From positions 4,103,389 through 4,167,388 of the forward strand of contig CBDANF010000003.1 of the NCBI GenBank assembly GCA_965197475.1: a stretch of DNA of 64,000 nt, written 5' to 3'. This DNA is from Candidatus Poribacteria bacterium. GTDB taxonomy: Bacteria > Poribacteria > WGA-4E > WGA-3G. Both the position numbers and the translations under genes were made by a program. Under the pieces are notes generated by a model. That model was not told the DNA's origin, did not search any database, and saw only the letters and a program-made list of their open reading frames with translations. Shown piece after piece: positions 1-64,000 of this stretch (position 1 is the first letter of the stretch; the number at the start of each line of letters is the position of its first letter).

Positions 1-861
1 TCGGGAATTGTAAAGACTGGCAGAACGCATTTGATGGATGCCACACCTCTGACCTTAGGACAAGTCTTCGGTGGGTATGCGCATCAGGTAGCACATGCAC
101 AGGAGGCGATTAAGAATACGTTGCCGCACCTATATGAGCTTCCGATCGGTGGAACGGCAGTCGGAACAGGGTTGAATACGCATCCTGATTATGCAGACGC
201 AGTAGCATCTCGTATTACTGAACGCACTGGACATCCGTTTGTGAGTGCTCCGAATAAGTTCGAAGCGTTAGGAAGTCGTGACGCGCTCGTATCAGCAAGC
301 GGTGCCATGAAACGTCTTGCTTGCGCATTGTATAAGATTGCCAACGACATCCGTTGGTTAGGTAGCGGTCCCCGATGCGGTATCGGTGAATTGATTTTAC
401 CAGAGAACGAACCGGGAAGCTCCATCATGCCCGGTAAAGTCAATCCAACGCAGTGTGAAGCGATGACGATGGTTTGTGCACAGGTGATTGGCAACGATAC
501 AACGATATCTTTGGCTGGCAGTGCAGGCAACTTTGAGCTAAACGTTTTTATGCCTGTGATCGCTTTCAACAGTCTGCAATCAATTCGGTTACTATCAGAT
601 GCGTGTGATGCGTTTCGGCAACACTGCGTTGTTGGAATTGAAGCGAACCAATCGGTAATCACCGGTTATCTGGAGGCATCCTTGATGTTGGTAACAGCAT
701 TGACACCTCGGATAGGTTACGATGTAGCAGCAAAACTTGCACAGAAGGCACATCGGGAAGGTTCAACACTGCGCGAAGTCGCAGTTGAAGAGGGCGTGTT
801 AACAGCAGAAGAGTTTGATACGCTCGTTGTGCCGAGTGAAATGGTAGCACCAAATTTATAG
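1..861 (+). CDS. fumC: Class II fumarate hydratase, 5'-truncated by window edge
   Basis: [20 protein letters not shown] and signature [15 protein letters not shown] motifs; reading frame open to the window start. Confidence 0.95.
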
Positions 862-871
862 TAATAGAAAA

Positions 872-999
872 GGCGGGGTACAAAGACCCCGCCCTACAAG
901 TAATTTATGAACAGATAATTAGACAACTGGGGTTATACCGAATTAACGGGATTAGTCTTATTTTTATGGGCAGACAGCGCGCTTACAAAGCGCGCCTAC
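872..999 (-). repeat. Two GTAG-type REP-like hairpins between convergent fumC and rpoC (probably also terminators)
   Basis: ggcggggt..accccgcc-ctac (872-897) and gcgcgctt..aagcgcgc-ctac (977-999); each reads GTAG+palindrome on the minus strand. Confidence 0.65.
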
Positions 1000-1024
1000 C
1001 GAGTGGGATCAAGTTAATTTGGTA

Positions 1025-4000
1025 TTATTCCTCAACCGTTTCAGAAACCGTTTCAGATTCAGAAATCGGTTCGGGCAGTGCTTCCGGTTCCGGATTGGCA
1101 ATTGCGTCACGGGACACTTCAAGTTCGTGCCACTCAGAGAAACCGGTACCTGCGGGGATGAGGCGTCCAAGAATCACGTTCTCCTTTAGACCTATAAGCA
1201 TGTCTGTTTGCCCTTCAACAGCGGCATCAGTGAGAACTTTCGGGGTCTGCTGGAAACTAGCTGCAGAGATGAAACTATCGGTGCTGAGCGATGCTTTGCT
1301 GATACTCTGCAAGACGGGTTCACCTGTTGCTGGGGTACCGCCTTCTTGCGCAACGCGCCTGTTTTCGACGTGGAACCTATGTCGGGTGACTTCATCATTC
1401 GCGTAGAACGCAGTGTCACCAACAGATAGAATGCGTATCTTTTGAAGCATTTGCCGTACAATAACCTCAACATGCTTGTCGTTGATCGTGTTGGTCCCAT
1501 AGACCGCCTGGACCTCATCAACGAGGTATGTCCAAAGTGCTTCTTCACCTTCAAGGGAATGCCCATTAAGGGTAGTCCTCCCGATAGCGAGGATATCGTG
1601 TGGATTTAGGTATCCATCGGTTAAAGGTTGCCCTGCTTTGACCCAATCGCCATCATCAACGCGGCGTTTCTCATCGGGAATAGAATATAGACGACTTTTG
1701 GTAGCACCATCTACGATTCGGTATTGGGGCACCCCAGCCTTCTGCCCAGTGAGTTGCACGTACCCACCAATTTCAGCAATTTCAGCAGCGTCTTCGCGCT
1801 TGGGGCGACGTGCTTCAAAGAGTTCTGTCACACGCGGGATACCTACCACGATATCAAGGTTCGTGGTTTTTTCGTGCAATTCCGCTAACGGATGCTGTGC
1901 GGTCACTTTCTGTCCGTCTTTGACAGAGACAGAGTATCCTGCGGGAATAAGGTGCGACACGCGCCCACCACCGGGGATGTCAATGTCAATACGGAAAGTT
2001 TCGATTAGACCATCAACATCAACGCCAGTATATTGTTCAAGTGCAGTGGCGTACTCCCAATCTTTCAGCTCTTGACCAACAGAAAGTGTGCAGTTCGGAT
2101 GCGTTACCTTTGTCACTTGATAGGTATTCTTTGAAGTGGCTGCCGATTCTTTTTTATAGTCCGCATCACTGAGGATGATACCTACAGTAACCTCAGTTTC
2201 GGTTGAGTTGACATTCGTCACCTTATATACACGTTCAGTATCAAAGCCTTTGTAGAGCCGTTGTGCACGTTTATACTCAGTTTCGTCAATCTGCTGTCCA
2301 GCAGTGAACGGACAATCGGCATGATGAACTGCAAGGACATGATACATCAGTTTTACGTCAGGTAGCGGTGTATCGGTCTCCCGGTGCTGTTTAACGAGTA
2401 CCTTGTAGTCCGTTTCTGCCATAACTTCTTCAGTTTCAGCACCTTCAGGAACGTGTAGGTAAAGTTTCTCGAAGTCAAACCCTTTAAAGTTACGCCGTAA
2501 ACGATTCGACTCAGATTGTGTGATGAGTTCATCTACAGCAATAGGGAAGTCGGGATGGTGTGAGGCTGCGATACGATAGAGGCGTTCAACATTAAATGCC
2601 CCTTCATTTTTAGCGACATTAACCTCAAATCCTGGATATACCTTCAACACCGCTTTTTTCTCATTTTCGGTGAGCAGGGTTTCTTCGGGTTCTAACTTAC
2701 AATCGGGATGGTGAACAGCAGTTATCCGGTATTTGAGCCGTTCTGCAGTAACGCCACTGAATTTCTCTCGAAGTGCCTCTAAGTTTTCGATTTCAATGAG
2801 TTCTCCAGGCTTTAGCGGACACTCTGGGTGCCTTACCTGTATGACGCGACACACAGGCGTTGATGGGCGTTGCACATCAAATGCTTTATGCATCTCTTGT
2901 GCGCGGCGGAATTCTGTAGCAGTCAATTCTTGCTTCTCAGTTAAGTCAATACCATCACTGACTTCTGTTACGGTATACACTGGGTCACCGAGCTCCAGAT
3001 GATATTGGCTCTCTTCTTCCGGTGTGAGTAGTTTTCCTTCCTTATATGGGCAGCGCGCGGGCGTTACTGTCTGAATTTGATACTTCATCTTCGCAGTAAC
3101 ACTGTTCTGCCGTCGGAGATATTCACCTTCGGTGAGAATAGCACCTTTTTCCGTTTGATACACCCATTCACCATCAAACGGTCGGATTTCTGTACGCCAT
3201 GCTTCAGCCTCACTTTCCGTCAACAGTGTTCCTTCCTTCAACGAAGTTTCCGGATGTTTTACACTTTCCACACGATAATGTGGTTCAGAGCATCGGAACA
3301 ACGAATACTGTTGGGAGTACTTGACGTACTCATGCTCAGTGAGATACTGCCTCTCTTGCAACGGAGAGCCTTCTCCAGCGTTCGCCTCAATAACATCCAT
3401 GCGGTTAATTTTGGCAACTTCGTAGGTGATCAGTTCCACCTCAAAACCAGGATAACGTTCAAGATTCTCTTGATACTGTTTTTCAGTAAGAAGTTCTTCG
3501 GGTTGCAGCTTACATTCAGGATGTTGGACGGTTTTGACCTTATATTTAGGTTGGTCAAGGTGTTCAGCAATCTGTTGTGCAATCCAGAGTCCGTCTTTTT
3601 CATGGACGGTGCGTGTGGGAATGAAATCACGAAACCGCACGGTCCCTGCAGCTTTGGCAAGAATCTTACGCGCGAGGTGTTCACTCATATCTTCAACCGC
3701 ACCGCCAGTATGGAAGGTACGCATCGTCAATTGGGTGCCGGGTTCGCCAATGGACTGCGCTGCGATAATACCGATAGCTTCTCCAACATTCGCGAGGTGT
3801 CCTGATGTCAAATCAGCACCGTAGCACGCAGCGCAGGTGCCTTTCTCCGCCTCACAAGTCAACACAGAGCGAACTCGAACGCTGGAAACGTCTTCCTCTT
3901 CAATTTTATCAGCGTCTTGGGGGGTAAGAAGTGTTCCTTCGTCAATCCTCCACAAACGCTCAGATTCTAATCCCTTCCACACCTTGTTTTGGATTTTCCA

Positions 4001-7000
4001 CTCTTCTGGAGTGAGCTCTTCATCTATCTTCGGAGATTCATAGTCATTACGCGCTTTCTGATATTCAGCATCGGAAATGATATCACCAACCTTCAACGAA
4101 CATTCTGAATTGTTGACTTCAGTGATCTTCCAGAAGGAATCAGCTTTTAGACCTTTCCATCTGTCACTGTGGGTTTTCCACTCTTTTGGAGTGAGTTGGT
4201 CACCTACCTTCACAGGACATTGTTCACTTTTTAATCCTTTCCATTTGTCACTGTGGGTTTTCCACTCTTTTGGAGTGAGTTGGTCACCTACCTTCACAGG
4301 ACATTGATAATCCTTAAGTGCCTTCTGATACTCAGCATCGGAAATGAGATCGTCCTTCTTATGCGGACACTCTGAATGAATGACTTTGGTGATCTTCCAG
4401 AAGAGATCAGCGTTTAGCCCCTTCCACGTCTCACTGTGGGTTTTCCACTCTTTTGGAGTGAGTTGGTCACCTACCTTCACAGGACATTGATAATCCTTAA
4501 GTGCCTTCTGATACTCAGCATCAGATATAACCTCTTTTTTCTTCAACGTACACTCAAGATTGTTGACTTCAGTGATACACCAAAAGTGCTCGGCTTCAAG
4601 CCCCTTCCACGCCTTGCTATACTTCCTCCATTCTTTCGGAGTGAGTTCGGCACCTACCTTTAGCGAATATTTTTCAAGGATTTGATCACATTCACCTTCA
4701 GTTATCAGTTCACTGACCTTGCGTAGACACTCTGGATTGTTGACCTCGGTGATTTCCAAGGATACATCGGGGCGAATACTAGGATACTTTTCGTAAAATT
4801 TTTCCCAATCTGCTTCGGTTTGACTCCCACCCTTACTAGTAGATATGGATTTTTTAGCATCTTCCACAGCGGCTAAGAGTTTCTCTTTAACCTCATCAGA
4901 GTTTTCACCAGGCCAATCTTCTCCTGATATATGTAATATTTTCCATCCTAATTCTTCAAGTTCTTGCTGCTTTTTGCTATCTTTCACTTTTCTCTCATGT
5001 TCATCGTGGTCAGGACCGTCACATTCTATACCGATCCAGTACTCACCTTGTTTGTCAGCATTTACAGCGATGTCAATTAGGCGGTAATCATTAGGCCCAT
5101 CTGGAGTATCAATTTTAACCTGAGAAGTAACTTCATATCCACTGTCTGAAAGGAACTGATAGACTTCCTTCTCAAAAGACGAATGAAAATGAGAAAGTTC
5201 CGTAAAAGGCACCTTTTTCGCAGCAATAGGATCAGAGAGTGCAGTCACCTTGTAGTGCTCATCCTCCCCTTTGATGGGATAATCTGGTATTTCGGTCACC
5301 TTGTAGTGGTCCATTTGACCTATAATACCATCAACACCATCGGGTACCTTAGTTACCTTTATAATGGTATCGGGGACTTCGGTAACTTTGTAATGATCTT
5401 CTTGACCTATGATTCCATCAGATACTTCGGTCACCACGTACACAACACGCCCCTGAATATTGGGCACTGTGTTTGCATCGTAGTGTTCAATAGAAAACTT
5501 GATAGGATCCACAATAACACGCCCACTAATTTTGAATCCTATGGATCCTGCATCTGTGGTGAACTTAAGGACACCGTGCGTTGTGCCGCAGTCATCTTCG
5601 GAAATCATAACATCTTGCGCGACATCAACCAATTTCCGTGTGAGATATCCAGAGGCCGCAGTTTTCATCGCGGTATCTACCAATCCTTTACGTGAACCGT
5701 AGGTTGACGTAAAGTAGTCAAGCACATCCAAACCTTCCCGATAGGAAGATTGAATCGGCGTGGGCAAAATTTCACCGCTCTGCCTTGACTTCAATCCAAC
5801 GATCGCGCTGATTTGCCTGAAAGGATTTGGACGTGCACGTGCGCCACTATCTGCCATTATATAGACAGGACTAAAACCTTCTACTTCTTTATCTTGTTCA
5901 ACCAAATAGGTTTTAGTTTCTGGAAGAGCGGTGAACAGTGCCTTCTCAATTTTTGTGACAGCGTCATACCATATCCGAATCTTCTCGTTCTCTAATTCCT
6001 CCGCCTCAAGATTTTCCTGCTCATTGAGACGTTCAATTTGTTTACTTGCTTTAGCAAGGATGTCGGTTTTGTCAAGGGGAATCAGGTAGTCCTGTATCCC
6101 GGGAGAGATTCCGCTGCGAGTTGCGTACTCAAAGCTAAGCTTCTGTAACCGATCTAACAAGGATACAGTTTCTGCGGTTCCAAGTTCGTTGAAACAACGT
6201 TTAACAAGGTGTGACAAACGCTTGCCACGTGCTTCCTCATTGAAAAACGGCAATTCAAGTCCTGTTATCTCATCTTTCCAAGCGAGTGAGGCGGTACCGT
6301 TCATCCGTGGAAGCACCTCATTGAAAATAATACGTCCGACGGTCGTAAGGATAGGTTCGCGATGTTCTTTGAAAAAGAGTAGAACCGAATCATGCAGTTT
6401 TAGCGTGCCACAACCTTGTGCGTGTGTCACCTCATCCACAGATGTAAAGCGGCGTTTTGCCCACGGTTCACTTTCTAATGTCGCAAATATGCTGTCTTTT
6501 TCTACGGATTCCGATTTTTCTGTGTATGCAGCGTGGAGTAGTTCTGCCCGTTCTTGATGTTCTGGTAGTACCTTTGTAAGAAAACTCGCGCCTAAAATCA
6601 TATCAAGTTCCGGCACCGTAATCGGTTCCCCGTGAGAAGGCTTAAGAATATTACCACTACTGAGCAGTAACATTTTAGCTTCTGTGCGCGCTTCAATAGA
6701 CAAAGGAACATGAACTGCCATCTGGTCACCATCAAAATCAGCATTGAACGCCTTACAGACGAGCGGTGGAATCCGAATCGATTTACCCTCAACGAGTACC
6801 GGCATAAACGCCTGAATCCCGAGTCGATGGAGCGTCGGTGGACGATTTAATAACACCGGGTGGTCAGCGATAACTTCCTCTAATGCTTCCCAGACAGGTG
6901 AGTCCGGTGTAACGTGTTCGGTTAGGTGCTTCCCACGTTTGATAGTCTGTACTTCTCCAGATGCCAAAAGTTTTTCAATAATGAATGGCTTGAACAGTTC

Positions 7001-8173
7001 AACAGCCATTAATTTGGGTAACCCACACTGATGAAGTTCCAATTCGGGACCGACAACAATCACACTTCTGCCGGAATAGTCAACACGTTTTCCAAGAAGG
7101 TTTTGCCGGAAACGCCCGACTTTACCTTTGAGGATATCGGACAAGGATTTGAGCGCGCGTTTGCCAGGTCCAGTAACGCGGCGTCCGTGTCTGCCGTTAT
7201 CCAAAAAAGCATCAACGGATTCCTGAAGCATCCGTTTTTCATTTCGAAGGATGACTTCCGGTGAACGGAGGTCAATAAGCTTTTGCAGACGGTTGTTTCG
7301 GTTAATGACGCGACGATACAGATCGTTGAGGTCGCTTGTTGCAAATCTACCACCTTCCAGAGAGACTAACGGGCGGAGGTCAGGGCTAATCACAGGCAGC
7401 ACATCAAGAATCATCCAATCAGGATGCATGTCTGCCTTATCAAACCCTGCTACCATCTTGAGCTGTTTTGAAAGTTTAACTTTTTTCTGGTGGCTTGAAG
7501 TTTCCTCAAGTTCCTGCTTGAATTTTTCGACATCTTCAGGCAGATCAATTTTGCGCAGCAGTTCCTGAATTGCCTCAGCACCCGTTCCTGCTCGGAAGGA
7601 GTCTGGATGCTCGCGCAGTTTAGCGTTCACGTCCGTCTCTGTGAGAATATCTTTTTCCGCCACCCCACAACTGTCATCAATGACTTCTGTGACAATGAAC
7701 GCTTCAAAATAGAGAACCCGCTCAACTTGGCGGGATGCGAGTTCGAGAAATGTTCCAAGCCTCGACGGGATTCCCTTGAAAAACCATATATGGGAGACTG
7801 GCGTGGCGAGTTTGATATAACCGAGTCGTTCTCGTCGTACTTGTGATTTTGTTACTTCAACTCCACACTGGTCACAGATAAGACCTTTGTGCTTAATCCG
7901 CTTGTACTTACCGCAACTGCACTCAAAATCCTTCTGCGGTCCAAACGTGGCTTCACAAAATAAACCTTGATGTTCAGGGCGAAAACTGCGGTAGTTAATC
8001 GTTTCTGCCTTTTTGATTTCACCGCAATCACAAGTGCCTTTCTCGGGACACGTCCATGCATCATTCGCTGGATTCCGCCGCTTACAAGATGTCCGTTTTG
8101 CCCAATCTTTTATCTGATCAGGCGATGCGATACTGATAGAGATACGATTAAATCGATTTTCTTTGTCTGCCAT
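1025..8173 (-). CDS. rpoC: DNA-directed RNA polymerase beta' subunit, unusually long (2382 aa) with two large insertions
   Basis: Zn finger CSCGKYK..CDQCG, GKRVDYSGRSVI, catalytic NADFDGDQMAVH, bridge helix KTAASGYLTRKLVDVAQD, trigger loop GEPGTQLTMRTFH, C-terminal GLKENVILGRLIPAGTG. Confidence 0.98.
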   Translation of the reverse strand: MADKENRFNRISISIASPDQIKDWAKRTSCKRRNPANDAWTCPEKGTCDCGEIKKAETINYRSFRPEHQGLFCEATFGPQKDFECSCGKYKRIKHKGLICDQCGVEVTKSQVRRERLGYIKLATPVSHIWFFKGIPSRLGTFLELASRQVERVLYFEAFIVTEVIDDSCGVAEKDILTETDVNAKLREHPDSFRAGTGAEAIQELLRKIDLPEDVEKFKQELEETSSHQKKVKLSKQLKMVAGFDKADMHPDWMILDVLPVISPDLRPLVSLEGGRFATSDLNDLYRRVINRNNRLQKLIDLRSPEVILRNEKRMLQESVDAFLDNGRHGRRVTGPGKRALKSLSDILKGKVGRFRQNLLGKRVDYSGRSVIVVGPELELHQCGLPKLMAVELFKPFIIEKLLASGEVQTIKRGKHLTEHVTPDSPVWEALEEVIADHPVLLNRPPTLHRLGIQAFMPVLVEGKSIRIPPLVCKAFNADFDGDQMAVHVPLSIEARTEAKMLLLSSGNILKPSHGEPITVPELDMILGASFLTKVLPEHQERAELLHAAYTEKSESVEKDSIFATLESEPWAKRRFTSVDEVTHAQGCGTLKLHDSVLLFFKEHREPILTTVGRIIFNEVLPRMNGTASLAWKDEITGLELPFFNEEARGKRLSHLVKRCFNELGTAETVSLLDRLQKLSFEYATRSGISPGIQDYLIPLDKTDILAKASKQIERLNEQENLEAEELENEKIRIWYDAVTKIEKALFTALPETKTYLVEQDKEVEGFSPVYIMADSGARARPNPFRQISAIVGLKSRQSGEILPTPIQSSYREGLDVLDYFTSTYGSRKGLVDTAMKTAASGYLTRKLVDVAQDVMISEDDCGTTHGVLKFTTDAGSIGFKISGRVIVDPIKFSIEHYDANTVPNIQGRVVYVVTEVSDGIIGQEDHYKVTEVPDTIIKVTKVPDGVDGIIGQMDHYKVTEIPDYPIKGEDEHYKVTALSDPIAAKKVPFTELSHFHSSFEKEVYQFLSDSGYEVTSQVKIDTPDGPNDYRLIDIAVNADKQGEYWIGIECDGPDHDEHERKVKDSKKQQELEELGWKILHISGEDWPGENSDEVKEKLLAAVEDAKKSISTSKGGSQTEADWEKFYEKYPSIRPDVSLEITEVNNPECLRKVSELITEGECDQILEKYSLKVGAELTPKEWRKYSKAWKGLEAEHFWCITEVNNLECTLKKKEVISDAEYQKALKDYQCPVKVGDQLTPKEWKTHSETWKGLNADLFWKITKVIHSECPHKKDDLISDAEYQKALKDYQCPVKVGDQLTPKEWKTHSDKWKGLKSEQCPVKVGDQLTPKEWKTHSDRWKGLKADSFWKITEVNNSECSLKVGDIISDAEYQKARNDYESPKIDEELTPEEWKIQNKVWKGLESERLWRIDEGTLLTPQDADKIEEEDVSSVRVRSVLTCEAEKGTCAACYGADLTSGHLANVGEAIGIIAAQSIGEPGTQLTMRTFHTGGAVEDMSEHLARKILAKAAGTVRFRDFIPTRTVHEKDGLWIAQQIAEHLDQPKYKVKTVQHPECKLQPEELLTEKQYQENLERYPGFEVELITYEVAKINRMDVIEANAGEGSPLQERQYLTEHEYVKYSQQYSLFRCSEPHYRVESVKHPETSLKEGTLLTESEAEAWRTEIRPFDGEWVYQTEKGAILTEGEYLRRQNSVTAKMKYQIQTVTPARCPYKEGKLLTPEEESQYHLELGDPVYTVTEVSDGIDLTEKQELTATEFRRAQEMHKAFDVQRPSTPVCRVIQVRHPECPLKPGELIEIENLEALREKFSGVTAERLKYRITAVHHPDCKLEPEETLLTENEKKAVLKVYPGFEVNVAKNEGAFNVERLYRIAASHHPDFPIAVDELITQSESNRLRRNFKGFDFEKLYLHVPEGAETEEVMAETDYKVLVKQHRETDTPLPDVKLMYHVLAVHHADCPFTAGQQIDETEYKRAQRLYKGFDTERVYKVTNVNSTETEVTVGIILSDADYKKESAATSKNTYQVTKVTHPNCTLSVGQELKDWEYATALEQYTGVDVDGLIETFRIDIDIPGGGRVSHLIPAGYSVSVKDGQKVTAQHPLAELHEKTTNLDIVVGIPRVTELFEARRPKREDAAEIAEIGGYVQLTGQKAGVPQYRIVDGATKSRLYSIPDEKRRVDDGDWVKAGQPLTDGYLNPHDILAIGRTTLNGHSLEGEEALWTYLVDEVQAVYGTNTINDKHVEVIVRQMLQKIRILSVGDTAFYANDEVTRHRFHVENRRVAQEGGTPATGEPVLQSISKASLSTDSFISAASFQQTPKVLTDAAVEGQTDMLIGLKENVILGRLIPAGTGFSEWHELEVSRDAIANPEPEALPEPISESETVSETVEE
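4150..4530 (-). repeat. Near-identical in-frame direct repeats in rpoC insertion 1
   Basis: ccactcttttggagtgagttggtcacctaccttcacaggacattg occurs three times, offsets 84 and 183 bp (CPVKVGDQLTPKEWKTHS x3). Confidence 0.9.
4860..5195 (-). other. Vsr/DUF559/MTES_1575-like PD-(D/E)XK nuclease domain embedded in frame in rpoC
   Basis: SSFEKEVYQFL..GYEVTSQV..LIDIAV..GIECDGPDH..D..QQELEELGWKILHISGEDW matches the family pattern as I recall it. Confidence 0.8.
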
Positions 8174-8295
8174 TCTTTTGCTCCTTTAATGGGTGTAGGG
8201 AATGGTTTTCGACTTTTAGCCATCGGCTCTCGGTATAGAGATGTATAATGTGTGTGAACCCTTTTTCCGATAGCCGATAGCCCTTTAGCCTTAAA

Positions 8296-11200
8296 CTATT
8301 CGGTATCGTCGGTGTTCCATGCCAGTTTTAGGGGTGGTTCCTCATCTATGGGTTCCGTTGTATCCAACGTGTGTAAGAGTGGAAAGCCAACATCATGGAA
8401 GGCTGTCTGATCTAAGTCGGCATCCGCGGGGTCGCCTTCAGATAACTCAACATTTAAGCCGAGGCTCTGCAGTTCTCTCACCAACACGTTGAAAGATTCA
8501 GGGGTGCCAGGTTTCATGGGACTTTGACCTTTCACAATAGACTCATAGATTTTAGTCCTACCTTTCACATCGTCCGATTTGATAGTCAACATCTCTTGCA
8601 GTGTGTGTGCTGCACCATAAGCTTCCAATGCCCATACTTCCATCTCACCGAGTCGTTGGCCGCCATGTTGTGCTTTACCGCCAAGCGGTTGCTGCGTTAC
8701 CAAGGAGTAAGGACCTGTTGAACGCGCATGCATCTTATCTGCAACGAGGTGATTCAATTTGAGGAAATAGACATAACCGACTGTCACCTCTTGTCCGAAC
8801 GGTTCTCCGGTCCGTCCGTCATAAAGAACACTTTTGCCGGTCTGTTTAACGTTTTTGGGTAAATCCGTTTTCGCCAATATGTCAAACACCTCTTCTTCCG
8901 TAGCACCGTCAAATACGGGTGAGGAAATGTGCAAACCGAGTTCCTTGCATGCCAAGCCTAAATGTATCTCAAGGATTTGCCCGACATTCATCCGAGAAGG
9001 CACACCGAGTGGATTTAATACAATATCAACAGGGGTGCCATCCGGTAGGTATGGCATATCTTCTTCAGGTAAAATCTTAGCGACAACACCTTTGTTTCCG
9101 TAGCGTCCCGCCATTTTATCGCCGACGGAGATAGGACGGCGGCTTGCCACATAAACTTTGACAAGTTTCAAAACGCCCGGTTTCAATTCTTCACCTGCAG
9201 CAAGTTTCTCTAACGCCGCATTTTTTTCCTCTGTGTAGGCATTCATGCGGCCGGTAGCAAGTTCTTGAAGACTTTTGATATAAGATGTTGCATCTGTATC
9301 TGTAATCTGAAGGGCTTCAAGCTTGCTTTGCGACAGTGTATCCAGATATTCACGCGTCACCACGTCACCTGCTTGCAGCTGCTGTGGTGATTCAGCATTT
9401 TCTCCATCTTCAGTCTCATTATCATTTTCGAAAGTTGTTGGATACGCAAGCTCTTTGTTAATCAAAGTCTCGCGCAATTCTTCCGTCAGACGTTCAGAAA
9501 CTTGTTTACACTGTTCTTTCCACGTTTGCTCAACTTGTTTGCGGAGTGCCTCTTGTCGCCATGCGGTTTGCTCGCTATTCGAGGTAGTTTGGCGAGAGAA
9601 TACTTTTACATCAATGACAACCCCTTCTACACCAGGACGGGTATAAGCAGAAGCATCCTTGACTTCCTTGACTTTTTCACCGAAAATCGCGCGTAGCAGT
9701 TTCTCTTCCGGACCATATTCACTTTCCCCTTTCGGTGAAATTTTTCCAACCAGAATACTACCGGTTCCCACAACACTTCCAACCCGAATAATGCCCTCGT
9801 CATCAAGTTGTGCCAAACTGCGGGAGGACATGTTTGGAATATCACGGGTGATCTCTTCGTCCCCCATCTTTGTCTGCCTCGCCGTGACTTCGAATTCCTC
9901 AATATGGATAGAGGTAAATGTGTCGTTCTTGATAAGCGAGTCACTGATGAGGATGGAGTCCTCAAAGTTATGACCTCCCCACGGCATATAGGCGCAGAGT
10001 ACGTTTCTACCGAGAGCGAGTTCACCGCCTTCAGTAGCGGTGCCATCGGCAATGACATCACCAGCTTCAACAACATCTCCGATATTCACGCGTGGCCGCT
10101 GATGGATACAGGTCCCACTGTTGCTCCGTTTGAAGTTTTTCAGTTTGTAGACATCGTAACCCATCTCACTGAAAGCATGCTCACCTTCCTCAACATGAAG
10201 TGCTTGTCCAGTGCGAATCAGGATCTCCTCCGCATCAAGGCTTGAAACGACACCACCTCGGTGCGCGATGATCATGGCATTGGCATCCCGTGCAGCGCGG
10301 TGCTCCATACCAGTGCCTACCCACGGTGCTTCTGGACAGATTAGCGGAACTGCTTGACGTTGGTGGTTAGCACCCATGAGGGCACGGTTAGCATCTTCAT
10401 GCTCTAAAAAAGGCACAAGTGCAGCGGAAACACCGACAATCTGTTGCGGAGCAATACCGATGTAGTCAATGTCAGCAAGACTGCGCTCAATCACCTCTTC
10501 ACCTTTGCGGGTACGAAGGGTTTTTGACTTGTTACGGGAAGATATAGCATCTGCAGGAGCAATGTGATATTTGTCCTCTGCATCTGCTGTGAGATATTTT
10601 ACATCTTTGGTGATTTTACCGTTACGGACCACACGGTAAGGTGTTTCTAAAAATCCGTACGGATTAACACGTGCAAACGTCGCCAAGGAAACGATAAGAC
10701 CGATAGAGGGACCTTCAGGCGTTTCTAAGGGACAGACACGTCCATAATGCGTACGATGCACGTCTCTCACCGCTGCAGTGGCACGGTCACGATGCAGACC
10801 GCCGGGACCAATTGCCGAGATACGCCGTTTATGAGTAAGTTCATCCAACGGGTTAATCTGTTGCATGAACTGGGAGAGTTGGTTAGACCCGAAAAACTCT
10901 CGAAGTGCCATCATGAGTGGCTTTGGATTCACCAAATTCTTAGGGTTTTTCAGCTGGGCATCGCTAGTAGTGCTAAGTTTTTCCCGTGTTGCTCTACGCA
11001 TCTGCAGCAGTGCAATACGGAATTGATTCTCAAGAAGTTCTCCGATTACCCGTACCCGTCGATTCCCGAGATGGTCTAAATCATCTACCGTTCTGTGCCC
11101 GTTTCGGATGTGCATCAGATGTTGCAAGGTAGCGGCAATATCTTCTTTCCGCAGCACCCGCATATCTTCTGATGGCATATCACTAGATTCATCAAGATAG

Positions 11201-12318
11201 ACAGATAGATCACTGAGTTGTGAATTGAGTTTGTATCTTCCGACAGTGCCTAAATCGTAACGTGCACCGTCAAAAAAGAGACGTTCCAAACAAGCTGAGG
11301 CCGCTTCGCGTGTCGGGGCATCGCCTGGTCGCAAGGTGCGGAAGATCTCAAGTAATGCCCCTTCTTGCAGTGTGCCTCCCGCATAAGCCTTCACCGTATC
11401 ACGCGAAAGGGTATTCCGCAAATAACGAAGTTCTTGCTCATCAGATTCAACCAGCACTTCTACTTCTGACACCTTAGCTTCAATGAGTCGATCAAACTCT
11501 ATCTCAGACAACTTTGTGTTTGCTTCAAGCAGAACTTCGCCAGAATCCGGATGGGCGACAGGCTCGGCGATAACTCGCCCAACAACGTCCTGCTTCATCG
11601 GAACGACCTCCGTGCTGCTGAAAAGTTTCAGGATATCCGCGTCCGTTTCCCAACCGAGCGCACGTAAGAGCACGGTGGCTAATAGTTTTTTCTTCCGGTC
11701 TAACCGGACGTGGATGCAGTCCTTTGAATCATATTCAAACTCTATCCAGGCACCTCGGTAAGGGATAATCTGACCTGTTGGGAGTTTCTGTGCACTTGCT
11801 GCAGATTTGTCAAGAAAAATTACACCTGGAGACCGCTGTAACTGATTAACAATCACGCGTTCGGAGCCGTTGATAATAAACGTTCCATTTTCAGTCATTA
11901 AAGGGATATCGCCAAGATAGACATCAGATTCTGTGATGTCTAAAACACGCGTCTGACCTGTGTCTTCATCCTTTTCGCGTTCAACGCACATCAGACGGGC
12001 TTGTACCCGTACCTGATAGTTGAGACCACGGGATTGGCAATCTGAAAGATCATGTGTTGGTGGACTGAGCGTGTAGCTGACGAATTCAAGACTTGTCGTC
12101 TCTTTAAAGTCATAAATCGGAAAAACTTCCTTGAACAATGCCTGAAGCCCTTTCAACTCGCGTTCATTTTCTTCAACAAAACGTTGCAGAAATGCGGTGT
12201 AAGATCGCTTTTGGGTCTCAATTAAATCAGGCAAATCAAGAACTGAAGGGGTTTTGGCAAAGGAGACACGCTGTCGTAACGCTGCCGAACTTCCATTACT
12301 TTTATTTATATCGGGCAT
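8296..12318 (-). CDS. rpoB: DNA-directed RNA polymerase beta subunit
   Basis: [60 protein letters not shown] motifs. Confidence 0.98.
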   Translation of the reverse strand: [1340 protein letters not shown]

Positions 12319-13124
12319 AAATTTTCACCTTGCGCGGGTCGCTGATGGGTTGAAAAGTTTTTACGATTAGACTGACTGTAACGAATAGTTAACAGAAAAG
12401 TATATTTCAATTGTCGGAAAAGTGGGACTTGCCGATAACTGATACTCAGCAAACTATTTTCATTACTAAATAATTGGGTTTTCTTTCACGACTTCTGTTG
12501 TTTCTGTTTTTATACGTGAGATGCTGCTTGGGGTAGTGAAACATTGTGTTGAATTGCGAATAGCGGGCAATATACCGGTTCTCACAATTAACAATTGCGA
12601 TCCAATTCGCTTTTCTTCAAAGAGAGTACGAATTAACAAACAGAAGACCGAATTGCTGTAAGGGTTCATAAATTTAGAGTTGTCAAAGACGAACCGGATT
12701 ATCTTTCTTTGCTACCACAATCCTCTACTCTAACGGAATAGATACGTAACACGACGAATCTGATTATTCGGTACTATCAGGCATTGGGCGCGACAAACCA
12801 CCTGACTTCATAATAGCGGAAAAAGAAGCATACGAAGTACTTGACAGTCTATGACACAACACTAAACAATTGTGAACATTCCTCATTTAAATACAAAAAC
12901 AGTTGCCTATTTTTTGAAGAAATTATATACTTCCTAAAAGTTACCACAACACGTACAGTTTTGCAACTTCTTAAAAGCGTAACGTAAAATTATACATCAA
13001 GGTTTACAAAATGTCAAGAAAAAATGCAGAATTTTGTGAAATTTCTAATTTTGACCCACATTTCGCATGTAAATCTGTATTTTCGATTCGGGTGTAGCAC
13101 AAACCTCGTAAAATTCGGGCAATT

Positions 13125-13655
13125 ATGAGAACACTTATAGAACAACTACCTGTCAAAGCAATTATCGCCGTTCTGACAGCAGATCCTCCGATCTTACCAA
13201 CCGTCTATCAGCAACTAACAGATCAATTCGGGCCCGTTGACTATACCAGCGAACTTTTGCCGTTCGACAGCACAACTTACTACGAAGATGAAATGGGAAG
13301 AGAACTGCAAAGGCAGTTTATCAGTTTTGAAAATCTGATTGATGCTGGGGCGTTAGCTGATAAGAAACTGTTTACGAATCAGGTAGAACAAGCTTCTGCA
13401 CAGGAAAATATCTCACGGCGGCGTGTCAATTTAGATGTAGGTTACGTTTGTATGGCAAAGTTAGTGCTTGCATCAACGAAGGACCATGCACACCGCATCT
13501 ATCTCCGCGATGGTATCTATGCAGAAATAACACTCCGTTTTTATCATAAAACGTTCCAACCGTGGGAATGGACGTATCCGGATTATCGTTCCCCTGCTTA
13601 CATCGCTATTTTTAATCATATTCGCGCAATCTATAGGGAGCAACTCAAGGCATGA
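13125..13655 (+). CDS. DUF4416 family protein
   Basis: T.YYE.EMG, RRVNLD.GY, VLASTKD.AHRIYL..GIYAEITL, WTYPDY pattern. Confidence 0.8.
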   Translation: MRTLIEQLPVKAIIAVLTADPPILPTVYQQLTDQFGPVDYTSELLPFDSTTYYEDEMGRELQRQFISFENLIDAGALADKKLFTNQVEQASAQENISRRRVNLDVGYVCMAKLVLASTKDHAHRIYLRDGIYAEITLRFYHKTFQPWEWTYPDYRSPAYIAIFNHIRAIYREQLKA

Positions 13656-14845
13656 ACATGTATGTTACTTTCATCAAAAAATCCAAGGTAAGATATGTCG
13701 TCTCTTTCTTCGCACGTTCTAAATTTCTGATTTTTTTGACTATCTGTGCAATTTTGGTCCAGTTAACAAGTTTTTCCAGTGCACAGGAAGCAGAGACACC
13801 CCGATCACGGGCACGCGACCTCGGCATTCACATCGGCACGTTTCCAACTGGCGAATATAATGCCATCACCGATGTCCCCGGTGTCAAGGTCGGACACGTT
13901 ACCCTAAATGAGGGTGATTCAATACGCACCGGTGTTACCGCTATCCTTCCGCACAAGGATATTTGGAAGATGCGGCTGTTTAGTGCGGCGCACACTATAC
14001 ACGGCAACGGTGAAGCCACTGGCATCGCTCGAATTAACCAAGCAGGATGGATTGAGTCGCCAATTTTACTCACAAATACCCTGAGTGTTGGTGCTGTCCA
14101 CGATGGTGTTGTCCGATATATTGTGAAGCGGTATCCAAACGATAACATTGTGCTTCCGATTGTGGCAGAATGCTACGATGGCGGTTTGAATGACATCAGT
14201 GGGCTGCACGTAAAACCGAAACACGCGATTGAGGCAATAGAAAAAGCGGCATCTGGTCCGGTAGCAGAGGGATGTGTCGGCGGGGGCACAGGCATGCGAT
14301 GCTACGGTTTCAAAGCAGGTATCGGCACCGCTTCGCGAGTGCTACCACCGAACAGCGGCGGGTGGAAAGTCGGTGTATTGGTAAACTCCAACGGTGGAAG
14401 ACGGCACCAATTGCGCATTGACGGTGTGCCGATAGGTAAGGCGTTGGAAGATGATCAATTGAAACCGGGTAGAGATGGGTCATTTATAATTGTTATCGCA
14501 ACGGATGCGCCGTTGACGCACCGTCAGTTGAAACAGTTGGCAATTCGTGCGACACATGGACTTGCCCGCACAGGTACACCGAGCACAGACAGCAGCGGTG
14601 AGTTCGTTATCGCGTTTTCAACTGCAAACGTTTTTCCGAGCAACACCGAAAGTGGCACCTTTCAGATTCAAATGGTAGTCAACAGACGTTTGAGTTTGCT
14701 CTTTCAGGCAGCCATAGAGGCAACAGAAGAAGCGATTATTAATTCCATGACTATGGCAACAACGACGACAGGGCGTAACGGCAATACGATGCATGCCATT
14801 CCGCTGGATCAGTTGAAACAAGTGATGAAGCAGTATGGACGTTAA
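13652..14845 (+). CDS. DmpA/P1 family (S58) aminopeptidase with N-terminal signal
   Basis: NAITDVPGVKVGH, EGCVGGGTGM, DGSFIIVIATDAPL autoprocessing motif. Confidence 0.9.
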   Translation: MNMYVTFIKKSKVRYVVSFFARSKFLIFLTICAILVQLTSFSSAQEAETPRSRARDLGIHIGTFPTGEYNAITDVPGVKVGHVTLNEGDSIRTGVTAILPHKDIWKMRLFSAAHTIHGNGEATGIARINQAGWIESPILLTNTLSVGAVHDGVVRYIVKRYPNDNIVLPIVAECYDGGLNDISGLHVKPKHAIEAIEKAASGPVAEGCVGGGTGMRCYGFKAGIGTASRVLPPNSGGWKVGVLVNSNGGRRHQLRIDGVPIGKALEDDQLKPGRDGSFIIVIATDAPLTHRQLKQLAIRATHGLARTGTPSTDSSGEFVIAFSTANVFPSNTESGTFQIQMVVNRRLSLLFQAAIEATEEAIINSMTMATTTTGRNGNTMHAIPLDQLKQVMKQYGR

Positions 14846-14990
14846 TTGTTTATTATCAAGTCCAAGAATACTTACATATTTCCTTTGGGCTTTGCGGCGT
14901 TTGTAGTCGCGCAATTCATTGCACCTCTTACCTATGTCAGTTAGAGCAAACGCTGTTAAACCTAACGTTTACTTTTTGTTGGTAACTTGC

Positions 14991-15213
14991 CAAAACATTT
15001 ACCCGCCCGATTTCACAGGGTATGTAAAGTTTTTGTCATTAACCGTTCTTTTTTCTTGTAGGAGGGGTTTTCAACCCCGATTCTCAAGTGCTGCAGGTAT
15101 TAAGCATTGACTCAGATTTTCTTCTGTCCGAGCGACCTCCCGGTCGCTCCTACAGAATCTACGTAACCCGTGAACAAACAATTGACAAAATATTTATCCG
15201 CCCGATTTCACAG
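14991..15213. repeat. REP doublet/MITE-like element bracketed by 28-bp direct repeats
   Basis: caaaacatttacccgcccgatttcacag at 14991 and a 2-mismatch copy at 15186; inside are inverted GTAG-type hairpins at 15058-15080 and 15130-15153. Confidence 0.6.
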
Positions 15214-15219
15214 AAAAAT

Positions 15220-15248
15220 TTGACAAATTGAGAAAAATCGGGTATCCT
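15220..15248 (+). promoter_or_regulatory. Sigma70-type promoter for rpmH-ispH
   Basis: TTGACA-17 bp-TATCCT. Confidence 0.55.
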
Positions 15249-15323
15249 TATTATTTAAGGTAAGAAACATATATCGTAATTTTGGTGGATACTACAAGGA
15301 AGGAAATAGAAAGGAAAAGCGTT

Positions 15324-15458
15324 ATGAAGCGTACGTATCAGCCACATAGGCGAAAACGAAAAAACAAGCTCGGATTTCGAAAACGGATGTCTACCCGTTA
15401 TGGAAGAAAAATCCTCGCGCGCCGTCGAGCAAAGGGTAGAAGAGTCCTCAGTGCATAA
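15324..15458 (+). CDS. rpmH: 50S ribosomal protein L34 (absent from the ORF track)
   Basis: Hand translation [44 protein letters not shown]. Confidence 0.97.
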
Positions 15459-15483
15459 AATTGCCCTAAAAACAATTTGAAAG

Positions 15484-16719
15484 ATGCCCCGTACTTTTAA
15501 TTTACCCCGCTTTTATGAAAGTCCTATTATTTCCGCTGTCAAGACATCGCGGCGGAATATGGACGCTCGTAAACGGGACCTATCCCCCTCCGTTTTAGAT
15601 TTTGGACCTGTCCGTTTTAAGATCGCACGTCACTTCGGGTTCTGTTATGGTGTAGAAAATGCTGTTGAGATAGCATATCGCGCACTTGAGGAGAATCCGG
15701 ACAAGCGAATTTTCCTGCTATCTGAGATTATCCATAATCCTCGCGTCAACGAAAATTTAAGACATCACGGCGTGCAATTTCTCTCTGATACTGAGGGAAA
15801 TCCGTTGCTACCGTTTGATGTCTTGGTACCTGATGATGTTGTCATTGTTCCTGCCTTCGGCACAACTTTAGAAGTTGAAGCGGAACTCAACGATCGCGGG
15901 GTTACGCTCTCGTCCTACAATACAACGTGCCCGTTCGTTGAAAAGGTATGGAAGCGGAGCCAGGATATTGGTAAGCAGGATTACACCGTTGTTGTGCATG
16001 GCAAAAGGTATCATGAGGAGACCCGCGCCACGTTTTCCCATGCGCAAGCGGAGGCACCTGTCGTTGTCGTTCGCGATCTTGCGGAGGCAGAAGACCTCGC
16101 AAAGGTAATACGCGGCGATGCAGATGCCGACTTTTTCTTTGAACAATTTGTCGACCGATATACCGAAGGCTTCCACCCAGACACCCACCTCAAGCGCATC
16201 GGTGTTGTCAACCAGACCACGATGCTCGCCACAGAGACACAAGCCATCGCTGATTTGTTACGGCAGGCTATTATTGAGAGATACGGTGAAGAGAATCTTG
16301 CGGAACATTTTGCTGATACGAAGGATACGCTCTGCTATGCCACGAAAGAGAACCAGGACGCAACGCTCGCGCTTATCGCTGAAGGTGGGGATGTTGCGGT
16401 TGTCGTCGGGGGATACAATTCTTCCAACACAAGCCATCTTGTGGAACTTTGTGAACACAAGTTACCGACCTATTTTGTCCGAGACGCGGAGGAGTTACTC
16501 AGTCCTAAACAGATTCGTCATTTGGAACTTGAGACAAAAAAGGTGCAGATAACGGAGGATTGGCTACCGACTGAACATCTTGATGGGAGTCCAGTTGATA
16601 TTGTCCTGACTGCGGGTGCTTCCTGTCCAGATATTCTGCTTGATGAGGTGTTGCGGAAGATTGTTGGCTGGTTTTCAGGGACACGTTCTGTGGAAGATGT
16701 GCTTGCGCCTTATGAGTAG
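15484..16719 (+). CDS. ispH: 4-hydroxy-3-methylbut-2-enyl diphosphate reductase (long type)
   Basis: FGFCYGVENA, TTCPFV, NQTTM, DTLCYAT, GGYNSSNT, TAGASCP motifs. Confidence 0.95.
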   Translation: MPRTFNLPRFYESPIISAVKTSRRNMDARKRDLSPSVLDFGPVRFKIARHFGFCYGVENAVEIAYRALEENPDKRIFLLSEIIHNPRVNENLRHHGVQFLSDTEGNPLLPFDVLVPDDVVIVPAFGTTLEVEAELNDRGVTLSSYNTTCPFVEKVWKRSQDIGKQDYTVVVHGKRYHEETRATFSHAQAEAPVVVVRDLAEAEDLAKVIRGDADADFFFEQFVDRYTEGFHPDTHLKRIGVVNQTTMLATETQAIADLLRQAIIERYGEENLAEHFADTKDTLCYATKENQDATLALIAEGGDVAVVVGGYNSSNTSHLVELCEHKLPTYFVRDAEELLSPKQIRHLELETKKVQITEDWLPTEHLDGSPVDIVLTAGASCPDILLDEVLRKIVGWFSGTRSVEDVLAPYE

Positions 16720-16758
16720 AAGTATGCTTTGTGATAACTTTAAAAATAAAGGGAAAAC

Positions 16759-18597
16759 ATGTCTATGAATGACCAGTATAAATATGTTGGACAATCTCTC
16801 ACACTAAAGATAGCGCGAGAACTTATTCAAGAACTATTCGCAGGACAAACTGTCCCAAAACGAGAAATCGTAAGGGTTGTAGATGAAACGCATCTTGAGC
16901 GTGGAGGACTGCCAGCAGTTTCCAGAAGTTCTTATCCTGTCACGCGAGCACTGGCCGCGATGAAGCAATCCGGGCTTGCAAAGAATCCAAGACGGGGCTT
17001 TTGGTTTATACTGCACTATATTAAAACGCTAAACGGGTTTTTGAAATGGGCATCTCAATTTGATTCCGAAGAAGATGAAGAAGATGCTGAAAAATACTTG
17101 TTTCGAGGGGTATCAAGCGTAGATTATAAAATTGACGCGTCCGCTTATCGGCGTTTGAAAAAAGGGCGAGATAGCGATGAAAGACAGGATGGAGATTTTG
17201 AAAGATTCTTGCAAATCAATAGGGATATGATTAGAGATGCACGTTTTCGTGGGCACGACCGTAGAGACGGACGGAGGTTGGAGGATTTAGAAATACTTGC
17301 TGAATTTCAGCACTATGGCGCGGCCACTTGTTTAATAGATTTTACCTACAATGTGCTTGTTGCCCTTTGGTTTGCATGCAAGAAAAGTTCAAAGGATACG
17401 TCAAAAGGTGGTAAGGTTGTTGCGGTACGGCCAGGTGATTCCACTTTTACAGAGATAACTTCAGGATTTAGTGTGATTACACTGGAATCCCTTGAAAAAA
17501 AGATTAATGATTTTTTTCATGATAGTAAAGGTAATATAAAAGAGAAACTTTATCAATGGCAACCTCGGCATCAAAATAATCGTATTATAGCGCAGCAATC
17601 TATCTTCTTGTTCGGAGTTCTTGACATTAACCCTGACGCAGAATGTATCATTGACGAAAGTAGCAAGGAAAAGATTCGAAAGTCTCTACAGCGAATCTAT
17701 GGTATCACTGAAGATATGTTGTTTCCTGATTTTGATGGTTTTGCACAGCAACGCAGTCAGGATGTACCATATATTCTTCTCCCCGCCTCTGAATATAGGG
17801 AGCGTGCTTATAGAGAATTCCAAAGAGGTAAATATGAGTCAGCGATTACTGATTATGACGAGGCGATTCATCTGAACCCCGATGATGCCTCTGCTTACTA
17901 TCAGCGCGGACATGTAAATTTTGAGCTACAACAATACGAATTAGCGATTGATGATTATAGCAAGGCAATTGACCGAAAACCCGACGATTATGCAGATTTT
18001 TATCGAGCGCGAGGTAATGCGAATTTTAATCTAAAGCGATACGCACCAGCTATTGAGGATTATAGTGAGGTGATTCGTATATTTCCTAATGATATAAATT
18101 CCTATAACTACCGCGGACTTGCCAAAGCTGCACAAAAACAATACGAAGAAGCTATTGACGATTTTGATGAAGCAATTCGCAGATCTGCTGGTAGCCATGA
18201 TATTTACCGATCGCGAGGATGGGCTAAATATGAGCTCAAACAATATAAGGCAGCTATTGACGATTATAACGAGGTAATTCGGATATATGACGATAGAAAA
18301 TCCTATTACAAACGAGGCCTTGCAAACTTTGGACTAAAGAAATATGAATTAGCTATTGACGACTATGACAAAGCTATTAGTCTGAGTACCCCTTTTAACA
18401 TGGATCCTGATGATGCATATATCTACTACCAGCGCGCACTTGCTAAAAAGGAATTAGGTCGTTTTGAGGAGGAAATAACAGATCTCCAAACAGCCTTTCC
18501 ATTGGCTAAGCGGATTGCTAATGATGATTCGGAACTTGCAGTCGAGATCGATTATCTTCTTCGTGAACTCAGATCACACAGTGGAGAATCACAATGA
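16759..18597 (+). CDS. Putative wHTH + FRG domain + TPR repeat protein
   Basis: LFRG, QHYGAATCLIDFT..LVALWFAC, NNRIIAQQSIF (FRG); several AI.DY..AI TPR repeats; N-terminal segment ending NPRRGFW resembles Mrr_N wHTH. Confidence 0.85.
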   Translation: MSMNDQYKYVGQSLTLKIARELIQELFAGQTVPKREIVRVVDETHLERGGLPAVSRSSYPVTRALAAMKQSGLAKNPRRGFWFILHYIKTLNGFLKWASQFDSEEDEEDAEKYLFRGVSSVDYKIDASAYRRLKKGRDSDERQDGDFERFLQINRDMIRDARFRGHDRRDGRRLEDLEILAEFQHYGAATCLIDFTYNVLVALWFACKKSSKDTSKGGKVVAVRPGDSTFTEITSGFSVITLESLEKKINDFFHDSKGNIKEKLYQWQPRHQNNRIIAQQSIFLFGVLDINPDAECIIDESSKEKIRKSLQRIYGITEDMLFPDFDGFAQQRSQDVPYILLPASEYRERAYREFQRGKYESAITDYDEAIHLNPDDASAYYQRGHVNFELQQYELAIDDYSKAIDRKPDDYADFYRARGNANFNLKRYAPAIEDYSEVIRIFPNDINSYNYRGLAKAAQKQYEEAIDDFDEAIRRSAGSHDIYRSRGWAKYELKQYKAAIDDYNEVIRIYDDRKSYYKRGLANFGLKKYELAIDDYDKAISLSTPFNMDPDDAYIYYQRALAKKELGRFEEEITDLQTAFPLAKRIANDDSELAVEIDYLLRELRSHSGESQ

Positions 18598-20315
18598 ACA
18601 AACTCTACTTCGGCGATAATCTTGAAATTTTGCGCGAGATGGAGGACGAACGCGTCCATCTAATCTGCACCGATCCACCTTTCAACAGTGGGCGAAACTA
18701 TAACACATTTCTCGGTGACTCCCTTGCACAGAAAAAAGCGTTTACCGATACGTGGACTTGGGACACTACCGCACAAAACACGCGCACCGACATAGAATCA
18801 CGTGCAATTTCCAATGACGCTTACAAAGCACTTGATACCTGCCTCAAAGGATACGACATGGTGTTGCTAAACGCAGTATCTGGCGACAGTGGCGCAATGC
18901 GTGCCTATCTTGCCTTTATGGGACCGCGTCTTGCCGAAATGCACCGTATACTCACCAAAAAGGGGAGTATGTATTTGCACTGCGATCCAACAGCGAGCCA
19001 CTATCTAAAAGGCATGATGGATGCTATCTTCGGCGTAGAGAATTTTAGGAATGAGATTATCTGGCAACGCACAAACGCACATAATGATGGTAAGCAGTAC
19101 GGCAGGGTTCACGATACAATCCTGTTCTATAGCAAAAGTAGCAAAGCAGTATGGAATCCTGTTTATACAGAACATGATCCAGAATATGTAAAGAAGTTTT
19201 ATCGCCACCATGACGAAAGGGGCCTCTACAGAGTTGGTGATTTGTATGCCCCAGGGGTAACACAAGAAGGGGAGTCAGGTAAGCCGTGGCGAGGTATAAA
19301 TCCAAGTGAAGTAGGTAGGCATTGGAGTACACCACGCCGAGAAGCGTGGCCCAAAAGTGTTGAACCGCCAGAGAATTATGAATCGCTCTCGGTTCACGAA
19401 AAATTGGATGTGTTAGATGAAAATGGATTAATTTATTGGCCGCCGAGAGGTAAAGTTCCAGGATTCAAGCGTTACCTATCAACATCAAAAGGAGCAAGAG
19501 TCCACGATGTCATTACAGACATAAATCCACTTGCGCGCGCTTCCAAGGAACGCCTTGGCTATCCCACACAGAAACCGCTTGCGCTTTATGAACGTTTAAT
19601 CAGAGCTTCCAGCAATGAAGGCGATATCGTTTTAGATCCGTTCTGCGGTTGCGGCACAACGATTGATGCAGCACACACGCTCAAACGGCGATGGATGGGT
19701 ATTGACATAACAATTCTCGCGCTGGACCCGATGCGGGAGCGGTTAGCAGATCGGCACGGGTTAAAACCTTCTATTGATTATCAAATTGAAGGGTATCCGA
19801 CCAACATGCAGGAAGTTCACAGGTTGCTGAAAGATGGTGATAAACGCAAGTATCACGACTTCTCAAATTGGGCAGTGACGCGGCTTGGGTTGAGACCGAC
19901 TAAAGATGTCGGCGATGGCGGGCTTGACGGTATTGGGCATGTCACCTTATGGAATCCACAGCAAATGAAAGAGACAGATGCACGCATATTGGCAGAGGTC
20001 AAGACAGGCAAACCGAACATCACACAGGTACGTGCTTTCTGTCATGTGATGGAGGAACACAAAGCGGAAGTCGGTATTTTTATCACGATTGCGCCGGTAA
20101 GTCCGAAAATGCGTCAAATAGCAGAGAATATGGGCAGTTTTGAGCATAACAACAAAACGTATCCCCGACTCCAGTTCTGGCAGTTAGATGATGAATACTT
20201 TAAGAACCCAGATATTATCAACACGCTTGTTCGCTTGCCGGATGCGTGGCGAATCCGACCAACCCAGAAGTCGGGTCGTCATTTTGAGGGGCAGCAGATG
20301 GAATTACTTCGGTAA
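18594..20315 (+). CDS. N6-adenine/N4-cytosine DNA methyltransferase (beta class) fused to a C-terminal Mrr-like REase domain
   Basis: DPPF, YPTQKP, LDPFCGCGTT; C-terminal DGGLDG...AEVKTG; ATGA overlap with the upstream gene. Confidence 0.88.
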   Translation: MNKLYFGDNLEILREMEDERVHLICTDPPFNSGRNYNTFLGDSLAQKKAFTDTWTWDTTAQNTRTDIESRAISNDAYKALDTCLKGYDMVLLNAVSGDSGAMRAYLAFMGPRLAEMHRILTKKGSMYLHCDPTASHYLKGMMDAIFGVENFRNEIIWQRTNAHNDGKQYGRVHDTILFYSKSSKAVWNPVYTEHDPEYVKKFYRHHDERGLYRVGDLYAPGVTQEGESGKPWRGINPSEVGRHWSTPRREAWPKSVEPPENYESLSVHEKLDVLDENGLIYWPPRGKVPGFKRYLSTSKGARVHDVITDINPLARASKERLGYPTQKPLALYERLIRASSNEGDIVLDPFCGCGTTIDAAHTLKRRWMGIDITILALDPMRERLADRHGLKPSIDYQIEGYPTNMQEVHRLLKDGDKRKYHDFSNWAVTRLGLRPTKDVGDGGLDGIGHVTLWNPQQMKETDARILAEVKTGKPNITQVRAFCHVMEEHKAEVGIFITIAPVSPKMRQIAENMGSFEHNNKTYPRLQFWQLDDEYFKNPDIINTLVRLPDAWRIRPTQKSGRHFEGQQMELLR

Positions 20316-20354
20316 ATGGAGTGCTTTTGTCCGCTCGCTCCTACCTATCAACTA

Positions 20355-20957
20355 TCAAGCTTCGGGCAAATTGGCATTCATGAGATACCCAATTGCACCG
20401 AATACCTTTTTTAGCTCATTTATTGTAAGGGCAGTTTCGTTACGCGTAAACTGATTTCCAGCTAATTTTCCGAATTGCCAAAACTCACCATCCGTTACAA
20501 TTCCGTAAACTGTTTTTTTATCGTCATCGTTGATTTTTTGAACGGCAACCAATTCTGCTAAACACTGTCCCCATCCCTTAACAAAGTCGTTCCGTTTTGC
20601 TTCTGCAACGATAATGATTGGAATCCCCGGCACCGTTTTTCCCAACGCAGATTTTGTTGAGACCAGGTAATCAGGCGTGCCACTCAGCACCTCATCGTAA
20701 GAAATCAATTCATGGCTCCACAACGCAAACTATTCTACATAGTTTTTGTACACGTCCCTCAAAACTGGATAAATCACATTTTCACAACGGGCTGCTTCTG
20801 ATGAAAACACGTTGATGTGACGCTGACTGAATTTGAATTCCTCCAAAAATGCTTCGGAAGGTTCAATATCCACGTATTGAATATACTCTGCTTCGGTATA
20901 TTTAATTTTGAAGGCTTCCTGCACTTGGACGATTGAATTGAAATCTGTAAATGCCAT
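20355..20957 (-). pseudogene. PD-(D/E)XK-like hypothetical protein (HsdR-N-like) interrupted by an in-frame TAG
   Basis: MAFTDF..YKNYVE-TAG(20730-32)-FALWSH..GTPDY..AEAK..GWGQC..YGIVTDGEFWQF, all in one frame. Confidence 0.75.
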
Positions 20958-21395
20958 CTGATGAGTCCTAAAATGCTGTGCAACTGTATGTTCCGCTTTG
21001 GATCTTTGCAACAAAATAATACCATGCTTGGAATTGAATGTCAATCGAAATTTAGTTGCGCCAAGCCATTCAATTATCATAAAGCACTCCTTGCAGCAGG
21101 CAGGCTTCTAAGTCCGCCGCCTGCCATAAGCGCATTCTTGGATAAAACAGAGCGAAACCTAACAAAATTGGATTTATGAGATACGCTCTAATATTCAACC
21201 ATTTATTATCATGCGCACAACTTTCGAATTTAACAACAAAAAATGTGTAAGTACCAACTGCGACAAATTGCATTCCTAAATAAGAATAAAAATAATGTAT
21301 AGGGTGAAATAACAGGAACTGCTTCTTTTTTCACGATGAAAAGTGCTGCAAGAACTTGTCATACATTAGTCCTAAACAACATATATTGCAAGGAG

Positions 21396-22540
21396 TTACT
21401 CAAAAATAGCTAATTTGCCATCCTTGACAATCAGGATTTTCGGATCATAAACAGCATCCCCATTTTCGTCAAATGAAAACTTGCCTAATATCGTGTCAAA
21501 ATCGCTGATATTGGCGAGTGCATCCTGAATAGCCGATGCCTCTGTGGATTCAGCGTTGGCAATCGCCTTCGCCAGAATATAAAGTGCTGTGTAAGAACGG
21601 GCAGCGTAGTTGTTTGGCTCTATACCGTACGTTGCAGTATAATTCTCTATAAAGACTTGATTTCCCGGTGTATCAACTGCAGTGCCCCACCCTACGAATG
21701 TAATAGCACCTTCAGCTGCTTCGCCTGCAGCTTCAACATCGGCTTCAGTAAGGTGCGAATGATAAATGTGACAGATATACCGAGTTCGTCAGCTTTGACC
21801 AGAATTCCAGGCTTTTCTGGTGGTAAAGATGAGACAAAAATAGCATCCGGATTTAACGCTTTTAGACGCGTTAACTGCTCCGAAAAATCTTCGGTTTCGC
21901 CACCTCGAAATGTTTCAGTGCCAAGAATTATTACGCCCTTTGCAGTTAGTGCTTCCTTTAACGCTGCGTCTCCATCAACGGAAAAATCATCGGTTTCATC
22001 GTATAGTGTAGCCACCTTTTGATAGCCAAGTTTCGCATGTGTTGCCTGAATACCATTAGGAACTAACACATCTGTGGTAAGCGCGATGCGAAAAACATAA
22101 TCACCAATTGCGCTGAGTCCACGCGCAGCGGATGTCGGACTAATTGCTACAATCTGATTTTCTTGTGCGATTGGAAAAGTCTGTTTAGTTGCACTTGAGG
22201 TCGCGGGACCGAGGATAACAGAGACCTCATCTTCATGAATCAGTTTATTATAAGCCTCAATTGCCCCATCAACGGTGCTCCGATCGTCCTCAATAATAAA
22301 CTTAAGATTTGAATTGGCGAGTTGTATATCGTTTATCTCTTTGAGTGCCAATTCCAAGGCTTGTTGCATAGGTTCGCCAAAAGGGGTGGCAAGCCTCTCT
22401 GTCAGCGGTAAAACTAAACCGATGGGAATTTGTTCACTGGTATCTTCAGAATCTTCCATTTGATCACAAGCCGATAACCATACAAGTATAGCGATAATTG
22501 CTAATACAAACTTAAGTATTTTGTAATTTCTTATGTCCAT
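21396..22540 (-). pseudogene. Branched-chain amino acid ABC substrate-binding lipoprotein (LivJ-like), frameshifted near 21752
   Basis: Lipobox LSAC, IGLVLPLT; continuation LTEADVEAAGE..GKFSFDENGDA..KLAIFE* in another frame; one extra C in ACC restores the frame. Confidence 0.8.
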
Positions 22541-22780
22541 AAAACCCTTTGATGTCTAATTTCTTTGATGCTACGTAAGTGATCTACATGTAAATATATA
22601 ATAGTTATAGACTTTACCATAGTCGGCATTTTATCAGAAGGCAGGTAATGAATCAAGCATAATTTCAGATGTAGTGAATACGGTTTGTAATTCTGCAAGA
22701 ATTTGACATACACTTGACAAACTAACTTTTACAATGTTAAAATTCATTTCAAAACACACAACAAAAAGAAGGTAAACGGG

Positions 22781-23356
22781 ATGCCATACTCAAAATTTTT
22801 CAAACAAATATATTTGAAAGTTAACATAAAAGATGTAACCACGTTTTCCTTGTCAGTAATTTTGATGTGTACTTGTTTATTTTATGTGTCGTGCGGTAAT
22901 CCATTAGAACCAGTAGGTAGTGAAGAGGAAGAACGTGTAAAATCCGAACTGAAAGATCGGTCTTTTCGACAATTTGACCCTTCTAAGGACGCGGATAAAC
23001 GCAAAGGAATTATCCTTGATTTCTTTGACGACAGTGACAAAATAATCAGTCTTTGGGCACAGTATTCTGAAGGTGATACCGCCCTAAAAGAGTGGGAGAT
23101 TTTAGCACAGGATTATCAGGTTGAAAAGGCGGGTTCGGAATATAGAATTTATTTTGAAGAACAGCGTTCACATCAGAATCTTCCTACCGAATGCGACAAT
23201 TGCATAGAAACGTCGGGAATCTCCATTTCGATCCGAAATCTTTTTGATAGCAAGAAGATGCAGTTTAAACTGAACGATCCTGATGGCAGCTTACCCGCAC
23301 CGTTCCCAGTGTTTAAGTCGTGGACACGGTTTAATGAAGATGAATATTTTGATTGA
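22781..23356 (+). CDS. Hypothetical lipoprotein
   Basis: 191-aa ORF with hydrophobic leader and VSC lipobox-like site. Confidence 0.6.
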   Translation: MPYSKFFKQIYLKVNIKDVTTFSLSVILMCTCLFYVSCGNPLEPVGSEEEERVKSELKDRSFRQFDPSKDADKRKGIILDFFDDSDKIISLWAQYSEGDTALKEWEILAQDYQVEKAGSEYRIYFEEQRSHQNLPTECDNCIETSGISISIRNLFDSKKMQFKLNDPDGSLPAPFPVFKSWTRFNEDEYFD

Positions 23357-23555
23357 ATTTTCTAAGATATCTTCAAATGAACTGCAGTGGAATCCTCTCT
23401 AAGATTGCTAATTTCAAGAATGTTCGCTGTTGCAAATCAATCCTACAAGAGTGGAGATAAGTTGAATGTATAAAAGTGTTGACAAACTGTGTGGTTTTTA
23501 CGTAAAATTTGTATAATCAATAACGCAGAATGCATTTAAGAGCAAGGAGTTTAAC

Positions 23556-24335
23556 ATGCTAACGCAAGATCAGGTAGATTTTTACAATGAGAACGGTTAT
23601 CTCAAGGTAGAACAGCTTTTCACACGAGAGGAAACCGAAGAACTTGCATCTGAAATGGTGCAGATCATAAACAATTGGGGACAAGAGACTATTGGGTGGC
23701 CCGGACCGTGGCGAACCAAATACCTCAAAGAGGAAGACCAACAGACCACAAAAGCAGTTTTTATGCACAACCCTCACTTCTATTCTGCTACCTGGGGGAG
23801 AGTGATTTTCCATGAGGGTTTGACGGGGGCAGTGCAGTCACTCATCGGCAACACAGTTCAGTGGCATCACACGGTGCTGCATGCGAAACTACCGGAAAAA
23901 GGCACACCATTTCCAATGCATCAGGACTATCCGTTTTACCCACACGATGGTCTTGATTTCGTTGACTGCCTCGTACATCTTGACGATGCACCTTTTGAAA
24001 GCGGGGCACTAAGGGTTGTGCCAGGTAGCCATAAAGAGGGGCCACGCGAGCATATTACCGGGCATGATACTGCCCCACATCTGCCAACAGATAAATTCCA
24101 TCCTGATTTCATCGACTCAATTCCTATTCCCGCAAAAGCAGGCGATGTTATCTTCTTTAGTTATTGTCTTATCCATTGGTCTGAGGTTAATCGCACAGAT
24201 GAGTGGCGGAAAGCTGTCCGATTCGGGTACCATACACCGGAGATGCGTCCCGTCGGACGAGAACCGAATGAACCATACAACAACATTATGGCGGGTGGTT
24301 TCAAGGTCAATTCCACATCAGACAGGGCTATTTAG
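23556..24335 (+). CDS. Phytanoyl-CoA dioxygenase (PhyH) family 2OG-Fe(II) oxygenase
   Basis: LTQDQVDFYNENGY, HQD, VVPGSH, AGDVIFF..IHWS; SD aaggag. Confidence 0.9.
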   Translation: MLTQDQVDFYNENGYLKVEQLFTREETEELASEMVQIINNWGQETIGWPGPWRTKYLKEEDQQTTKAVFMHNPHFYSATWGRVIFHEGLTGAVQSLIGNTVQWHHTVLHAKLPEKGTPFPMHQDYPFYPHDGLDFVDCLVHLDDAPFESGALRVVPGSHKEGPREHITGHDTAPHLPTDKFHPDFIDSIPIPAKAGDVIFFSYCLIHWSEVNRTDEWRKAVRFGYHTPEMRPVGREPNEPYNNIMAGGFKVNSTSDRAI

Positions 24336-24576
24336 TTTTAAGAATATTCAATTTATGAGTTTTACTGCAAGTTTAGGTTTTGAAGCGAAATATCGTATTG
24401 TCCAGCGATAGCAGTATATCCTGCGAACCGCAATACCGATATTGCGTAATGCTGCCATCATCTGTAAAATGGCACCATATCGGACGGGAGAGGTATCTTC
24501 TCCAAACACAACATCGCGCACCCAGTGGACTTTGTTCTCTATTGTCCACTAGTTACATAATAGACATTATAATGAA

Positions 24577-25019
24577 TTAAATAGAAGGAGTTTCATAACG
24601 CCAGGGTCTGAAGTTTAGGCGAAAATTGTGTAAACCACAACAGGTTTCCATAACTAAATCACAAAACCCTTTCTTCCAATTCCTGAGTTTATCTTTGACA
24701 ATGCGGCATCTTTTGACACCACTAATCGCATGTTCAACGCGTATGCGTATAGACGCTATCTTTCTATTGTTTTCTTTTTCTTCATTCGTCCGTTCTCTAC
24801 CTCTCGGTTTTTTCTTCGGTTGAATGATGTTTATATCCGGGAGAACGAAACCCTGAAAACCGGTATCTTGGGACAATGTGCTACCCTGTGGCACACAATA
24901 GCCCACCATATCGGCTATGTGTTTGTCATGGTGTCTTCCTTCAAAAGAAGGTGTCAATAGGACAACTTTGCAGGTCTCATTGATAATCAAATTATTTTTC
25001 ACTGTATGACATTTCTTTT
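24577..25019 (-). mobile_element. IS5/ISL2-like (DDE_Tnp_4) transposase remnant, 5' part removed at an IS1595 end
   Basis: HDK..QDTGFQG..PKKKPRG..RIRVEHAISGVKRCRI; the frame runs into the IS1595 IR. Confidence 0.75.
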
Positions 25020-26158
25020 CGCAATAAGTCGTTTTGGACTTGGAAGTTTTTATTTTTCAGATTTCTCACGTTATACTTTCGGTGAGAAACTTCTCAAAGA
25101 TGTTGGTTTCTCGGTAGTTATATTTATAGCCTGCCTCTGCGAGATACAGGGGCGTGTATCTTGTTGAGTAGTGGTGTTGTTGTCCATACCATGCCCTCTT
25201 GACGAAAGACCAAAAGCCTTCCATCGTATTGGTATGGATGTCGCCAGCCTCCCATTTCTCACTACGGTTAAGTGTCTCATGTTTCATTTCCTTACCGATT
25301 TCGTTGTAGCCTCTATACTGATCGGTAATGAGTTCAGAATCTTCGGTATTGACGAATCTGTTGATGAAGTCGGAGATCGTCTCACCAGTGGCGTTGGATA
25401 CGAGTTGTGCGATGGCGTGTCCACCACGTGCGACTGCGCCCAGCACGGCATCTTTAGCGGTGCCGCGTCCGCGTTTACGGGGTTCACCATCCTCCCGGTC
25501 ATAGTCTTTGCGACGCTTACCACCGATATAGGTTTCATCTGCTTCAATGACCCCTTGTAGTAGGACATTATCCTTTCCCATCTCTGTGCGTATAGCCATC
25601 ATTAGACACCAAGCAGCTTTCTGTTTCATCCCTAAATCGCGCGCAAGTTGATGGGAGGACAAACTTTTCTTTGCGTTTGCCATGAGAGCGATAGCGAGAA
25701 ACCACTTTTGGAGCGGTATCTTCGTGCCGTGAAATATTGTGCCGTGTGTCACCTTGAATGTAGCACGGCAATCGTGGCAGTTCCAGCGTCCGACACGCCC
25801 AACCTCGCGTTCGTTCCGCCTTCGGGCGTTTAGACTTGGACAATGCGGGCATTCTGGCGATTCTTTCCATCGGAGCCGCTCCAGATATTCGATGCAATCC
25901 TCTTGCGTTGAGAACGTCTTCATCACCTTGATTAAATCCATCAGAAAACACTCCTGTTTTTTGGAGTTGCATTTTTCTGATAGTTTCTGATACAATATCA
26001 GATAAGTGTGAACCAGAAAAGCAACTCGCTTTTTTGAGTTTCAAATAGGGGGTTGATACCCCCTATTTTCTTACTGATATTATACTATGAAAACCCTTTA
26101 TTTACAAGGGTTTAGCGCACTTTTCCAACTTTTGTCAAGTCCAAAACGACTTATTCCG
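25020..26158 (-). mobile_element. IS1595-family element 1 (transposase CDS 25066-25941)
   Basis: IRs cg(c/g)aataagtcgttttggacttg at both ends; CPHC..CHDC, EADETYIGG, ITDQY, HTNTMEGFW; no matching target duplication. Confidence 0.92.
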
Positions 26159-26299
26159 AAATATAATCTGCAATAGCTTACCTTAAAATACCTACAATCC
26201 CCTAAATATACTTAAAAACAATTCATCAGAGTACCTTATCTCAGAATCGAGAGAGAAACGCGCATCATCAAAAAATTACCTATAGGATAAAATAGCAAA

Positions 26300-27040
26300 A
26301 TGCGAGAAGAAGATTTACAAGCACCAGATTCCTTGCAGACACCGCACATTTGTGAAGGCGGAAACCTTGACTGCGGTTCCGGACTACTTCTTCTGATTCG
26401 GAAATCTATGGAAAAAGTGCCGGACGGTGAAGTGCTTGAGATTCGTAGCACAGAGATTAGTGTCAAAGAGGATCTGCCCGCGTGGTGTCGAATGACCGAA
26501 AACCCTTACCTTGGATGGCGACCGGCTGCAGCGCATAACAAATATTTTGTGCAGCGTGGTGAATCGGAGCAGGATGCGGATTCTGCATACGCGCAAGCGC
26601 GGGATTACCGATGGCAAACACGTATCCATTGGGATGGTGGTTTACAGGCGAAAGTTTTCTGCAGAAATCATTCATGGTCGGTGGGACAACCCGCAAGTTT
26701 CGATGTGCGGGATGCTGCACCAAGTGCTGTAGAATATGTTCTCAGTGCACTCGGTGCATGTCTGGCGATGGGGTTTCAGATTCGCGCTTCACAACAGAAG
26801 ATTGAAATTGATGAGTTGGAGATTTCCTTAAGCGGTCAAATTGACAACATCTTTGTCTTTCTTGGCACGGAACAGGGTGGTCATAGCGGTTTTAAAGAGG
26901 TGCGCGGCACAATTTATGTTGCATCGGATGCGGATGACGAGGTTTTGGAAACGCTTTGGGAGGAAACCCTTGCCGCTTCACCCGTAACGAATACGTTGGC
27001 GCGTGATGTTGATATTAACGTAGACCTACGTGTGATTTAA
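26300..27040 (+). CDS. TusA/SirA-like domain fused to OsmC-family domain
   Basis: GGNLDCGSGLLLLIR..GEVLEIRS..DLPAWC; PSAVEYVLSALGACL..SPVTNTL. Confidence 0.8.
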   Translation: MREEDLQAPDSLQTPHICEGGNLDCGSGLLLLIRKSMEKVPDGEVLEIRSTEISVKEDLPAWCRMTENPYLGWRPAAAHNKYFVQRGESEQDADSAYAQARDYRWQTRIHWDGGLQAKVFCRNHSWSVGQPASFDVRDAAPSAVEYVLSALGACLAMGFQIRASQQKIEIDELEISLSGQIDNIFVFLGTEQGGHSGFKEVRGTIYVASDADDEVLETLWEETLAASPVTNTLARDVDINVDLRVI

Positions 27041-27064
27041 AGTAGAATTTCAAAGGAGAAAATT

Positions 27065-27277
27065 ATGACGCAGCTACTTGAAAAAGTGCTTACTGAGGTA
27101 TATAAACTGCCCCCAGAACAGCAGGATGCCATTGCTGCCATCATTCTTGAAGAGCTTGAAGATGAACAGCGATGGGATAAGGCTTTTGCTGAATCACAAG
27201 ATCAACTCGCTCAACTTGCTCAAAAAGTCCGTGCTGACATTAAGGCAGGATGTTTTAAAAAGGAGAGTATTGGTTAA
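27065..27277 (+). CDS. Small antitoxin-like protein; last codons altered by the IS1 insertion
   Basis: MTQLLEK..LPPEQQDAIA..ELEDEQRWDKAF pattern of small putative antitoxins; SD aaggag. Confidence 0.6.
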   Translation: MTQLLEKVLTEVYKLPPEQQDAIAAIILEELEDEQRWDKAFAESQDQLAQLAQKVRADIKAGCFKKESIG

Positions 27278-28038
27278 ATAATGATATTCATGTTTTCTAT
27301 TCCGTCGAGTTTTAAAATGTCAAACACGTTGCCATTGACACGAAATCGTGCGAACAAAGCAATCGTCAAATCCACCATTTCTATGCTTTTGGAAACAATA
27401 ATGGACTTGCGCTTGAAGCGTCCGAACCAGTGGCGCATCCGACCATTGTTGCGTTCAATGCGATGCGTCTCCGCTTTATCCTGAACATGTTTTACGGCAG
27501 GTAGGACCGACTCATAGACCTGCCATTTGTCTGTGTAATATATCTTAGCATTGAGGGTTGAGAGCCTTGCCGTGAGTTTTTCAAGGGTTTGTTTATCACG
27601 CCCACCACATTCCCAGTCAATGAGGTATCCTGTGTTTCTGTCAAGTGCCTTCCATATCCAGAGTTTGTTTTTCTTGTTCCCAATATAGTGCCACATCTCA
27701 TCAAGTTCCAAGCAGGCGGTGGTGCCGGGTGTGAGTGTTTGTTTCGGTGCCTGTTTTTTAGCAAAGGTGCGTATCCATTGAAGCACAGTTGTTACGTGGC
27801 ATCCGACAAGTTTTGAGATAGCATTCATTGAGATGCCGTGGCAATATAAGAGAACGGCGAGAGTTTTCTGTGCTTGTGGTTTCCCCCGGGGTGTTGTGCG
27901 CGTCCATTGATAACCGCAGTTTTTGCATTTATAGCGTTGTTTAGTTTTGACGAACCCGTTTTTGACGAAGTGAGTGTGTTGACATCTTGGGCAATTCTTC
28001 ATGGTGTCCTCTATAGAGCAGCGAGTTTGTTTTCAATA

Positions 28039-28125
28039 AGGATATAGGTTTTAGATACATCTGTCAATCAAAATCAGTTTATTAGTTTGATTTTGATTGA
28101 CAATTTTTGTCATAAGTGTTATCAT
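28039..28125. promoter_or_regulatory. Back-to-back sigma70 promoters sharing a 15-bp inverted repeat inside IS1
   Basis: Minus: TTGACA-17-TATCCT toward the transposase; plus: TTGACA(28097)-17-TATCAT with TGn, toward zorA; IR tgtcaatcaaaatca/tgattttgattgaca. Confidence 0.6.
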
Positions 28126-28139
28126 TAACTCTACTCTAA

Positions 28140-28261
28140 CAGGACTTACGCAATAGGTTCAAAAGTCCCCTTGTAAGGGGGATTTAGGGGGTTAAAAACA
28201 CCGAAATAACGACTTTTTAAGTCCAATACTTCCTTTTTCTCCCCAATTTGCGTAAGTTCTG
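28140..28261. mobile_element. 122-bp MITE nested in IS1
   Basis: IRs caggacttacgcaa / ttgcgtaagttctg; tctaa duplicated on both flanks; internal ccccttgtaaggggg hairpin. Confidence 0.75.
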
Positions 28262-28417
28262 TCTAATTGAAATGTGATGCAGAGTGGTTCAGAGGGTACC
28301 CACTAATTACCGCATCATTATTTAATCAATACCCTCTTAAAAAGAAATGAAGAATAAACATGCATCAGTGCCAATTTATACATCAATCTACTAAAAACTG
28401 TCCTAAAGGCAAATTAT

Positions 28418-30439
28418 ATGAATGAATTTTTAACATTGTTACTGCCATGGCAAGAAACACCTAATGACCAAATTTCGGATATTTTTGTTTATATCATTGG
28501 TGGATCCTTCCTCATATTGTTGACTTATTTTGGTATAAAAATTTTCATCCGATACCGTTTAATTAGAAGTTTAACGCGGAAAATCCATCAATTCAACAGA
28601 CCTGCTCAACCTTCAATTTTACAGGAATTAAAAGAAGAGTTTGATCGCAAAGCAAAATTTGCTGAAGCATGGCAGGAGTTTGCGGATTCACTGATTACAC
28701 GCCAACACGATGAAAACCAAGAAATAGTATACAAAACAGATGAAGCATCATTTTTCTTCAGTGAAGACCGTCTACTTGGGCAATATATGAATCTCCGATT
28801 TTGGAATAGCATTTCCGCTATATTGGTCGGATTCGGGATTCTTGGTACTTTTGTTGGCTTAGTTTGGGGATTGATACCGTTTTCAAGCATTGACTTTCAA
28901 AACACAGAAGAAATTAAAAATGCGATAAGAGAACTCCTTTCTGGTGTATCAACGGCGTTTGTTACATCCGTTTGGGGAATGATGGCTTCACTATTGTTTA
29001 ACGCAGTGGAGAAGTTGGCAATCGGAGGAGTGGGCAGTGAAATTGTGAATCTGCAGCGTTCACTTGGTAGGATATTTACATTAACAGTTGCAGAGGAAAT
29101 TGCGTTTAGACAAGAAGATGAATTAGCACAACAGACAGCAGCTCTTAAATCGTTTTCGACGGATTTGGCAAACGATATTAAAAGTGCTATGGCAGAGGGA
29201 AGACAGGAAATTCTAAGCGAGCTAAACAAAACTGTTGAAGCCTTCAGCACAACAATTTTAGAACAATTGAGACCGATCCTTGAGAGATTAATGGAAGCAA
29301 TTGAAGAATTGCGTCAGCAAAAAGAGGAATCTTCGACAGAGGCAATTGGAAAACTTATAGAAGAATTCCAAAAAAACCTTTCTACGTCAACAGTGACACA
29401 AATGGAAGAACTTGCTAAAACCGTAGGTGAGGCAAGTCAGAGTCTGAAGAATTTACCAGAGCAGATAAAAATGATGATAGCAAGTATACAAGAGCAGATT
29501 AATCAGACTCGCCAATTGTTAGCAGAAACGTCTCAAGAACAAGCAGATCAGATGAAAAACATGATGGATGAGATGATAAAAACACTCCAATCGGTTGTAG
29601 AATTAGCAGCAAAACAAACAGGTGAACAATTAGATCGACAGATGGGAAAAATGAAAGATGTTTCAGATGAGAGTATTCAAACGCTTCAAACGACAATTGT
29701 TGAATTAAGACAGTCAATTACTGATACACTTAAACAACAGCAAGAAGCAATCGGAAAAATTACTTCGGAAACAGCACAAGCCTCCGTTGATGCAACAGAT
29801 AGAATCTCGCAACTTATGGATCAAATTACCAGGAGACTCAGTGAAACCGTCCAAGGTGCTGAAAAGAGTATCAGCGAACTCTTACAGCAACAAAGCACGC
29901 AAACCGAAGTTTTCAACGCGCAGATTGCTAATTCACATGAGACACTTGCAAGCGGACAAAAAATGTTGGAAGAGATGAGAGCAAGCTTAGCAAGTGTCCA
30001 CCAAATTATTAAAACAGTACAAGCGTTTTCTAAACAGTTGACCACAGGATCAGACCAATTGGAAAATGCAGGACAACAACTGATGCAGGCAGGTATGGTG
30101 TTCAATCAAGAAAACGAAAGATATCTCACGGCAAATAGAGAAACAATTCAGCAACTTGGAAACTTACATGAGCGGACACAGCAATTGATAGACAACTCAA
30201 CACAACGTTTTCAAACAATTGACGAAGGGTTACAGGGTATTTTTGAACAAATTGAAAAGGGCTTGAATACCTATTCTGTTTCCGCTCGCGAGTCAATTAA
30301 TACCTACCTTAGTGACTTCTCAGATCAATTAACTAAAGCTGTTGCAGCACTTTCCAACAGCATTGAAGCACTTGATGATAATTTTGAGGACTTGAACGAT
30401 AGAATTGAACAGTTGATGCATCAGCAAGATAACAGATAA
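28418..30439 (+). CDS. zorA: Zorya protein ZorA (MotA-like TM domain with long coiled-coil tail)
   Basis: GILGTFVGL..GVSTAFVTSVWG TM motif; long heptad-rich tail; operon context. Confidence 0.92.
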   Translation: MNEFLTLLLPWQETPNDQISDIFVYIIGGSFLILLTYFGIKIFIRYRLIRSLTRKIHQFNRPAQPSILQELKEEFDRKAKFAEAWQEFADSLITRQHDENQEIVYKTDEASFFFSEDRLLGQYMNLRFWNSISAILVGFGILGTFVGLVWGLIPFSSIDFQNTEEIKNAIRELLSGVSTAFVTSVWGMMASLLFNAVEKLAIGGVGSEIVNLQRSLGRIFTLTVAEEIAFRQEDELAQQTAALKSFSTDLANDIKSAMAEGRQEILSELNKTVEAFSTTILEQLRPILERLMEAIEELRQQKEESSTEAIGKLIEEFQKNLSTSTVTQMEELAKTVGEASQSLKNLPEQIKMMIASIQEQINQTRQLLAETSQEQADQMKNMMDEMIKTLQSVVELAAKQTGEQLDRQMGKMKDVSDESIQTLQTTIVELRQSITDTLKQQQEAIGKITSETAQASVDATDRISQLMDQITRRLSETVQGAEKSISELLQQQSTQTEVFNAQIANSHETLASGQKMLEEMRASLASVHQIIKTVQAFSKQLTTGSDQLENAGQQLMQAGMVFNQENERYLTANRETIQQLGNLHERTQQLIDNSTQRFQTIDEGLQGIFEQIEKGLNTYSVSARESINTYLSDFSDQLTKAVAALSNSIEALDDNFEDLNDRIEQLMHQQDNR

Positions 30440-31227
30440 TGCAAAGAACACCTTCTAAATCTAAAACACTTACAGACGAAAACCCGTTCAGTCTTTCATT
30501 AGGCGATTTGATGGCAGGATTACTATTAATTTTTGTGCTGCTGCTATCTTTTGTTATGTTAAACTTAACGAAAGAAGTAGATCGTATTGATGAAATTAAC
30601 AAAAGATTAGATGAAATTAACAAAAGATTATTGGAAATCTTTACAGAATATGTAAAGAAACGCGAAAATCTATACAAAGACCTTAAGAGAGAATTTGAAA
30701 AAGATCTTCCAAAATGGAATGCTGTTTTGGATAGAGAGAAACTTTCTGTCCGCTTCAGAGAGCCAAAAGTGTTATTTGCACAAGGACAGGCAGAAGTGCA
30801 GTTTGCATTCAAAGAAATTTTGGATGATTTCTTTCCACGTTATATAGAAATTTTGCAACGCTCTGATTATATTAATGACATTGCAGAAATTCGAATTGAG
30901 GGGCACACATCAAGTGAATGGTCAGAGATAGTAAGTCAACAAGATGCCTATATTCTCAATATGGAATTATCACAAGACAGAACAAGAAGTGTGCTGCAAT
31001 ATGTGCTTCAGATACCTGCAATTGGTAGTAATAGAGACTGGATACAGCGGTACTTGACTGCTAATGGTTTATCTTCAAGTAAATTGATTGTTAATCCGGA
31101 TGATGGCATACAAAATAGAGAAGAATCAAGACGAGTAGAGTTCCGAGTACGGACTAACGCAGAAAAGCAGCTTGAAGAAATCAAGGAACTTGCAAAAATA
31201 TTGGAGAAAAATCGTGAAGTCCGCTAA
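30439..31227 (+). CDS. zorB: Zorya protein ZorB (MotB/OmpA-like)
   Basis: GDLMAGLLLIF with conserved Asp, IRIEGHTSSEW, NMELSQDR, SRRVEFRV. Confidence 0.93.
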   Translation: MQRTPSKSKTLTDENPFSLSLGDLMAGLLLIFVLLLSFVMLNLTKEVDRIDEINKRLDEINKRLLEIFTEYVKKRENLYKDLKREFEKDLPKWNAVLDREKLSVRFREPKVLFAQGQAEVQFAFKEILDDFFPRYIEILQRSDYINDIAEIRIEGHTSSEWSEIVSQQDAYILNMELSQDRTRSVLQYVLQIPAIGSNRDWIQRYLTANGLSSSKLIVNPDDGIQNREESRRVEFRVRTNAEKQLEEIKELAKILEKNREVR

Positions 31228-32605
31228 AAAAATATTAGAATTTGATTTTAATGCCGATGTGTTTGCTCGGCGCGCACCGCAGCCCTCTAAACCCAGTCAA
31301 CAGAATCTTGATATTCTGGAGGAAATTGTGAAAAAACATGGTAATGATGGTTATGAACCACCGAATCAAGAGGACCTCCGCCAGATTTATCACTTATTCA
31401 TTCAGACGAGTCGGGATGGCAAATTATATCGAGAATTTGACAATCGTAAACGTATCCGACAACTTACATGGGCATTAACTTTCTCCGAAAAAAATCAGCC
31501 CCGAATTGTAGATACACCGCAACTGCACGATGCCTTACAACTAATAGAAGAACGTTTTCGTATCAGCTACCTCCCGGGAATTTTCAATGCATTGCTACAA
31601 ACATGGGATGCACCAAATGCCAGCATGCTACGCGCTTTTATCAAAAAACATTTGACCGATTACAACGGATCCCGAAAATTCGCGCGAGAACTGAAAACAA
31701 ATATGAAATGGTATTGTGAGGAAAACAGCGCGACGCAACTTGCGACAGAACTACTTCGCTCAAATAAGAAACTCTCAGATACCTGGTCATTCCTTGAACT
31801 TGAACGGCACGAAGATACACATTGTTACCGCTATTTCGGTGCGATTGCAGAGGCATTTATTTCACTCAACAAAAATATTAATCGAGATGTTTTGGCGGAT
31901 GTTAGCAACTTTTTGGAGAGGCACAATAACGATCAAACCAGCCGCTCCGTATTATCGGGAGTTATTGAGCAACTTGGCATTAATGCTCCTGAAGACTTAC
32001 GACAACCTGTTCAGTCCTATGTTCTTCAAAAATGGCAAGATCCACGAATTGTTGGTCCTGACGTAAAATGGCATGGTGTTTCGAAGGAAGCACGCAAAAT
32101 CTTCACCAAATGGCTTACAGAAGCAGACCTCGAATTTTTCTTTGATATCGTAGCCAAAGCCTGCAATGACCAAAAATTTGCCTATAGAAAAGCGTTTTGG
32201 CTTGCTTATCTTGAGCACATTACCTCCTGTCGTCCTGTGTTACGCAAAAATGTTGAAAAACTTTTTATAGAAGACCCTGAAGCCTTGCAATACTACAACG
32301 AACGCCGTCCTGCTACATTGACAGGAGGCAGTTCCAACCAACATGCTTTCATTATTCAGATAGGAGAGTATACTTTTGTTGAGTTTAGTACTGCAGGTGC
32401 ATGCTATGTCTACCGAAACAGCAACCTTCCTTTTGAATTAAGTGACTCAGCTTATACTATGGGCGAGTTGAAAAATCAACTATGGGCGAGATATAAAATG
32501 AATCACTTCAGTGCTGAAAAATATTCTTGGCAAAGAAAGTTTGAATCGTGGATATACAATGAACTTGGCGTAGAACCGCAACGGAGTTATCGGTTATTAG
32601 GGTAG
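31214..32605 (+). CDS. zorC: Zorya protein ZorC (EH signature domain)
   Basis: WQDPR, RKAFWLAY, FVEFS..GACYVY, H..WQ; GTG start with ggag SD. Confidence 0.85.
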   Translation: MKSAKKILEFDFNADVFARRAPQPSKPSQQNLDILEEIVKKHGNDGYEPPNQEDLRQIYHLFIQTSRDGKLYREFDNRKRIRQLTWALTFSEKNQPRIVDTPQLHDALQLIEERFRISYLPGIFNALLQTWDAPNASMLRAFIKKHLTDYNGSRKFARELKTNMKWYCEENSATQLATELLRSNKKLSDTWSFLELERHEDTHCYRYFGAIAEAFISLNKNINRDVLADVSNFLERHNNDQTSRSVLSGVIEQLGINAPEDLRQPVQSYVLQKWQDPRIVGPDVKWHGVSKEARKIFTKWLTEADLEFFFDIVAKACNDQKFAYRKAFWLAYLEHITSCRPVLRKNVEKLFIEDPEALQYYNERRPATLTGGSSNQHAFIIQIGEYTFVEFSTAGACYVYRNSNLPFELSDSAYTMGELKNQLWARYKMNHFSAEKYSWQRKFESWIYNELGVEPQRSYRLLG

Positions 32606-32609
32606 TAAA

Positions 32610-35600
32610 ATGAGAAATCTATTCCAAAGAAATAGTCCTAAACAGTTACAATTCAATTGGCAAGAAACAAAAAAAGGTATTCTGTTTACTTCACCATCAG
32701 AAAACCTGTCTCTAATTGAATACGCCTCAAACTTGCCAACAGATGCTCACCAGGCACAAGCACAATGGCTGTTACTCAAGGAGCTACTTGATAACGGTCA
32801 AGGGGAATTGGCAGACAAAGGTATACATATCCCTAATGAGGAAGTATGCCAACTTGAGTCAGTTGAACATGGGTTACTCGGTTTGCCTGAACCGTATCCG
32901 TTTGATATCGAAATCCGATCACACGGAACGTTTAACCAACCAGAGTTCCGATACAATTATCAGTTTCTACAGCCGGACCTAAAACCTTTGCATCCAAAAC
33001 GGATTGGCTGTATTTTACGTTTGACAAAAAATTGGGTATATCTCTTGTCACACGAACAGTTTGTACTTCTGGAGGCTTTGGATGCGTTCAATACACGAGG
33101 CACTACTGACAAAAATTTTGAAACCAATTTACTTGAATTTGCAAAGATAAAAGGTCTCGCAAAAGGGATAGGTGCTGCCCTTGATCTTTACCTTAACCAA
33201 AACGAAGTTGTTGCGCCGGAAACCGTTCGCTTGCGCCTGCGGGAGTCTGGCGATGAAGTTGAGATAATACCTGACGTGGCAGGGGTTGACAACGAAAAGT
33301 TTGAAGAGGTTTTTGATAAATTTCCGAATGCTGAAACCACTTACAATTTACCTCGTCCTGACGGTGGCAAAACCCGCGTACTCTTCCAAAGTAAACAAAG
33401 AGAGGCATTGGAAGCCGTTAAAGACAATCGACGCGTTTCTCGCGAACAGCTCACGGAGATGGCTAAACACCCACAAGAATACTTTGATCCAGACATCGTT
33501 GAACTTGATCCAACAGATGAGAATTTATCCTTCAGCGAGCGTGTCCTTGAAATTGGCATTTACCAACCGAGGGTCTATCCATTTGTTTCGCCATACAAAA
33601 GTGAATGGATTCCTGGTATTTCAGTTGAGAATGAATCAGGTGAACGGATAAAAATTCAGGTTAAAACCGAAGAGGAACTTATAGAATTGGAAAATGTGAT
33701 TGGTGAAGCAAGGCGAAGTGGCCAAAAACAGGTGACATGGAAGGGACAGCAGATTCCGACTTCCGATCTTGAGGAACTTCTCCCGTTCATTAAAGAGCGG
33801 CTTAAACGCCGCAAAAAACCGTACCCTGCACCAGGTGAAAAATCGGATACGGCAGTTTTAATTATTGATGAGAACATTGAAGAATCTGATTTTGTCGCTC
33901 CAAAAGGTTCTTCGGTTACAGAACCATTTCGGTATCTACTTGAACCCGCACCAAACCTCAAAGAAGAATTCAATCTTTTGCCACATCAAGAGGAAGGACT
34001 TGCATGGGTGCAACAACTTTCGCAGAGAAAGTATCCTGGTGGATTACTTGCTGATGATATGGGACTTGGCAAGACGTTACAAGTACTCTGCTTTCTGGAA
34101 TGGCATCATGCAAGATATCGCTCACAAGAATCGGAACGGAACCCGTACCTTATCGTTGCCCCCATTGCACTTTTAGAAAATTGGGCAGCGGAATATCAAA
34201 AGTTTTTCAACAACGGCGCGTTGAATTTTATCACGTTATATGGAAAAGAACTGAAAAACTATAAAATTGACCTGTCCCAAGCTACCAAAATCCAGATTCC
34301 AGAGATAAAAGGCGCGGAACGGCTAAAGGAATTACGGAAAAAGCGTGGCGCACTTGATGTCACACGTCTCCAAAAATCCGATGTAGTACTAACTACCTAT
34401 GAGACCGTCCGAGATTTCCAATTGGATTTAGGCTTAGTTCAATGGGCAACGGTTATCATTGACGAAGCACAAAAAATTAAAACACCGGGAACGCTCGTCA
34501 CAAACGCATTGAAAGCACTCAAGACCGATTTTCGTATTGCTATGACCGGAACCCCTGTCGAAAACTCGTTGATGGATTTGTGGTGCATCACTGATTTCGT
34601 GACACCGGGTAATTTTGATAGCGCGAAAAAATTCAATAATGAATTTTGCCGCCCTCTTGAAAAGCCTGAGACAGACATTCGTGCGCTTGGAGAACAAATT
34701 CGTAAACGTATCGGTGTTCACCTCAAAAGACGACTAAAAACTGATATTCTTGATGATCTTCCCAAAAAGCATGTTCATGTAGAAATGTGTCAACATGAGA
34801 TGCCTCCAACACAAGCAGAACGTTATCAAGTTGCCCTTCAATCCACAAAAGATAGTGGAGCAACAGGACCGCAACAACGCAACCGTATTTTGCAAATTCT
34901 TCATCAACTACGCGACATCTCCGATCACCCCTCATTATCCGATTCGCAATTGGAGCAAGTTCCTACCAATGAGTTAATCAATCAATCGGCAAAATTGATA
35001 GTCACTGAAGAACTTCTTAATAAAATTCGCTCTGATGACGAAAAGGTCATACTGTTTGCAGAACGTCGAAAGACGCAGCATCTTCTTGCAAAGGTCATTA
35101 AAGAACGATTTGAGTTAGAAAATATTTCTATTGTCAATGGCGATACCCCTGGAAGTAAACAAAAAGAGAACTCAATGAAAATGAGTCGTCAACAAGCCGT
35201 TGATCGTTTCCAAGAGACTCCAGGATTCAATGCTATTATCATGTCACCTCTCTCTGCTGGTGTTGGTCTCAATATCACAGAGGCAAACCATGTGATTCAT
35301 TATAGTCGTTGGTGGAATCCTGCTAAAGAAGACCAAGCAAGCGATCGAGTATATCGCATCGGACAAGAACGGGCGGTCCACATCTACCTCCCAATGGCAA
35401 CTCACCCGGAATTTAAAACATTTGATGTGATTCTCCACGAACTCCTTGAGCGAAAACGCCAACTTTCTCAAAATACGTTGTTTCCAACAGAGCGAGCAGA
35501 AGTAAAACCTGCAGAGATTTTAGATGCTGTACTGCTAACGCCTTCCGAAACGAAAATCGGTCAACCAACGAAAATCGGTCAACCACTGACAATTGAAGAT

Positions 35601-36017
35601 GTTGACAAACTTGAGCCCCGATCCTTTGAAGTTTTTATCACCGCACTTTTTCGAAAACAGGGATACCGTGTTGAATTAACACCTCATTCCGGTGACAAAG
35701 GTGCAGATGTTGTTGTACACCCAAGTCAGGTAGAAAACTTTGGACTCCTGATACAAGTCAAACAGCGTCAAGCTGGAGGAAAACCTGGAAATGATGCTGT
35801 GAATGAGATTATCGCCGCAAAACCTTTTTATGAAGAAAAGTATGGTGCAACTTTCCAACTTGTTGTTACAACAAACCGAACTTTTACTAGAGAAGCACGC
35901 GAACTCAGTCGAGCGAATGATGTGCAAATATACGAGCGTAAATGGATAATTGAAAATTTGCAGCAATACCCTATAACATGGACAGATGTTAATCTGTGTC
36001 AGTTTCAGACAGGCTAA
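32610..36017 (+). CDS. zorD: Zorya protein ZorD (SNF2 helicase/ATPase + C-terminal Mrr-like nuclease)
   Basis: LADDMGLGKTLQ, DEAQ, TGTPVEN, WWNPAKEDQASDRVYRIGQ; GDKGADV..IQVK. Confidence 0.92.
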   Translation: MRNLFQRNSPKQLQFNWQETKKGILFTSPSENLSLIEYASNLPTDAHQAQAQWLLLKELLDNGQGELADKGIHIPNEEVCQLESVEHGLLGLPEPYPFDIEIRSHGTFNQPEFRYNYQFLQPDLKPLHPKRIGCILRLTKNWVYLLSHEQFVLLEALDAFNTRGTTDKNFETNLLEFAKIKGLAKGIGAALDLYLNQNEVVAPETVRLRLRESGDEVEIIPDVAGVDNEKFEEVFDKFPNAETTYNLPRPDGGKTRVLFQSKQREALEAVKDNRRVSREQLTEMAKHPQEYFDPDIVELDPTDENLSFSERVLEIGIYQPRVYPFVSPYKSEWIPGISVENESGERIKIQVKTEEELIELENVIGEARRSGQKQVTWKGQQIPTSDLEELLPFIKERLKRRKKPYPAPGEKSDTAVLIIDENIEESDFVAPKGSSVTEPFRYLLEPAPNLKEEFNLLPHQEEGLAWVQQLSQRKYPGGLLADDMGLGKTLQVLCFLEWHHARYRSQESERNPYLIVAPIALLENWAAEYQKFFNNGALNFITLYGKELKNYKIDLSQATKIQIPEIKGAERLKELRKKRGALDVTRLQKSDVVLTTYETVRDFQLDLGLVQWATVIIDEAQKIKTPGTLVTNALKALKTDFRIAMTGTPVENSLMDLWCITDFVTPGNFDSAKKFNNEFCRPLEKPETDIRALGEQIRKRIGVHLKRRLKTDILDDLPKKHVHVEMCQHEMPPTQAERYQVALQSTKDSGATGPQQRNRILQILHQLRDISDHPSLSDSQLEQVPTNELINQSAKLIVTEELLNKIRSDDEKVILFAERRKTQHLLAKVIKERFELENISIVNGDTPGSKQKENSMKMSRQQAVDRFQETPGFNAIIMSPLSAGVGLNITEANHVIHYSRWWNPAKEDQASDRVYRIGQERAVHIYLPMATHPEFKTFDVILHELLERKRQLSQNTLFPTERAEVKPAEILDAVLLTPSETKIGQPTKIGQPLTIEDVDKLEPRSFEVFITALFRKQGYRVELTPHSGDKGADVVVHPSQVENFGLLIQVKQRQAGGKPGNDAVNEIIAAKPFYEEKYGATFQLVVTTNRTFTREARELSRANDVQIYERKWIIENLQQYPITWTDVNLCQFQTG

Positions 36018-36079
36018 TGTATGATAAACCACATTAATCTCCAATTGCCCAGAAGAACAAGAGGACAGTACATCAAGAA

Positions 36080-37408
36080 TCAGAGAATCTCTGCCGCAGG
36101 ATAACGTTTATCCCCAGGTGACACATCGGACGGATCGTTTAGCACCACAGTGTCTGGCGGTGTCATAATCTGGTTTTCGTCTACAGGATCGGCCGTATCC
36201 GTTCTCCATTGCTCTAAACGTTGGCGCATTTCTGCCAAAACATCAGCATAATCCGGATTTCCAACGAGATTATGCGCTTCCGAAGAATCAAATACTACAT
36301 CATATAACCGTTCCGATTCTATAGGTTGACTTGCCCAATCATTCTCCAGCATATAAGATTTACTGATACTATCATCGCAGTTAGGCAGTGCCCACTGTTT
36401 GGCGTTGTCATACCGCCTGATGTATTTCCATCGCTTGGTTCGGACAGCGCGCTGCGGTTCATAACAGCAGTGATAATTGACTTCGGCAAAAATAGCATCA
36501 TGAATATCATCAGACTCACCACGAACCAAAGGAAGAATAGAATTTCCCTGTAACCACTCAGGCGGTTCAATCTCAGCCAATTCACAGATAGTAGGAAACA
36601 GGTCAATTTGGCTGACTAACCCATCTACGACTTTTCCACTATCAAATCCGCCTGGTCCTCGGGCAATTAGCATTACGCCGATACCGTGATCGGTAACGTG
36701 ACATTTCATACGGGGAAAAGCGAGTCCGTGGTCTGTCGTGCATATCACAAGTGTGTTTTCAGCAAGTCCGTTTTCTTCCAATGCATCAAAAACTTTTCCC
36801 ATTTTCCAATCAAGTCTGCGCGCAGAATCTATGTATTCCGCCATATCTTGTCGAGTTACAGATGTATCAGGAAACGGTGCGGGCGGTTTAACATAGCGCG
36901 GATCGGTTTTCGGTTCACCGTCTGGCGGCGGAGCAAACCCTTTTGCGCGGCGATGTGTTTCTCCAAATCCAACATCTAAGAAGAATGGTTCATTAGGTTT
37001 TTCGTCAAGAAACGCACACGCACGTTGTTCTGCACCAGCGTTGCCGTTTTCTTGGGCTAAGATCCGTTGGTAACCTGTGTCCTTAACATTGCGTACGACA
37101 TGCTGGAAGCCTGCTAATGCAGTAGCGTAACCGGCTTTATTCAGTGTGTGTGGGATGAGATGTTCCGGTACAGGTAGACTCCACCCGCGGTTTGCCAATC
37201 CGCCCATGCCGCAGCTGTGTGCCCACTGTCCGGTGAGCAGTGCTGCGCGCGATGGCGAACAGGTTGGGTTTGCACAAAAGGCATTGCGGAACAGTGCTCC
37301 CTCTTCCGCTAATTTTTGAATGTTCGGGGTCGGAATTGCATGACCGTAAGGCTGCACATACCGTCCTGTATCGTGAGAATGGATATAGATAATATTTGGG
37401 TTGTTCAT
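36080..37408 (-). CDS. Sulfatase (formylglycine-dependent)
   Basis: CSPSRAALLTG motif, TTDHG. Confidence 0.92.
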   Translation of the reverse strand: MNNPNIIYIHSHDTGRYVQPYGHAIPTPNIQKLAEEGALFRNAFCANPTCSPSRAALLTGQWAHSCGMGGLANRGWSLPVPEHLIPHTLNKAGYATALAGFQHVVRNVKDTGYQRILAQENGNAGAEQRACAFLDEKPNEPFFLDVGFGETHRRAKGFAPPPDGEPKTDPRYVKPPAPFPDTSVTRQDMAEYIDSARRLDWKMGKVFDALEENGLAENTLVICTTDHGLAFPRMKCHVTDHGIGVMLIARGPGGFDSGKVVDGLVSQIDLFPTICELAEIEPPEWLQGNSILPLVRGESDDIHDAIFAEVNYHCCYEPQRAVRTKRWKYIRRYDNAKQWALPNCDDSISKSYMLENDWASQPIESERLYDVVFDSSEAHNLVGNPDYADVLAEMRQRLEQWRTDTADPVDENQIMTPPDTVVLNDPSDVSPGDKRYPAAEIL

Positions 37409-37672
37409 ATTTTACCGTGATGTGTGTTAAGTGAATATGTGCTACTACCGCTAACCTTAGCGGAAATTAGATTGGGTGGACACCTATGGTGTCAAACTTT
37501 CTCGGAAAACATTGACAACAGCCTCAATAATAGCTAACGACTAATACGAAATTTACCCGCCTGTCAAATGTATAAATTGAGTATACTCCAAAACCGAAGT
37601 GATGTCAAGGATTTCTGCAATACATCTGGGGTCATTTATGGTAGATTTTAGAATTAACAAGACACTCTGAAC

Positions 37673-37698
37673 AGGCGAGGTTAGGAAACCTCGCCTAC
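37673..37698 (-). repeat. GTAG-type REP-like hairpin
   Basis: aggcgaggtt-agg-aaacctcgcctac. Confidence 0.6.
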
Positions 37699-37919
37699 TG
37701 AGGGACGGTTCCCTGTGCATGTGGGGTCACAACCTGTCTATTTATTTCACAATTCACTATAGTTTTCCGAAATTTAAGATTTTCGGTTAAGACTCTCCGC
37801 TGTGAATCAACACCAAATGCGCTTATGGTATTTGATGGGATCGACCTCCCAGCATCGATTTTTCGGCTAAAATGGATAAAAAGCCGAAAACTAAATAACC
37901 CTGCCTGCCTAAAATATAA

Positions 37920-37948
37920 TTGACAGCATTCAACAAAGGTGCTACAAT
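37920..37948 (+). promoter_or_regulatory. Sigma70 promoter of serA
   Basis: TTGACA-17-TACAAT with extended TGn. Confidence 0.65.
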
Positions 37949-37986
37949 TTAAGATGCCTTATGCGTTGGCGGGAGGAATTTCGATT

Positions 37987-39570
37987 ATGGACAAAGTGCT
38001 GGTTAGCGATTTGCTATCGCAGCAGGGTTTAGATGTTTTAATCAAAAGCGGCGATTTCAAGGTTGATGTCAAGTTAGAGTTAACCCATGAGAAATTGTTA
38101 GAACGTATTGCTGATTACGATGCCCTACTTATTAGAAGTGAGACCAGAGTAACAGCAGATGTAATTGAGGCAGCAAAGAGGCTAAAGGTTATTGGACGCG
38201 CTGGGGTCGGTGTAGATAACATTGATGTAGAAGCTGCCACGCGAAACGGCATTTTAATCGTCAATACGCCGACAGGGAATACGATAGCAGCAGCGGAACA
38301 CACCATCGCGCTCTTATTAGCTTTGGCACGGAACATTGTGCCTGCTGGCATCTCCCTGAAAAACAGAACTTGGCAGCGGAACGACTTCATCGGTGTTGAA
38401 TTATACGGCAAGGTCTTCGGCACCGTCGGACTCGGTAGAATTGGACGTGAAGTTACGAAGCGGGCACTCGCTTTCGGCATGCAACTCATTGCTTATGACC
38501 CTTATATCTCCACTAACGCTGCTAAAAAAATGGGAGTCCGCCTCGTTGATCGCGAAACCCTATTCCGGGAATCAGATTATATTTCCATTCATACCCATCT
38601 CAATGCGGAAACCTACCACAGTGTCGGAGAGGCTGAATTTCAGAGTATGAAACCCACCGGGCGTCTAATAAACTGTGCACGTGGCGGTATCATTGACGAA
38701 AATGCGCTCTATCACGCGCTGAAAGAGAAACAGATCGCTGGTGCTGCGCTTGATGTTTTTGAAGATGAGCCTGCTATTGATAGTCCACTCCTTGAACTGG
38801 ATAACGTGCTTGCATTACCACACCTCGGCGCATCAACAACTGAGGCACAAGAACACGTTGCTATTGAAGTAGCACAGCAAGTAATCAATGCACTACAAGG
38901 TAAACCTGTCGCTAACCCAGTTAATCATCCTAAAATTGATCCGAGAATGTTTGAAATTTTGGGACCCTATCTTGAACTGGCAGAAAAGATCGGCAGTTTT
39001 CATTCCCAAATTGTTGAAGGACAAATCTCAGCAATTAAAATCCATTATGGCGGTGCCTTATTTCAGAAAGAGGATGTAACGCCCATCACTGTCGCTCTGC
39101 AGAAAGGGTTATTGTCACCAGTACTCAACGAGGTTAATTATGTTAACGCGCCTTTTCTAATTAAGCAGCGCGGAATTTCAGTGACTGAAGCAAAGAGCGA
39201 TGCCGAAGCGGATTTTTCGAACTTGATTACTGTCACCATTACCACGGATAGGGGAGAAACACTTATTGCTGGGACAACTTTTGGACGAAAAGATATCCGC
39301 ATCGTCCGTATTAACCAACTTCACCTGAACGCCACGCCAGAAGGATACATACTTCTCATTTACAACCGAGATCAGCCAGGGATGATCGGGTTAATCGGAA
39401 CCATTTTGGGTGAGCACAACATCAATATAGCGGATATGACGGTTGGACGGTCTCGTGTCGGAGAAGTTGCGCTAACACTCATAAATGTGGATAGCCTGGT
39501 GCCACGCTCCGTTTTGAAATCTATAGCTGCGCAAGAAAAGATTGATTTTGTCAAGCAGGTTCTCCTGTAA
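37987..39570 (+). CDS. serA: D-3-phosphoglycerate dehydrogenase (with ASB and ACT domains)
   Basis: GRAGVGVDNID, GLGRIG, NCARGG, PHLGAST, DQPGMIG; ATG 37987 has a gggagg SD and lies downstream of the promoter. Confidence 0.95.
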   Translation: MDKVLVSDLLSQQGLDVLIKSGDFKVDVKLELTHEKLLERIADYDALLIRSETRVTADVIEAAKRLKVIGRAGVGVDNIDVEAATRNGILIVNTPTGNTIAAAEHTIALLLALARNIVPAGISLKNRTWQRNDFIGVELYGKVFGTVGLGRIGREVTKRALAFGMQLIAYDPYISTNAAKKMGVRLVDRETLFRESDYISIHTHLNAETYHSVGEAEFQSMKPTGRLINCARGGIIDENALYHALKEKQIAGAALDVFEDEPAIDSPLLELDNVLALPHLGASTTEAQEHVAIEVAQQVINALQGKPVANPVNHPKIDPRMFEILGPYLELAEKIGSFHSQIVEGQISAIKIHYGGALFQKEDVTPITVALQKGLLSPVLNEVNYVNAPFLIKQRGISVTEAKSDAEADFSNLITVTITTDRGETLIAGTTFGRKDIRIVRINQLHLNATPEGYILLIYNRDQPGMIGLIGTILGEHNINIADMTVGRSRVGEVALTLINVDSLVPRSVLKSIAAQEKIDFVKQVLL

Positions 39571-39694
39571 TGTGCTGTCAATCCTATGTGGTACGCGTGG
39601 TTCTAACCAGACTATTGAAACATCACATAACCAACAATTTGGGAATCGACAACGTACTTGTTAGCAAAATCGTATACGACAAGGGAGTATTAAT

Positions 39695-41110
39695 TTGGAT
39701 GCAAAACAGATATGTCTGTTTATCAATGATGAGATACCGAAGGAAAAATTATTTTCTGCAGAAAAACGGAACGTTCACCCCGATTGTAATACGTCTTGGA
39801 GAATCTCACCGGAACCGTTCTGGATTTCACAAGAGGAGTTGAATTGGTTTGAGGAACTCGGTCCCCATCTATTGAATTTTTATCGCGCCTGTAATCTACT
39901 CTATTCCCAAAGTGCAAGAGGCATTCAACCTGCTTGGGTAGCAGAATATTTAGATATTGGCAAACCAGAAACTGTCATCCAGCAGGGGCGAATGAACCGT
40001 TTCAAAAGCCAACTCCCAGGTGTCCTGCGACCCGATATTTTGCCTACTACCGACGACACGAAGGTGATTACAGAATTAGATTCTATACCTGGTTTTATCG
40101 GTGCTACAGGCTGTCTATCAAGATTATATACGAAACTCGGGTATTCCATCATTGGTGGTAAAGACGGCATGGTGAATGGATACGCTGAGATGATCCGTGT
40201 TTTGGCAAAGAAAGATGATCCTACACTTGCAATTGTCGTTTCTGATGAATCAGAAGATTATCGACCAGAGATGATATGGCTTGCTAATGCACTTTGTGAT
40301 ACCGGACTTAGAACTGTTGCTGTGAAACCTCACGAGATAATCTTTACCGAAGACAGACTTTTTATAGAGAGTGAAGATGTCAGAATGGATGTTGATGTCG
40401 TTTACCGTTTCTATGAGTTGTTTGATCTTCCCAACATTCCCAAAGCAGAGTTAATCTTCTATAGTGCGAAAAAACGCACCGTTGTGATGACACCACCCCC
40501 GAAGGCATACTTGGAAGAAAAATTGTGTCTTGCGCTCTTCCACCATCCATCACTCCAGTCATTTTGGCAACGTCAACTTGGAAAAAAAACCTATCCGTTT
40601 CTACAAAAAGCGATCCCACAGACATGGATCCTTGATCCGCGCCCTTTACCACCACATGCAGTGATTCCAAACTTAGAGATAGATAATGCTCCTGTAACGG
40701 ACTGGCGACAACTCAGCTCTGTAACGCAGCGACAGCGAGAATTGGTTATCAAACCTTCGGGGTTTTCGGAACTTGCATGGGGTAGCCGTGGCGTGAAAAT
40801 TGGACATGATCTTCCTACGGAAGAGTGGGAAGCCGCGATCGAAAATAGTCTTGCGAATTTTGCAAAAACACCGCATGTCCTACAGCAATTTCACACCGCT
40901 AAACGGGTACGAATGCAATACTACGATTTTGACGCTGAGGATGTTCAAGAGATGGCATGCCGTCCACTTCTCCGCCCATACTATTTTGTCACAGGCGATA
41001 CCGTGAAACTCGGTGGAATTCAGGCTGCTGTCTGTCCCGCAGATAAGAAAATTCTACACGGCATGGTGGATTCCATTATTGTGCCGTGTGCTAAAAGAAG
41101 GGATAAATGA
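39695..41110 (+). CDS. Hypothetical protein, probable circularly permuted (glutathionylspermidine synthase-like) ATP-grasp ligase
   Basis: LRPD..ITELDSIPG, VYRFYELFD, VIKPSGF..WGSRGV..G, VLQQF. Confidence 0.6.
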   Translation: MDAKQICLFINDEIPKEKLFSAEKRNVHPDCNTSWRISPEPFWISQEELNWFEELGPHLLNFYRACNLLYSQSARGIQPAWVAEYLDIGKPETVIQQGRMNRFKSQLPGVLRPDILPTTDDTKVITELDSIPGFIGATGCLSRLYTKLGYSIIGGKDGMVNGYAEMIRVLAKKDDPTLAIVVSDESEDYRPEMIWLANALCDTGLRTVAVKPHEIIFTEDRLFIESEDVRMDVDVVYRFYELFDLPNIPKAELIFYSAKKRTVVMTPPPKAYLEEKLCLALFHHPSLQSFWQRQLGKKTYPFLQKAIPQTWILDPRPLPPHAVIPNLEIDNAPVTDWRQLSSVTQRQRELVIKPSGFSELAWGSRGVKIGHDLPTEEWEAAIENSLANFAKTPHVLQQFHTAKRVRMQYYDFDAEDVQEMACRPLLRPYYFVTGDTVKLGGIQAAVCPADKKILHGMVDSIIVPCAKRRDK

Positions 41111-41160
41111 AGTGAGTTTGACAAATGATGTATGTTGGTTAAAGTGTCGTAAAACCTTGC

Positions 41161-41362
41161 ATGTGTCAATTTAGTGTACAGGTCAAGTTCAGCACGAATT
41201 GTCAGAACCAAGATTTACAAGATTATTGGATTTTCAGGATTATCCTTACGCTGTGCAGATACTCTCAATCATGGAAATCTGTAAATCCTGAGAATCCTGG
41301 TTCAGACAACGCAAACCGCTTAGTTACGATAAATTAAAATTCATTTTCTTAAATTGACACAT
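41161..41362. repeat. Nested MITE-like inverted repeats
   Basis: Outer IR atgtgtcaattta/taaattgacacat; inner IR ttgtcagaaccaagatt/aatcctggttcagacaa (41199-41309) with ~9-bp ggatt/aatcc periodic units. Confidence 0.65.
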
Positions 41363-41368
41363 AACACA

Positions 41369-42385
41369 CTAATTCTCAATTTTTATGTTTCCCCAGAACG
41401 TGAGAAATTTATCCAATGCTGCTACGTTCAGATTGCTTGGATTGAACTCCTCTACGGTAGGTAAAATTTTGGGACCAATCCCTTCAACAACACCTCCTAC
41501 AGCGTAGATTTTGTTGTTGACAGTTCCTGCTCCTAAGAAAACACGTGCCGTTGGCATATCTATGCTTTCTGCCCATGTGTCTGTTAATGGATCGTAAACC
41601 TCAACTGTTGTCAAACCGGGACCTTGCACAGCAGGTGCCCCACCAATTGCGTAGATTTTTGCATTGAGGACACTAACGGCAAGAGCGGTTCTGGGGATAG
41701 GCATATCTGCTTTTTGTGTCCATGTGTCTGTGTTTGGGTCATATTCTTCAACAGTTTTAACTACGGGGCCTTGCACTGCTGGAACTCCACCGATAAGGTA
41801 TATTTTATTCCTAAATTCCGCTGCAGCCATACCCGATCGGGGATTTGGCATATCTGCTTTTTGTGTCCATATGTCTGTGCTTGGATCGTATTCTTCAACA
41901 ACCGGTAACACAGGTCCGACATTTTGTGCAACCCCACCAAAGGTATAAATTTTACCTTCTACGGTAACAGCAGAGAAAAATGAACGTGGGGTAGGCATAT
42001 CTGCTTTTTGTGTCCATGTGTCAGTCTTTGGATCGTATTCTTCGACTGTGCCGAGAGCTGGATTTTGCCCGTCCCATCCGCCAATAGCATATATTTTCCC
42101 GCCGACTTCACAAGTAACAACACCTACCCTTGCAGATAACATACTCGCTTTCTTAACCCATTTATTTGTTTCAGGGACGTAAGCTTCAACGCTATCTATC
42201 GGATTACCAAGCGTCCCACCAATAACATATATTTCTTTGTCAACAACAGAAACCGAGAAAAATAGTCTCGGATTTACCATATCTGCTTTCTGCGTCCATT
42301 CTTGAGCGTTGGCACTGTTTATCAAAGTGAATACACTTATTATGCTTAATAGCCAACTCCATTGATAAATTGTGTGTTTTTTCAT
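41369..42385 (-). CDS. Secreted Kelch-repeat protein
   Basis: Signal peptide; six IYAIGG..VEEYDP..WTQKADMP repeats. Confidence 0.93.
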   Translation of the reverse strand: MKKHTIYQWSWLLSIISVFTLINSANAQEWTQKADMVNPRLFFSVSVVDKEIYVIGGTLGNPIDSVEAYVPETNKWVKKASMLSARVGVVTCEVGGKIYAIGGWDGQNPALGTVEEYDPKTDTWTQKADMPTPRSFFSAVTVEGKIYTFGGVAQNVGPVLPVVEEYDPSTDIWTQKADMPNPRSGMAAAEFRNKIYLIGGVPAVQGPVVKTVEEYDPNTDTWTQKADMPIPRTALAVSVLNAKIYAIGGAPAVQGPGLTTVEVYDPLTDTWAESIDMPTARVFLGAGTVNNKIYAVGGVVEGIGPKILPTVEEFNPSNLNVAALDKFLTFWGNIKIEN

Positions 42386-42416
42386 ATAATCCTCCTAATT
42401 TAACTTTACAATGTAT

Positions 42417-43025
42417 TCATGAGCAACGATAGATGCTAACTTCCATCCCGTCGCGTCTTCGCTGTCTTTGATTTTCCGCTTCGTTCCCGTCACGTCTTCT
42501 ACGTCGTCGGCTTTCAAACCAATGTGTTTCGGACTCGTAGTGTGAACGAACATGCTCCAGATAATCTGCCATTCGTTCCGCCCCCATGCCAACGTTATCT
42601 GCCACAATCGTCGCTGGGTTCGTTAGCCGCGATTTGATCGCTTGGAAGCACGCAAAATAACCATCTTTGTTGTTGTCAAGGAATAGAAAATCTACAGGGT
42701 CTTGAATTGTTTTGAGTACTTCTGCGGCATCCCCAATACGTGAATCGACAAGGTCTGCCACACCTGCCCTTTCAAAATTTTCGCGCGCCCGTTGTGCGTT
42801 GTTAGCGTCTATCTCTACCGTTATCAAACGTCCTGTGCCTAAAGTTTTCAAAACGCGTAACATCCACAATCCAGAGTAACCGATAGCAGTGCCACACTCT
42901 ACGATAAGAGATGGTTTTGCCTTTTCAACACAACTTGCCAGAAGTTTTGCCTTTTCAGGTCCCAACATCGGAATTCGTTCTTCTCGGCACTGTGTTTCAA
43001 CTTGTTCTAAAACTTGATCAAACAT
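42417..43025 (-). CDS. Class I SAM-dependent O-methyltransferase
   Basis: VECGTAIGYSG, FLFLD, IVADNV. Confidence 0.88.
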   Translation of the reverse strand: MFDQVLEQVETQCREERIPMLGPEKAKLLASCVEKAKPSLIVECGTAIGYSGLWMLRVLKTLGTGRLITVEIDANNAQRARENFERAGVADLVDSRIGDAAEVLKTIQDPVDFLFLDNNKDGYFACFQAIKSRLTNPATIVADNVGMGAERMADYLEHVRSHYESETHWFESRRRRRRDGNEAENQRQRRRDGMEVSIYRCS

Positions 43026-44452
43026 TAGTGTGTCTCCAAATTTTCTTTTTCTGACGGTTTAGCGATTCTATAATCAAAGAACTTATTGCTGGCTTTGTGA
43101 TGATCTGCCAGAGCGTAGTGTTCCAAGAGTGTCTTGGGACCGCGATTTAAGGCAAAAATGCCGTAGTCCTTTCCATTTGGTGAACGAGTGATTGTATGGA
43201 CATGGTTAAGAATAAGACCACCTGGACCATTGGGTGGACCTTCTCCATCGGGCGGACCCTGCCCATTTGGAGGACCTTGCCCATTAGGTGGTCCCTGTCC
43301 ATTGGGTGGACCTTGTCCATTCGGCGGACCCTGCCCATCGGGTCTATTGGGTGGTTCCTGTCCGTCGGGTCTATTGGGTGGTTCCTGTCCGTCGGGTGGA
43401 CCTTGCCCATCGGGTCTACCAGGCCCAAACCCTTCTTCATTGTTATATTCAATCCAGACAGCAGGGTTGAAAACGCGGTAGTAAATTGGATCGTTGGTGG
43501 TTGCGCCACCGATCCAGACGAAATAGGTATCCTCAAATCTCGCATCAATGTCAGCCATCCAGACATCTGCAAACTCAGTTTCAAGATTATAAACATACGT
43601 CTTAATGAGATTGCGTAAGTGTTCTTTTTGGGTGTTGTTCATCTCTGAAGCCTTCAAACCGATACCCTCAAAATCAGCATAATCATAATTTAGGTAAGGA
43701 TCGGTTGAATCACCGGGCCCCACCTGCAATCCACGGTCACCTATTTGAATTGCCACTTTCCTCTGAACCGCGTGAAGACTTTTGAATAAGGTAAATGCAC
43801 GCTCTCTCTCGGCTCCGAGTACTTCAGTGCCGTTGATGGTTGCAGGCTCAGCTCCGATAAACGCTGGAACGATAGAAACAACATCGTCTTGCATCAAAAA
43901 GTTGAGTGCCAAATGATGTCCATCTAACTGAAAACCCCACGATTCATCTGTCTCCGGATTGCCAAATAAAGCAATGTGGTAAGCATTCGGATCCCAAAGG
44001 CCAGGTCTGACATTACTCAGGAGCGTTTCAACGTCTTTTGTAATGAGAGAGACTTTTATATAGCCTTCGTCACTCAAGAAAACGTCCAAGAGTTCGTAGA
44101 AGAGTCTCAATTGCTTCTCAGACAGTTGACCAAAACTAATACCGCCTCGTTCGGACTGACTCGGCGGTAGATTGCTCCATGAATAGAATTCTTTGTCCTC
44201 AAGCGAAAACGAAATATCAGCGAGGAGTTTGTTACTCAACGACTTGCGAAAGTTTTGCATCGTGGTAGCTAAAGTAGTGATTACTTCATCATTAGCATCA
44301 TCTCCGACACGGTTTGTGTCATCTCCGACTATTTGTCCGACGCGACTTGCAGCATCTTTCGAGTCATCTCTGGTTATTTCATCGGTACGACAGCTGAGTC
44401 CTGCTACGAACAAAAACATTAAAAGCAGCGAACCCAGCATATAAAACTTCAT
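43025..44452 (-). CDS. DUF3500-family lipoprotein with G/P/Q-rich repeat insertion
   Basis: WSNLP, FGNP..WGFQLDGHHLALN, TYFVWIG..YYRV..P.VWIEY, HVHTITRSPNGKDYG; lipobox GLSC. Confidence 0.8.
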   Translation of the reverse strand: MKFYMLGSLLLMFLFVAGLSCRTDEITRDDSKDAASRVGQIVGDDTNRVGDDANDEVITTLATTMQNFRKSLSNKLLADISFSLEDKEFYSWSNLPPSQSERGGISFGQLSEKQLRLFYELLDVFLSDEGYIKVSLITKDVETLLSNVRPGLWDPNAYHIALFGNPETDESWGFQLDGHHLALNFLMQDDVVSIVPAFIGAEPATINGTEVLGAERERAFTLFKSLHAVQRKVAIQIGDRGLQVGPGDSTDPYLNYDYADFEGIGLKASEMNNTQKEHLRNLIKTYVYNLETEFADVWMADIDARFEDTYFVWIGGATTNDPIYYRVFNPAVWIEYNNEEGFGPGRPDGQGPPDGQEPPNRPDGQEPPNRPDGQGPPNGQGPPNGQGPPNGQGPPNGQGPPDGEGPPNGPGGLILNHVHTITRSPNGKDYGIFALNRGPKTLLEHYALADHHKASNKFFDYRIAKPSEKENLETH

Positions 44453-44624
44453 AAAATTATTTCCTTTTTCTGATTTATTGGATTTGAAAATTCGATTGAA
44501 CCAAAACAGATTAGGTTCAATCTTTCTCTTTTAATATTAACATATTGAAGTTGGGTTTTGTAGAATATAGATATGACAAACCAGGAACAGCCATATATTA
44601 TAGACGAAATGCCATGAGCAATGT

Positions 44625-45833
44625 TTAGTGGGAATGATCGATATGAGAATGGTGAGATAATCTCGCTTGAAATTCTACAATTTTGTAATCAAACAAATTA
44701 CCACTTAACTCATGATGGTCTGCCAAAAAGTAGTGTTCCAAGAGTGTCTTAGGACCGCGATTTAAGGCAAAAATACCGTAGTCTTTGCCGTTTGGTGAAC
44801 GGATAATCGTATGGATATGATTCGGACCATTACCGATTCTGCCTTCGTCGTTGAATTCAATCCAGACTGCGGGGTTGAAGACACGATAGTAAATCGAATC
44901 GTTTTCAGTTGTGCCACCGATCCAAACGAAATAGGTATCGTCAAGTCCAGCATCAATATCTTTCATCCAGACATCAGCAAACTCGGTTTCAAGATTGTAG
45001 ACGTAAGTTTTAATCAGTTTTCGGATATTCTCTTTTTGCGCATCGTTCATCTCTGATGCCTTTAAACCCACGCCCACAAAATCGGAATAATCGTAATTCA
45101 GGAAAGGGTCGGTTGACCTGCCGGGCCCAGCTTTAAGTCCGCGACGACCACCTGTTTGTATCGTCTTCTCTTTCTGGTTCGCGTCAAGACTATTGAGTAA
45201 GGCTAATGCGTTGCCTCTTTCGCCTTCAAGTACTACAGTGCCGTTGATGGTTGTTGGTTGCGTTCCGATATGGGCAGGGACGATAGAGACTTCATCGCCG
45301 TGCACCAAAAAGTTGAGTGCCAAATGATGTCCATCCAACTGGAATCCCCACGACCCATCTGTCTCTGGATTTCCAAATAATGCGATATAGTAGGGGCGTG
45401 AATCCCAAAAATCGGGTTTAATTTTGCTGAGAGGTGTTTCAGATTTTTTGGTAATCAGAGAAACTTTAGTGTAACCTTCATCACTCAAGAACACATCCAA
45501 AACTTTATGGAAACGAGCCAATTGATCTACGGACAACTTACCGAAATCAATACCCCCACGATCATCGCCCATAGTTGCCGGTAAATTCGACCATGAATAC
45601 GATTCTTTATGTCCAAGTGGAAAAGAAGCATCGGCAAGCAGTTCCTCGCTCAGTGATTCGCGAAAACTTTTCATGGCTGTCGCTAATGCTACAATGGACG
45701 GTTTTTTTGATATTTCAGCGATTTCTTCTGTTTTTTCTGCTTCAACTTTAGCGGTATCAATAATGTTGAGAGTGAGTGCTACGATACACGCTGTTGACAT
45801 TATGATGAGGATAAGTAAAATTTTCCGTAACAT
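44625..45833 (-). CDS. DUF3500-family secreted protein (tandem paralogue)
   Basis: Same motifs as the neighbouring gene, with identical nucleotide blocks. Confidence 0.8.
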   Translation of the reverse strand: MLRKILLILIIMSTACIVALTLNIIDTAKVEAEKTEEIAEISKKPSIVALATAMKSFRESLSEELLADASFPLGHKESYSWSNLPATMGDDRGGIDFGKLSVDQLARFHKVLDVFLSDEGYTKVSLITKKSETPLSKIKPDFWDSRPYYIALFGNPETDGSWGFQLDGHHLALNFLVHGDEVSIVPAHIGTQPTTINGTVVLEGERGNALALLNSLDANQKEKTIQTGGRRGLKAGPGRSTDPFLNYDYSDFVGVGLKASEMNDAQKENIRKLIKTYVYNLETEFADVWMKDIDAGLDDTYFVWIGGTTENDSIYYRVFNPAVWIEFNDEGRIGNGPNHIHTIIRSPNGKDYGIFALNRGPKTLLEHYFLADHHELSGNLFDYKIVEFQARLSHHSHIDHSH

Positions 45834-47305
45834 TAAATTCCTTTCAAATTTTATTGTAAAGCATATAATTATTGATACATTTGCCCAATGACATTTTCAA
45901 ACTTACTGCGTGAATGTAAAAGGCACCAAATGCCACACGCCAAATCAGTGCCGAGCGCGCGTATGGCACTCGTCGCATTTGGAGTTGATTTGGCAATGAA
46001 TCACGCGACTACAAAAACCACAACTCCAAAATTATGTCTATTTATTTTTATGTTTCGCTATATTTTGATAAACCTAAAACATTCGTTAATTTTAGTCTTT
46101 TTAAGTTTAGAAAAGTTCGTAATTTCTTGAAAAATTTTCAATAGAAGGATTATTAAATCTATCTCATAGCCTCCATTGTGCAAAGGTTCGACGACTGCGG
46201 ACAAATCATGTGACGCTTGGTTCGCGTATTTGATCTATCTTGTAAAACTGATGCCTCCAAAAAGAAAAGCGGACAAAAAACCGAAGTTGATCGTCCGCTT
46301 TTTGGTAGTTCAGTTAGAATATCGCAATATTGCTGTGTTAACGCCTTGATTTTAATTGTGCCCACCGTGTGGTAAATCGATTCTGGGCAGAGATCAATCC
46401 TTTCAAACGGGTTGTAGTTAGCGTTTGACGTTTGCCAGCATAAGATACATCTTCAATCCGATAGTAATACTCAACATTCGGTTTAGCAGTTGTGTCTGTC
46501 CATGTGTAGGTGTTGCGTTCGCCTGTGGTGCCGGCACCTCGGATGAGTTTCGGGTTGACTTTCACAAACGGACCCTGCTTGGATTGACTTCGCAGGACAT
46601 TGAACCCCGCATTATCTATTTCAGATTCAGTAATCCAACTTAGAATTATTTGTCCGTTTTTATTTAGCTGAGGACTAAACGAAGATAGCGTAACAGGTAA
46701 TGTATCATCTTCTGTTCTATATCCTGGAGTTCCTATATCCGAATATCTACCGTAATAATGTTGAACCCTATTTTCAATCAGGCGTTTAACTTTCTCAGCA
46801 GGGAACCATCCGAATTCTTTTATTCCAAAAGTAAAATTATATGCTTGTAATCGAACAGATTTCAGCCTTCTCATCAAAGAAATTCTTTTATTCCGAACAA
46901 GCATAGGTATTTCCCAAACGATTTCGCCTTTTTCGTTTAGATTGCCAATACGATCTATAGCATTACCTTCCACATCTTGTAATTCTAATACCAATCCTTT
47001 ATAATTCCAGAAGTTTTTAAGTTCCGATTGTAAAGTATAAACTTTATCTGCTAAACCTTTAGAGATTCTATCCCTGGAATTTGGCATTGCAAAACTTACT
47101 ATTAAAACTGTTTCTTTACCTTTTATCGTAAAATATTTTGAAATAACCTGAGATTCTAATATGTTAATTGTATCTGAATCATCTAAATATCTACCGACAA
47201 TTTTCCATTCATTAATATTAATGTCTTGATCTGTTGTATTACATAATTCTACCCATTGAGGATATTTACCAAGACGAGTTAACATAAGCTCACTAAATAC
47301 AACTT

Positions 47306-48291
47306 CGCTCATGTCAAGAGTAAGTGCTTTTGACAAGTTTTGCTATAAAATCAACACTGACAGCTTTTAGATTCATGACGAACTCACAGATTGCGACGTA
47401 ACCGGCGAGGAACTTTTTATGAACGCCACGAAAGGGACGAAGGAAGTTTCGCAGCGTCGTCCAGGCACCTTCAATCGTCCTTGTATGGATCTCGTAAAGA
47501 CCATCACCGTCTGCGTCTCTTGCCCACTCGCCATCCTTATGGAGAACAATCTCACGGGCGCGCTGAATACGGTTATAGCCACGCCAACCATCCGTATACA
47601 CCGTTGAAGTCGGCAACGTCCACTGATGAACGTGTGTTGAAAGCGTCGCAGAATCGGTGTGCCGCACAACACGTAATCTCAGGAGACCGCTTTCGCGACC
47701 TTTCGTCCCAACAATAGGCGGACGATCATTGTCATAAGTCCCATGTCCCCTGCGTTTATTGCCACGCCGACGCGGCGGATCCGAAGCATCAACGTGCTTA
47801 TCGCCTTTTTCACCGGCGTTTTGAAACATCTCATCTGTTTCGACTTCAGCATCAGGTAAAGCAGCTTCGGGTTGTATCTGCTCTGCCGAAGTTTGGAGTT
47901 TACGTCTTATAGAAAGAACGGTTTGACGACTTAGACCCAGTTCACACCCGAGTTGTGCACTTGAAACACCTTGACAGACACCGCGCAAAAGCAGAACGAC
48001 CTGTGAGGGACGAAACTGCGTGCCAGCAAAGACCGTCCCGGTATAGAGGTTGTAGATGCTCTCACAGTGTTTGCAGCGATACACTTGTAGACCACTTGTT
48101 TCAGTCGGACGGAACTTGCGTGCCTCCGCCACGCTCGCTTGGCATTTTGGGCAACACAGCCCTTGAGGGTGGAAATGATCCAACACCCACGCTTGAGTTT
48201 TTTCTTCATCCAGGAGAGATTGTATTGGAAAGTCCATAGGTAACACGCTAACATAACTTTGAAAAAATAGCACTTACTTTTTACATGAGCC
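47306..48291 (-). mobile_element. IS1595-family element 3 (transposase 47314-48237) with perfect 8-bp TSD
   Basis: IRs (c/g)gctcatgt.aa.agtaagtgct; TSD tacaactt on both sides; CPKC..CKHC, VETDEMF, YTDGW, TIEGAW. Confidence 0.93.
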
Positions 48292-48339
48292 TACAACTTT
48301 ACCAACACCTTCCTTTTCATAATCAAAAGGAATTATAGT

Positions 48340-48730
48340 ATAATTCGGCTCAGGTTGTGCATCTGGCTCAGATTGCTGTTGCCCTTGTTCTTCCTGTTCC
48401 TGCTGTGGTAGAGGCTCTTGTTGTTGCTTTGGAGTATCTGTATCAGATCCATCTACTGGTTCTTGTTGTTGCTGTGAAGGCGGTTCCGGTTGTGCATCTG
48501 GCTCAGATTGCTGTTGCCTTTCCTGTTCCTGCTGCGGTGGAGGTTCTTGTTGTTGCTGTGTAATATCTGTATCAGATCCATCTACTGGTTCTTGTTGTTG
48601 CTGTGAAGGCGGTTCCGGCTGTGCATCTGGCTCAGATTGCTGTTGCCTTTCCTGTTCCTGCTGCAATGGTTGTTCTTGTTCTTGCGGATCTTCTTGCTGT
48701 TGCTGCGTTTCTTGTTGCTGTTGTGGAGGA
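48340..48730 (-). repeat. 129-bp (43-aa) Gln/Pro/Glu-rich tandem repeat
   Basis: QQEQERQQQSEPDAQPEPPSQQQQEPVDGSDTD x2 plus a partial third copy. Confidence 0.9.
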
Positions 48731-49223
48731 AGTGTGGTTTCTATAACCGTTAAGGTAAAAGGCTCCGTGCTCTCTATTCCAATATACCTTGAATGCACTA
48801 CTCTTGCATGCACAGAAATGCGGTACGTGCCAGTTTTAGATCCGGTAGTAAGTGTTGTGGATGCCTTGCCATCAGCATTAGTTGTTGTCTCCAAGGTTTC
48901 GTAACCATATTTGTTAGAGCCATTTGCAAAATTACCGCTCCCCGAAGTAAGTTCAAAACGCACATCGACTCCAGAGAGTTTTTGATGTTTGTAATTGACT
49001 ACCTCAATGACAAATGGCTGCAGCGTCGTGCTAGTGGTTGCTGTCTGGTTGTCCCCTGAAACCTTCTTCAAGAATGTGGTCGTGAAAGTAACACTTATAT
49101 TCCTATCAAAAAACAGTGTTGGAAAGTAGACATTAACAGAATCATCGTCTAATGGGTTTCCCTCCAAGTTTACATTGATAGAATATGGGTTATTGACACT
49201 GGTCAATTCGGTGTGATCTATTA

Positions 49224-50130
49224 TAGTAGATCCTGAAAATAAGTTTACATTTTCTGTGATTTATGTTAGCCTTTATGATTATGGCATATTCAACAGATGG
49301 ACGCAAACGCGTGCTTGATTTCATCAATAATGGTGGCAGTAAAGCCGCCGCAGAACGCACCTTCGGTGTCTCAAGAAGGACGATCTATAACTGGTTAGAA
49401 GCAGAAGACCCCTTTGCCTATGAGAAGCCGGGTCCCAAAGGGCCCCGACACATTGATTATGATGTGCTTCAACAACATGTTGCCGATTTTCCCGATAGCA
49501 CACTCGCCGAACGTGCCAAACACTTCGGTGTTTCAACAAACGGCATCTTTTATGCCTTGGCAAAACTCAATATCACGCGAAAAAAAAGACCACGACCTAC
49601 AAAGAACAGTGTCCGGTAAAACGCCAAGAGTATCTCTCGGCACTTCAACAAGAGACACACGAGCATGGCAAAAAACCGGTTTATCTTGACGAAAGTGGTT
49701 TCACCGAAACCGATTTCCGTCGGTATGCTTATGCCCGAAAGGTGTCCGTGTTGAAGATAAAGTGCCAAGTCATCGGTATACCACCACAACCTTGATTGCG
49801 GCACGTCTTGATGGATGTTTCACAGTGCCTGTGCTTTTCGAAGGTAGTTGCGATGCGGTTGCCTTCAACGCATGGCTTTCGGAGATGTTATGTCCTTTGC
49901 TTGACGACAGCCACGTTGTGATTATGGATAATGCCTCTTTCCACAAAGGTTCACAAACAGAAGCATTGATCCGGGAATGCGGTGCGAGTTTGTTGTTTTT
50001 ACCGCCGTATTCACCGGAGTTGAATCCGATTGAGAAAGATTTCGCTAACATCAAGCGAATACGTCAATACAACGCTGAGACCTCTATTGATGATATTATA
50101 AAAGTGTATAAGTAATTACAGGTTTTACTA
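49224..50130 (+). mobile_element. IS630-family element, TA target duplication, split transposase
   Basis: Ends TA|tagtagatcctg and caggttttacta|TA; HTH ORF, A8G slippery site near 49580, YLDESG, MDNASFH, LPPYSPELNPIE; extra frameshift near 49736. Confidence 0.92.
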
Positions 50131-51003
50131 TAAAGGCATTATATTGGTTATTTGGTTGTAATGAAAATATAGTGCATACGTCAAACTTAGGTCTGGTAAA
50201 CCATCCAGACTTGTAAGATTGTTGTATGAAATGTTCATACTCTGTAGAGCAGTTATGTTGGAGAGTGGTGAAAGGTCTGATATCTGGTTATTTTCAAGGT
50301 GTAGATGTTCCAAACCGGTTAAATTAGATAAAGGTGAAAGATCTGATATTGAGTTCCACTCAAGATACACATATTGTAGACTGGTTGCATATTCGAGTCC
50401 TGTCAAATCGCTAATATTCCTTTTGCTTGCGAGAAAGATTTTGAAACTCTCATCTCCCATTTCTGCTTGGGTGATTGTATCTCCAGCGGTTTTTCCGAGT
50501 GCTGTTTCCATCGCAGCACGTAGACCAGGATCGGGAATGTTCACAGGTTGTGCTATTGCTTCAGATAGAAACGATAATAAGATCAACAAATAAATTAACA
50601 AAATTATAGAATAAAAAATAAATTGTTTTTTCACGAATACACATTTCTCCGACATAAAACTAAAGTTACCTCCTAAGTAGAAATACTAACCGTAAGACTG
50701 TATTAAGTCTAATATAATTGATAACGAATCATATTAACAATAGTTTCCTATTATGGCTAATTATACTCAAGTTTACCTCATAAGTCAAATTAAATCTGTA
50801 AAAAACTAAATTTGCTTGAAAAACACATAATACTATGGATTATCAATTTCCGAATTCAAGGATCGACTTTTGTTTGCAAAATATCTATGGCAAAAACATG
50901 TGAAACATGATACACTTATTCCAGATGTTTAGATTTCGCATCCTGACAATTGCTAAATCTTTATGAACTCCAATCAAATAAAAAGTAGGAAAGATAGTTT
51001 GAT

Positions 51004-51888
51004 ATGCAATTAACTGAAAAACAACTTGTCCATTTCAAGGAAAACGGCTTTCTTGCAATTGATGGTTTTTTTACACCAGTTGAAGCAGATGCGCTTCGGC
51101 TTGAATTGGAACATATCTATAATACTGCACTCGAACAAGGAAGCGGCATCAACTGTGCAGTACAAGAGGATGGCACGAAACGCGACAACGAAGGTAAACG
51201 TCAGAACCTGCAGGTTATTCCCTTAAATAATCGCAGTGACTTGCACAAAGCTTTACCTTTTCATCCCAAAGTTGTATCCTCTGTTAAACAACTCATCGGT
51301 GATGAATTCATGTTGCAACTGGATCAAGCGTTCTGGAAGCCTCCGAAAGTCGGTGTTGGCACAAGTTGGCATCAGGATAACGCATATTTCAAAATTGCTG
51401 ACCCATTGCGCGGCACCGCTATGTGGATTGCCATTCACGATGCTAACGTTGAAAATGGATGTATACACGTAATTCCCGGCAGTCACCGTGAATCTTATGA
51501 ACACTACCGTGACCCGTTAAGCGATCACCACATTCGATGTGATCCACCTGAAGAACGTGCTGTGCCGATTGAATTAAAAGCGGGTGGCGTGCTCTTTTTC
51601 TGTTACGGCGTTGCGCACTGCACCAGATCAAATCTTTCCGATAAGGAACGCGCTGGAGTTGCACTGCACTTTATACACAACGATTTTGGTGGCAAGGGAC
51701 TCTGGGAAAGAAATAATGCAACCAAACCGATGATTTTAGGGCCCTTATCAACCGGTGGGGAAAAAGAGTTTGGCGAGAAGTTTGAAGGCAGATGGCAAGA
51801 AATAATGTACTTGCTTCAGCATAAATATTTTCCATCGACCTCGGTGATATTAAAAGATTGCCTTATTGCCTGGTTCAAAAAAACGTAA
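51004..51888 (+). CDS. Phytanoyl-CoA dioxygenase (PhyH) family protein
   Basis: FKENGF, WHQD, NGCIHVIPGSH, AHCT. Confidence 0.9.
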   Translation: MQLTEKQLVHFKENGFLAIDGFFTPVEADALRLELEHIYNTALEQGSGINCAVQEDGTKRDNEGKRQNLQVIPLNNRSDLHKALPFHPKVVSSVKQLIGDEFMLQLDQAFWKPPKVGVGTSWHQDNAYFKIADPLRGTAMWIAIHDANVENGCIHVIPGSHRESYEHYRDPLSDHHIRCDPPEERAVPIELKAGGVLFFCYGVAHCTRSNLSDKERAGVALHFIHNDFGGKGLWERNNATKPMILGPLSTGGEKEFGEKFEGRWQEIMYLLQHKYFPSTSVILKDCLIAWFKKT

Positions 51889-51899
51889 GGAGACAAAAA

Positions 51900-52239
51900 A
51901 TGGCAAGGATTGGACCAATGAATGTCAGCGTGGGTAACTATACATACCAATTTGTAGTTTATGATTTAGAGGGACCAATTTACAATGCCCCCTGGGGTCT
52001 ACATCTTTTCAAAAGTCCCATCCAATGCCCAAGGCGGAAATGGCACCCAATTCCTATACATTGGGCAAACAGAGGCTTTTAGAACGCGATTGAATCCAAA
52101 CCATGAAAAATGGGGTGAAGCTCTTGATCATGGTATGAATTGTATTTGGGTTTATGTGCCTCGACCTTCAGAATCCTGCTTTGATATTGAGCATCGTTTG
52201 ATTGCACAATTTAGACCACCACTCAACGATCAAAATTAG
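51900..52239 (+). pseudogene. Small stand-alone GIY-YIG nuclease, frameshifted in a C-run near 51990
   Basis: ATG 51900 with aaggag SD; GVYIF..LYIGQT..FRTRL..IEHRLI..PPLN. Confidence 0.7.
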
Positions 52240-52326
52240 CACAATTTATAGCTCAATGTCTCTGCAAAATGTAGAGAGAAAATTAGCAAACCGTTAAGCA
52301 ATCACGTAGAATTATATTTATCAGAA

Positions 52327-53271
52327 ATGCCCTACCAAAAAAGTCCTTACTTTGACACGCCACCACCAGAGAGCAAAATATGGAGGTACATGTCTATAGA
52401 TAAATTTATGGCAATGTTCAGTGAAGAATTGCTTTATTTTCCGAATATTTACGCATTCAATGACAGATACGAAGGAACACTATCGAATAAGTCCTTAGAA
52501 GAAGTCTATAAAACAAATTTATTAGATGAAGAAAACACACCAATAAAACAAGATGAGGTATTCTTCGAAGAAATAGACTTTTTGGAATCGCCTTTAGGAA
52601 AACGCGATAAAGAAGTGTTTTTAAAAGAACTACACTCCTTCCGAACATTACTATACGACTTTTCTAACTATCTCATGTTTTGTAACTGTTGGTTTATAAG
52701 AGATACTGAAAGCCATGCTATGTGGGCAGAATATGGAGACAAAAGCCCTACATCCATAGCCATTCAAACGACTATTAGCGATCTAATAGAAAGTGTTAAA
52801 TCTGTCAGTTATGATATTCATATAGGTAAGGTAAAATATAAAGACTATAAAACAGAATATATTGAAGGTTATGAAGATTTTTCATCACAAGACTTAAACA
52901 ATCCTAACAATGTGCTTGAATTATTTTACGCTCCAATTATGCATAAAAGAAAGATATATGAGGACGAACACGAAATCAGAGCAACTATTTCATTCGAATC
53001 TATCTGTAAACATTACTTAGATCGGCTCTATACATCAGAAATACCCTTTTACAGCGATAAAATGTTCAGAGAAGACACCCCATTCTCCCGACAATATGAT
53101 ACTAATCTAATGTGGAAGATACCTAAAGGAGTCCAAATCAGAACAAACTTGAATACGTTAATCAAAACTGTTGTAATATCTCATAATGCAAAGGAATATT
53201 TTCATAAGGCATTACGAGAGTTAATGTACAATTATTGGTTAACTCCGGAAATAATATATTCTGAAATATAA
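52327..53271 (+). CDS. DUF2971-like protein
   Basis: IWRYM..LYF..FNDRYEG, CNCW..ESHAMWAEYG, HKRKIYEDEHEIR; AT-rich. Confidence 0.65.
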   Translation: MPYQKSPYFDTPPPESKIWRYMSIDKFMAMFSEELLYFPNIYAFNDRYEGTLSNKSLEEVYKTNLLDEENTPIKQDEVFFEEIDFLESPLGKRDKEVFLKELHSFRTLLYDFSNYLMFCNCWFIRDTESHAMWAEYGDKSPTSIAIQTTISDLIESVKSVSYDIHIGKVKYKDYKTEYIEGYEDFSSQDLNNPNNVLELFYAPIMHKRKIYEDEHEIRATISFESICKHYLDRLYTSEIPFYSDKMFREDTPFSRQYDTNLMWKIPKGVQIRTNLNTLIKTVVISHNAKEYFHKALRELMYNYWLTPEIIYSEI

Positions 53272-53516
53272 AAGCCTCATACATCAAAAATATAGCGAAC
53301 CGTTAAGCAATGTCATATACCTCGTGCAAGACGCTATCAAAATGGGGGCGCGAAGTTAATACGCATATTGTTGTGAATACTGCTAATTCTGCGTATTAAT
53401 TTATAAAATATTCGTTATTGGGTGGTAAATAGGCATATATTCTTCTGAAGAACATTTTATGACCCAATTTTATTATGGTGATTGTTTGAGAATCATTGAA
53501 GAGGAGATACACAGAC

Positions 53517-54185
53517 GTGAACCAGGAACTTAAAGAACTTATCAAAGATTTTGCCACGAAAGAACACGATGGAATTCACAACAATCTGCTGGGTAAATCC
53601 AAACCTAACTTGGTTGCGATACTTCTAGACCTTCTCATGACTTATTTCAACGATTTGAACTCTTCTACTATGCGCGAGTTAGTTGTAGCATTAGTAGCAG
53701 GGTATGAACCCAACGAAGAAAAGCTAGGCTATAACGGTTTAAGACAGAATACGCTTACAGGAAAGGTCGACTACTGCGAAATCAAACCTCGTAATGTTCG
53801 CAGGAAATCCACAGCAAAGAACCCAGCTAAATTGGATGGCGGAGGTAATTTCACAGATTACAGTTGGGGAAAGTGCGAAAGACACCAAGAAGAAAATCCT
53901 AACATGTTGACTGCTGGATTTGTTGATGGGCAACTCATTTATATATTAGGGTTCAGTTTCAACGAACAAGGTTTCACATCCCGATTGCAAGAACAACTTG
54001 AACGCCGTTTTCCTCAAGGCGATAAAAGTGGTGAATATCTGCGAAGCGCATCCTTTACATATATGCATTACAAGGACGCAGAGAGCCTAAAAACAATTTT
54101 TATAGTACCGAGGGCTGAACTCGACAAAGTACGGGAGCACATATCTGGTCCCTTCTTCCAATATTTGGAGGAGATATCAAGATGA
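53517..54185 (+). CDS. Putative type II restriction endonuclease
   Basis: GYNG..CEIKP motif; ATGA overlap with the MTase; GTG start with gaggag SD. Confidence 0.6.
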   Translation: MNQELKELIKDFATKEHDGIHNNLLGKSKPNLVAILLDLLMTYFNDLNSSTMRELVVALVAGYEPNEEKLGYNGLRQNTLTGKVDYCEIKPRNVRRKSTAKNPAKLDGGGNFTDYSWGKCERHQEENPNMLTAGFVDGQLIYILGFSFNEQGFTSRLQEQLERRFPQGDKSGEYLRSASFTYMHYKDAESLKTIFIVPRAELDKVREHISGPFFQYLEEISR

Positions 54186-55135
54186 ATATTACTAACCAAC
54201 ACCTTCTTAATGATAACTTGCTAGAGAGCAAGCGAATTACAGAGGATACGCTTGGAGAAGGCAAACTCATTGAAGGCGACACCCTGAGCGTTCTGCATAA
54301 GATAGATGATGATGTCATCAATGTAGGCATAACTTCACCTCCATATAATAAGCAAGAAAAGCAGAAAGGTTGGCTTGTAAAAAATGTGGTGTATGATGTA
54401 TATAAAGATGTCATGCCGGAACCGAAATATCAGCAGAACCAAGTAAATGTTCTTGATGAGATTTACCGTGTAACCGCCCCTGGGGGATCGTTTTTCTACA
54501 ATCATAAAATAAGGTGGGATAGAGGCAACATGTATCATCCTATGGACTGGTTGCGAAAAACAAAGTGGACGGTAAAACAGGAAATCATCTGGGACAGGAT
54601 GATCGCCGGAAACATACGTGGTTGGCGGTTTTGGCAAGTGGAAGAACGTATCTATTGGCTGTATAAGCCAATAGGGAATTACTTGATTGGCAAGGAATTG
54701 GAATCGAAGGATGCAAAGTTTACATCGATATGGCGCGGTGTGCCTGAAAATGGAAAAAAGAATCCGCATCCTGCCCCGTTTCCCCTCTGGTTGCCAGCTC
54801 GTGTGATTATATCAATATTAGGAACAGAGACACAAGGCATTGTGTTAGATCCCTACATTGGCAGCGGCACTACTGCAGTTGCAGCAAAACTTTTAGGACA
54901 TAAATATATAGGCATTGACAGAAGCGATGCTTATATAAAAATGACGTGTGACAGATTAGATAATCCTCGCAGTGAAATGCCTAAAATCCAAGAGGAACTC
55001 GCGTTGCATGTGGTGGATACATCCTTTAAGGAACGGAAAGCAAAAGGCAAGAATGTAGGGAAATTTCGCCCCACAGATGAAAATGACATTGAACAACTGC
55101 AATTACTAGAAACCCAAAATAAGAATAACGAATGA
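54182..55135 (+). CDS. Beta-class N4-cytosine/N6-adenine DNA methyltransferase
   Basis: TSPPYN, HPAPFP, LDPYIGSGTT. Confidence 0.92.
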   Translation: MNITNQHLLNDNLLESKRITEDTLGEGKLIEGDTLSVLHKIDDDVINVGITSPPYNKQEKQKGWLVKNVVYDVYKDVMPEPKYQQNQVNVLDEIYRVTAPGGSFFYNHKIRWDRGNMYHPMDWLRKTKWTVKQEIIWDRMIAGNIRGWRFWQVEERIYWLYKPIGNYLIGKELESKDAKFTSIWRGVPENGKKNPHPAPFPLWLPARVIISILGTETQGIVLDPYIGSGTTAVAAKLLGHKYIGIDRSDAYIKMTCDRLDNPRSEMPKIQEELALHVVDTSFKERKAKGKNVGKFRPTDENDIEQLQLLETQNKNNE

Positions 55136-55496
55136 ACCACCCACATCTCGTGCCCTGGTTAAGTCACTTCTACTCAATTCATCATGCTGTTGAATTTGTT
55201 CGCAGCACGACCTAAAACTAATCAAAATATACAAAACTTTTCGGAATAAGTAGTTTCGGACATTAGATTTCTCATTTTTTTCTCCACTTTTTTCAAAATT
55301 CCCACCTTTAACTTGACATTCCCCTTCTTAAAATTGTAGAATTCTTAACAGACCAAACTATAACACCATTGGACTATGGGTATCCCATATCTAATGTAAG
55401 TTAGGTGTTATGGTTTGGTCACCAGGGATGCCCACTTCTTTTGTGGAGAAGTTGGGATTTACTGGATGACCAAACCTACAATTTAAGGGGTACAAT

Positions 55497-55784
55497 ATGA
55501 TAATTTTCAGTGTCTTTGTTATCATCGTAGTATTTTTTATGGTAACACATCTTCGAGCTGACAAAGAAAAGATGGATCAATCAAGCGATGAACATACTAA
55601 AAAGATGTGGAAAATGTATGTTAATGCTATTGAAAACGAACATTTCCTGTATCCACTCACTTCAGATTTAAGAAATTGGGTTCTTTCCAATCAAGAATTC
55701 GGGTGGACTACCCTCGACACTTCAATGCCAAAAGAAATCCGACATCAGTTTGGCGTGTTTATAATCGAACATACCAACAAATAG
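55497..55784 (+). CDS. Passenger: small protein with N-terminal TM helix
   Basis: 95-aa ORF with hydrophobic N-terminus, aagggg SD. Confidence 0.55.
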   Translation: MIIFSVFVIIVVFFMVTHLRADKEKMDQSSDEHTKKMWKMYVNAIENEHFLYPLTSDLRNWVLSNQEFGWTTLDTSMPKEIRHQFGVFIIEHTNK

Positions 55785-55795
55785 GGAAGAAAACC

Positions 55796-56080
55796 ATGAA
55801 ATCCACCAGACAAGCAGCTGAGTTAATCCGACTTAGCCTCAATGAATTCAGAACAGGTAATTTTGTTGATGCCCTCGCTTATGTAGAAACAGCATTAGAA
55901 ATTAACCCCAAAGATGTCCGTGCCTTACAGATTCGACCACTTTGTAAATGCTGTTTGATCGTTGAAAGCGGTGCAATTCCACCAAATCTCCAAACTGATA
56001 TACAAAATATCATCTCAGATTTAAAAGTATCAATAGAAACTTTAGACGATATGATTAGGGTTGCTCGGACGAACACTTAA
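55796..56080 (+). CDS. Passenger: small single-TPR-like protein
   Basis: GNFVDALAYVETALEINPKD TPR-like segment. Confidence 0.55.
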   Translation: MKSTRQAAELIRLSLNEFRTGNFVDALAYVETALEINPKDVRALQIRPLCKCCLIVESGAIPPNLQTDIQNIISDLKVSIETLDDMIRVARTNT

Positions 56081-57438
56081 TTTTTTCGGATATATTCCCT
56101 AAATCTTCCATTCCATATTGCTTTAATTGGTTCAATAGGTCTACCATCTGTTTTTTTTTACAGGTAGGCGGGCCTTTTTGTTTCCACATTCTTGGCAGAC
56201 TTGTTTTTCTTTAGTCATTTTTTCACCTCATACTTTCATTAACAAATTTCCAGAATATGCTATCCACATTCCGGTAGTTATATTTATAGCAAGCCTCAGC
56301 CACATATAGCGGGATATACCCAGTAGAGTAGTGGTGATGCTGTCCATACCATGCGCGTTTCAACAACGCCCAAAAACCTTCAATAGTGTTCGTGTGGGTA
56401 TCCCCATCAGCGAACTGTTCTTTGTGATTGATAACCCGATGTTTTATCTGCTTTCCGATCTCATTGTAAGCAGCATATTCATCGGTTATCAGTTCGGATT
56501 CATCTATTTTGACAGCATCCCGAATAAACGCCAGGATACCCCTTCCCGTTAAATCATCAGCAAGTTTAGCTACTACCTTACCTCCACGCTCAACTGCGCC
56601 AAGAATAGCGGATTTTGATGTTCCCCTTCCTCTTTTGGCGGGTTCATCGTCCTCGCGCTTGTTCTTTTTCCGAGGTTTGCCCCCTATATAAGTCTCATCT
56701 GCCTCAATAATACCCTTCAGCAGAGTTTGACCTTTAGTAGCCATTTCAGCACGAATGCGTTGCATCATAAACCAAGCCGTCTTCTGATTCAGGTCTAAAT
56801 CACGACTCAACTGATAACTGGACAAGCTCTTCTTTGCGTTTCCCATTAGTGAAATAGCCAGAAACCACTTTTGAAGTGCGATCTTAGCCCCGTGAAACAC
56901 TGTGCCTTGAGTAACCTTGAAGGTTGCCTTACAACCATTACAATTCCAACGACCAATCCGACCAGTTGCCGTCTCATTACGCCTGAAAACATCGGTAATC
57001 CCACAATGTGGGCAATGAGGCTTACCTTTCCATCGTATCTTCTCAAGATACTCAATACAGGATGACTGGTCTGGGAATCTCTCCATAACCTTGATTAAAT
57101 CCATCAGAATACTCCTATATGTCAAAAGGAGTTGCTTTATTCTGAAAGATTGTGCTATACTATCTTAATATGATATAGATAAGATAGAACTTAGAAAAAG
57201 CAACTCCGCTTTTTCGGTTCAATAGGGGGTGTCCGCCCCCTATTTTCTTGCCTATATTATACCATTTCTTACCATTTAAATCAAGGAAAAAGTCAATAAC
57301 CATCTACATTTACAGCACTTTTCTACTTTTTCTTGATTAACTTCCTTTTTAATGCTTTAATTGTTAAGCGATTGTTAAGCGATTGTTAAGCGATTGTTAG
57401 ACCACCTCTTTTAACTCAAATAAAAGGAGGTGATAGTT

Positions 57439-57561
57439 ATGTATAACCAAAATAATCAGTTCCTGCTCAACGAAATAAAAGCAGGACAAAACGTGATAGA
57501 ATCGCGTTTAATTATGATGATTATTGAAAATTATCTACTTAAGATTAAACACAATCTATAA
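57439..57561 (+). CDS. Passenger: 40-aa small ORF (absent from the ORF track)
   Basis: MYNQNNQFLLNEIKAGQNVIESRLIMMIIENYLLKIKHNL*; strong SD aaggaggtga. Confidence 0.45.
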   Translation: MYNQNNQFLLNEIKAGQNVIESRLIMMIIENYLLKIKHNL

Positions 57562-57678
57562 CCAATTCCCATCAAAAGAAATGGTCTAACAATTATCTTC
57601 CTCGTCAGGAAGCCCTTACGATGTCAGTCTATGTCTGATTTTATGCTGTTTTTCTTATGTCCAAAACTACTTATTCCG

Positions 57679-58857
57679 AAAGTTTTTAGAGATATTTATT
57701 TCTCAAAAAGCGAGTGAACAGTCTGGTGAACCTGTTGAATGTCCCGAACATCAGGAAGCGTGTCGTCCGTGGTGTAAAAGAGAGCGGCGTATTACGACCT
57801 TGTGTGGTGTTATCCGTGTAAAACGTTGGGTGTATCGTTGTCCTTGTGGTCATAATCATGTGCCGTTTGATACCAAACAGAAGTTGCGAGGTCAATGGAC
57901 GCATCGTGTTGCTGAGGCGATGTGTCGTTTGGCGGCACTTCTTGACTTTAGAGAAGCGTCAGAAGAGTTATCTCGTCAGGGAATAGAAGTCCGCCACACG
58001 ACACTTCATCAAAAAGTGTGTGAGTGGTCAGAAGATTTGAGCGTTTGTGAACAAGTGGAAACCCAAAAGCTTGTAGAAAATCAGCGATGGTATGTGAGTT
58101 GTGATGGCTGTCGGACGAACTCGCTGGATGGTTGGAAAGAAGTAAAAGTTGGTTGTATTTATAGGGATTATCCGCAACAAGGTTCTGGGGCGATACCGAG
58201 TGCCAGAACATCCAGTATCCGTTATGTTGCGTCTCGTCCTGATGTGGCACATTTTGGTAAAGAGTTGTTTGCGTTAGCGACAAACAGCGGTATCTATCAA
58301 GAAGCTATAGATACCCAGGAGATTGTGTTTATTGGCGATGGTGCTGCGTGGATATGGAACTTAGCCGATGAACACTTCCCCAATGCGGTTGAGATTGTGG
58401 ATTACAGGCAGGCCAAATCTCATCTGTATGATGTTGCCAAACACGCATTTGGTGAGACTGAAATAGAAGCGATTGGTGCGTGGATAAAAGCGACGGAACC
58501 GCATCTTTTTGATGGCCACATCACAGAAGTGGTCGCACGCATCCGCACCTTAGGAGCACAGAACCCGGAAGTTTCGGATATTTTAGAAATAGAAGCGAAG
58601 TATTTCGAAAAACACGCGAAGCATATGCGGTATCAAGCGTTTAGAGAAAAAGGATATCAGATTGGCAGTGGTGTGATTGAGAGTGCCTGTAAACATGTTG
58701 TCGGGCAAAGATGTAAACAGGCTTCTATGAGGCGAGAGAAACCGGGTATCAACGCTGTACTTGGGTGGCGATGTTTGTAAAAGAATAATGCTTGGGATAG
58801 TTATTGGTATCTAAACACAAAGCCGCATAATCTTTGTACAAAAACTTTACACACCCG
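57679..58857 (+). mobile_element. ISKra4/UPF0236-like transposase remnant, 5'-truncated, with a premature stop at 58778
   Basis: SCDG..WKEVKVG, IGDGAAWIW, IVDY..A..HL, IGSGVIESACKHVV; end ..acacacccg. Confidence 0.8.
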
Positions 58858-60247
58858 TTTCACCAGATGGTAAAACACTTGCGATTGCAAGAGATGAAAA
58901 CAATATAGCGATTGAGTTGTGGACACAAATACTGGTGAACAAAAAGTTAGCCTTGAGGGATATACGGTTGAAATTGATGCTGTGGCATTTGCACCGGATG
59001 ATGTCACATTGGCAAGTGCAGGTCAAGATGGCACAATTCGATTGTGGAACACAAAAACGGGGACACAGCTTACAACTCTTGAAGACCATCCGGAAAGTAT
59101 TGGCTCAATTGCATTTTCACTGGATGGGGAGATGCTTGCGGTTACTGGAGGTAAGAAGAATACGTCAGTAGGACTATGGGATGTGAATACGCGGAAAATA
59201 GTTGCTACTTTAGAAAAAAAGATGTTGTCCGTAACGTTCTCTCCAAATGGCAACACCTTAGTATGCGCGAATGAAAATGAAATTTGGTTTTAGGATATGG
59301 AAACACAGAACTACACTAACAATTGAAAAAGGTCTGCTCACCTCTGTACCGCTTTCACCTGACAGCAAAGTATTTGCAATTGAACGTAAAAATGGAACTA
59401 CTCATCTGTGGGATATTGCTACTGCTCAGAGACTCCATACTCTTAAAGGTGAGGCAGGCAAAGTATTACCTCTCGCGTTTTCTGCTGATGGTAAGATGTA
59501 TGCCAGCAAAAGTGGTAAATACACAATCCAATTGTGGCACACCGATACAGGTGAACCAGGTGCCATGCTTCAAGGTGATATATCAAGTTACCTTCATGTA
59601 GCATTTACACCAGATGGTGCAATACTTGCCTGCACTGGGCAATTCAATATTCTATTGTGGAATACCCACACTGGCGAACTACACCATAAACTTGCAGGGC
59701 ATTTTGGGAGTATTAATTCGATAGTTTTTTCTCCAGACAGCACCATGTTGGCAAGCGCGGGGAAGGATGGTCTTCCAACCCCATCAGAGTATGGCGAAAT
59801 ATGACCACTCGTTTGTGGGATACAGAGACAGGTCAACTTCTCTCAACTCTTACATGGGACGCAGTTCCTGACCGCTTTGCTTCTGATACAGTTGAGAATC
59901 TTACTTTTTCTCCGGATGGTAAAACTCTCGTGTGTGCAGGTTCAGGACGGTTCCAATTGTGGGATGCACATGCTCGTGGTGTCAACAGACAACCCTTATC
60001 CATTTTCGCGGACATTTATGCTGATACTATTGCTTTTTCACCAGATGGTAAAACACTTGCAATTGGATGGAGTCCTATACGGTTATTTGATATAGAAACT
60101 GGCAAACTCCGATTAGCACTCGCGGAGCATCCACATCCAATTACGTCTTTGGTCTTTTCTTCGGATGGAAAAACACTCGCAAGTAGTGGAGGTGGCATTG
60201 TTGTCCTTTGGGATTGGCATAAAATCGCACAACCAAAAAATAACTAA
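58858..60247 (+). pseudogene. WD40-repeat protein fragment with multiple frameshifts, 5' end lost at the IS boundary
   Basis: FSPDGKTLA / LASAG.DGTIRLW repeats spread over several frames. Confidence 0.8.
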
Positions 60248-60314
60248 CGGCTACTCCAACGCTACTTTGATATAGAAAACTTATTTCAAATAATTGTATT
60301 CGACGTGAAAATCA

Positions 60315-62220
60315 ATGAATCAGGAGACTCCAATTATGAAAAAGACTCGTTGCCTTTTCTATCTGATCCTATTGTTACTTATGTTCTTTGTGCTTCAAAG
60401 TGCTTTAGCCAGCGGACGGATATTACCCAGAGGTGCTAAAACTTTTCTTGGTGACAATATGAAAGACGAAAGTAACTTCAAACTCATGTATTCACCTGAT
60501 GGCACACGTCTTGCGGTGGTAAATAAAACAGTTGTCTTGTTGTACGATACGGTTACTTATGAAAATATTGCAATGCTTTCCGGGCATGCTGATCGGATTC
60601 ATTCTGTTGCCTTCTCACCTGATAGCCGCTTATTTGCCAGTGCGAGCTGGGATATTCGATTATGGGATGTGCAAATTGGTGAACACATTCAAACTCTTAC
60701 GGGACATCCTGCGAGAGTTCATTCCATCACATTTTCGCCAGATAGCAAAACACTTGCCAGCGCGAGTTGGGACATTCGATTGTGGAACACCGATACAGGT
60801 AAACACCGTGTTACACTCACGGGACATGAGGGCAATCTTTATTCAACTGTTATAGCATTTTCACCAGATGGCAAAACACTTGCAAGTGGAGGGCGGAACA
60901 GCAACATCAGGTTATGGGATGTCCAAACAGGTAAACACCGTGCTACGCTCACTGAACGAATTGATATGGTTTCCTCTATCGAATTTCACCTGATGGACGC
61001 TTCGTCGCTGCAAATTTGATTAGGGAGCTTCATTTGTGGAGTACTGCGACCAACCCTTCTATACCTTTAAAGAACTCAATTCGTTCCAATATATTCTCTC
61101 CAGATGGGCAGATGCTCGCTACCTCTGGGAACGATATCACACATTTGATGGAAAAGGATACAACACTGCTCAATTATGGGATGTAAACACACACGAACTT
61201 CTCCATATTCTCTCAGGTTTCACATTTACGTATTCACCAGATGGCAATACACTTGCAATTTCAAATAATTATGGCACAGTACGATTATGGGACATTCAAA
61301 CGGGCAGATCACGCTATAGTTTTGAAAAACAGAAATATTCTTCTTATTCTACCTCTACGGCATTCTCACCGGATGGTAAAACGTTCGCCATTTGCAGAGG
61401 ACATGATATTCAATTTTGGGATATACGCACCTTGCAATTACGTAAAACTCTCAGTGCGCGCATTGACGGTATTGGTGCTGTGGCGTTTTCACCAGAAAAA
61501 ACAATGCTTGCAAGTGCAAATCCAGATGAGACAATTTGGTTGTGGCACATACCTACCAGAAAACACATCGCTACTTTCGTAGGACATACAAAAGGAATAA
61601 CCACCCTAAAATTTTCACCTGATGGGACTAAACTTTTTAGCGTAAGTGATGACAGGACAACTCAATTATGGAATACAAACGAACGCGGTATCGTTACACA
61701 GTCCACTATTCTCACAAGAGAAACTTGTTCGGTAGCATTCTCAAAGGACGGTGTGAGACTCGTTACTAGAGACGATAATGGCAAAATCCACTTCTGGAAT
61801 CCTCAAACGCAAAAACACTTGATAACCCTTAAGGCTCATAAAGGGCAGGTTACATCTTTAACATTTACTTCGGATGGCAGGACGCTTGCAAGTGGAGGGC
61901 GAGACAACAGAATATATCTTTGGAAGGCGGATAACCGTGGCATTTTTCGCAAACAGCGTACTAAGTTCAGACTACACACAGACGCTATTTCTGCCTTAGT
62001 ATTTTCATCGGATAACAAGATGCTTGCCAGCGCAAGTGACGATGGTACAATACGGATATTGAAACTACACAACGGCACACAACAGACTATTTCAATAGGA
62101 CACACAAATTCTATCACGTCTTTACTTTTTTCCAAAGACAGCAATACACTTGCCAGTGGTGAGGGTTCTACAATTTATTTCTGGAGATGGGAGATTATCT
62201 CCCAAGTAGAAGAAAAGTGA
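60315..62220 (+). pseudogene. Secreted WD40-repeat protein, frameshifted around 60985-61130
   Basis: Signal peptide, LPRGAK..LG start, GH..V.S..FSPD..LAS repeats in two ORFs. Confidence 0.8.
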
Positions 62221-62285
62221 TTCCTATGTAATTATTAGGTAAGATCACTATACCACATCATGCACAAATAGTACCAATTAACTTC

Positions 62286-63734
62286 TTACATCTCCGCTAA
62301 CTTCTTCTGCAGCCACACCCGCATCGGTGCATGCCCAGGATCGCAGACCTCAATGAAATGTCCCGGCAATGGTTGACCAATCAACGCCTCTACATCGCGC
62401 CGCCGATCTGCAACAACATCTGGGTGATCACTTGCAACGTTTTGCTTTTCCTCTGGATCATTACCAACATCAAAAAGTTCATCACCCTTCTCATCTTTAT
62501 AGCCAACCGACGTGCAGAAATTCCAATGGTTATCGCGTACACTCACGCGCCCCGCAGCATTGCCCGTTGTAGAACCCGATCTTCCACCTGCCCACCCATT
62601 GATAATCCGTTCACGGAGAAATGCTTTCTCCTGTGTAACGAGTTGCCACATATTCTTACCATCAGTCCATCCGCACGGAATATCAAGCAAATTTAGCAAT
62701 GTTGGCATCAGATCGTGGTTTTGCACAAATGCTGAAATATCTTTGTTATGCGGACCATCTGGATGGCGAATCATCAGGTTTAGCTGGGTGTTGAACGGAT
62801 GTAACTTGTTTGCGCCTTTTCCAAAACTCCCATGGTCGCGAAGCTGCGTGCCGTGGTCAGACATTACCACAACAAGTGTCTCATCACGAATTTCTAATGC
62901 CTCAATCTTGTCCAATAAAACACCAACCCACTTATCAACAAACGTCACTTCACCGAGGTAGAGTGCCTCAATTCGGTCGCGTTCCTCTTTAGATGGTCCG
63001 CCGCCTTCGTTAGCACTGCCCGGTGTAATGAAATCCTTGCCAGAATAGTCTGGAAAATAGATGTCTGCGTAGGATTTAGGCGGATCCCAAGGCTCATGCG
63101 GATCGAAACTATCCACCCACAAGAAGAACGGACCGACGGTATGATTATCTTCAAGCCAATCGGACGCTGCTCGAAACACACGCGCACAACTATAGTCATC
63201 TTCCGATTGCCGATGACGTTGTGACAATAGGTAATTCACAAGACCTACATGTCGCTGCCAATTGATCGGTTCACGGACATGTTTTTGGAGCGTGTCCTCA
63301 ATCAATCTCGGATCACCGCTGTGCCAGTTGTCCGATTCCTGACCACGGATAAAATCGAAATGCGCGAATCCGCGTGAAAAATTCATTGTCGGTTTGAACA
63401 TGTGATACGTATCTGCTATGAGAGCCGTCAGATACCCACGTTCCAACAGCACCTCGGCGATCGTATCTTGTTCTGGTGGAATCTTATGCCAACCCGGTGC
63501 ATGATGCCAATGTCCACGCCGATCAAAGTTATATTTCCACGGAAAACTCCGCATACCCGTAAAGTTTCCACGACGCACCTGAAGTGTTGGTTGTCCTTCA
63601 CCAAAAGCACGTGTGAAACGGATACTCTCCGATGCAAACGCATCAAGATTTGGCGTTTGGACATGACTAAACTTTTTCCCTTCACCGATGATGTCTGCTC
63701 TAAACGTGTCTAAACAGATACAAACAATATTCAT
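62286..63734 (-). CDS. Sulfatase-like (alkaline phosphatase superfamily) hydrolase lacking CxPxR
   Basis: CLDTFRAD, PTLQVRR..TG, FDPHEPWDPP, MSDHG. Confidence 0.85.
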   Translation of the reverse strand: MNIVCICLDTFRADIIGEGKKFSHVQTPNLDAFASESIRFTRAFGEGQPTLQVRRGNFTGMRSFPWKYNFDRRGHWHHAPGWHKIPPEQDTIAEVLLERGYLTALIADTYHMFKPTMNFSRGFAHFDFIRGQESDNWHSGDPRLIEDTLQKHVREPINWQRHVGLVNYLLSQRHRQSEDDYSCARVFRAASDWLEDNHTVGPFFLWVDSFDPHEPWDPPKSYADIYFPDYSGKDFITPGSANEGGGPSKEERDRIEALYLGEVTFVDKWVGVLLDKIEALEIRDETLVVVMSDHGTQLRDHGSFGKGANKLHPFNTQLNLMIRHPDGPHNKDISAFVQNHDLMPTLLNLLDIPCGWTDGKNMWQLVTQEKAFLRERIINGWAGGRSGSTTGNAAGRVSVRDNHWNFCTSVGYKDEKGDELFDVGNDPEEKQNVASDHPDVVADRRRDVEALIGQPLPGHFIEVCDPGHAPMRVWLQKKLAEM

Positions 63735-63738
63735 AATG

Positions 63739-64000
63739 TTACATTCCTCTCATTTCGTCCAATATTTTTTCGGCAGCCTCCAACGGGTCATCGTCTTCAA
63801 TAATCGGTCTACCGACAACAATGAAATCTGCGCCTCGATTAATCGCCTCTGCAGGCGTGGTGATACGACGTTGGTCCCCTGGGTCAGCCCATTTCGGACG
63901 GATACCTGGTGTGACAATCAAAAAATTATCGCCACACGCTTCTCGTATCGGTTCAATTTCCAAAGGGGATGCGACAACGCCGTCAAGTCCAGCCTCTTTT
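63739..64000 (-). CDS. pyrF: Orotidine-5'-phosphate decarboxylase, C-terminal part
   Basis: [34 protein letters not shown]. Confidence 0.93.

Follow-up and report, generated by a model that had tools for sequence, protein, structure and literature searches.

A nuclease-tipped insertion with probably nested, complementary arms in the RNA polymerase beta' subunit of a poribacterium

Introduction

Cyanobacterial Si3 is the nearest architectural precedent for the insertion described here. It is a large lineage-specific insertion in the RNA polymerase beta' subunit, 150 A long, in which the chain is folded back and the modules SBHM-2 to SBHM-5 are assembled from distant parts of the sequence; according to the available text of PMC10895346, it runs along cavities of the enzyme. 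It has also been described as recursively inserted and partly domain-swapped (PMC11515920, section 2.4). The latter paper lists insertion sites in beta'-bD5 and rare insertions of sLC ("small left claw", CATH 3.30.60.280), its name for the small native beta' modules beta'-bD2/bD7, and describes BBM2/BEAN as two antiparallel brackets, alpha-beta-beta and beta-beta-alpha (section 2.3). The words "nuclease", "nested" and "Poribacteria" have 0 occurrences in its main text. Inteins are known in eukaryotic RNA polymerase genes (PMC1635734). For a nuclease within a beta or beta' chain, we found no precedent in the main texts searched.

Results

Host gene and insertion site

The window, the whole stretch of DNA that was analysed, covers 64,000 nucleotides of the genome (G000) of a sponge bacterium, Candidatus Poribacteria. 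Its features are as follows.

1025..8173, minus strand: rpoC, the host gene, encoding the RNA polymerase beta' subunit (ORF of 2382 aa; Pfam RNA_pol_Rpb1 domains 1-5)
5501..5524, minus strand: native outgoing strand of the host hairpin, GRVIVDPI, aa 884-891, read as GRVTVEPV in relatives, whether or not they carry the insertion
5213..5500, minus strand: outgoing (N) arm, aa 892-987 (automated parse; profile positions 7/10-19/22; dN/dS 0.18-0.27)
4871..5176, minus strand: MTES_1575 (Vsr-type restriction-endonuclease-fold) nuclease at the turn, aa 1000-1101 (Pfam PF18741)
4760..4870, minus strand: helical linker 3' of the nuclease, aa 1102-1138 (sequence; helices in a low-confidence AlphaFold2 model)
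3947..4759, minus strand: returning (C) arm, aa 1139-1409 (HMM parse; trigger-loop profile coordinates; DNA tandem repeats)
4667-4759, minus strand: C-arm unit A, strand1-strand2-helix
4586-4669, minus strand: C-arm unit c1, strand2-helix-strand3
4490-4582, minus strand: C-arm unit B, strand1-strand2-helix
4403-4486, minus strand: C-arm unit c2, strand2-helix-strand3
4307-4399, minus strand: C-arm unit C, strand1-strand2-helix
4220-4303, minus strand: C-arm unit c3, strand2-helix-strand3
4136-4219, minus strand: C-arm unit c4, strand2-helix-strand3
4040-4132, minus strand: C-arm unit D, strand1-strand2-helix
3956-4036, minus strand: C-arm unit c5, strand2-helix-strand3
3893..3946, minus strand: native returning half of the host hairpin, RIDEGTLLTPQDADKIEE, aa 1410-1427, aligned to IMVESDTLITPQIAQVIEE of insertion-free relatives
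1844..3700, minus strand: separate trigger-loop insertion, aa 1492-2110, with 12 tandem copies of the same module type, used as an independent module reference

The first-pass annotation had placed about 515 aa where a short loop would be expected in the second-Zn region of beta'. The translation bears this out: an in-frame stretch of 518 aa within rpoC (3947-5500, minus strand), hereafter insertion 1, replaces a 13-aa hairpin loop. It starts with KFSIEHY and finishes with ESERLWR, flanked by GRVIVDPI and IDEGTLLT, and all four relatives examined that are stalk-free at this site (G030, G001, G010 and G006) have the 13-aa loop, reading GRVTVEPV-LHPTTEEIMVESD-TLITPQ. Insertion 1 is a domain-level insertion seated on a hairpin tip of the second-Zn domain, ahead of the CxxC..CYG Zn site and outside the trigger loop. 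This host domain corresponds to beta'-bD5 of PMC11515920, where it is called BEAN.

Contigs from other public runs covered the stretch piecewise with 0 differences. The short-read contigs of G000 from public runs broke at 4191-4493, within the C-arm repeats; in four public runs, no contig spanned insertion 1 and an empty allele was not seen. Parts of insertion 1 are also present in sponge metatranscriptome contigs, which is no proof of transcription.

Half-modules in the two arms

The five half-modules on the N side, the orphans and four other units on the C side, the near-equal counts and the one short junction per arm noted in the first-pass annotation are all present. The N arm opens with a unique leader, KFSIEHYDANTVPNIQ, and carries five first-strand pieces, YVVTEV, YKVTEV, IKVTKV, YKVTEI and YKVTAL (aa 912-917, 928-933, 938-943, 957-962 and 974-979), separated by linkers of 10, 4, 13 and 11 residues. 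Along the C arm the units read C o C o C o o C o, where C is a "complete" unit (n=4) and o an "orphan" (n=5). The alternation of five orphans, each without the first strand, with four other units held, but the units taken as complete were found to lack the last strand of the module. At the DNA level, only the C arm showed tandem repeats, with 84-bp (96% matches), 183-bp and 267-bp repeats detected there.

The module HMM was built from the trigger-loop repeats of 20 beta' proteins only, with insertion 1 left out. The "complete" units matched its positions 11-42/46 (iE 2.5e-6 to 1.1e-12) and four of the five orphans its positions 21/23-45/48 (iE 1e-6 to 1.3e-5), the fifth being non-significant (iE 0.26). 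Three N-side strands fell at positions 7/10-19/22, each too short to reach significance singly (iE 0.14-1.5). Judged from these alignments, the half-modules of the two sides appear to map to complementary ranges of the trigger-loop module profile.

The modules of insertion 1 comprise about 40 aa (strand, turn, strand, helix, strand) and are related to the native sLC modules of beta'. With an 11-module profile, four distinct solved beta' sequences were matched over residues 137-171 (E 1.1e-4 to 1.1e-3), the range of bD2 being 139-177 or 142-181 in the table of PMC11515920, and the trigger-loop HMM also matched native aa 161-193 of the present beta' (iE 1.8e-5). An AlphaFold2 model of two trigger-loop modules (pLDDT 78.7) had the order helix, long strand, short strand, helix, strand. 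With VIA-align, beta' chains made up 14 of the 15 rows at Z >= 2, at bD7 or bD2 positions; the best were T. thermophilus beta' 1377-1432 (Z 4.6, rmsd 2.4 A) and E. coli beta' 1262-1317 (Z 4.1, rmsd 2.6 A), each with 51 residues superposed. Foldseek gave no match for this model at E <= 0.001. The repeats had at first been read as BBM2/BEAN; the profile matches, the VIA-align comparison and the bD2/bD7 positions favour sLC-like modules, and BEAN-containing chains were not prominent in either the Foldseek or the VIA-align comparison of the two-module model. Among proteins of 284-907 aa, none matched insertion 1 at E <= 1e-6, and no free-standing stalk emerged with the query used.

The mirror rule across relatives

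We surveyed 12 nuclease-tipped stalks, which belong to four lineages and occupy three host sites in rpoC and rpoB; the decayed rpoB copy in G027 was not counted among them. Counted inwards from the outermost level, a long N-side linker is paired with a "complete" C-side unit, and a short linker with an orphan-orphan junction. The two arms mirrored each other exactly in 7/12 stalks (G000, G027, P0005, rpoB of G030, G001, P0009 and P0029). The stalk of G027 has two extra levels on both arms (7/7 vs 5/5), and in G030, P0009 and P0029 the short level is placed differently, matched on both arms. Three of the 12 (G020, P0003 and P0006) have one additional outermost orphan, and two have unequal arms (G019, 5 N-side strands vs 4 orphans; P0007, 5 vs 3), both in fragmented assemblies. 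P0005 and P0007 are short metagenome contigs and possibly chimeric or collapsed. Because the 12 stalks share kinship, these counts represent few independent events. The expected covariation in copy number between the arms was thus seen exactly in seven stalks and to within one outer unit in three more, but G019 and P0007 varied independently.

Two strand registers fit the junction pattern equally: the N strand may join the orphan of its own level, or the next orphan outward, as in a canonical tandem array. The chain direction argues against a simple in-trans restoration of the tandem order.

Predicted folding of the arms together

AlphaFold2 on aa 860-1452 with a 7-row alignment gave a low-confidence model (mean pLDDT 38.5, pTM 0.26) that supplied no structure for the N side. 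When the arms were co-folded as two chains, the ipSAE was 0.59 (runs 0.60, 0.58 and 0.59, sharing >= 90% of contacts), compared with 0.00 for the best of 3 controls, a result graded as weak support by the scoring tool. The pass mark is met by 58/80 solved complexes and 2/110 mismatched pairs, and passes scoring <= 0.60 come from just 7/80 solved complexes plus both passing mismatched pairs; these counts are approximate because custom alignments were used, and two halves of a single chain often pass. Replacing the C arm lowered the pLDDT of the N arm from 74-75 to 38, and replacing the N arm lowered that of the C arm from 84 to 58-59.

Our reading is that the arms are probably antiparallel, in register and able to fold only together, and therefore that the nuclease is probably held at the distal end of a composite stalk. 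In the proposal of a nested, out-and-back stalk, the complementary arms and the nuclease at the turn stand on the mirror rule, the profile halves and the co-fold at weak support, and the nested reading of insertion 1 is largely supported; an elongated arm projecting from the core would be one possible form of it.

Nuclease tips

The tip of insertion 1 matched Pfam PF18741 with 67.1 bits (gathering threshold 38.2; E 1.5e-18) over profile positions 1-94 of 96. The columns ID.A, GIECDG, D and GW..DW, which we take to be catalytic residues, were intact in 7/7 stalk tips in an alignment that included 4 helicase-fused members, with an EYDG variant in P0007; some conserved columns were lost in the trigger-loop tips P0013 and P0016 from another clade. 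The stalk tips have an extra loop of 7-8 residues and DH in place of YHS. The tip of insertion 1 is 43-46% identical to C-terminal domains of 1848-1852-aa frames in the same genus, and its closest non-polymerase relatives are helicase-fused domains.

Other relatives carry tips that are probably of HNH type, with a CxxC...HVHH...N...CxxCH pattern. In two of three of these, Pfam HNH was matched below its cut-off (E 0.011, 16.3 bits vs 21.4). Their profile matches in the PDB were IscB, the retron Ec83 HNH protein and McrA (E 0.17-0.59); the first Atlas match scored 0.96, and the ten best family-bearing matches all belonged to one family/clan (HNH). This tip family is present in 72/176 Poribacteria genomes, mainly as small free-standing frames, some with stops. 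Nucleases within frames of rpoB or rpoC size were found in 9/176 genomes from several genera.

Selection, distribution and probable mobility

The dN/dS of the N arm was 0.18-0.27 in three pairs. Between G000 and G027 it was 0.21 for the tip and 0.23 for the C arm, compared with 0.03-0.04 for the core. By these substitution rates, both arms and the tip are under purifying selection.

The rpoC stalk is present in 4/40 species of the genus and absent from 36/40, and two further species have rpoB stalks. G019, with an rpoC stalk, and G030, with an rpoB stalk, form a sister pair in the core tree (95/91 support), and their rpoBC DNA is about 95% identical. Between them, flank identity at the rpoB site was 0.86 and 0.79, a raised divergence vs the background of 0.95, as co-conversion would leave; at the rpoC site (0.94 and 0.96) divergence was not raised. 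The rpoB gene of G027 holds one decayed stalk copy without a nuclease. G020, with an HNH tip, and P0003, with an MTES tip, share 97% identity in the N arm and 81% in the C arm, and in P0003 and P0006 the arms are 94% and 89% identical, the tips just 53%. Sporadic presence among close relatives, loss of the nuclease and its replacement are homing-like behaviour. Within this genus of Poribacteria, the device is modular and probably mobile, with the same architecture in two further rpoB hairpins or loops; the exchange of MTES_1575 and HNH tips between stalks with 97% identical N arms, the patchy presence among near-identical species and the decayed copy are new.

Discussion

Insertion 1 is most likely a mobile, non-splicing nuclease cassette, and on balance we lean towards a composite reading that joins a nested split-module stalk, a nuclease tip and a mobile cassette. 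The outgoing chain bears strand pieces only, the turn is a Vsr-type MTES_1575 domain with the family-conserved residues intact, and the returning chain consists of modules each missing one strand. Arms, tips and host genes probably recombine independently of each other. In the mechanism that we prefer, a homing-type selfish cassette, to which we give about an even chance, the tip nuclease would cut cassette-free alleles, and repair would copy the cassette from an occupied allele via the rpoB/rpoC flanks, which are highly conserved. Because the insert is unspliced, it may be the split-module stalk that makes the cassette tolerable, by holding the nuclease at a distance from the polymerase core. 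It is conceivable, and we propose it tentatively, that these are an undescribed type of selfish element: unspliced, in-frame homing-nuclease cassettes at hairpin tips of small RNA polymerase surface modules, tolerated because they supply a self-complementing split-module stalk that grows level by level. The helicase-fused kin of the MTES tip are unlike the kin expected of a homing nuclease, which counts against the homing reading.

The same stalk could instead serve the host by tethering a nuclease to RNA polymerase, for instance to defend against foreign DNA that is transcribed or to process DNA in a transcription-coupled manner, an explanation that we regard as somewhat unlikely. Selection would then keep the stalk, and an arms race, not selfish spread, would lie behind the replacement of tips. 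Purifying selection on the tip and both arms is in keeping with a host function, as are the retained conserved residues of the nuclease, the nuclease-bearing rpoB/rpoC-sized frames in several genera (9/176 genomes) and the assignment of MTES-tip relatives fused to SF-I helicases to conflict systems in the available text of PMC3710099. However, the rpoC stalk is missing from 36/40 species, sister species differ, a decayed nuclease-free copy exists, two unrelated nuclease folds are interchangeable, and conserved residues are lost in the other-clade tips P0013 and P0016.

Other readings concern the stalk itself. The N side might act as a linker, either flexible or self-associating, and the C side as an ordinary tandem array that folds by itself, their equal counts being due to coincidence or shared descent. 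The N side without structure in AlphaFold2, the DNA tandem repeats on the C side alone, the unequal arms of G019 and P0007 and a co-fold score within the weak band would all fit such arms. We nevertheless consider them improbable, given that the junctions are mirrored in order at three host sites, including matched gains, that the orphans lack the first and the "complete" units the last strand of the reference module, that the dN/dS of the N arm is 0.18-0.27, and that the model confidence of each arm drops without its partner. If the arms do complement each other, they could still form a compact body that hugs the surface, as cyanobacterial Si3, whose modules from distant chain segments lie along the polymerase surface in the description available from PMC10895346. 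This we judge rather unlikely, since a strictly nested order, one unit to a level, and short junctions of PD plus 0-2 residues would favour a linear stack.

For annotation, such insertions account for Poribacteria rpoB and rpoC that are 330-640 aa longer than the genes of the nearest relatives, and call for caution, as these repeats break or collapse in short-read assemblies.

Like the MTES_1575 domains fused to SF-I helicases, the tip of insertion 1 belongs to this Pfam family and has conserved columns in common with four metagenome helicases; unlike them, the stalk tips are embedded at hairpin tips within beta' or beta. The sLC and BEAN insertions of beta' differ in that the variants in the available text of PMC11515920 are not given as nested split modules or as nuclease-bearing. 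The cassettes resemble inteins in lying in frame at conserved sites of essential genes, in their sporadic occurrence and in having the nuclease in an adaptor loop, where it can be lost or replaced. Unlike an intein, insertion 1 stays in the mature protein and its adaptor is a stack of split host-like modules; no Hint/intein family was among the Pfam matches at E <= 0.1 for the beta' protein or for insertion 1 alone. Under the selfish-element reading, the stalk might, by analogy, play the part in the cassette that the splicing domain plays in an intein, a parallel that we draw with some hesitation. The exchangeable tips and patchy spread then pose the question of whether a homing nuclease can persist unspliced inside an essential protein.

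If the structure holds, this would be the first case found, in the main texts searched, of a nuclease built into beta or beta'. Like Si3, insertion 1 is a large beta' insertion, and its modules may likewise be assembled from distant chain segments, as indicated indirectly by the mirror rule, the profile halves and the co-fold at weak support. Si3 differs in lying in the trigger loop and in its all-beta SBHM/HABAS composition, whereas insertion 1 is in the second-Zn domain and has helix-containing modules; insertion 1 is also nuclease-tipped, patchy and exchangeable, and no tip enzyme is mentioned for Si3 in the available text of PMC10895346. With both module and sites distinct from those of Si3, it would represent a second, independent route to a large out-and-back appendage of RNA polymerase.

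Results

The largest open reading frame of the window is rpoC, with rpoB (1340 aa) immediately upstream. The features considered here are:

1025-8173, minus strand: rpoC, 2382 aa
3947-5500, minus strand: insertion of 518 aa, with an outgoing N arm, a nuclease tip and a returning C arm (the stalk)
1844-3700, minus strand: trigger-loop insertion, about 619 aa, 12 tandem sLC-like modules
7595-7693, minus strand: native N-terminal beta' module FIVTEVIDDSCGVAEKDILTETDVNAKLREHP, aa 161-193, matched by the trigger-loop repeat profile

Across the genus, beta' frames are mostly 1868-1920 aa long, and the additional 518 aa in the genome of the window (G000) occupy a site where, in the four relatives examined without the insertion, GRVTVEPV and TLITPQ are joined by a 13-aa loop. 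This agrees with the first-pass annotation, which had about 515 aa replacing a short loop near the second Zn site. The site comes after the bridge helix and before the CxxC..CYG zinc site, and by residue numbers it corresponds to beta'-bD5 (807-888) in the accessible text of PMC11515920. The G+C content of 4001-5500 is 0.42, compared to 0.45-0.51 in the remaining rpoC, and negative GC skew is stronger there; the low G+C may reflect either amino-acid composition or foreign origin. Public sequencing runs containing the stretch include sponge metatranscriptomes.

An automated parse found five N-side strands (YVVTEV, YKVTEV, IKVTKV, YKVTEI, YKVTAL) with connecting linkers of 10, 4, 13 and 11 residues. 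They are followed by a Pfam match to the Vsr-type nuclease family MTES_1575 at aa 1000-1101 (67.1 bits, cut-off 38.2) and by C-side units in the order C o C o C o o C o, with C standing for a so-called complete unit (31 aa, strand-turn-strand-helix) and o for an orphan (28 aa, strand-helix-strand). As a yardstick we used an HMM trained only on tandem repeats of the trigger-loop insertion (264 modules from 20 beta' proteins). The C units fell on its positions 11-42/46 (iE 2.5e-6 to 1.1e-12) and four of the five orphans on positions 21/23-45/48 (iE 1e-6 to 1.3e-5), the fifth being non-significant (iE 0.26); three N-side strands matched positions 7/10-19/22, each too short for significance individually. 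Because of these positions, the half-modules of both arms are, as judged from sequence, genuine halves of one module type, and the so-called complete units lack the module's last strand. All of the half-modules noticed at first sight on both sides of the nuclease were thus recovered, and so were their near-equal counts (five strands, five orphans) and the single shortened junction on each side. Within G000 the 84-bp repeat of the C arm is 96% identical, yet this pair of units is present in four species, a pattern indicative of concerted evolution.

The reference array measures 618-619 aa in each of the 11 genus-level beta' proteins examined, and it is longer in nine more distant ones (636-1349 aa). 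An AF2 model of two of its modules (pLDDT 78.7, from a 56-row alignment of natural repeats) joins the closing strand of one module to the opening strand of the next as a single long strand; a turn, a short strand and a helix come after it. A profile built from 11 modules matched solved beta' chains at residues 137-171 (E 1.1e-4 to 1.1e-3). In VIA-align the two-module model superposed on residues 1262-1317 of E. coli beta' (Z 4.1) and 1377-1432 of T. thermophilus (Z 4.6), with beta' chains in 14 of the 15 rows at Z >= 2; Foldseek with this model gave no match at E <= 0.001. In the accessible text of PMC11515920 the places matched by the profile and by VIA-align are the bD2 and bD7 'small left claw' (sLC) modules, and we therefore name the repeats sLC-like, not SBHM domains, a naming that the sequence matches carry and to which the fold comparison adds weak evidence. 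The trigger-loop HMM also matched the native module at aa 161-193 (iE 1.8e-5). Two of the proteins (P0018, P0019) have a further insertion of such modules at the equivalent position.

Searches of genomes and 5.8 billion proteins yielded 12 nuclease-tipped stalks, eight of them at the G000 site of rpoC and four in rpoB.

Table. Nuclease-tipped stalks in Poribacteria genomes (G) and in proteins from the protein search (P). L and s, long and short junctions between levels, read from the outside in.
Stalk; host site; tip; arms
G000; rpoC; MTES_1575; LsLL on both
G027; rpoC; MTES_1575; LsLsLL on both
P0005; rpoC; HNH-like; LsLL on both
G020; rpoC; HNH-like; one orphan too many, outermost
P0003; rpoC; MTES_1575; one orphan too many, outermost
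P0006; rpoC; MTES_1575; one orphan too many, outermost
G019; rpoC; MTES_1575; unequal, 5 vs 4, C-side unit missing
P0007; rpoC; MTES_1575; unequal, 5 vs 3, C-side units missing
G030; rpoB, ETPYR hairpin; HNH-like; LLsL on both
G001; rpoB, ETPYR hairpin; HNH-like; LLL on both
P0009; rpoB, ETPYR hairpin; MTES_1575; LLs on both
P0029; rpoB, N-terminal part; HNH-like; sL on both

The two arms have complementary half-module content and a mirrored junction order: a long N linker corresponds to a C unit between two orphans, and a short linker to a direct orphan-orphan junction. In line with the proposed covariation, the junction strings of the two arms were identical in seven of the 12 stalks; of the others, three had an extra outermost orphan and two lacked C-side units. 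A candidate N strand, KLIVFT, which the search pattern left uncounted, could possibly pair the extra orphan. Assembly collapse is plausible for the missing units, because G019 is a 170-contig draft, P0007 lies on a 16-kb metagenome contig, and short-read contigs of the G000 stretch break precisely within the C-arm repeats (4191-4493). The 12 stalks are kin, and independent information is confined to changes matched on both arms: two extra levels in G027, a short level at differing depths in G030, P0009 and P0029, and its absence from G001 and the G020 type.

Excluded from this count was a decayed stalk in G027 rpoB (L031, a 1555-aa frame), a 214-aa remnant without nuclease that reads as two levels; at YK|ISDADY the first strand of the inner level runs straight into the end of a 'complete' unit, as would result from deletion of the tip. 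An extra 26-aa rpoB insertion (…EYTLESIKEFG..QHI.LTFSDADCE.DKE…; alignment block 1135-1161) occurs only in G027, G001 and P0009, which have or had the ETPYR stalk; G030 has the stalk without it.

AF2 gave no usable model of the whole insertion. We folded the C arm (aa 1132-1436) and the N arm (aa 884-987, the scored partner) as two chains with custom-made alignments and three controls. The ipSAE was 0.59 (runs 0.60, 0.58, 0.59) against 0.00 for the best control, which the tool rates as weak support. Of 80 solved complexes 58 reached the mark, as did 2 of 110 mismatched pairs; values up to 0.60 included only seven of the solved complexes and both passing mismatches. Contacts agreed between runs by at least 90%, with partner pLDDT at least 74. 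Beside an unrelated chain the pLDDT of the N arm dropped to 38, and beside unrelated partners that of the C arm dropped from 84 to 58-59. The co-fold adds modest weight to arm pairing, because the alignments were custom-made and two parts of a single chain are prone to pass this test.

The insertion is in frame and under purifying selection, with dN/dS between G000 and G027 of 0.27 in the N arm, 0.21 in the tip and 0.23 in the C arm, compared to 0.04 in the core and 0.10 in the trigger-loop insertion; the N arm gave 0.18 and 0.24 in two other pairs. Values of dS were 0.50 in the N arm and 0.54 in the tip (about 100 codons each) versus 0.92-0.98 in the core, which hints at later exchange.

Discussion

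The nuclease tips are exchangeable and the presence of the stalk is patchy. By sequence comparison, arms and tips are mosaics: G020 and P0003 share N arms at 97% and C arms at 81% identity and differ in nuclease fold, P0003 and P0006 have arms at 94% and 89% and tips at 53%, and P0005 combines G000-type arms with a G020-cluster core. G019, with an rpoC stalk and plain rpoB, and G030, with plain rpoC and an rpoB stalk, are sisters in the core tree (support 95/91), and their rpoBC DNA is about 95% identical. The rpoC stalk is present in only four of the 40 species in the genus. The HNH-like tips share the pattern CxxC..HVHH..N..CxxCH (Pfam HNH in two of three tips at E 0.011, under the cut-off; Atlas first hit 0.96). 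Their family is present in 72 of 176 Poribacteria genomes, mostly in frames below 360 aa, several with stops, and in rpoB- or rpoC-sized frames in nine genomes. In G000 itself a free-standing 200-aa frame (L039, G000:C3:539500-544000) has a C-terminal half closely similar to these tips (E 8.9e-27). Next to it are two further frames, one ATPase-like (540 aa) and one OmpA/MotB-like.

One trigger-loop module has a hairpin ('WQYEVTxV ... LSQAEYAKA..YGFQRF') in which P0012 and P0015 carry MTES_1575 and rpoC of G107 (L040) and G152 (L043) carries HNH, followed in G152 by one additional module; in P0018-P0020 this hairpin is empty. In another Poribacteria family (G101, G085, G091 and G059; L041, L042, L044 and L045) HNH lies in N-terminal rpoB between 'FQVDL..ARPEPTQF' and a unit of about 60 aa (VSDAW..QFKDNG...NFTIEKAGDT.NVY), which also occurs without nuclease; guests of one kind are thus held here by another adaptor. 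G101 rpoB also has an MTES_1575-like domain ahead of a second copy. Two species, G010 (L034) and G006 (L035), lack the rpoC stalk and carry instead, at beta' aa ~700-1150 in the rim-helix region, a helical, repeat-rich insert of about 350-430 aa (DPKKLIQ..., LPKLKTIRDEV...), which looks like a giant coiled-coil extension.

We consider it probable that the arms run antiparallel and in register, forming stacked composite modules with the predicted nuclease distal. The nested out-and-back reading of the first-pass annotation is partly supported: nesting and complementation are likely from the mirror order, the profile halves and the co-fold, and the stack may either project from the polymerase core as a rod or hug its surface. 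The device may spread through nuclease-triggered repair copying from occupied alleles, and would then fill the niche of inteins with splicing absent, the stalk being what renders a permanent insert harmless; we give this even weight for and against. The main rival, which we regard as rather unlikely, is a tethered nuclease that serves the host. The columns that helicase-fused family members conserve are intact in all seven MTES_1575 tips on stalks; in another clade, two trigger-loop tips no longer have some of them. A bolder reading, less likely than not, would make the device a class of non-splicing homing elements not described before.

The split-module insertion with a nuclease is confirmed by the parse, Pfam and the independent HMM. 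A search of accessible article texts found no paper that places a nuclease within the beta or beta' chain of bacteria; rare architectures are tabulated in the supplement of PMC11515920. The nearest comparison is Si3 of cyanobacterial beta', which in the accessible text of PMC10895346 and PMC11515920 is a solved out-and-back structure with modules built from distant chain segments, 150 A long, made of SBHM modules and located in the trigger loop. The present insertion differs from Si3 in module type, sites, nuclease tip and mobility.

Follow-up and report, generated by a model that had tools for sequence, protein, structure and literature searches.

In all cellular RNA polymerases, the trigger loop is the catalytic part that moves, and the locus described here raises the question of what a very large insertion at this site in the beta' subunit of a sponge-associated Poribacteria bacterium is made of, where its building blocks came from, and what it might do for the enzyme. 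We analyzed a window of 64,000 nucleotides (the whole stretch of DNA under study), in which rpoC, the sole full copy in this genome, carries an insertion between the TFHxGG and D[IV]xxG[LI]PRV motifs, i.e., at the SI3/beta'i6 site (Table 1). The original prediction for this DNA had put about 615 residues between the two motifs, and the length is exactly that. An intein or protein-splicing reading was dropped because a Pfam scan of beta' contained no Hint or intein family.

Table 1. Features of rpoC in the window (positions count from the first nucleotide of the window; bits and shuffles refer to leave-one-out scoring of the units).
Feature	Residues of beta'	Window position (nt)	Strand	Basis
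rpoC (beta'), 2382 aa		1025..8173	-	ORF call; Pfam and NCBIfam rpoC matches
Native beta' segment (beta'-bD2, sLC), paralogue of the units	159-195	7589..7699	-	profile matches; name from PMC11515920
Insertion 1, second unit-bearing site	865-1431	3881..5581	-	
REase_MTES_1575 domain in insertion 1	1000-1101	4871-5176	-	Pfam
TFHTGG motif, N-terminal flank of trigger-loop insertion	1486-1491	3701..3718	-	alignment to solved beta' chains
Trigger-loop insertion, 615 aa, 70.5 kDa, pI 5.4	1492-2106	1856..3700	-	
N-terminal part of split SBHM, with linker	1492-1543	3545..3700	-	
Array of 13 sLC-like units	1544-2056	2006..3544	-	
Unit 1	1544-1583	3425..3544	-	42.1 bits, 0/2000 shuffles
Unit 2, extra loop and helix	1584-1632	3278..3424	-	10.9 bits, 1/2000 shuffles
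Unit 3	1633-1671	3161..3277	-	28.3 bits, 0/2000 shuffles
Unit 4, truncated, weak	1672-1697	3083..3160	-	6.1 bits, 10/2000 shuffles; model helix
Unit 5	1698-1732	2978..3082	-	11.0 bits, 0/2000 shuffles
Unit 6	1733-1774	2852..2977	-	15.4 bits, 0/2000 shuffles
Unit 7, superposes on native beta'-bD7	1775-1814	2732..2851	-	22.9 bits, 0/2000 shuffles
Unit 8	1815-1865	2579..2731	-	40.0 bits, 0/2000 shuffles
Unit 9	1866-1904	2462..2578	-	22.9 bits, 0/2000 shuffles
Unit 10, degenerate, from model only	1905-1943	2345..2461	-	1.4 bits, 214/2000 shuffles; strand-helix-strand in model
Unit 11	1944-1982	2228..2344	-	44.0 bits, 0/2000 shuffles
Unit 12	1983-2017	2123..2227	-	7.9 bits, 3/2000 shuffles
Unit 13	2018-2056	2006..2122	-	37.9 bits, 0/2000 shuffles
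C-terminal part of split SBHM	2057-2106	1856..2005	-	SBHM superposition; sequence alignment to E. coli beta' 1086-1163
DIVVGIPRV motif, C-terminal flank of insertion	2107-2115	1829..1855	-	alignment to solved beta' chains

The two ends of the insertion together form one sandwich-barrel hybrid motif (SBHM), as originally predicted: they align by sequence with the ends of proteobacterial SI3 and superpose as an SBHM, the fold being homologous to that of E. coli SI3. This superposition takes in only ~87 residues, at the two insertion ends. SBHM repeats do not run throughout the insertion, since 513 of its 615 residues are accounted for by 13 helix-containing alpha/beta units, each with the order strand-loop-strand-helix-strand and a length of 26-51 residues. 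Self-comparison of the insertion by BLAST gave long off-diagonal alignments (e.g., residues 1544-2054 against 1259-1852, with 85 bits). When each unit was scored with an HMM made from the other 12 and compared with 2000 shuffles, nine of the 13 scored above all shuffles. Unit 10, whose score was reached by 214 of the 2000, is without support at this level, and unit 4, reached by 10, is weak at best. The anticipated array of about 13 diverged repeats of ~40 residues therefore holds as to number and approximate length, except that units 4 and 10 are poorly supported by their residues; by sequence alone, the number of supported copies is only about 9-12 out of 13 (nine robust, three marginal and one recognizable by fold only). 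In the AlphaFold model (pLDDT 83.0), each of the 13 units has one helix and the long loop of unit 2 has an extra one; with a pTM of 0.50, the model does not fix the overall shape of the array or its contacts with the rest of the enzyme. No DNA-level tandem repeat was found in nt 1856-3700.

Where the unit comes from is suggested by a segment of beta' itself. When 177,635 PDB sequences were searched with a profile of the 13 units, 25 rows were returned at E<=10, 16 of them beta', and the top nine were all beta' at residues ~139-186 (best E values of 4e-4, 5.1e-4, and 1.4e-3), i.e., the repeat HMM does match the clamp region of standard RpoC; a larger profile of 98 units performed less well, with a best E of 0.068. 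By hhalign of the units against beta', the native segment ranked first (Prob 94.4%, P 9.4e-8, 36 of 36 columns). Across relatives, the native segment scored 24-38 bits in sister-family beta' that have no array, where it was the only real match per ORF, 24.4-32.3 bits in sister families when the HMM was built from the window units alone, and 22-32 bits in nine more distant beta' of family f1 (P0071-P0076, P0080, P0082, and P0091). A C-P-L-K-V...LLTE.EY pattern is common to the unit consensus and the native segment of the sister families. The view that the units closely mirror the native clamp segment of the same protein is thus strongly borne out at the level of the family, but weakly within the window's own beta', where the match amounts to 5.1 bits on residues 169-191.

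The predicted structure points in the same direction. Unit 7 superposed on native beta' with an rmsd of 1.1 A over 40 residues, at 15-25% identity, the matched elements being residues 1262-1306 in E. coli, 1377-1421 in Thermus, 1163-1207 in M. tuberculosis, and 1076-1120 in B. subtilis. Foldseek against the PDB gave no match at E<=0.001 for either the 646-residue or the 207-residue model. These elements belong to a described family: according to Alvarez-Carreno et al. 2024 (PMC11515920), in the passages dealing with these domains, beta'-bD2 (139-177 / 142-181) and beta'-bD7 (1060-1103 / 1255-1298) are homologous sLC ("small left claw," CATH 3.30.60.280) domains. Every bacterial beta' has such a domain near residues 140-180 (beta'-bD2) and near its C terminus (beta'-bD7). 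The units show sequence homology to the first (about residues 139-181) and share the fold of the second (E. coli about 1262-1306). Judged by profile and by predicted fold, the unit is therefore not a new fold and corresponds to the sLC domain of PMC11515920.

The units are neither confined to the trigger loop nor peculiar to this genome. A six-frame genome search with the unit profile gave 17 matches, all in rpoC, eight of them in insertion 1, where four matches of 13-22 bits and weaker ones lie at residues 1140-1421. This agrees with the earlier suggestion that the unit had also entered insertion 1 and had expanded at two sites. Insertion 1 contains recent DNA tandem repeats as well (nt 4000-4660, 76-96% identity). 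In one Poribacteria family (f1), the array was found in 79 of the 81 genomes sampled, and in seven others (f2-f8) in none of 39. A search of 1.84 billion representative proteins with the unit profile gave just 35 matches at E<=1e-3. The insertion is 613-630 residues long in the 68 closest beta', trigger-loop insertions in relatives reach 1345 residues, and the dN/dS of the array is 0.10-0.11 compared with 0.07-0.11 for the flanking core. The array has been held at near-constant length under purifying selection since its origin. Elsewhere, units are found in other company. In the relative P0260, a REase_MTES_1575 domain (residues 1328-1421) sits inside the trigger-loop insertion (982-1949), and P0268, P0270, and P0293 are free-standing proteins pairing units with a nuclease-like N terminus or with MTES_1575. 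In the RpoB P0092, unit arrays are separated by a stretch of HNH-like Cys and His residues, noted only on visual inspection.

Two other identities for the brick were weighed. It is extremely improbable that this is a conventional SI3 of SBHM repeats in which the 40-residue periodicity is a by-product of SBHM strands. The insertion ends are a true SBHM, and SI3 is described as composed of SBHM repeats in the corresponding sections of PMC10895346 and bioRxiv 10.1101/2021.01.27.428476, but each unit has a helix of ~10 residues in a model of pLDDT 83, the superposition stops at the ends, and the unit profile matches beta'-bD2, not SI3. On model and profile, this explanation appears already contradicted, and the original idea of a repeat unit different from the SBHM stands. 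It is also quite improbable that the units belong to the BEAN/BBM2 family, which forms the beta-i4 arrays of beta, and came from that source instead of from beta'-bD2. The order of secondary structure is the same. In hhalign, the units matched beta' second best at its native BEAN-type module, residues 888-910 (P 0.062). In RpoB the best site was the native beta-i4 module at residues 264-280 (P 0.033), a module that aligns with 3lti_A, a crystal chain of E. coli beta2-beta-i4, and in P0092 units stand in tandem with the native module at the beta-i4 site. However, neither P value is significant, whereas beta'-bD2 reached 9.4e-8 in the same run as the 0.062; no E. coli beta chain or 3lti was among the structural matches listed; and the units have no TGD/E motif, given for the BEAN domains of beta in the relevant part of PMC11515920. 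Our initial assumption that the unit is a BBM2 was dropped in view of the nonsignificant hhalign results against native BEAN/BBM2 modules. So was a reading of the Thermus beta' insert as a BBM2 array, because Thermus beta'i2 consists of SBHM repeats according to the description in PMC2939025.

A different kind of explanation concerns not the identity of the brick but the reason for its presence. The array could have been left behind, in domesticated or neutral form, by selfish in-frame cassettes—a nuclease with flanking units—that colonize the RNA polymerase genes of this family, and would then persist because it does no harm at a surface loop and not because it tunes transcription. We regard this as unlikely. 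Units do adjoin nuclease domains, both in insertion 1 and in the trigger-loop insertion of P0260, the free-standing proteins have the corresponding composition, the HNH-like residues of P0092 noticed by eye lie between unit arrays, and the DNA repeats of insertion 1 indicate ongoing duplication. Against this, the trigger-loop array of the window has neither a nuclease nor DNA-level repeats, its length is fixed, its dN/dS equals that of the flanking core, nearly all genomes of the family have kept it, and, within an essential enzyme present in a single copy, it occupies the catalytic element that moves most. A related scenario, to which we give a similarly small chance, is that an in-frame mobile system without inteins used the 40-residue sLC-like module as its vehicle; the 13-unit array would then be a domesticated product of this system that now acts as an SI3 arm. 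Nucleases (REase_MTES_1575 and HNH) flanked by modules would enter RNA polymerase genes at sites offering either homology, through a native copy of a small module, or a tolerant loop. In beta', candidates are the trigger loop, beta'-bD2, and the BEAN domain; in beta, they are beta-i4 and the C-terminal part. Many such invasions would have led to a fixed array, used as an SI3 arm of the cyanobacterial kind, the lineage itself having given up Gre and DksA.

The explanation we consider probable is that the insertion is a lineage-specific SI3, made of a split SBHM and ~13 sLC paralogues, self-duplicated, conserved, and with an SI3-like role. One SBHM (HABAS in PMC11515920) is split open and hosts the tandem array. 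The most likely source of the array is the beta'-bD2 segment of the same gene, duplicated in the family's ancestor; we infer that descent ran from native segment to array. The resulting 70-kDa acidic appendage, predicted to be surface exposed and perhaps lying along the enzyme near the secondary channel, would have to move with each folding and unfolding of the trigger loop, and for this reason would tune catalysis and pausing as well as the intrinsic cleavage of RNA. Like the SI3 of E. coli and of cyanobacteria, on which this view is modelled, the appendage would act as a modulator of trigger-loop folding.

The secondary channel itself provides a further consideration. GreA_GreB_N was found in none of 121 genomes of the phylum, in a search whose control detected the domain in nine well-known genomes. 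The DksA zinc finger was found in none of 117 genomes of families f1-f5, a set made up of 116 sampled genomes and that of the window, and in all four genomes of families f6-f8. Since the order containing the family has no detectable Gre or DksA, nothing would need access through the secondary channel. Absence of Gre and DksA extends to sister families with an ordinary SI3 of ~200 residues, so that the loss is not specifically tied to the array and is at most a permissive background.

E. coli SI3 (beta'i6) is 188 residues long and consists of two SBHMs (PDB 2AUK). The Poribacteria insertion exceeds it in size more than threefold and has one SBHM instead of two, split by 513 residues of non-SBHM modules. 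The trigger-loop insertions of bacteria are described as SBHM only in the pertinent sections of PMC10895346, PMC11515920 (SBHM/HABAS, in beta'-uD5), and PMC2939025; here the brick is different, a probable duplicate of a piece of the enzyme's own N-terminal region, under purifying selection throughout a family of uncultivated sponge-associated and free-living bacteria. The sLC domains of PMC11515920 are the closest relatives, matched by profile for beta'-bD2 and by superposition of unit 7 for beta'-bD7. As lineage-specific insertions in beta' they are described there as rare and placed within beta'-bD2, bD4, bD5, and bD7, with no 13-unit tandem array in that account, and "Poribacteria" has no occurrence in its main text and xlsx supplement. 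The architecture was not found described in literature searches or in that paper and supplement, the catalogues of Lane & Darst 2010 and Iyer et al. 2004 lying outside this scope.

There is a parallel in another subunit, beta-i4 of beta, which consists of one to six tandem BBM2 (BEAN) modules in the account given in PMC2939025. Both cases represent tandem amplification of a small polymerase-native alpha/beta module at a surface site, but subunit and site are different, and so is the module family as far as compared (hhalign P 0.033). The association with nuclease domains that lie in frame within the same gene family raises the question of how such insertions spread. The closest counterpart in size is cyanobacterial Si3, with 645 residues and eight nested SBHMs, which is called the largest known and linked with the absence of Gre and DksA in the parts of PMC10895346 concerned with it. 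The Poribacteria insertion resembles it in size, in nesting domains within an SBHM, and in belonging to a lineage without Gre and DksA. Unlike cyanobacterial Si3, it is built from an sLC-like brick, appears to be of independent origin, resides in an unsplit beta' gene, and has sister families with an ordinary SI3 that also have no Gre or DksA. The 1345 residues reached in relatives exceed the 645 of the cyanobacterial element. A giant SI3 seems to have evolved here a second time and by an independent route, which offers a natural comparison for the effects of such appendages on pausing, fidelity, and access to the secondary channel.

The trigger-loop insertion of beta' carries an array of repeated modules, which is a real feature and is nested in a sandwich-barrel hybrid motif (SBHM). 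The gene is an rpoC with all five Pfam Rpb1 domains and a match to the NCBIfam rpoC equivalog, and is the sole full copy in the 5.7-Mb assembly. By the names that its homologues bear, the organism belongs to Candidatus Poribacteria. With aa 1491 as the last residue of TFHTGG and aa 2107 as the first of DIVVGIPRV, the trigger loop is interrupted by 615 residues (nt 1856-3700), exactly the figures of the original prediction. The expectation that the ends form one SBHM is also borne out: in sequence alignments, the first residues past the arm of the trigger loop match the beginning of proteobacterial SI3, and the final ~80 aa match E. coli beta' 1086-1163, which places the array within a single SBHM.

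Coordinates of the polymerase genes and of the second insertion in beta'
Feature	Position (nt)	Strand	Remarks
rpoC (beta'), 2382 aa	1025-8173	minus	ORF, Pfam and NCBIfam
rpoB	8296-12318		directly upstream of rpoC
Insertion 1, 567 aa, aa 865-1431	3881-5581	minus	splits native BEAN-type module of beta'
REase_MTES_1575 (PD-(D/E)xK-like) domain of insertion 1	4871-5176	minus	Pfam E 1.5e-18

Self-BLAST of the insertion gave long off-diagonal alignments, both within the insertion and towards aa 1105-1410 in insertion 1. Across aa 1544-2056 we delimited 13 units, each 26-51 aa long, with the consensus YxVxxVxHPxxxLxxGxxLTExEYxxxxxxxxxF. In leave-one-out scoring against 2000 shuffles, nine of these units outscored every shuffle, and the unit score was reached by one shuffle for unit 2, three for unit 12, 10 for unit 4 and 214 for unit 10. 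An AlphaFold2 run on aa 1480-2125 with 36 homologues (pLDDT 83.0) displays a strand-loop-short strand-helix-strand element 13 times; at a pTM of 0.50, the overall shape and contacts of the array are beyond the reach of this model. The predicted ~13 diverged repeats are therefore all present as modelled elements, nine of them robust and three marginal by sequence, with unit 10, unsupported by sequence, taken from the model alone.

The proposed resemblance of the repeats to the native clamp segment was supported by profile searches. A profile of the 13 units, run against all 177,635 distinct PDB sequences, returned 25 rows at E<=10, including 16 from beta'; the nine best rows all hit beta' at a single site, residues ~139-186 (best E-values 4e-4, 5.1e-4 and 1.4e-3). 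A profile of 98 units from twelve genomes was less sensitive (best E 0.068), its top three rows again being beta' at residues ~139-186. In hhalign, the 98-unit profile was compared with an alignment of 63 family beta' sequences after excision of the trigger-loop insertion, and native aa 159-195 ranked first (Prob 94.4%, P 9.4e-8, 36/36 columns), ahead of aa 888-910 (P 0.062). The strongest independent evidence for homology comes from sister families in which the array is absent: an HMM derived solely from the window scored their native segment at 24.4-32.3 bits in four loci and at 8.0 bits in the remaining one of the five, as its sole real match in each ORF, and this segment (..V.DP.CPLKVKQLLTEEEY......FP.GF..) is close to the unit consensus. 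Beta'-bD2 (139-177 / 142-181) and beta'-bD7 (1060-1103 / 1255-1298) are homologous, belong to CATH 3.30.60.280 and have been named sLC, for "small left claw" (Alvarez-Carreno et al. 2024, PMC11515920). Because the unit profile matches bD2 in sequence and the fold match is to bD7, the units are best called sLC-type modules. A BBM2/BEAN identity was not supported by hhalign (P 0.033 and 0.062), and the Thermus insert is described as built of SBHMs, not BBM2 (PMC2939025).

Expansion at two sites, as originally proposed, holds: all 17 unit-profile matches in this genome lie inside rpoC, split between the trigger-loop array (nine) and insertion 1 (eight), which thus also holds unit copies. No DNA-level tandem repeats were found in nt 1856-3700, and insertion 1 contains such repeats with periods of 84, 183 and 267 and identities of 76-96%, pointing to recent duplication. 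Judging from the 2200-2400-aa forms and the consensus, the ~1860-1880-aa relatives (~500 aa shorter) appear to lack insertion 1. By NCBIfam, its nuclease region is related to C-terminal portions of two anti-phage proteins, ProA and Hhe, and a further two large ORFs of this genome, of 1852 and 1594 aa and located outside the window, match that region (G000:C3:667497-667817 and 353328-353777; E 5e-15 and 3e-10).

Units also occur elsewhere. Across 1.84 billion representative proteins, the unit profile matched 35 at E<=1e-3, of which nine have RNA polymerase domains in Pfam, three TPR and three REase_MTES_1575, the remainder being mostly short pieces without a Pfam family. At the beta-i4 site (aa 234-348) of two RpoB proteins of related Poribacteria, P0092 (1984 aa) and P0093 (1743 aa), units form a tandem series with the native module, and further units lie close to the C terminus; by eye, an HNH-like Cys/His stretch can also be made out between unit arrays of P0092 (~aa 540-600). 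Neither units nor such a stretch are present in the RpoB encoded in the window (1340 aa). Five non-polymerase proteins (P0268, P0270, P0279, P0281 and P0293) have one to five units each; three combine a restriction-endonuclease-like N-terminal region with units, a coiled coil and TPR repeats, and one, of 199 aa, consists of REase_MTES_1575 followed by a unit. In P0280, a 2029-aa beta' whose native region is unlike the Poribacteria ones in sequence, the native bD2 segment and following helices are apparently repeated in tandem ~7 times, the conserved region restarting near aa 900.

Searching with the insertion alone recovered 92 proteins (90 beta' and two beta), the insertion measuring 613-630 aa in the 68 closest beta' and 635-1345 aa in more distant family members. 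Our phylum sample comprised 121 genomes: the window's own, 81 others of its family (f1) and 39 of families f2-f8. The insertion was matched in 79 of the 81 and in none of the 39. In four sister loci (f2 and f3) the SI3 is of the ordinary, two-SBHM-like kind and measures 193-212 aa. In L022, the f4 rpoC locus, the trigger-loop insertion is 369 aa long, with an extra, apparently helical, low-complexity segment within the second SBHM, suggesting that insertions recur at this SBHM. Against two relatives, dN/dS of the array is 0.10-0.11, similar to the flanking core (0.07-0.11).

Our analysis establishes the position, fold classes, homology, conservation and acidity (70.5 kDa, pI 5.4) of the insertion. 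Tethered to both trigger-loop arms, the array would have to move as the loop folds, and would then be expected to influence catalysis, pausing and cleavage, by analogy with E. coli SI3 and cyanobacterial Si3, described as modulators of these activities (PMC10895346, PMC2939025). GreA_GreB_N was absent from all 121 genomes in a search positive in nine control genomes, and the GreA C-terminal domain exceeded the cut-off once only, within a 1346-aa frame. No DksA zinc finger turned up in the 117 genomes of f1-f5 (116 sampled and the window's own), and all four genomes of f6-f8 have one. The Gre/DksA controls behaved as expected. Poribacteria may lack secondary-channel factors, paralleling the absence of Gre/DksA-type factors in cyanobacteria. 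Array-less sister families share this absence, which therefore forms a permissive background and not a correlate specific to the array. This analysis adds what the unit is and where it probably came from, the frame of a split SBHM, the distribution at family level and a test of selection. Poribacteria are not mentioned in the text or xlsx supplement of PMC11515920, to which this comparison extends. Trigger-loop insertions, as presented in PMC10895346, PMC11515920 (where SBHM is called HABAS) and PMC2939025, are described as SBHM/HABAS only, and the sLC insertions of the 2024 catalogue (PMC11515920) are at sites other than the trigger loop, whereas the Poribacteria array lies within it.
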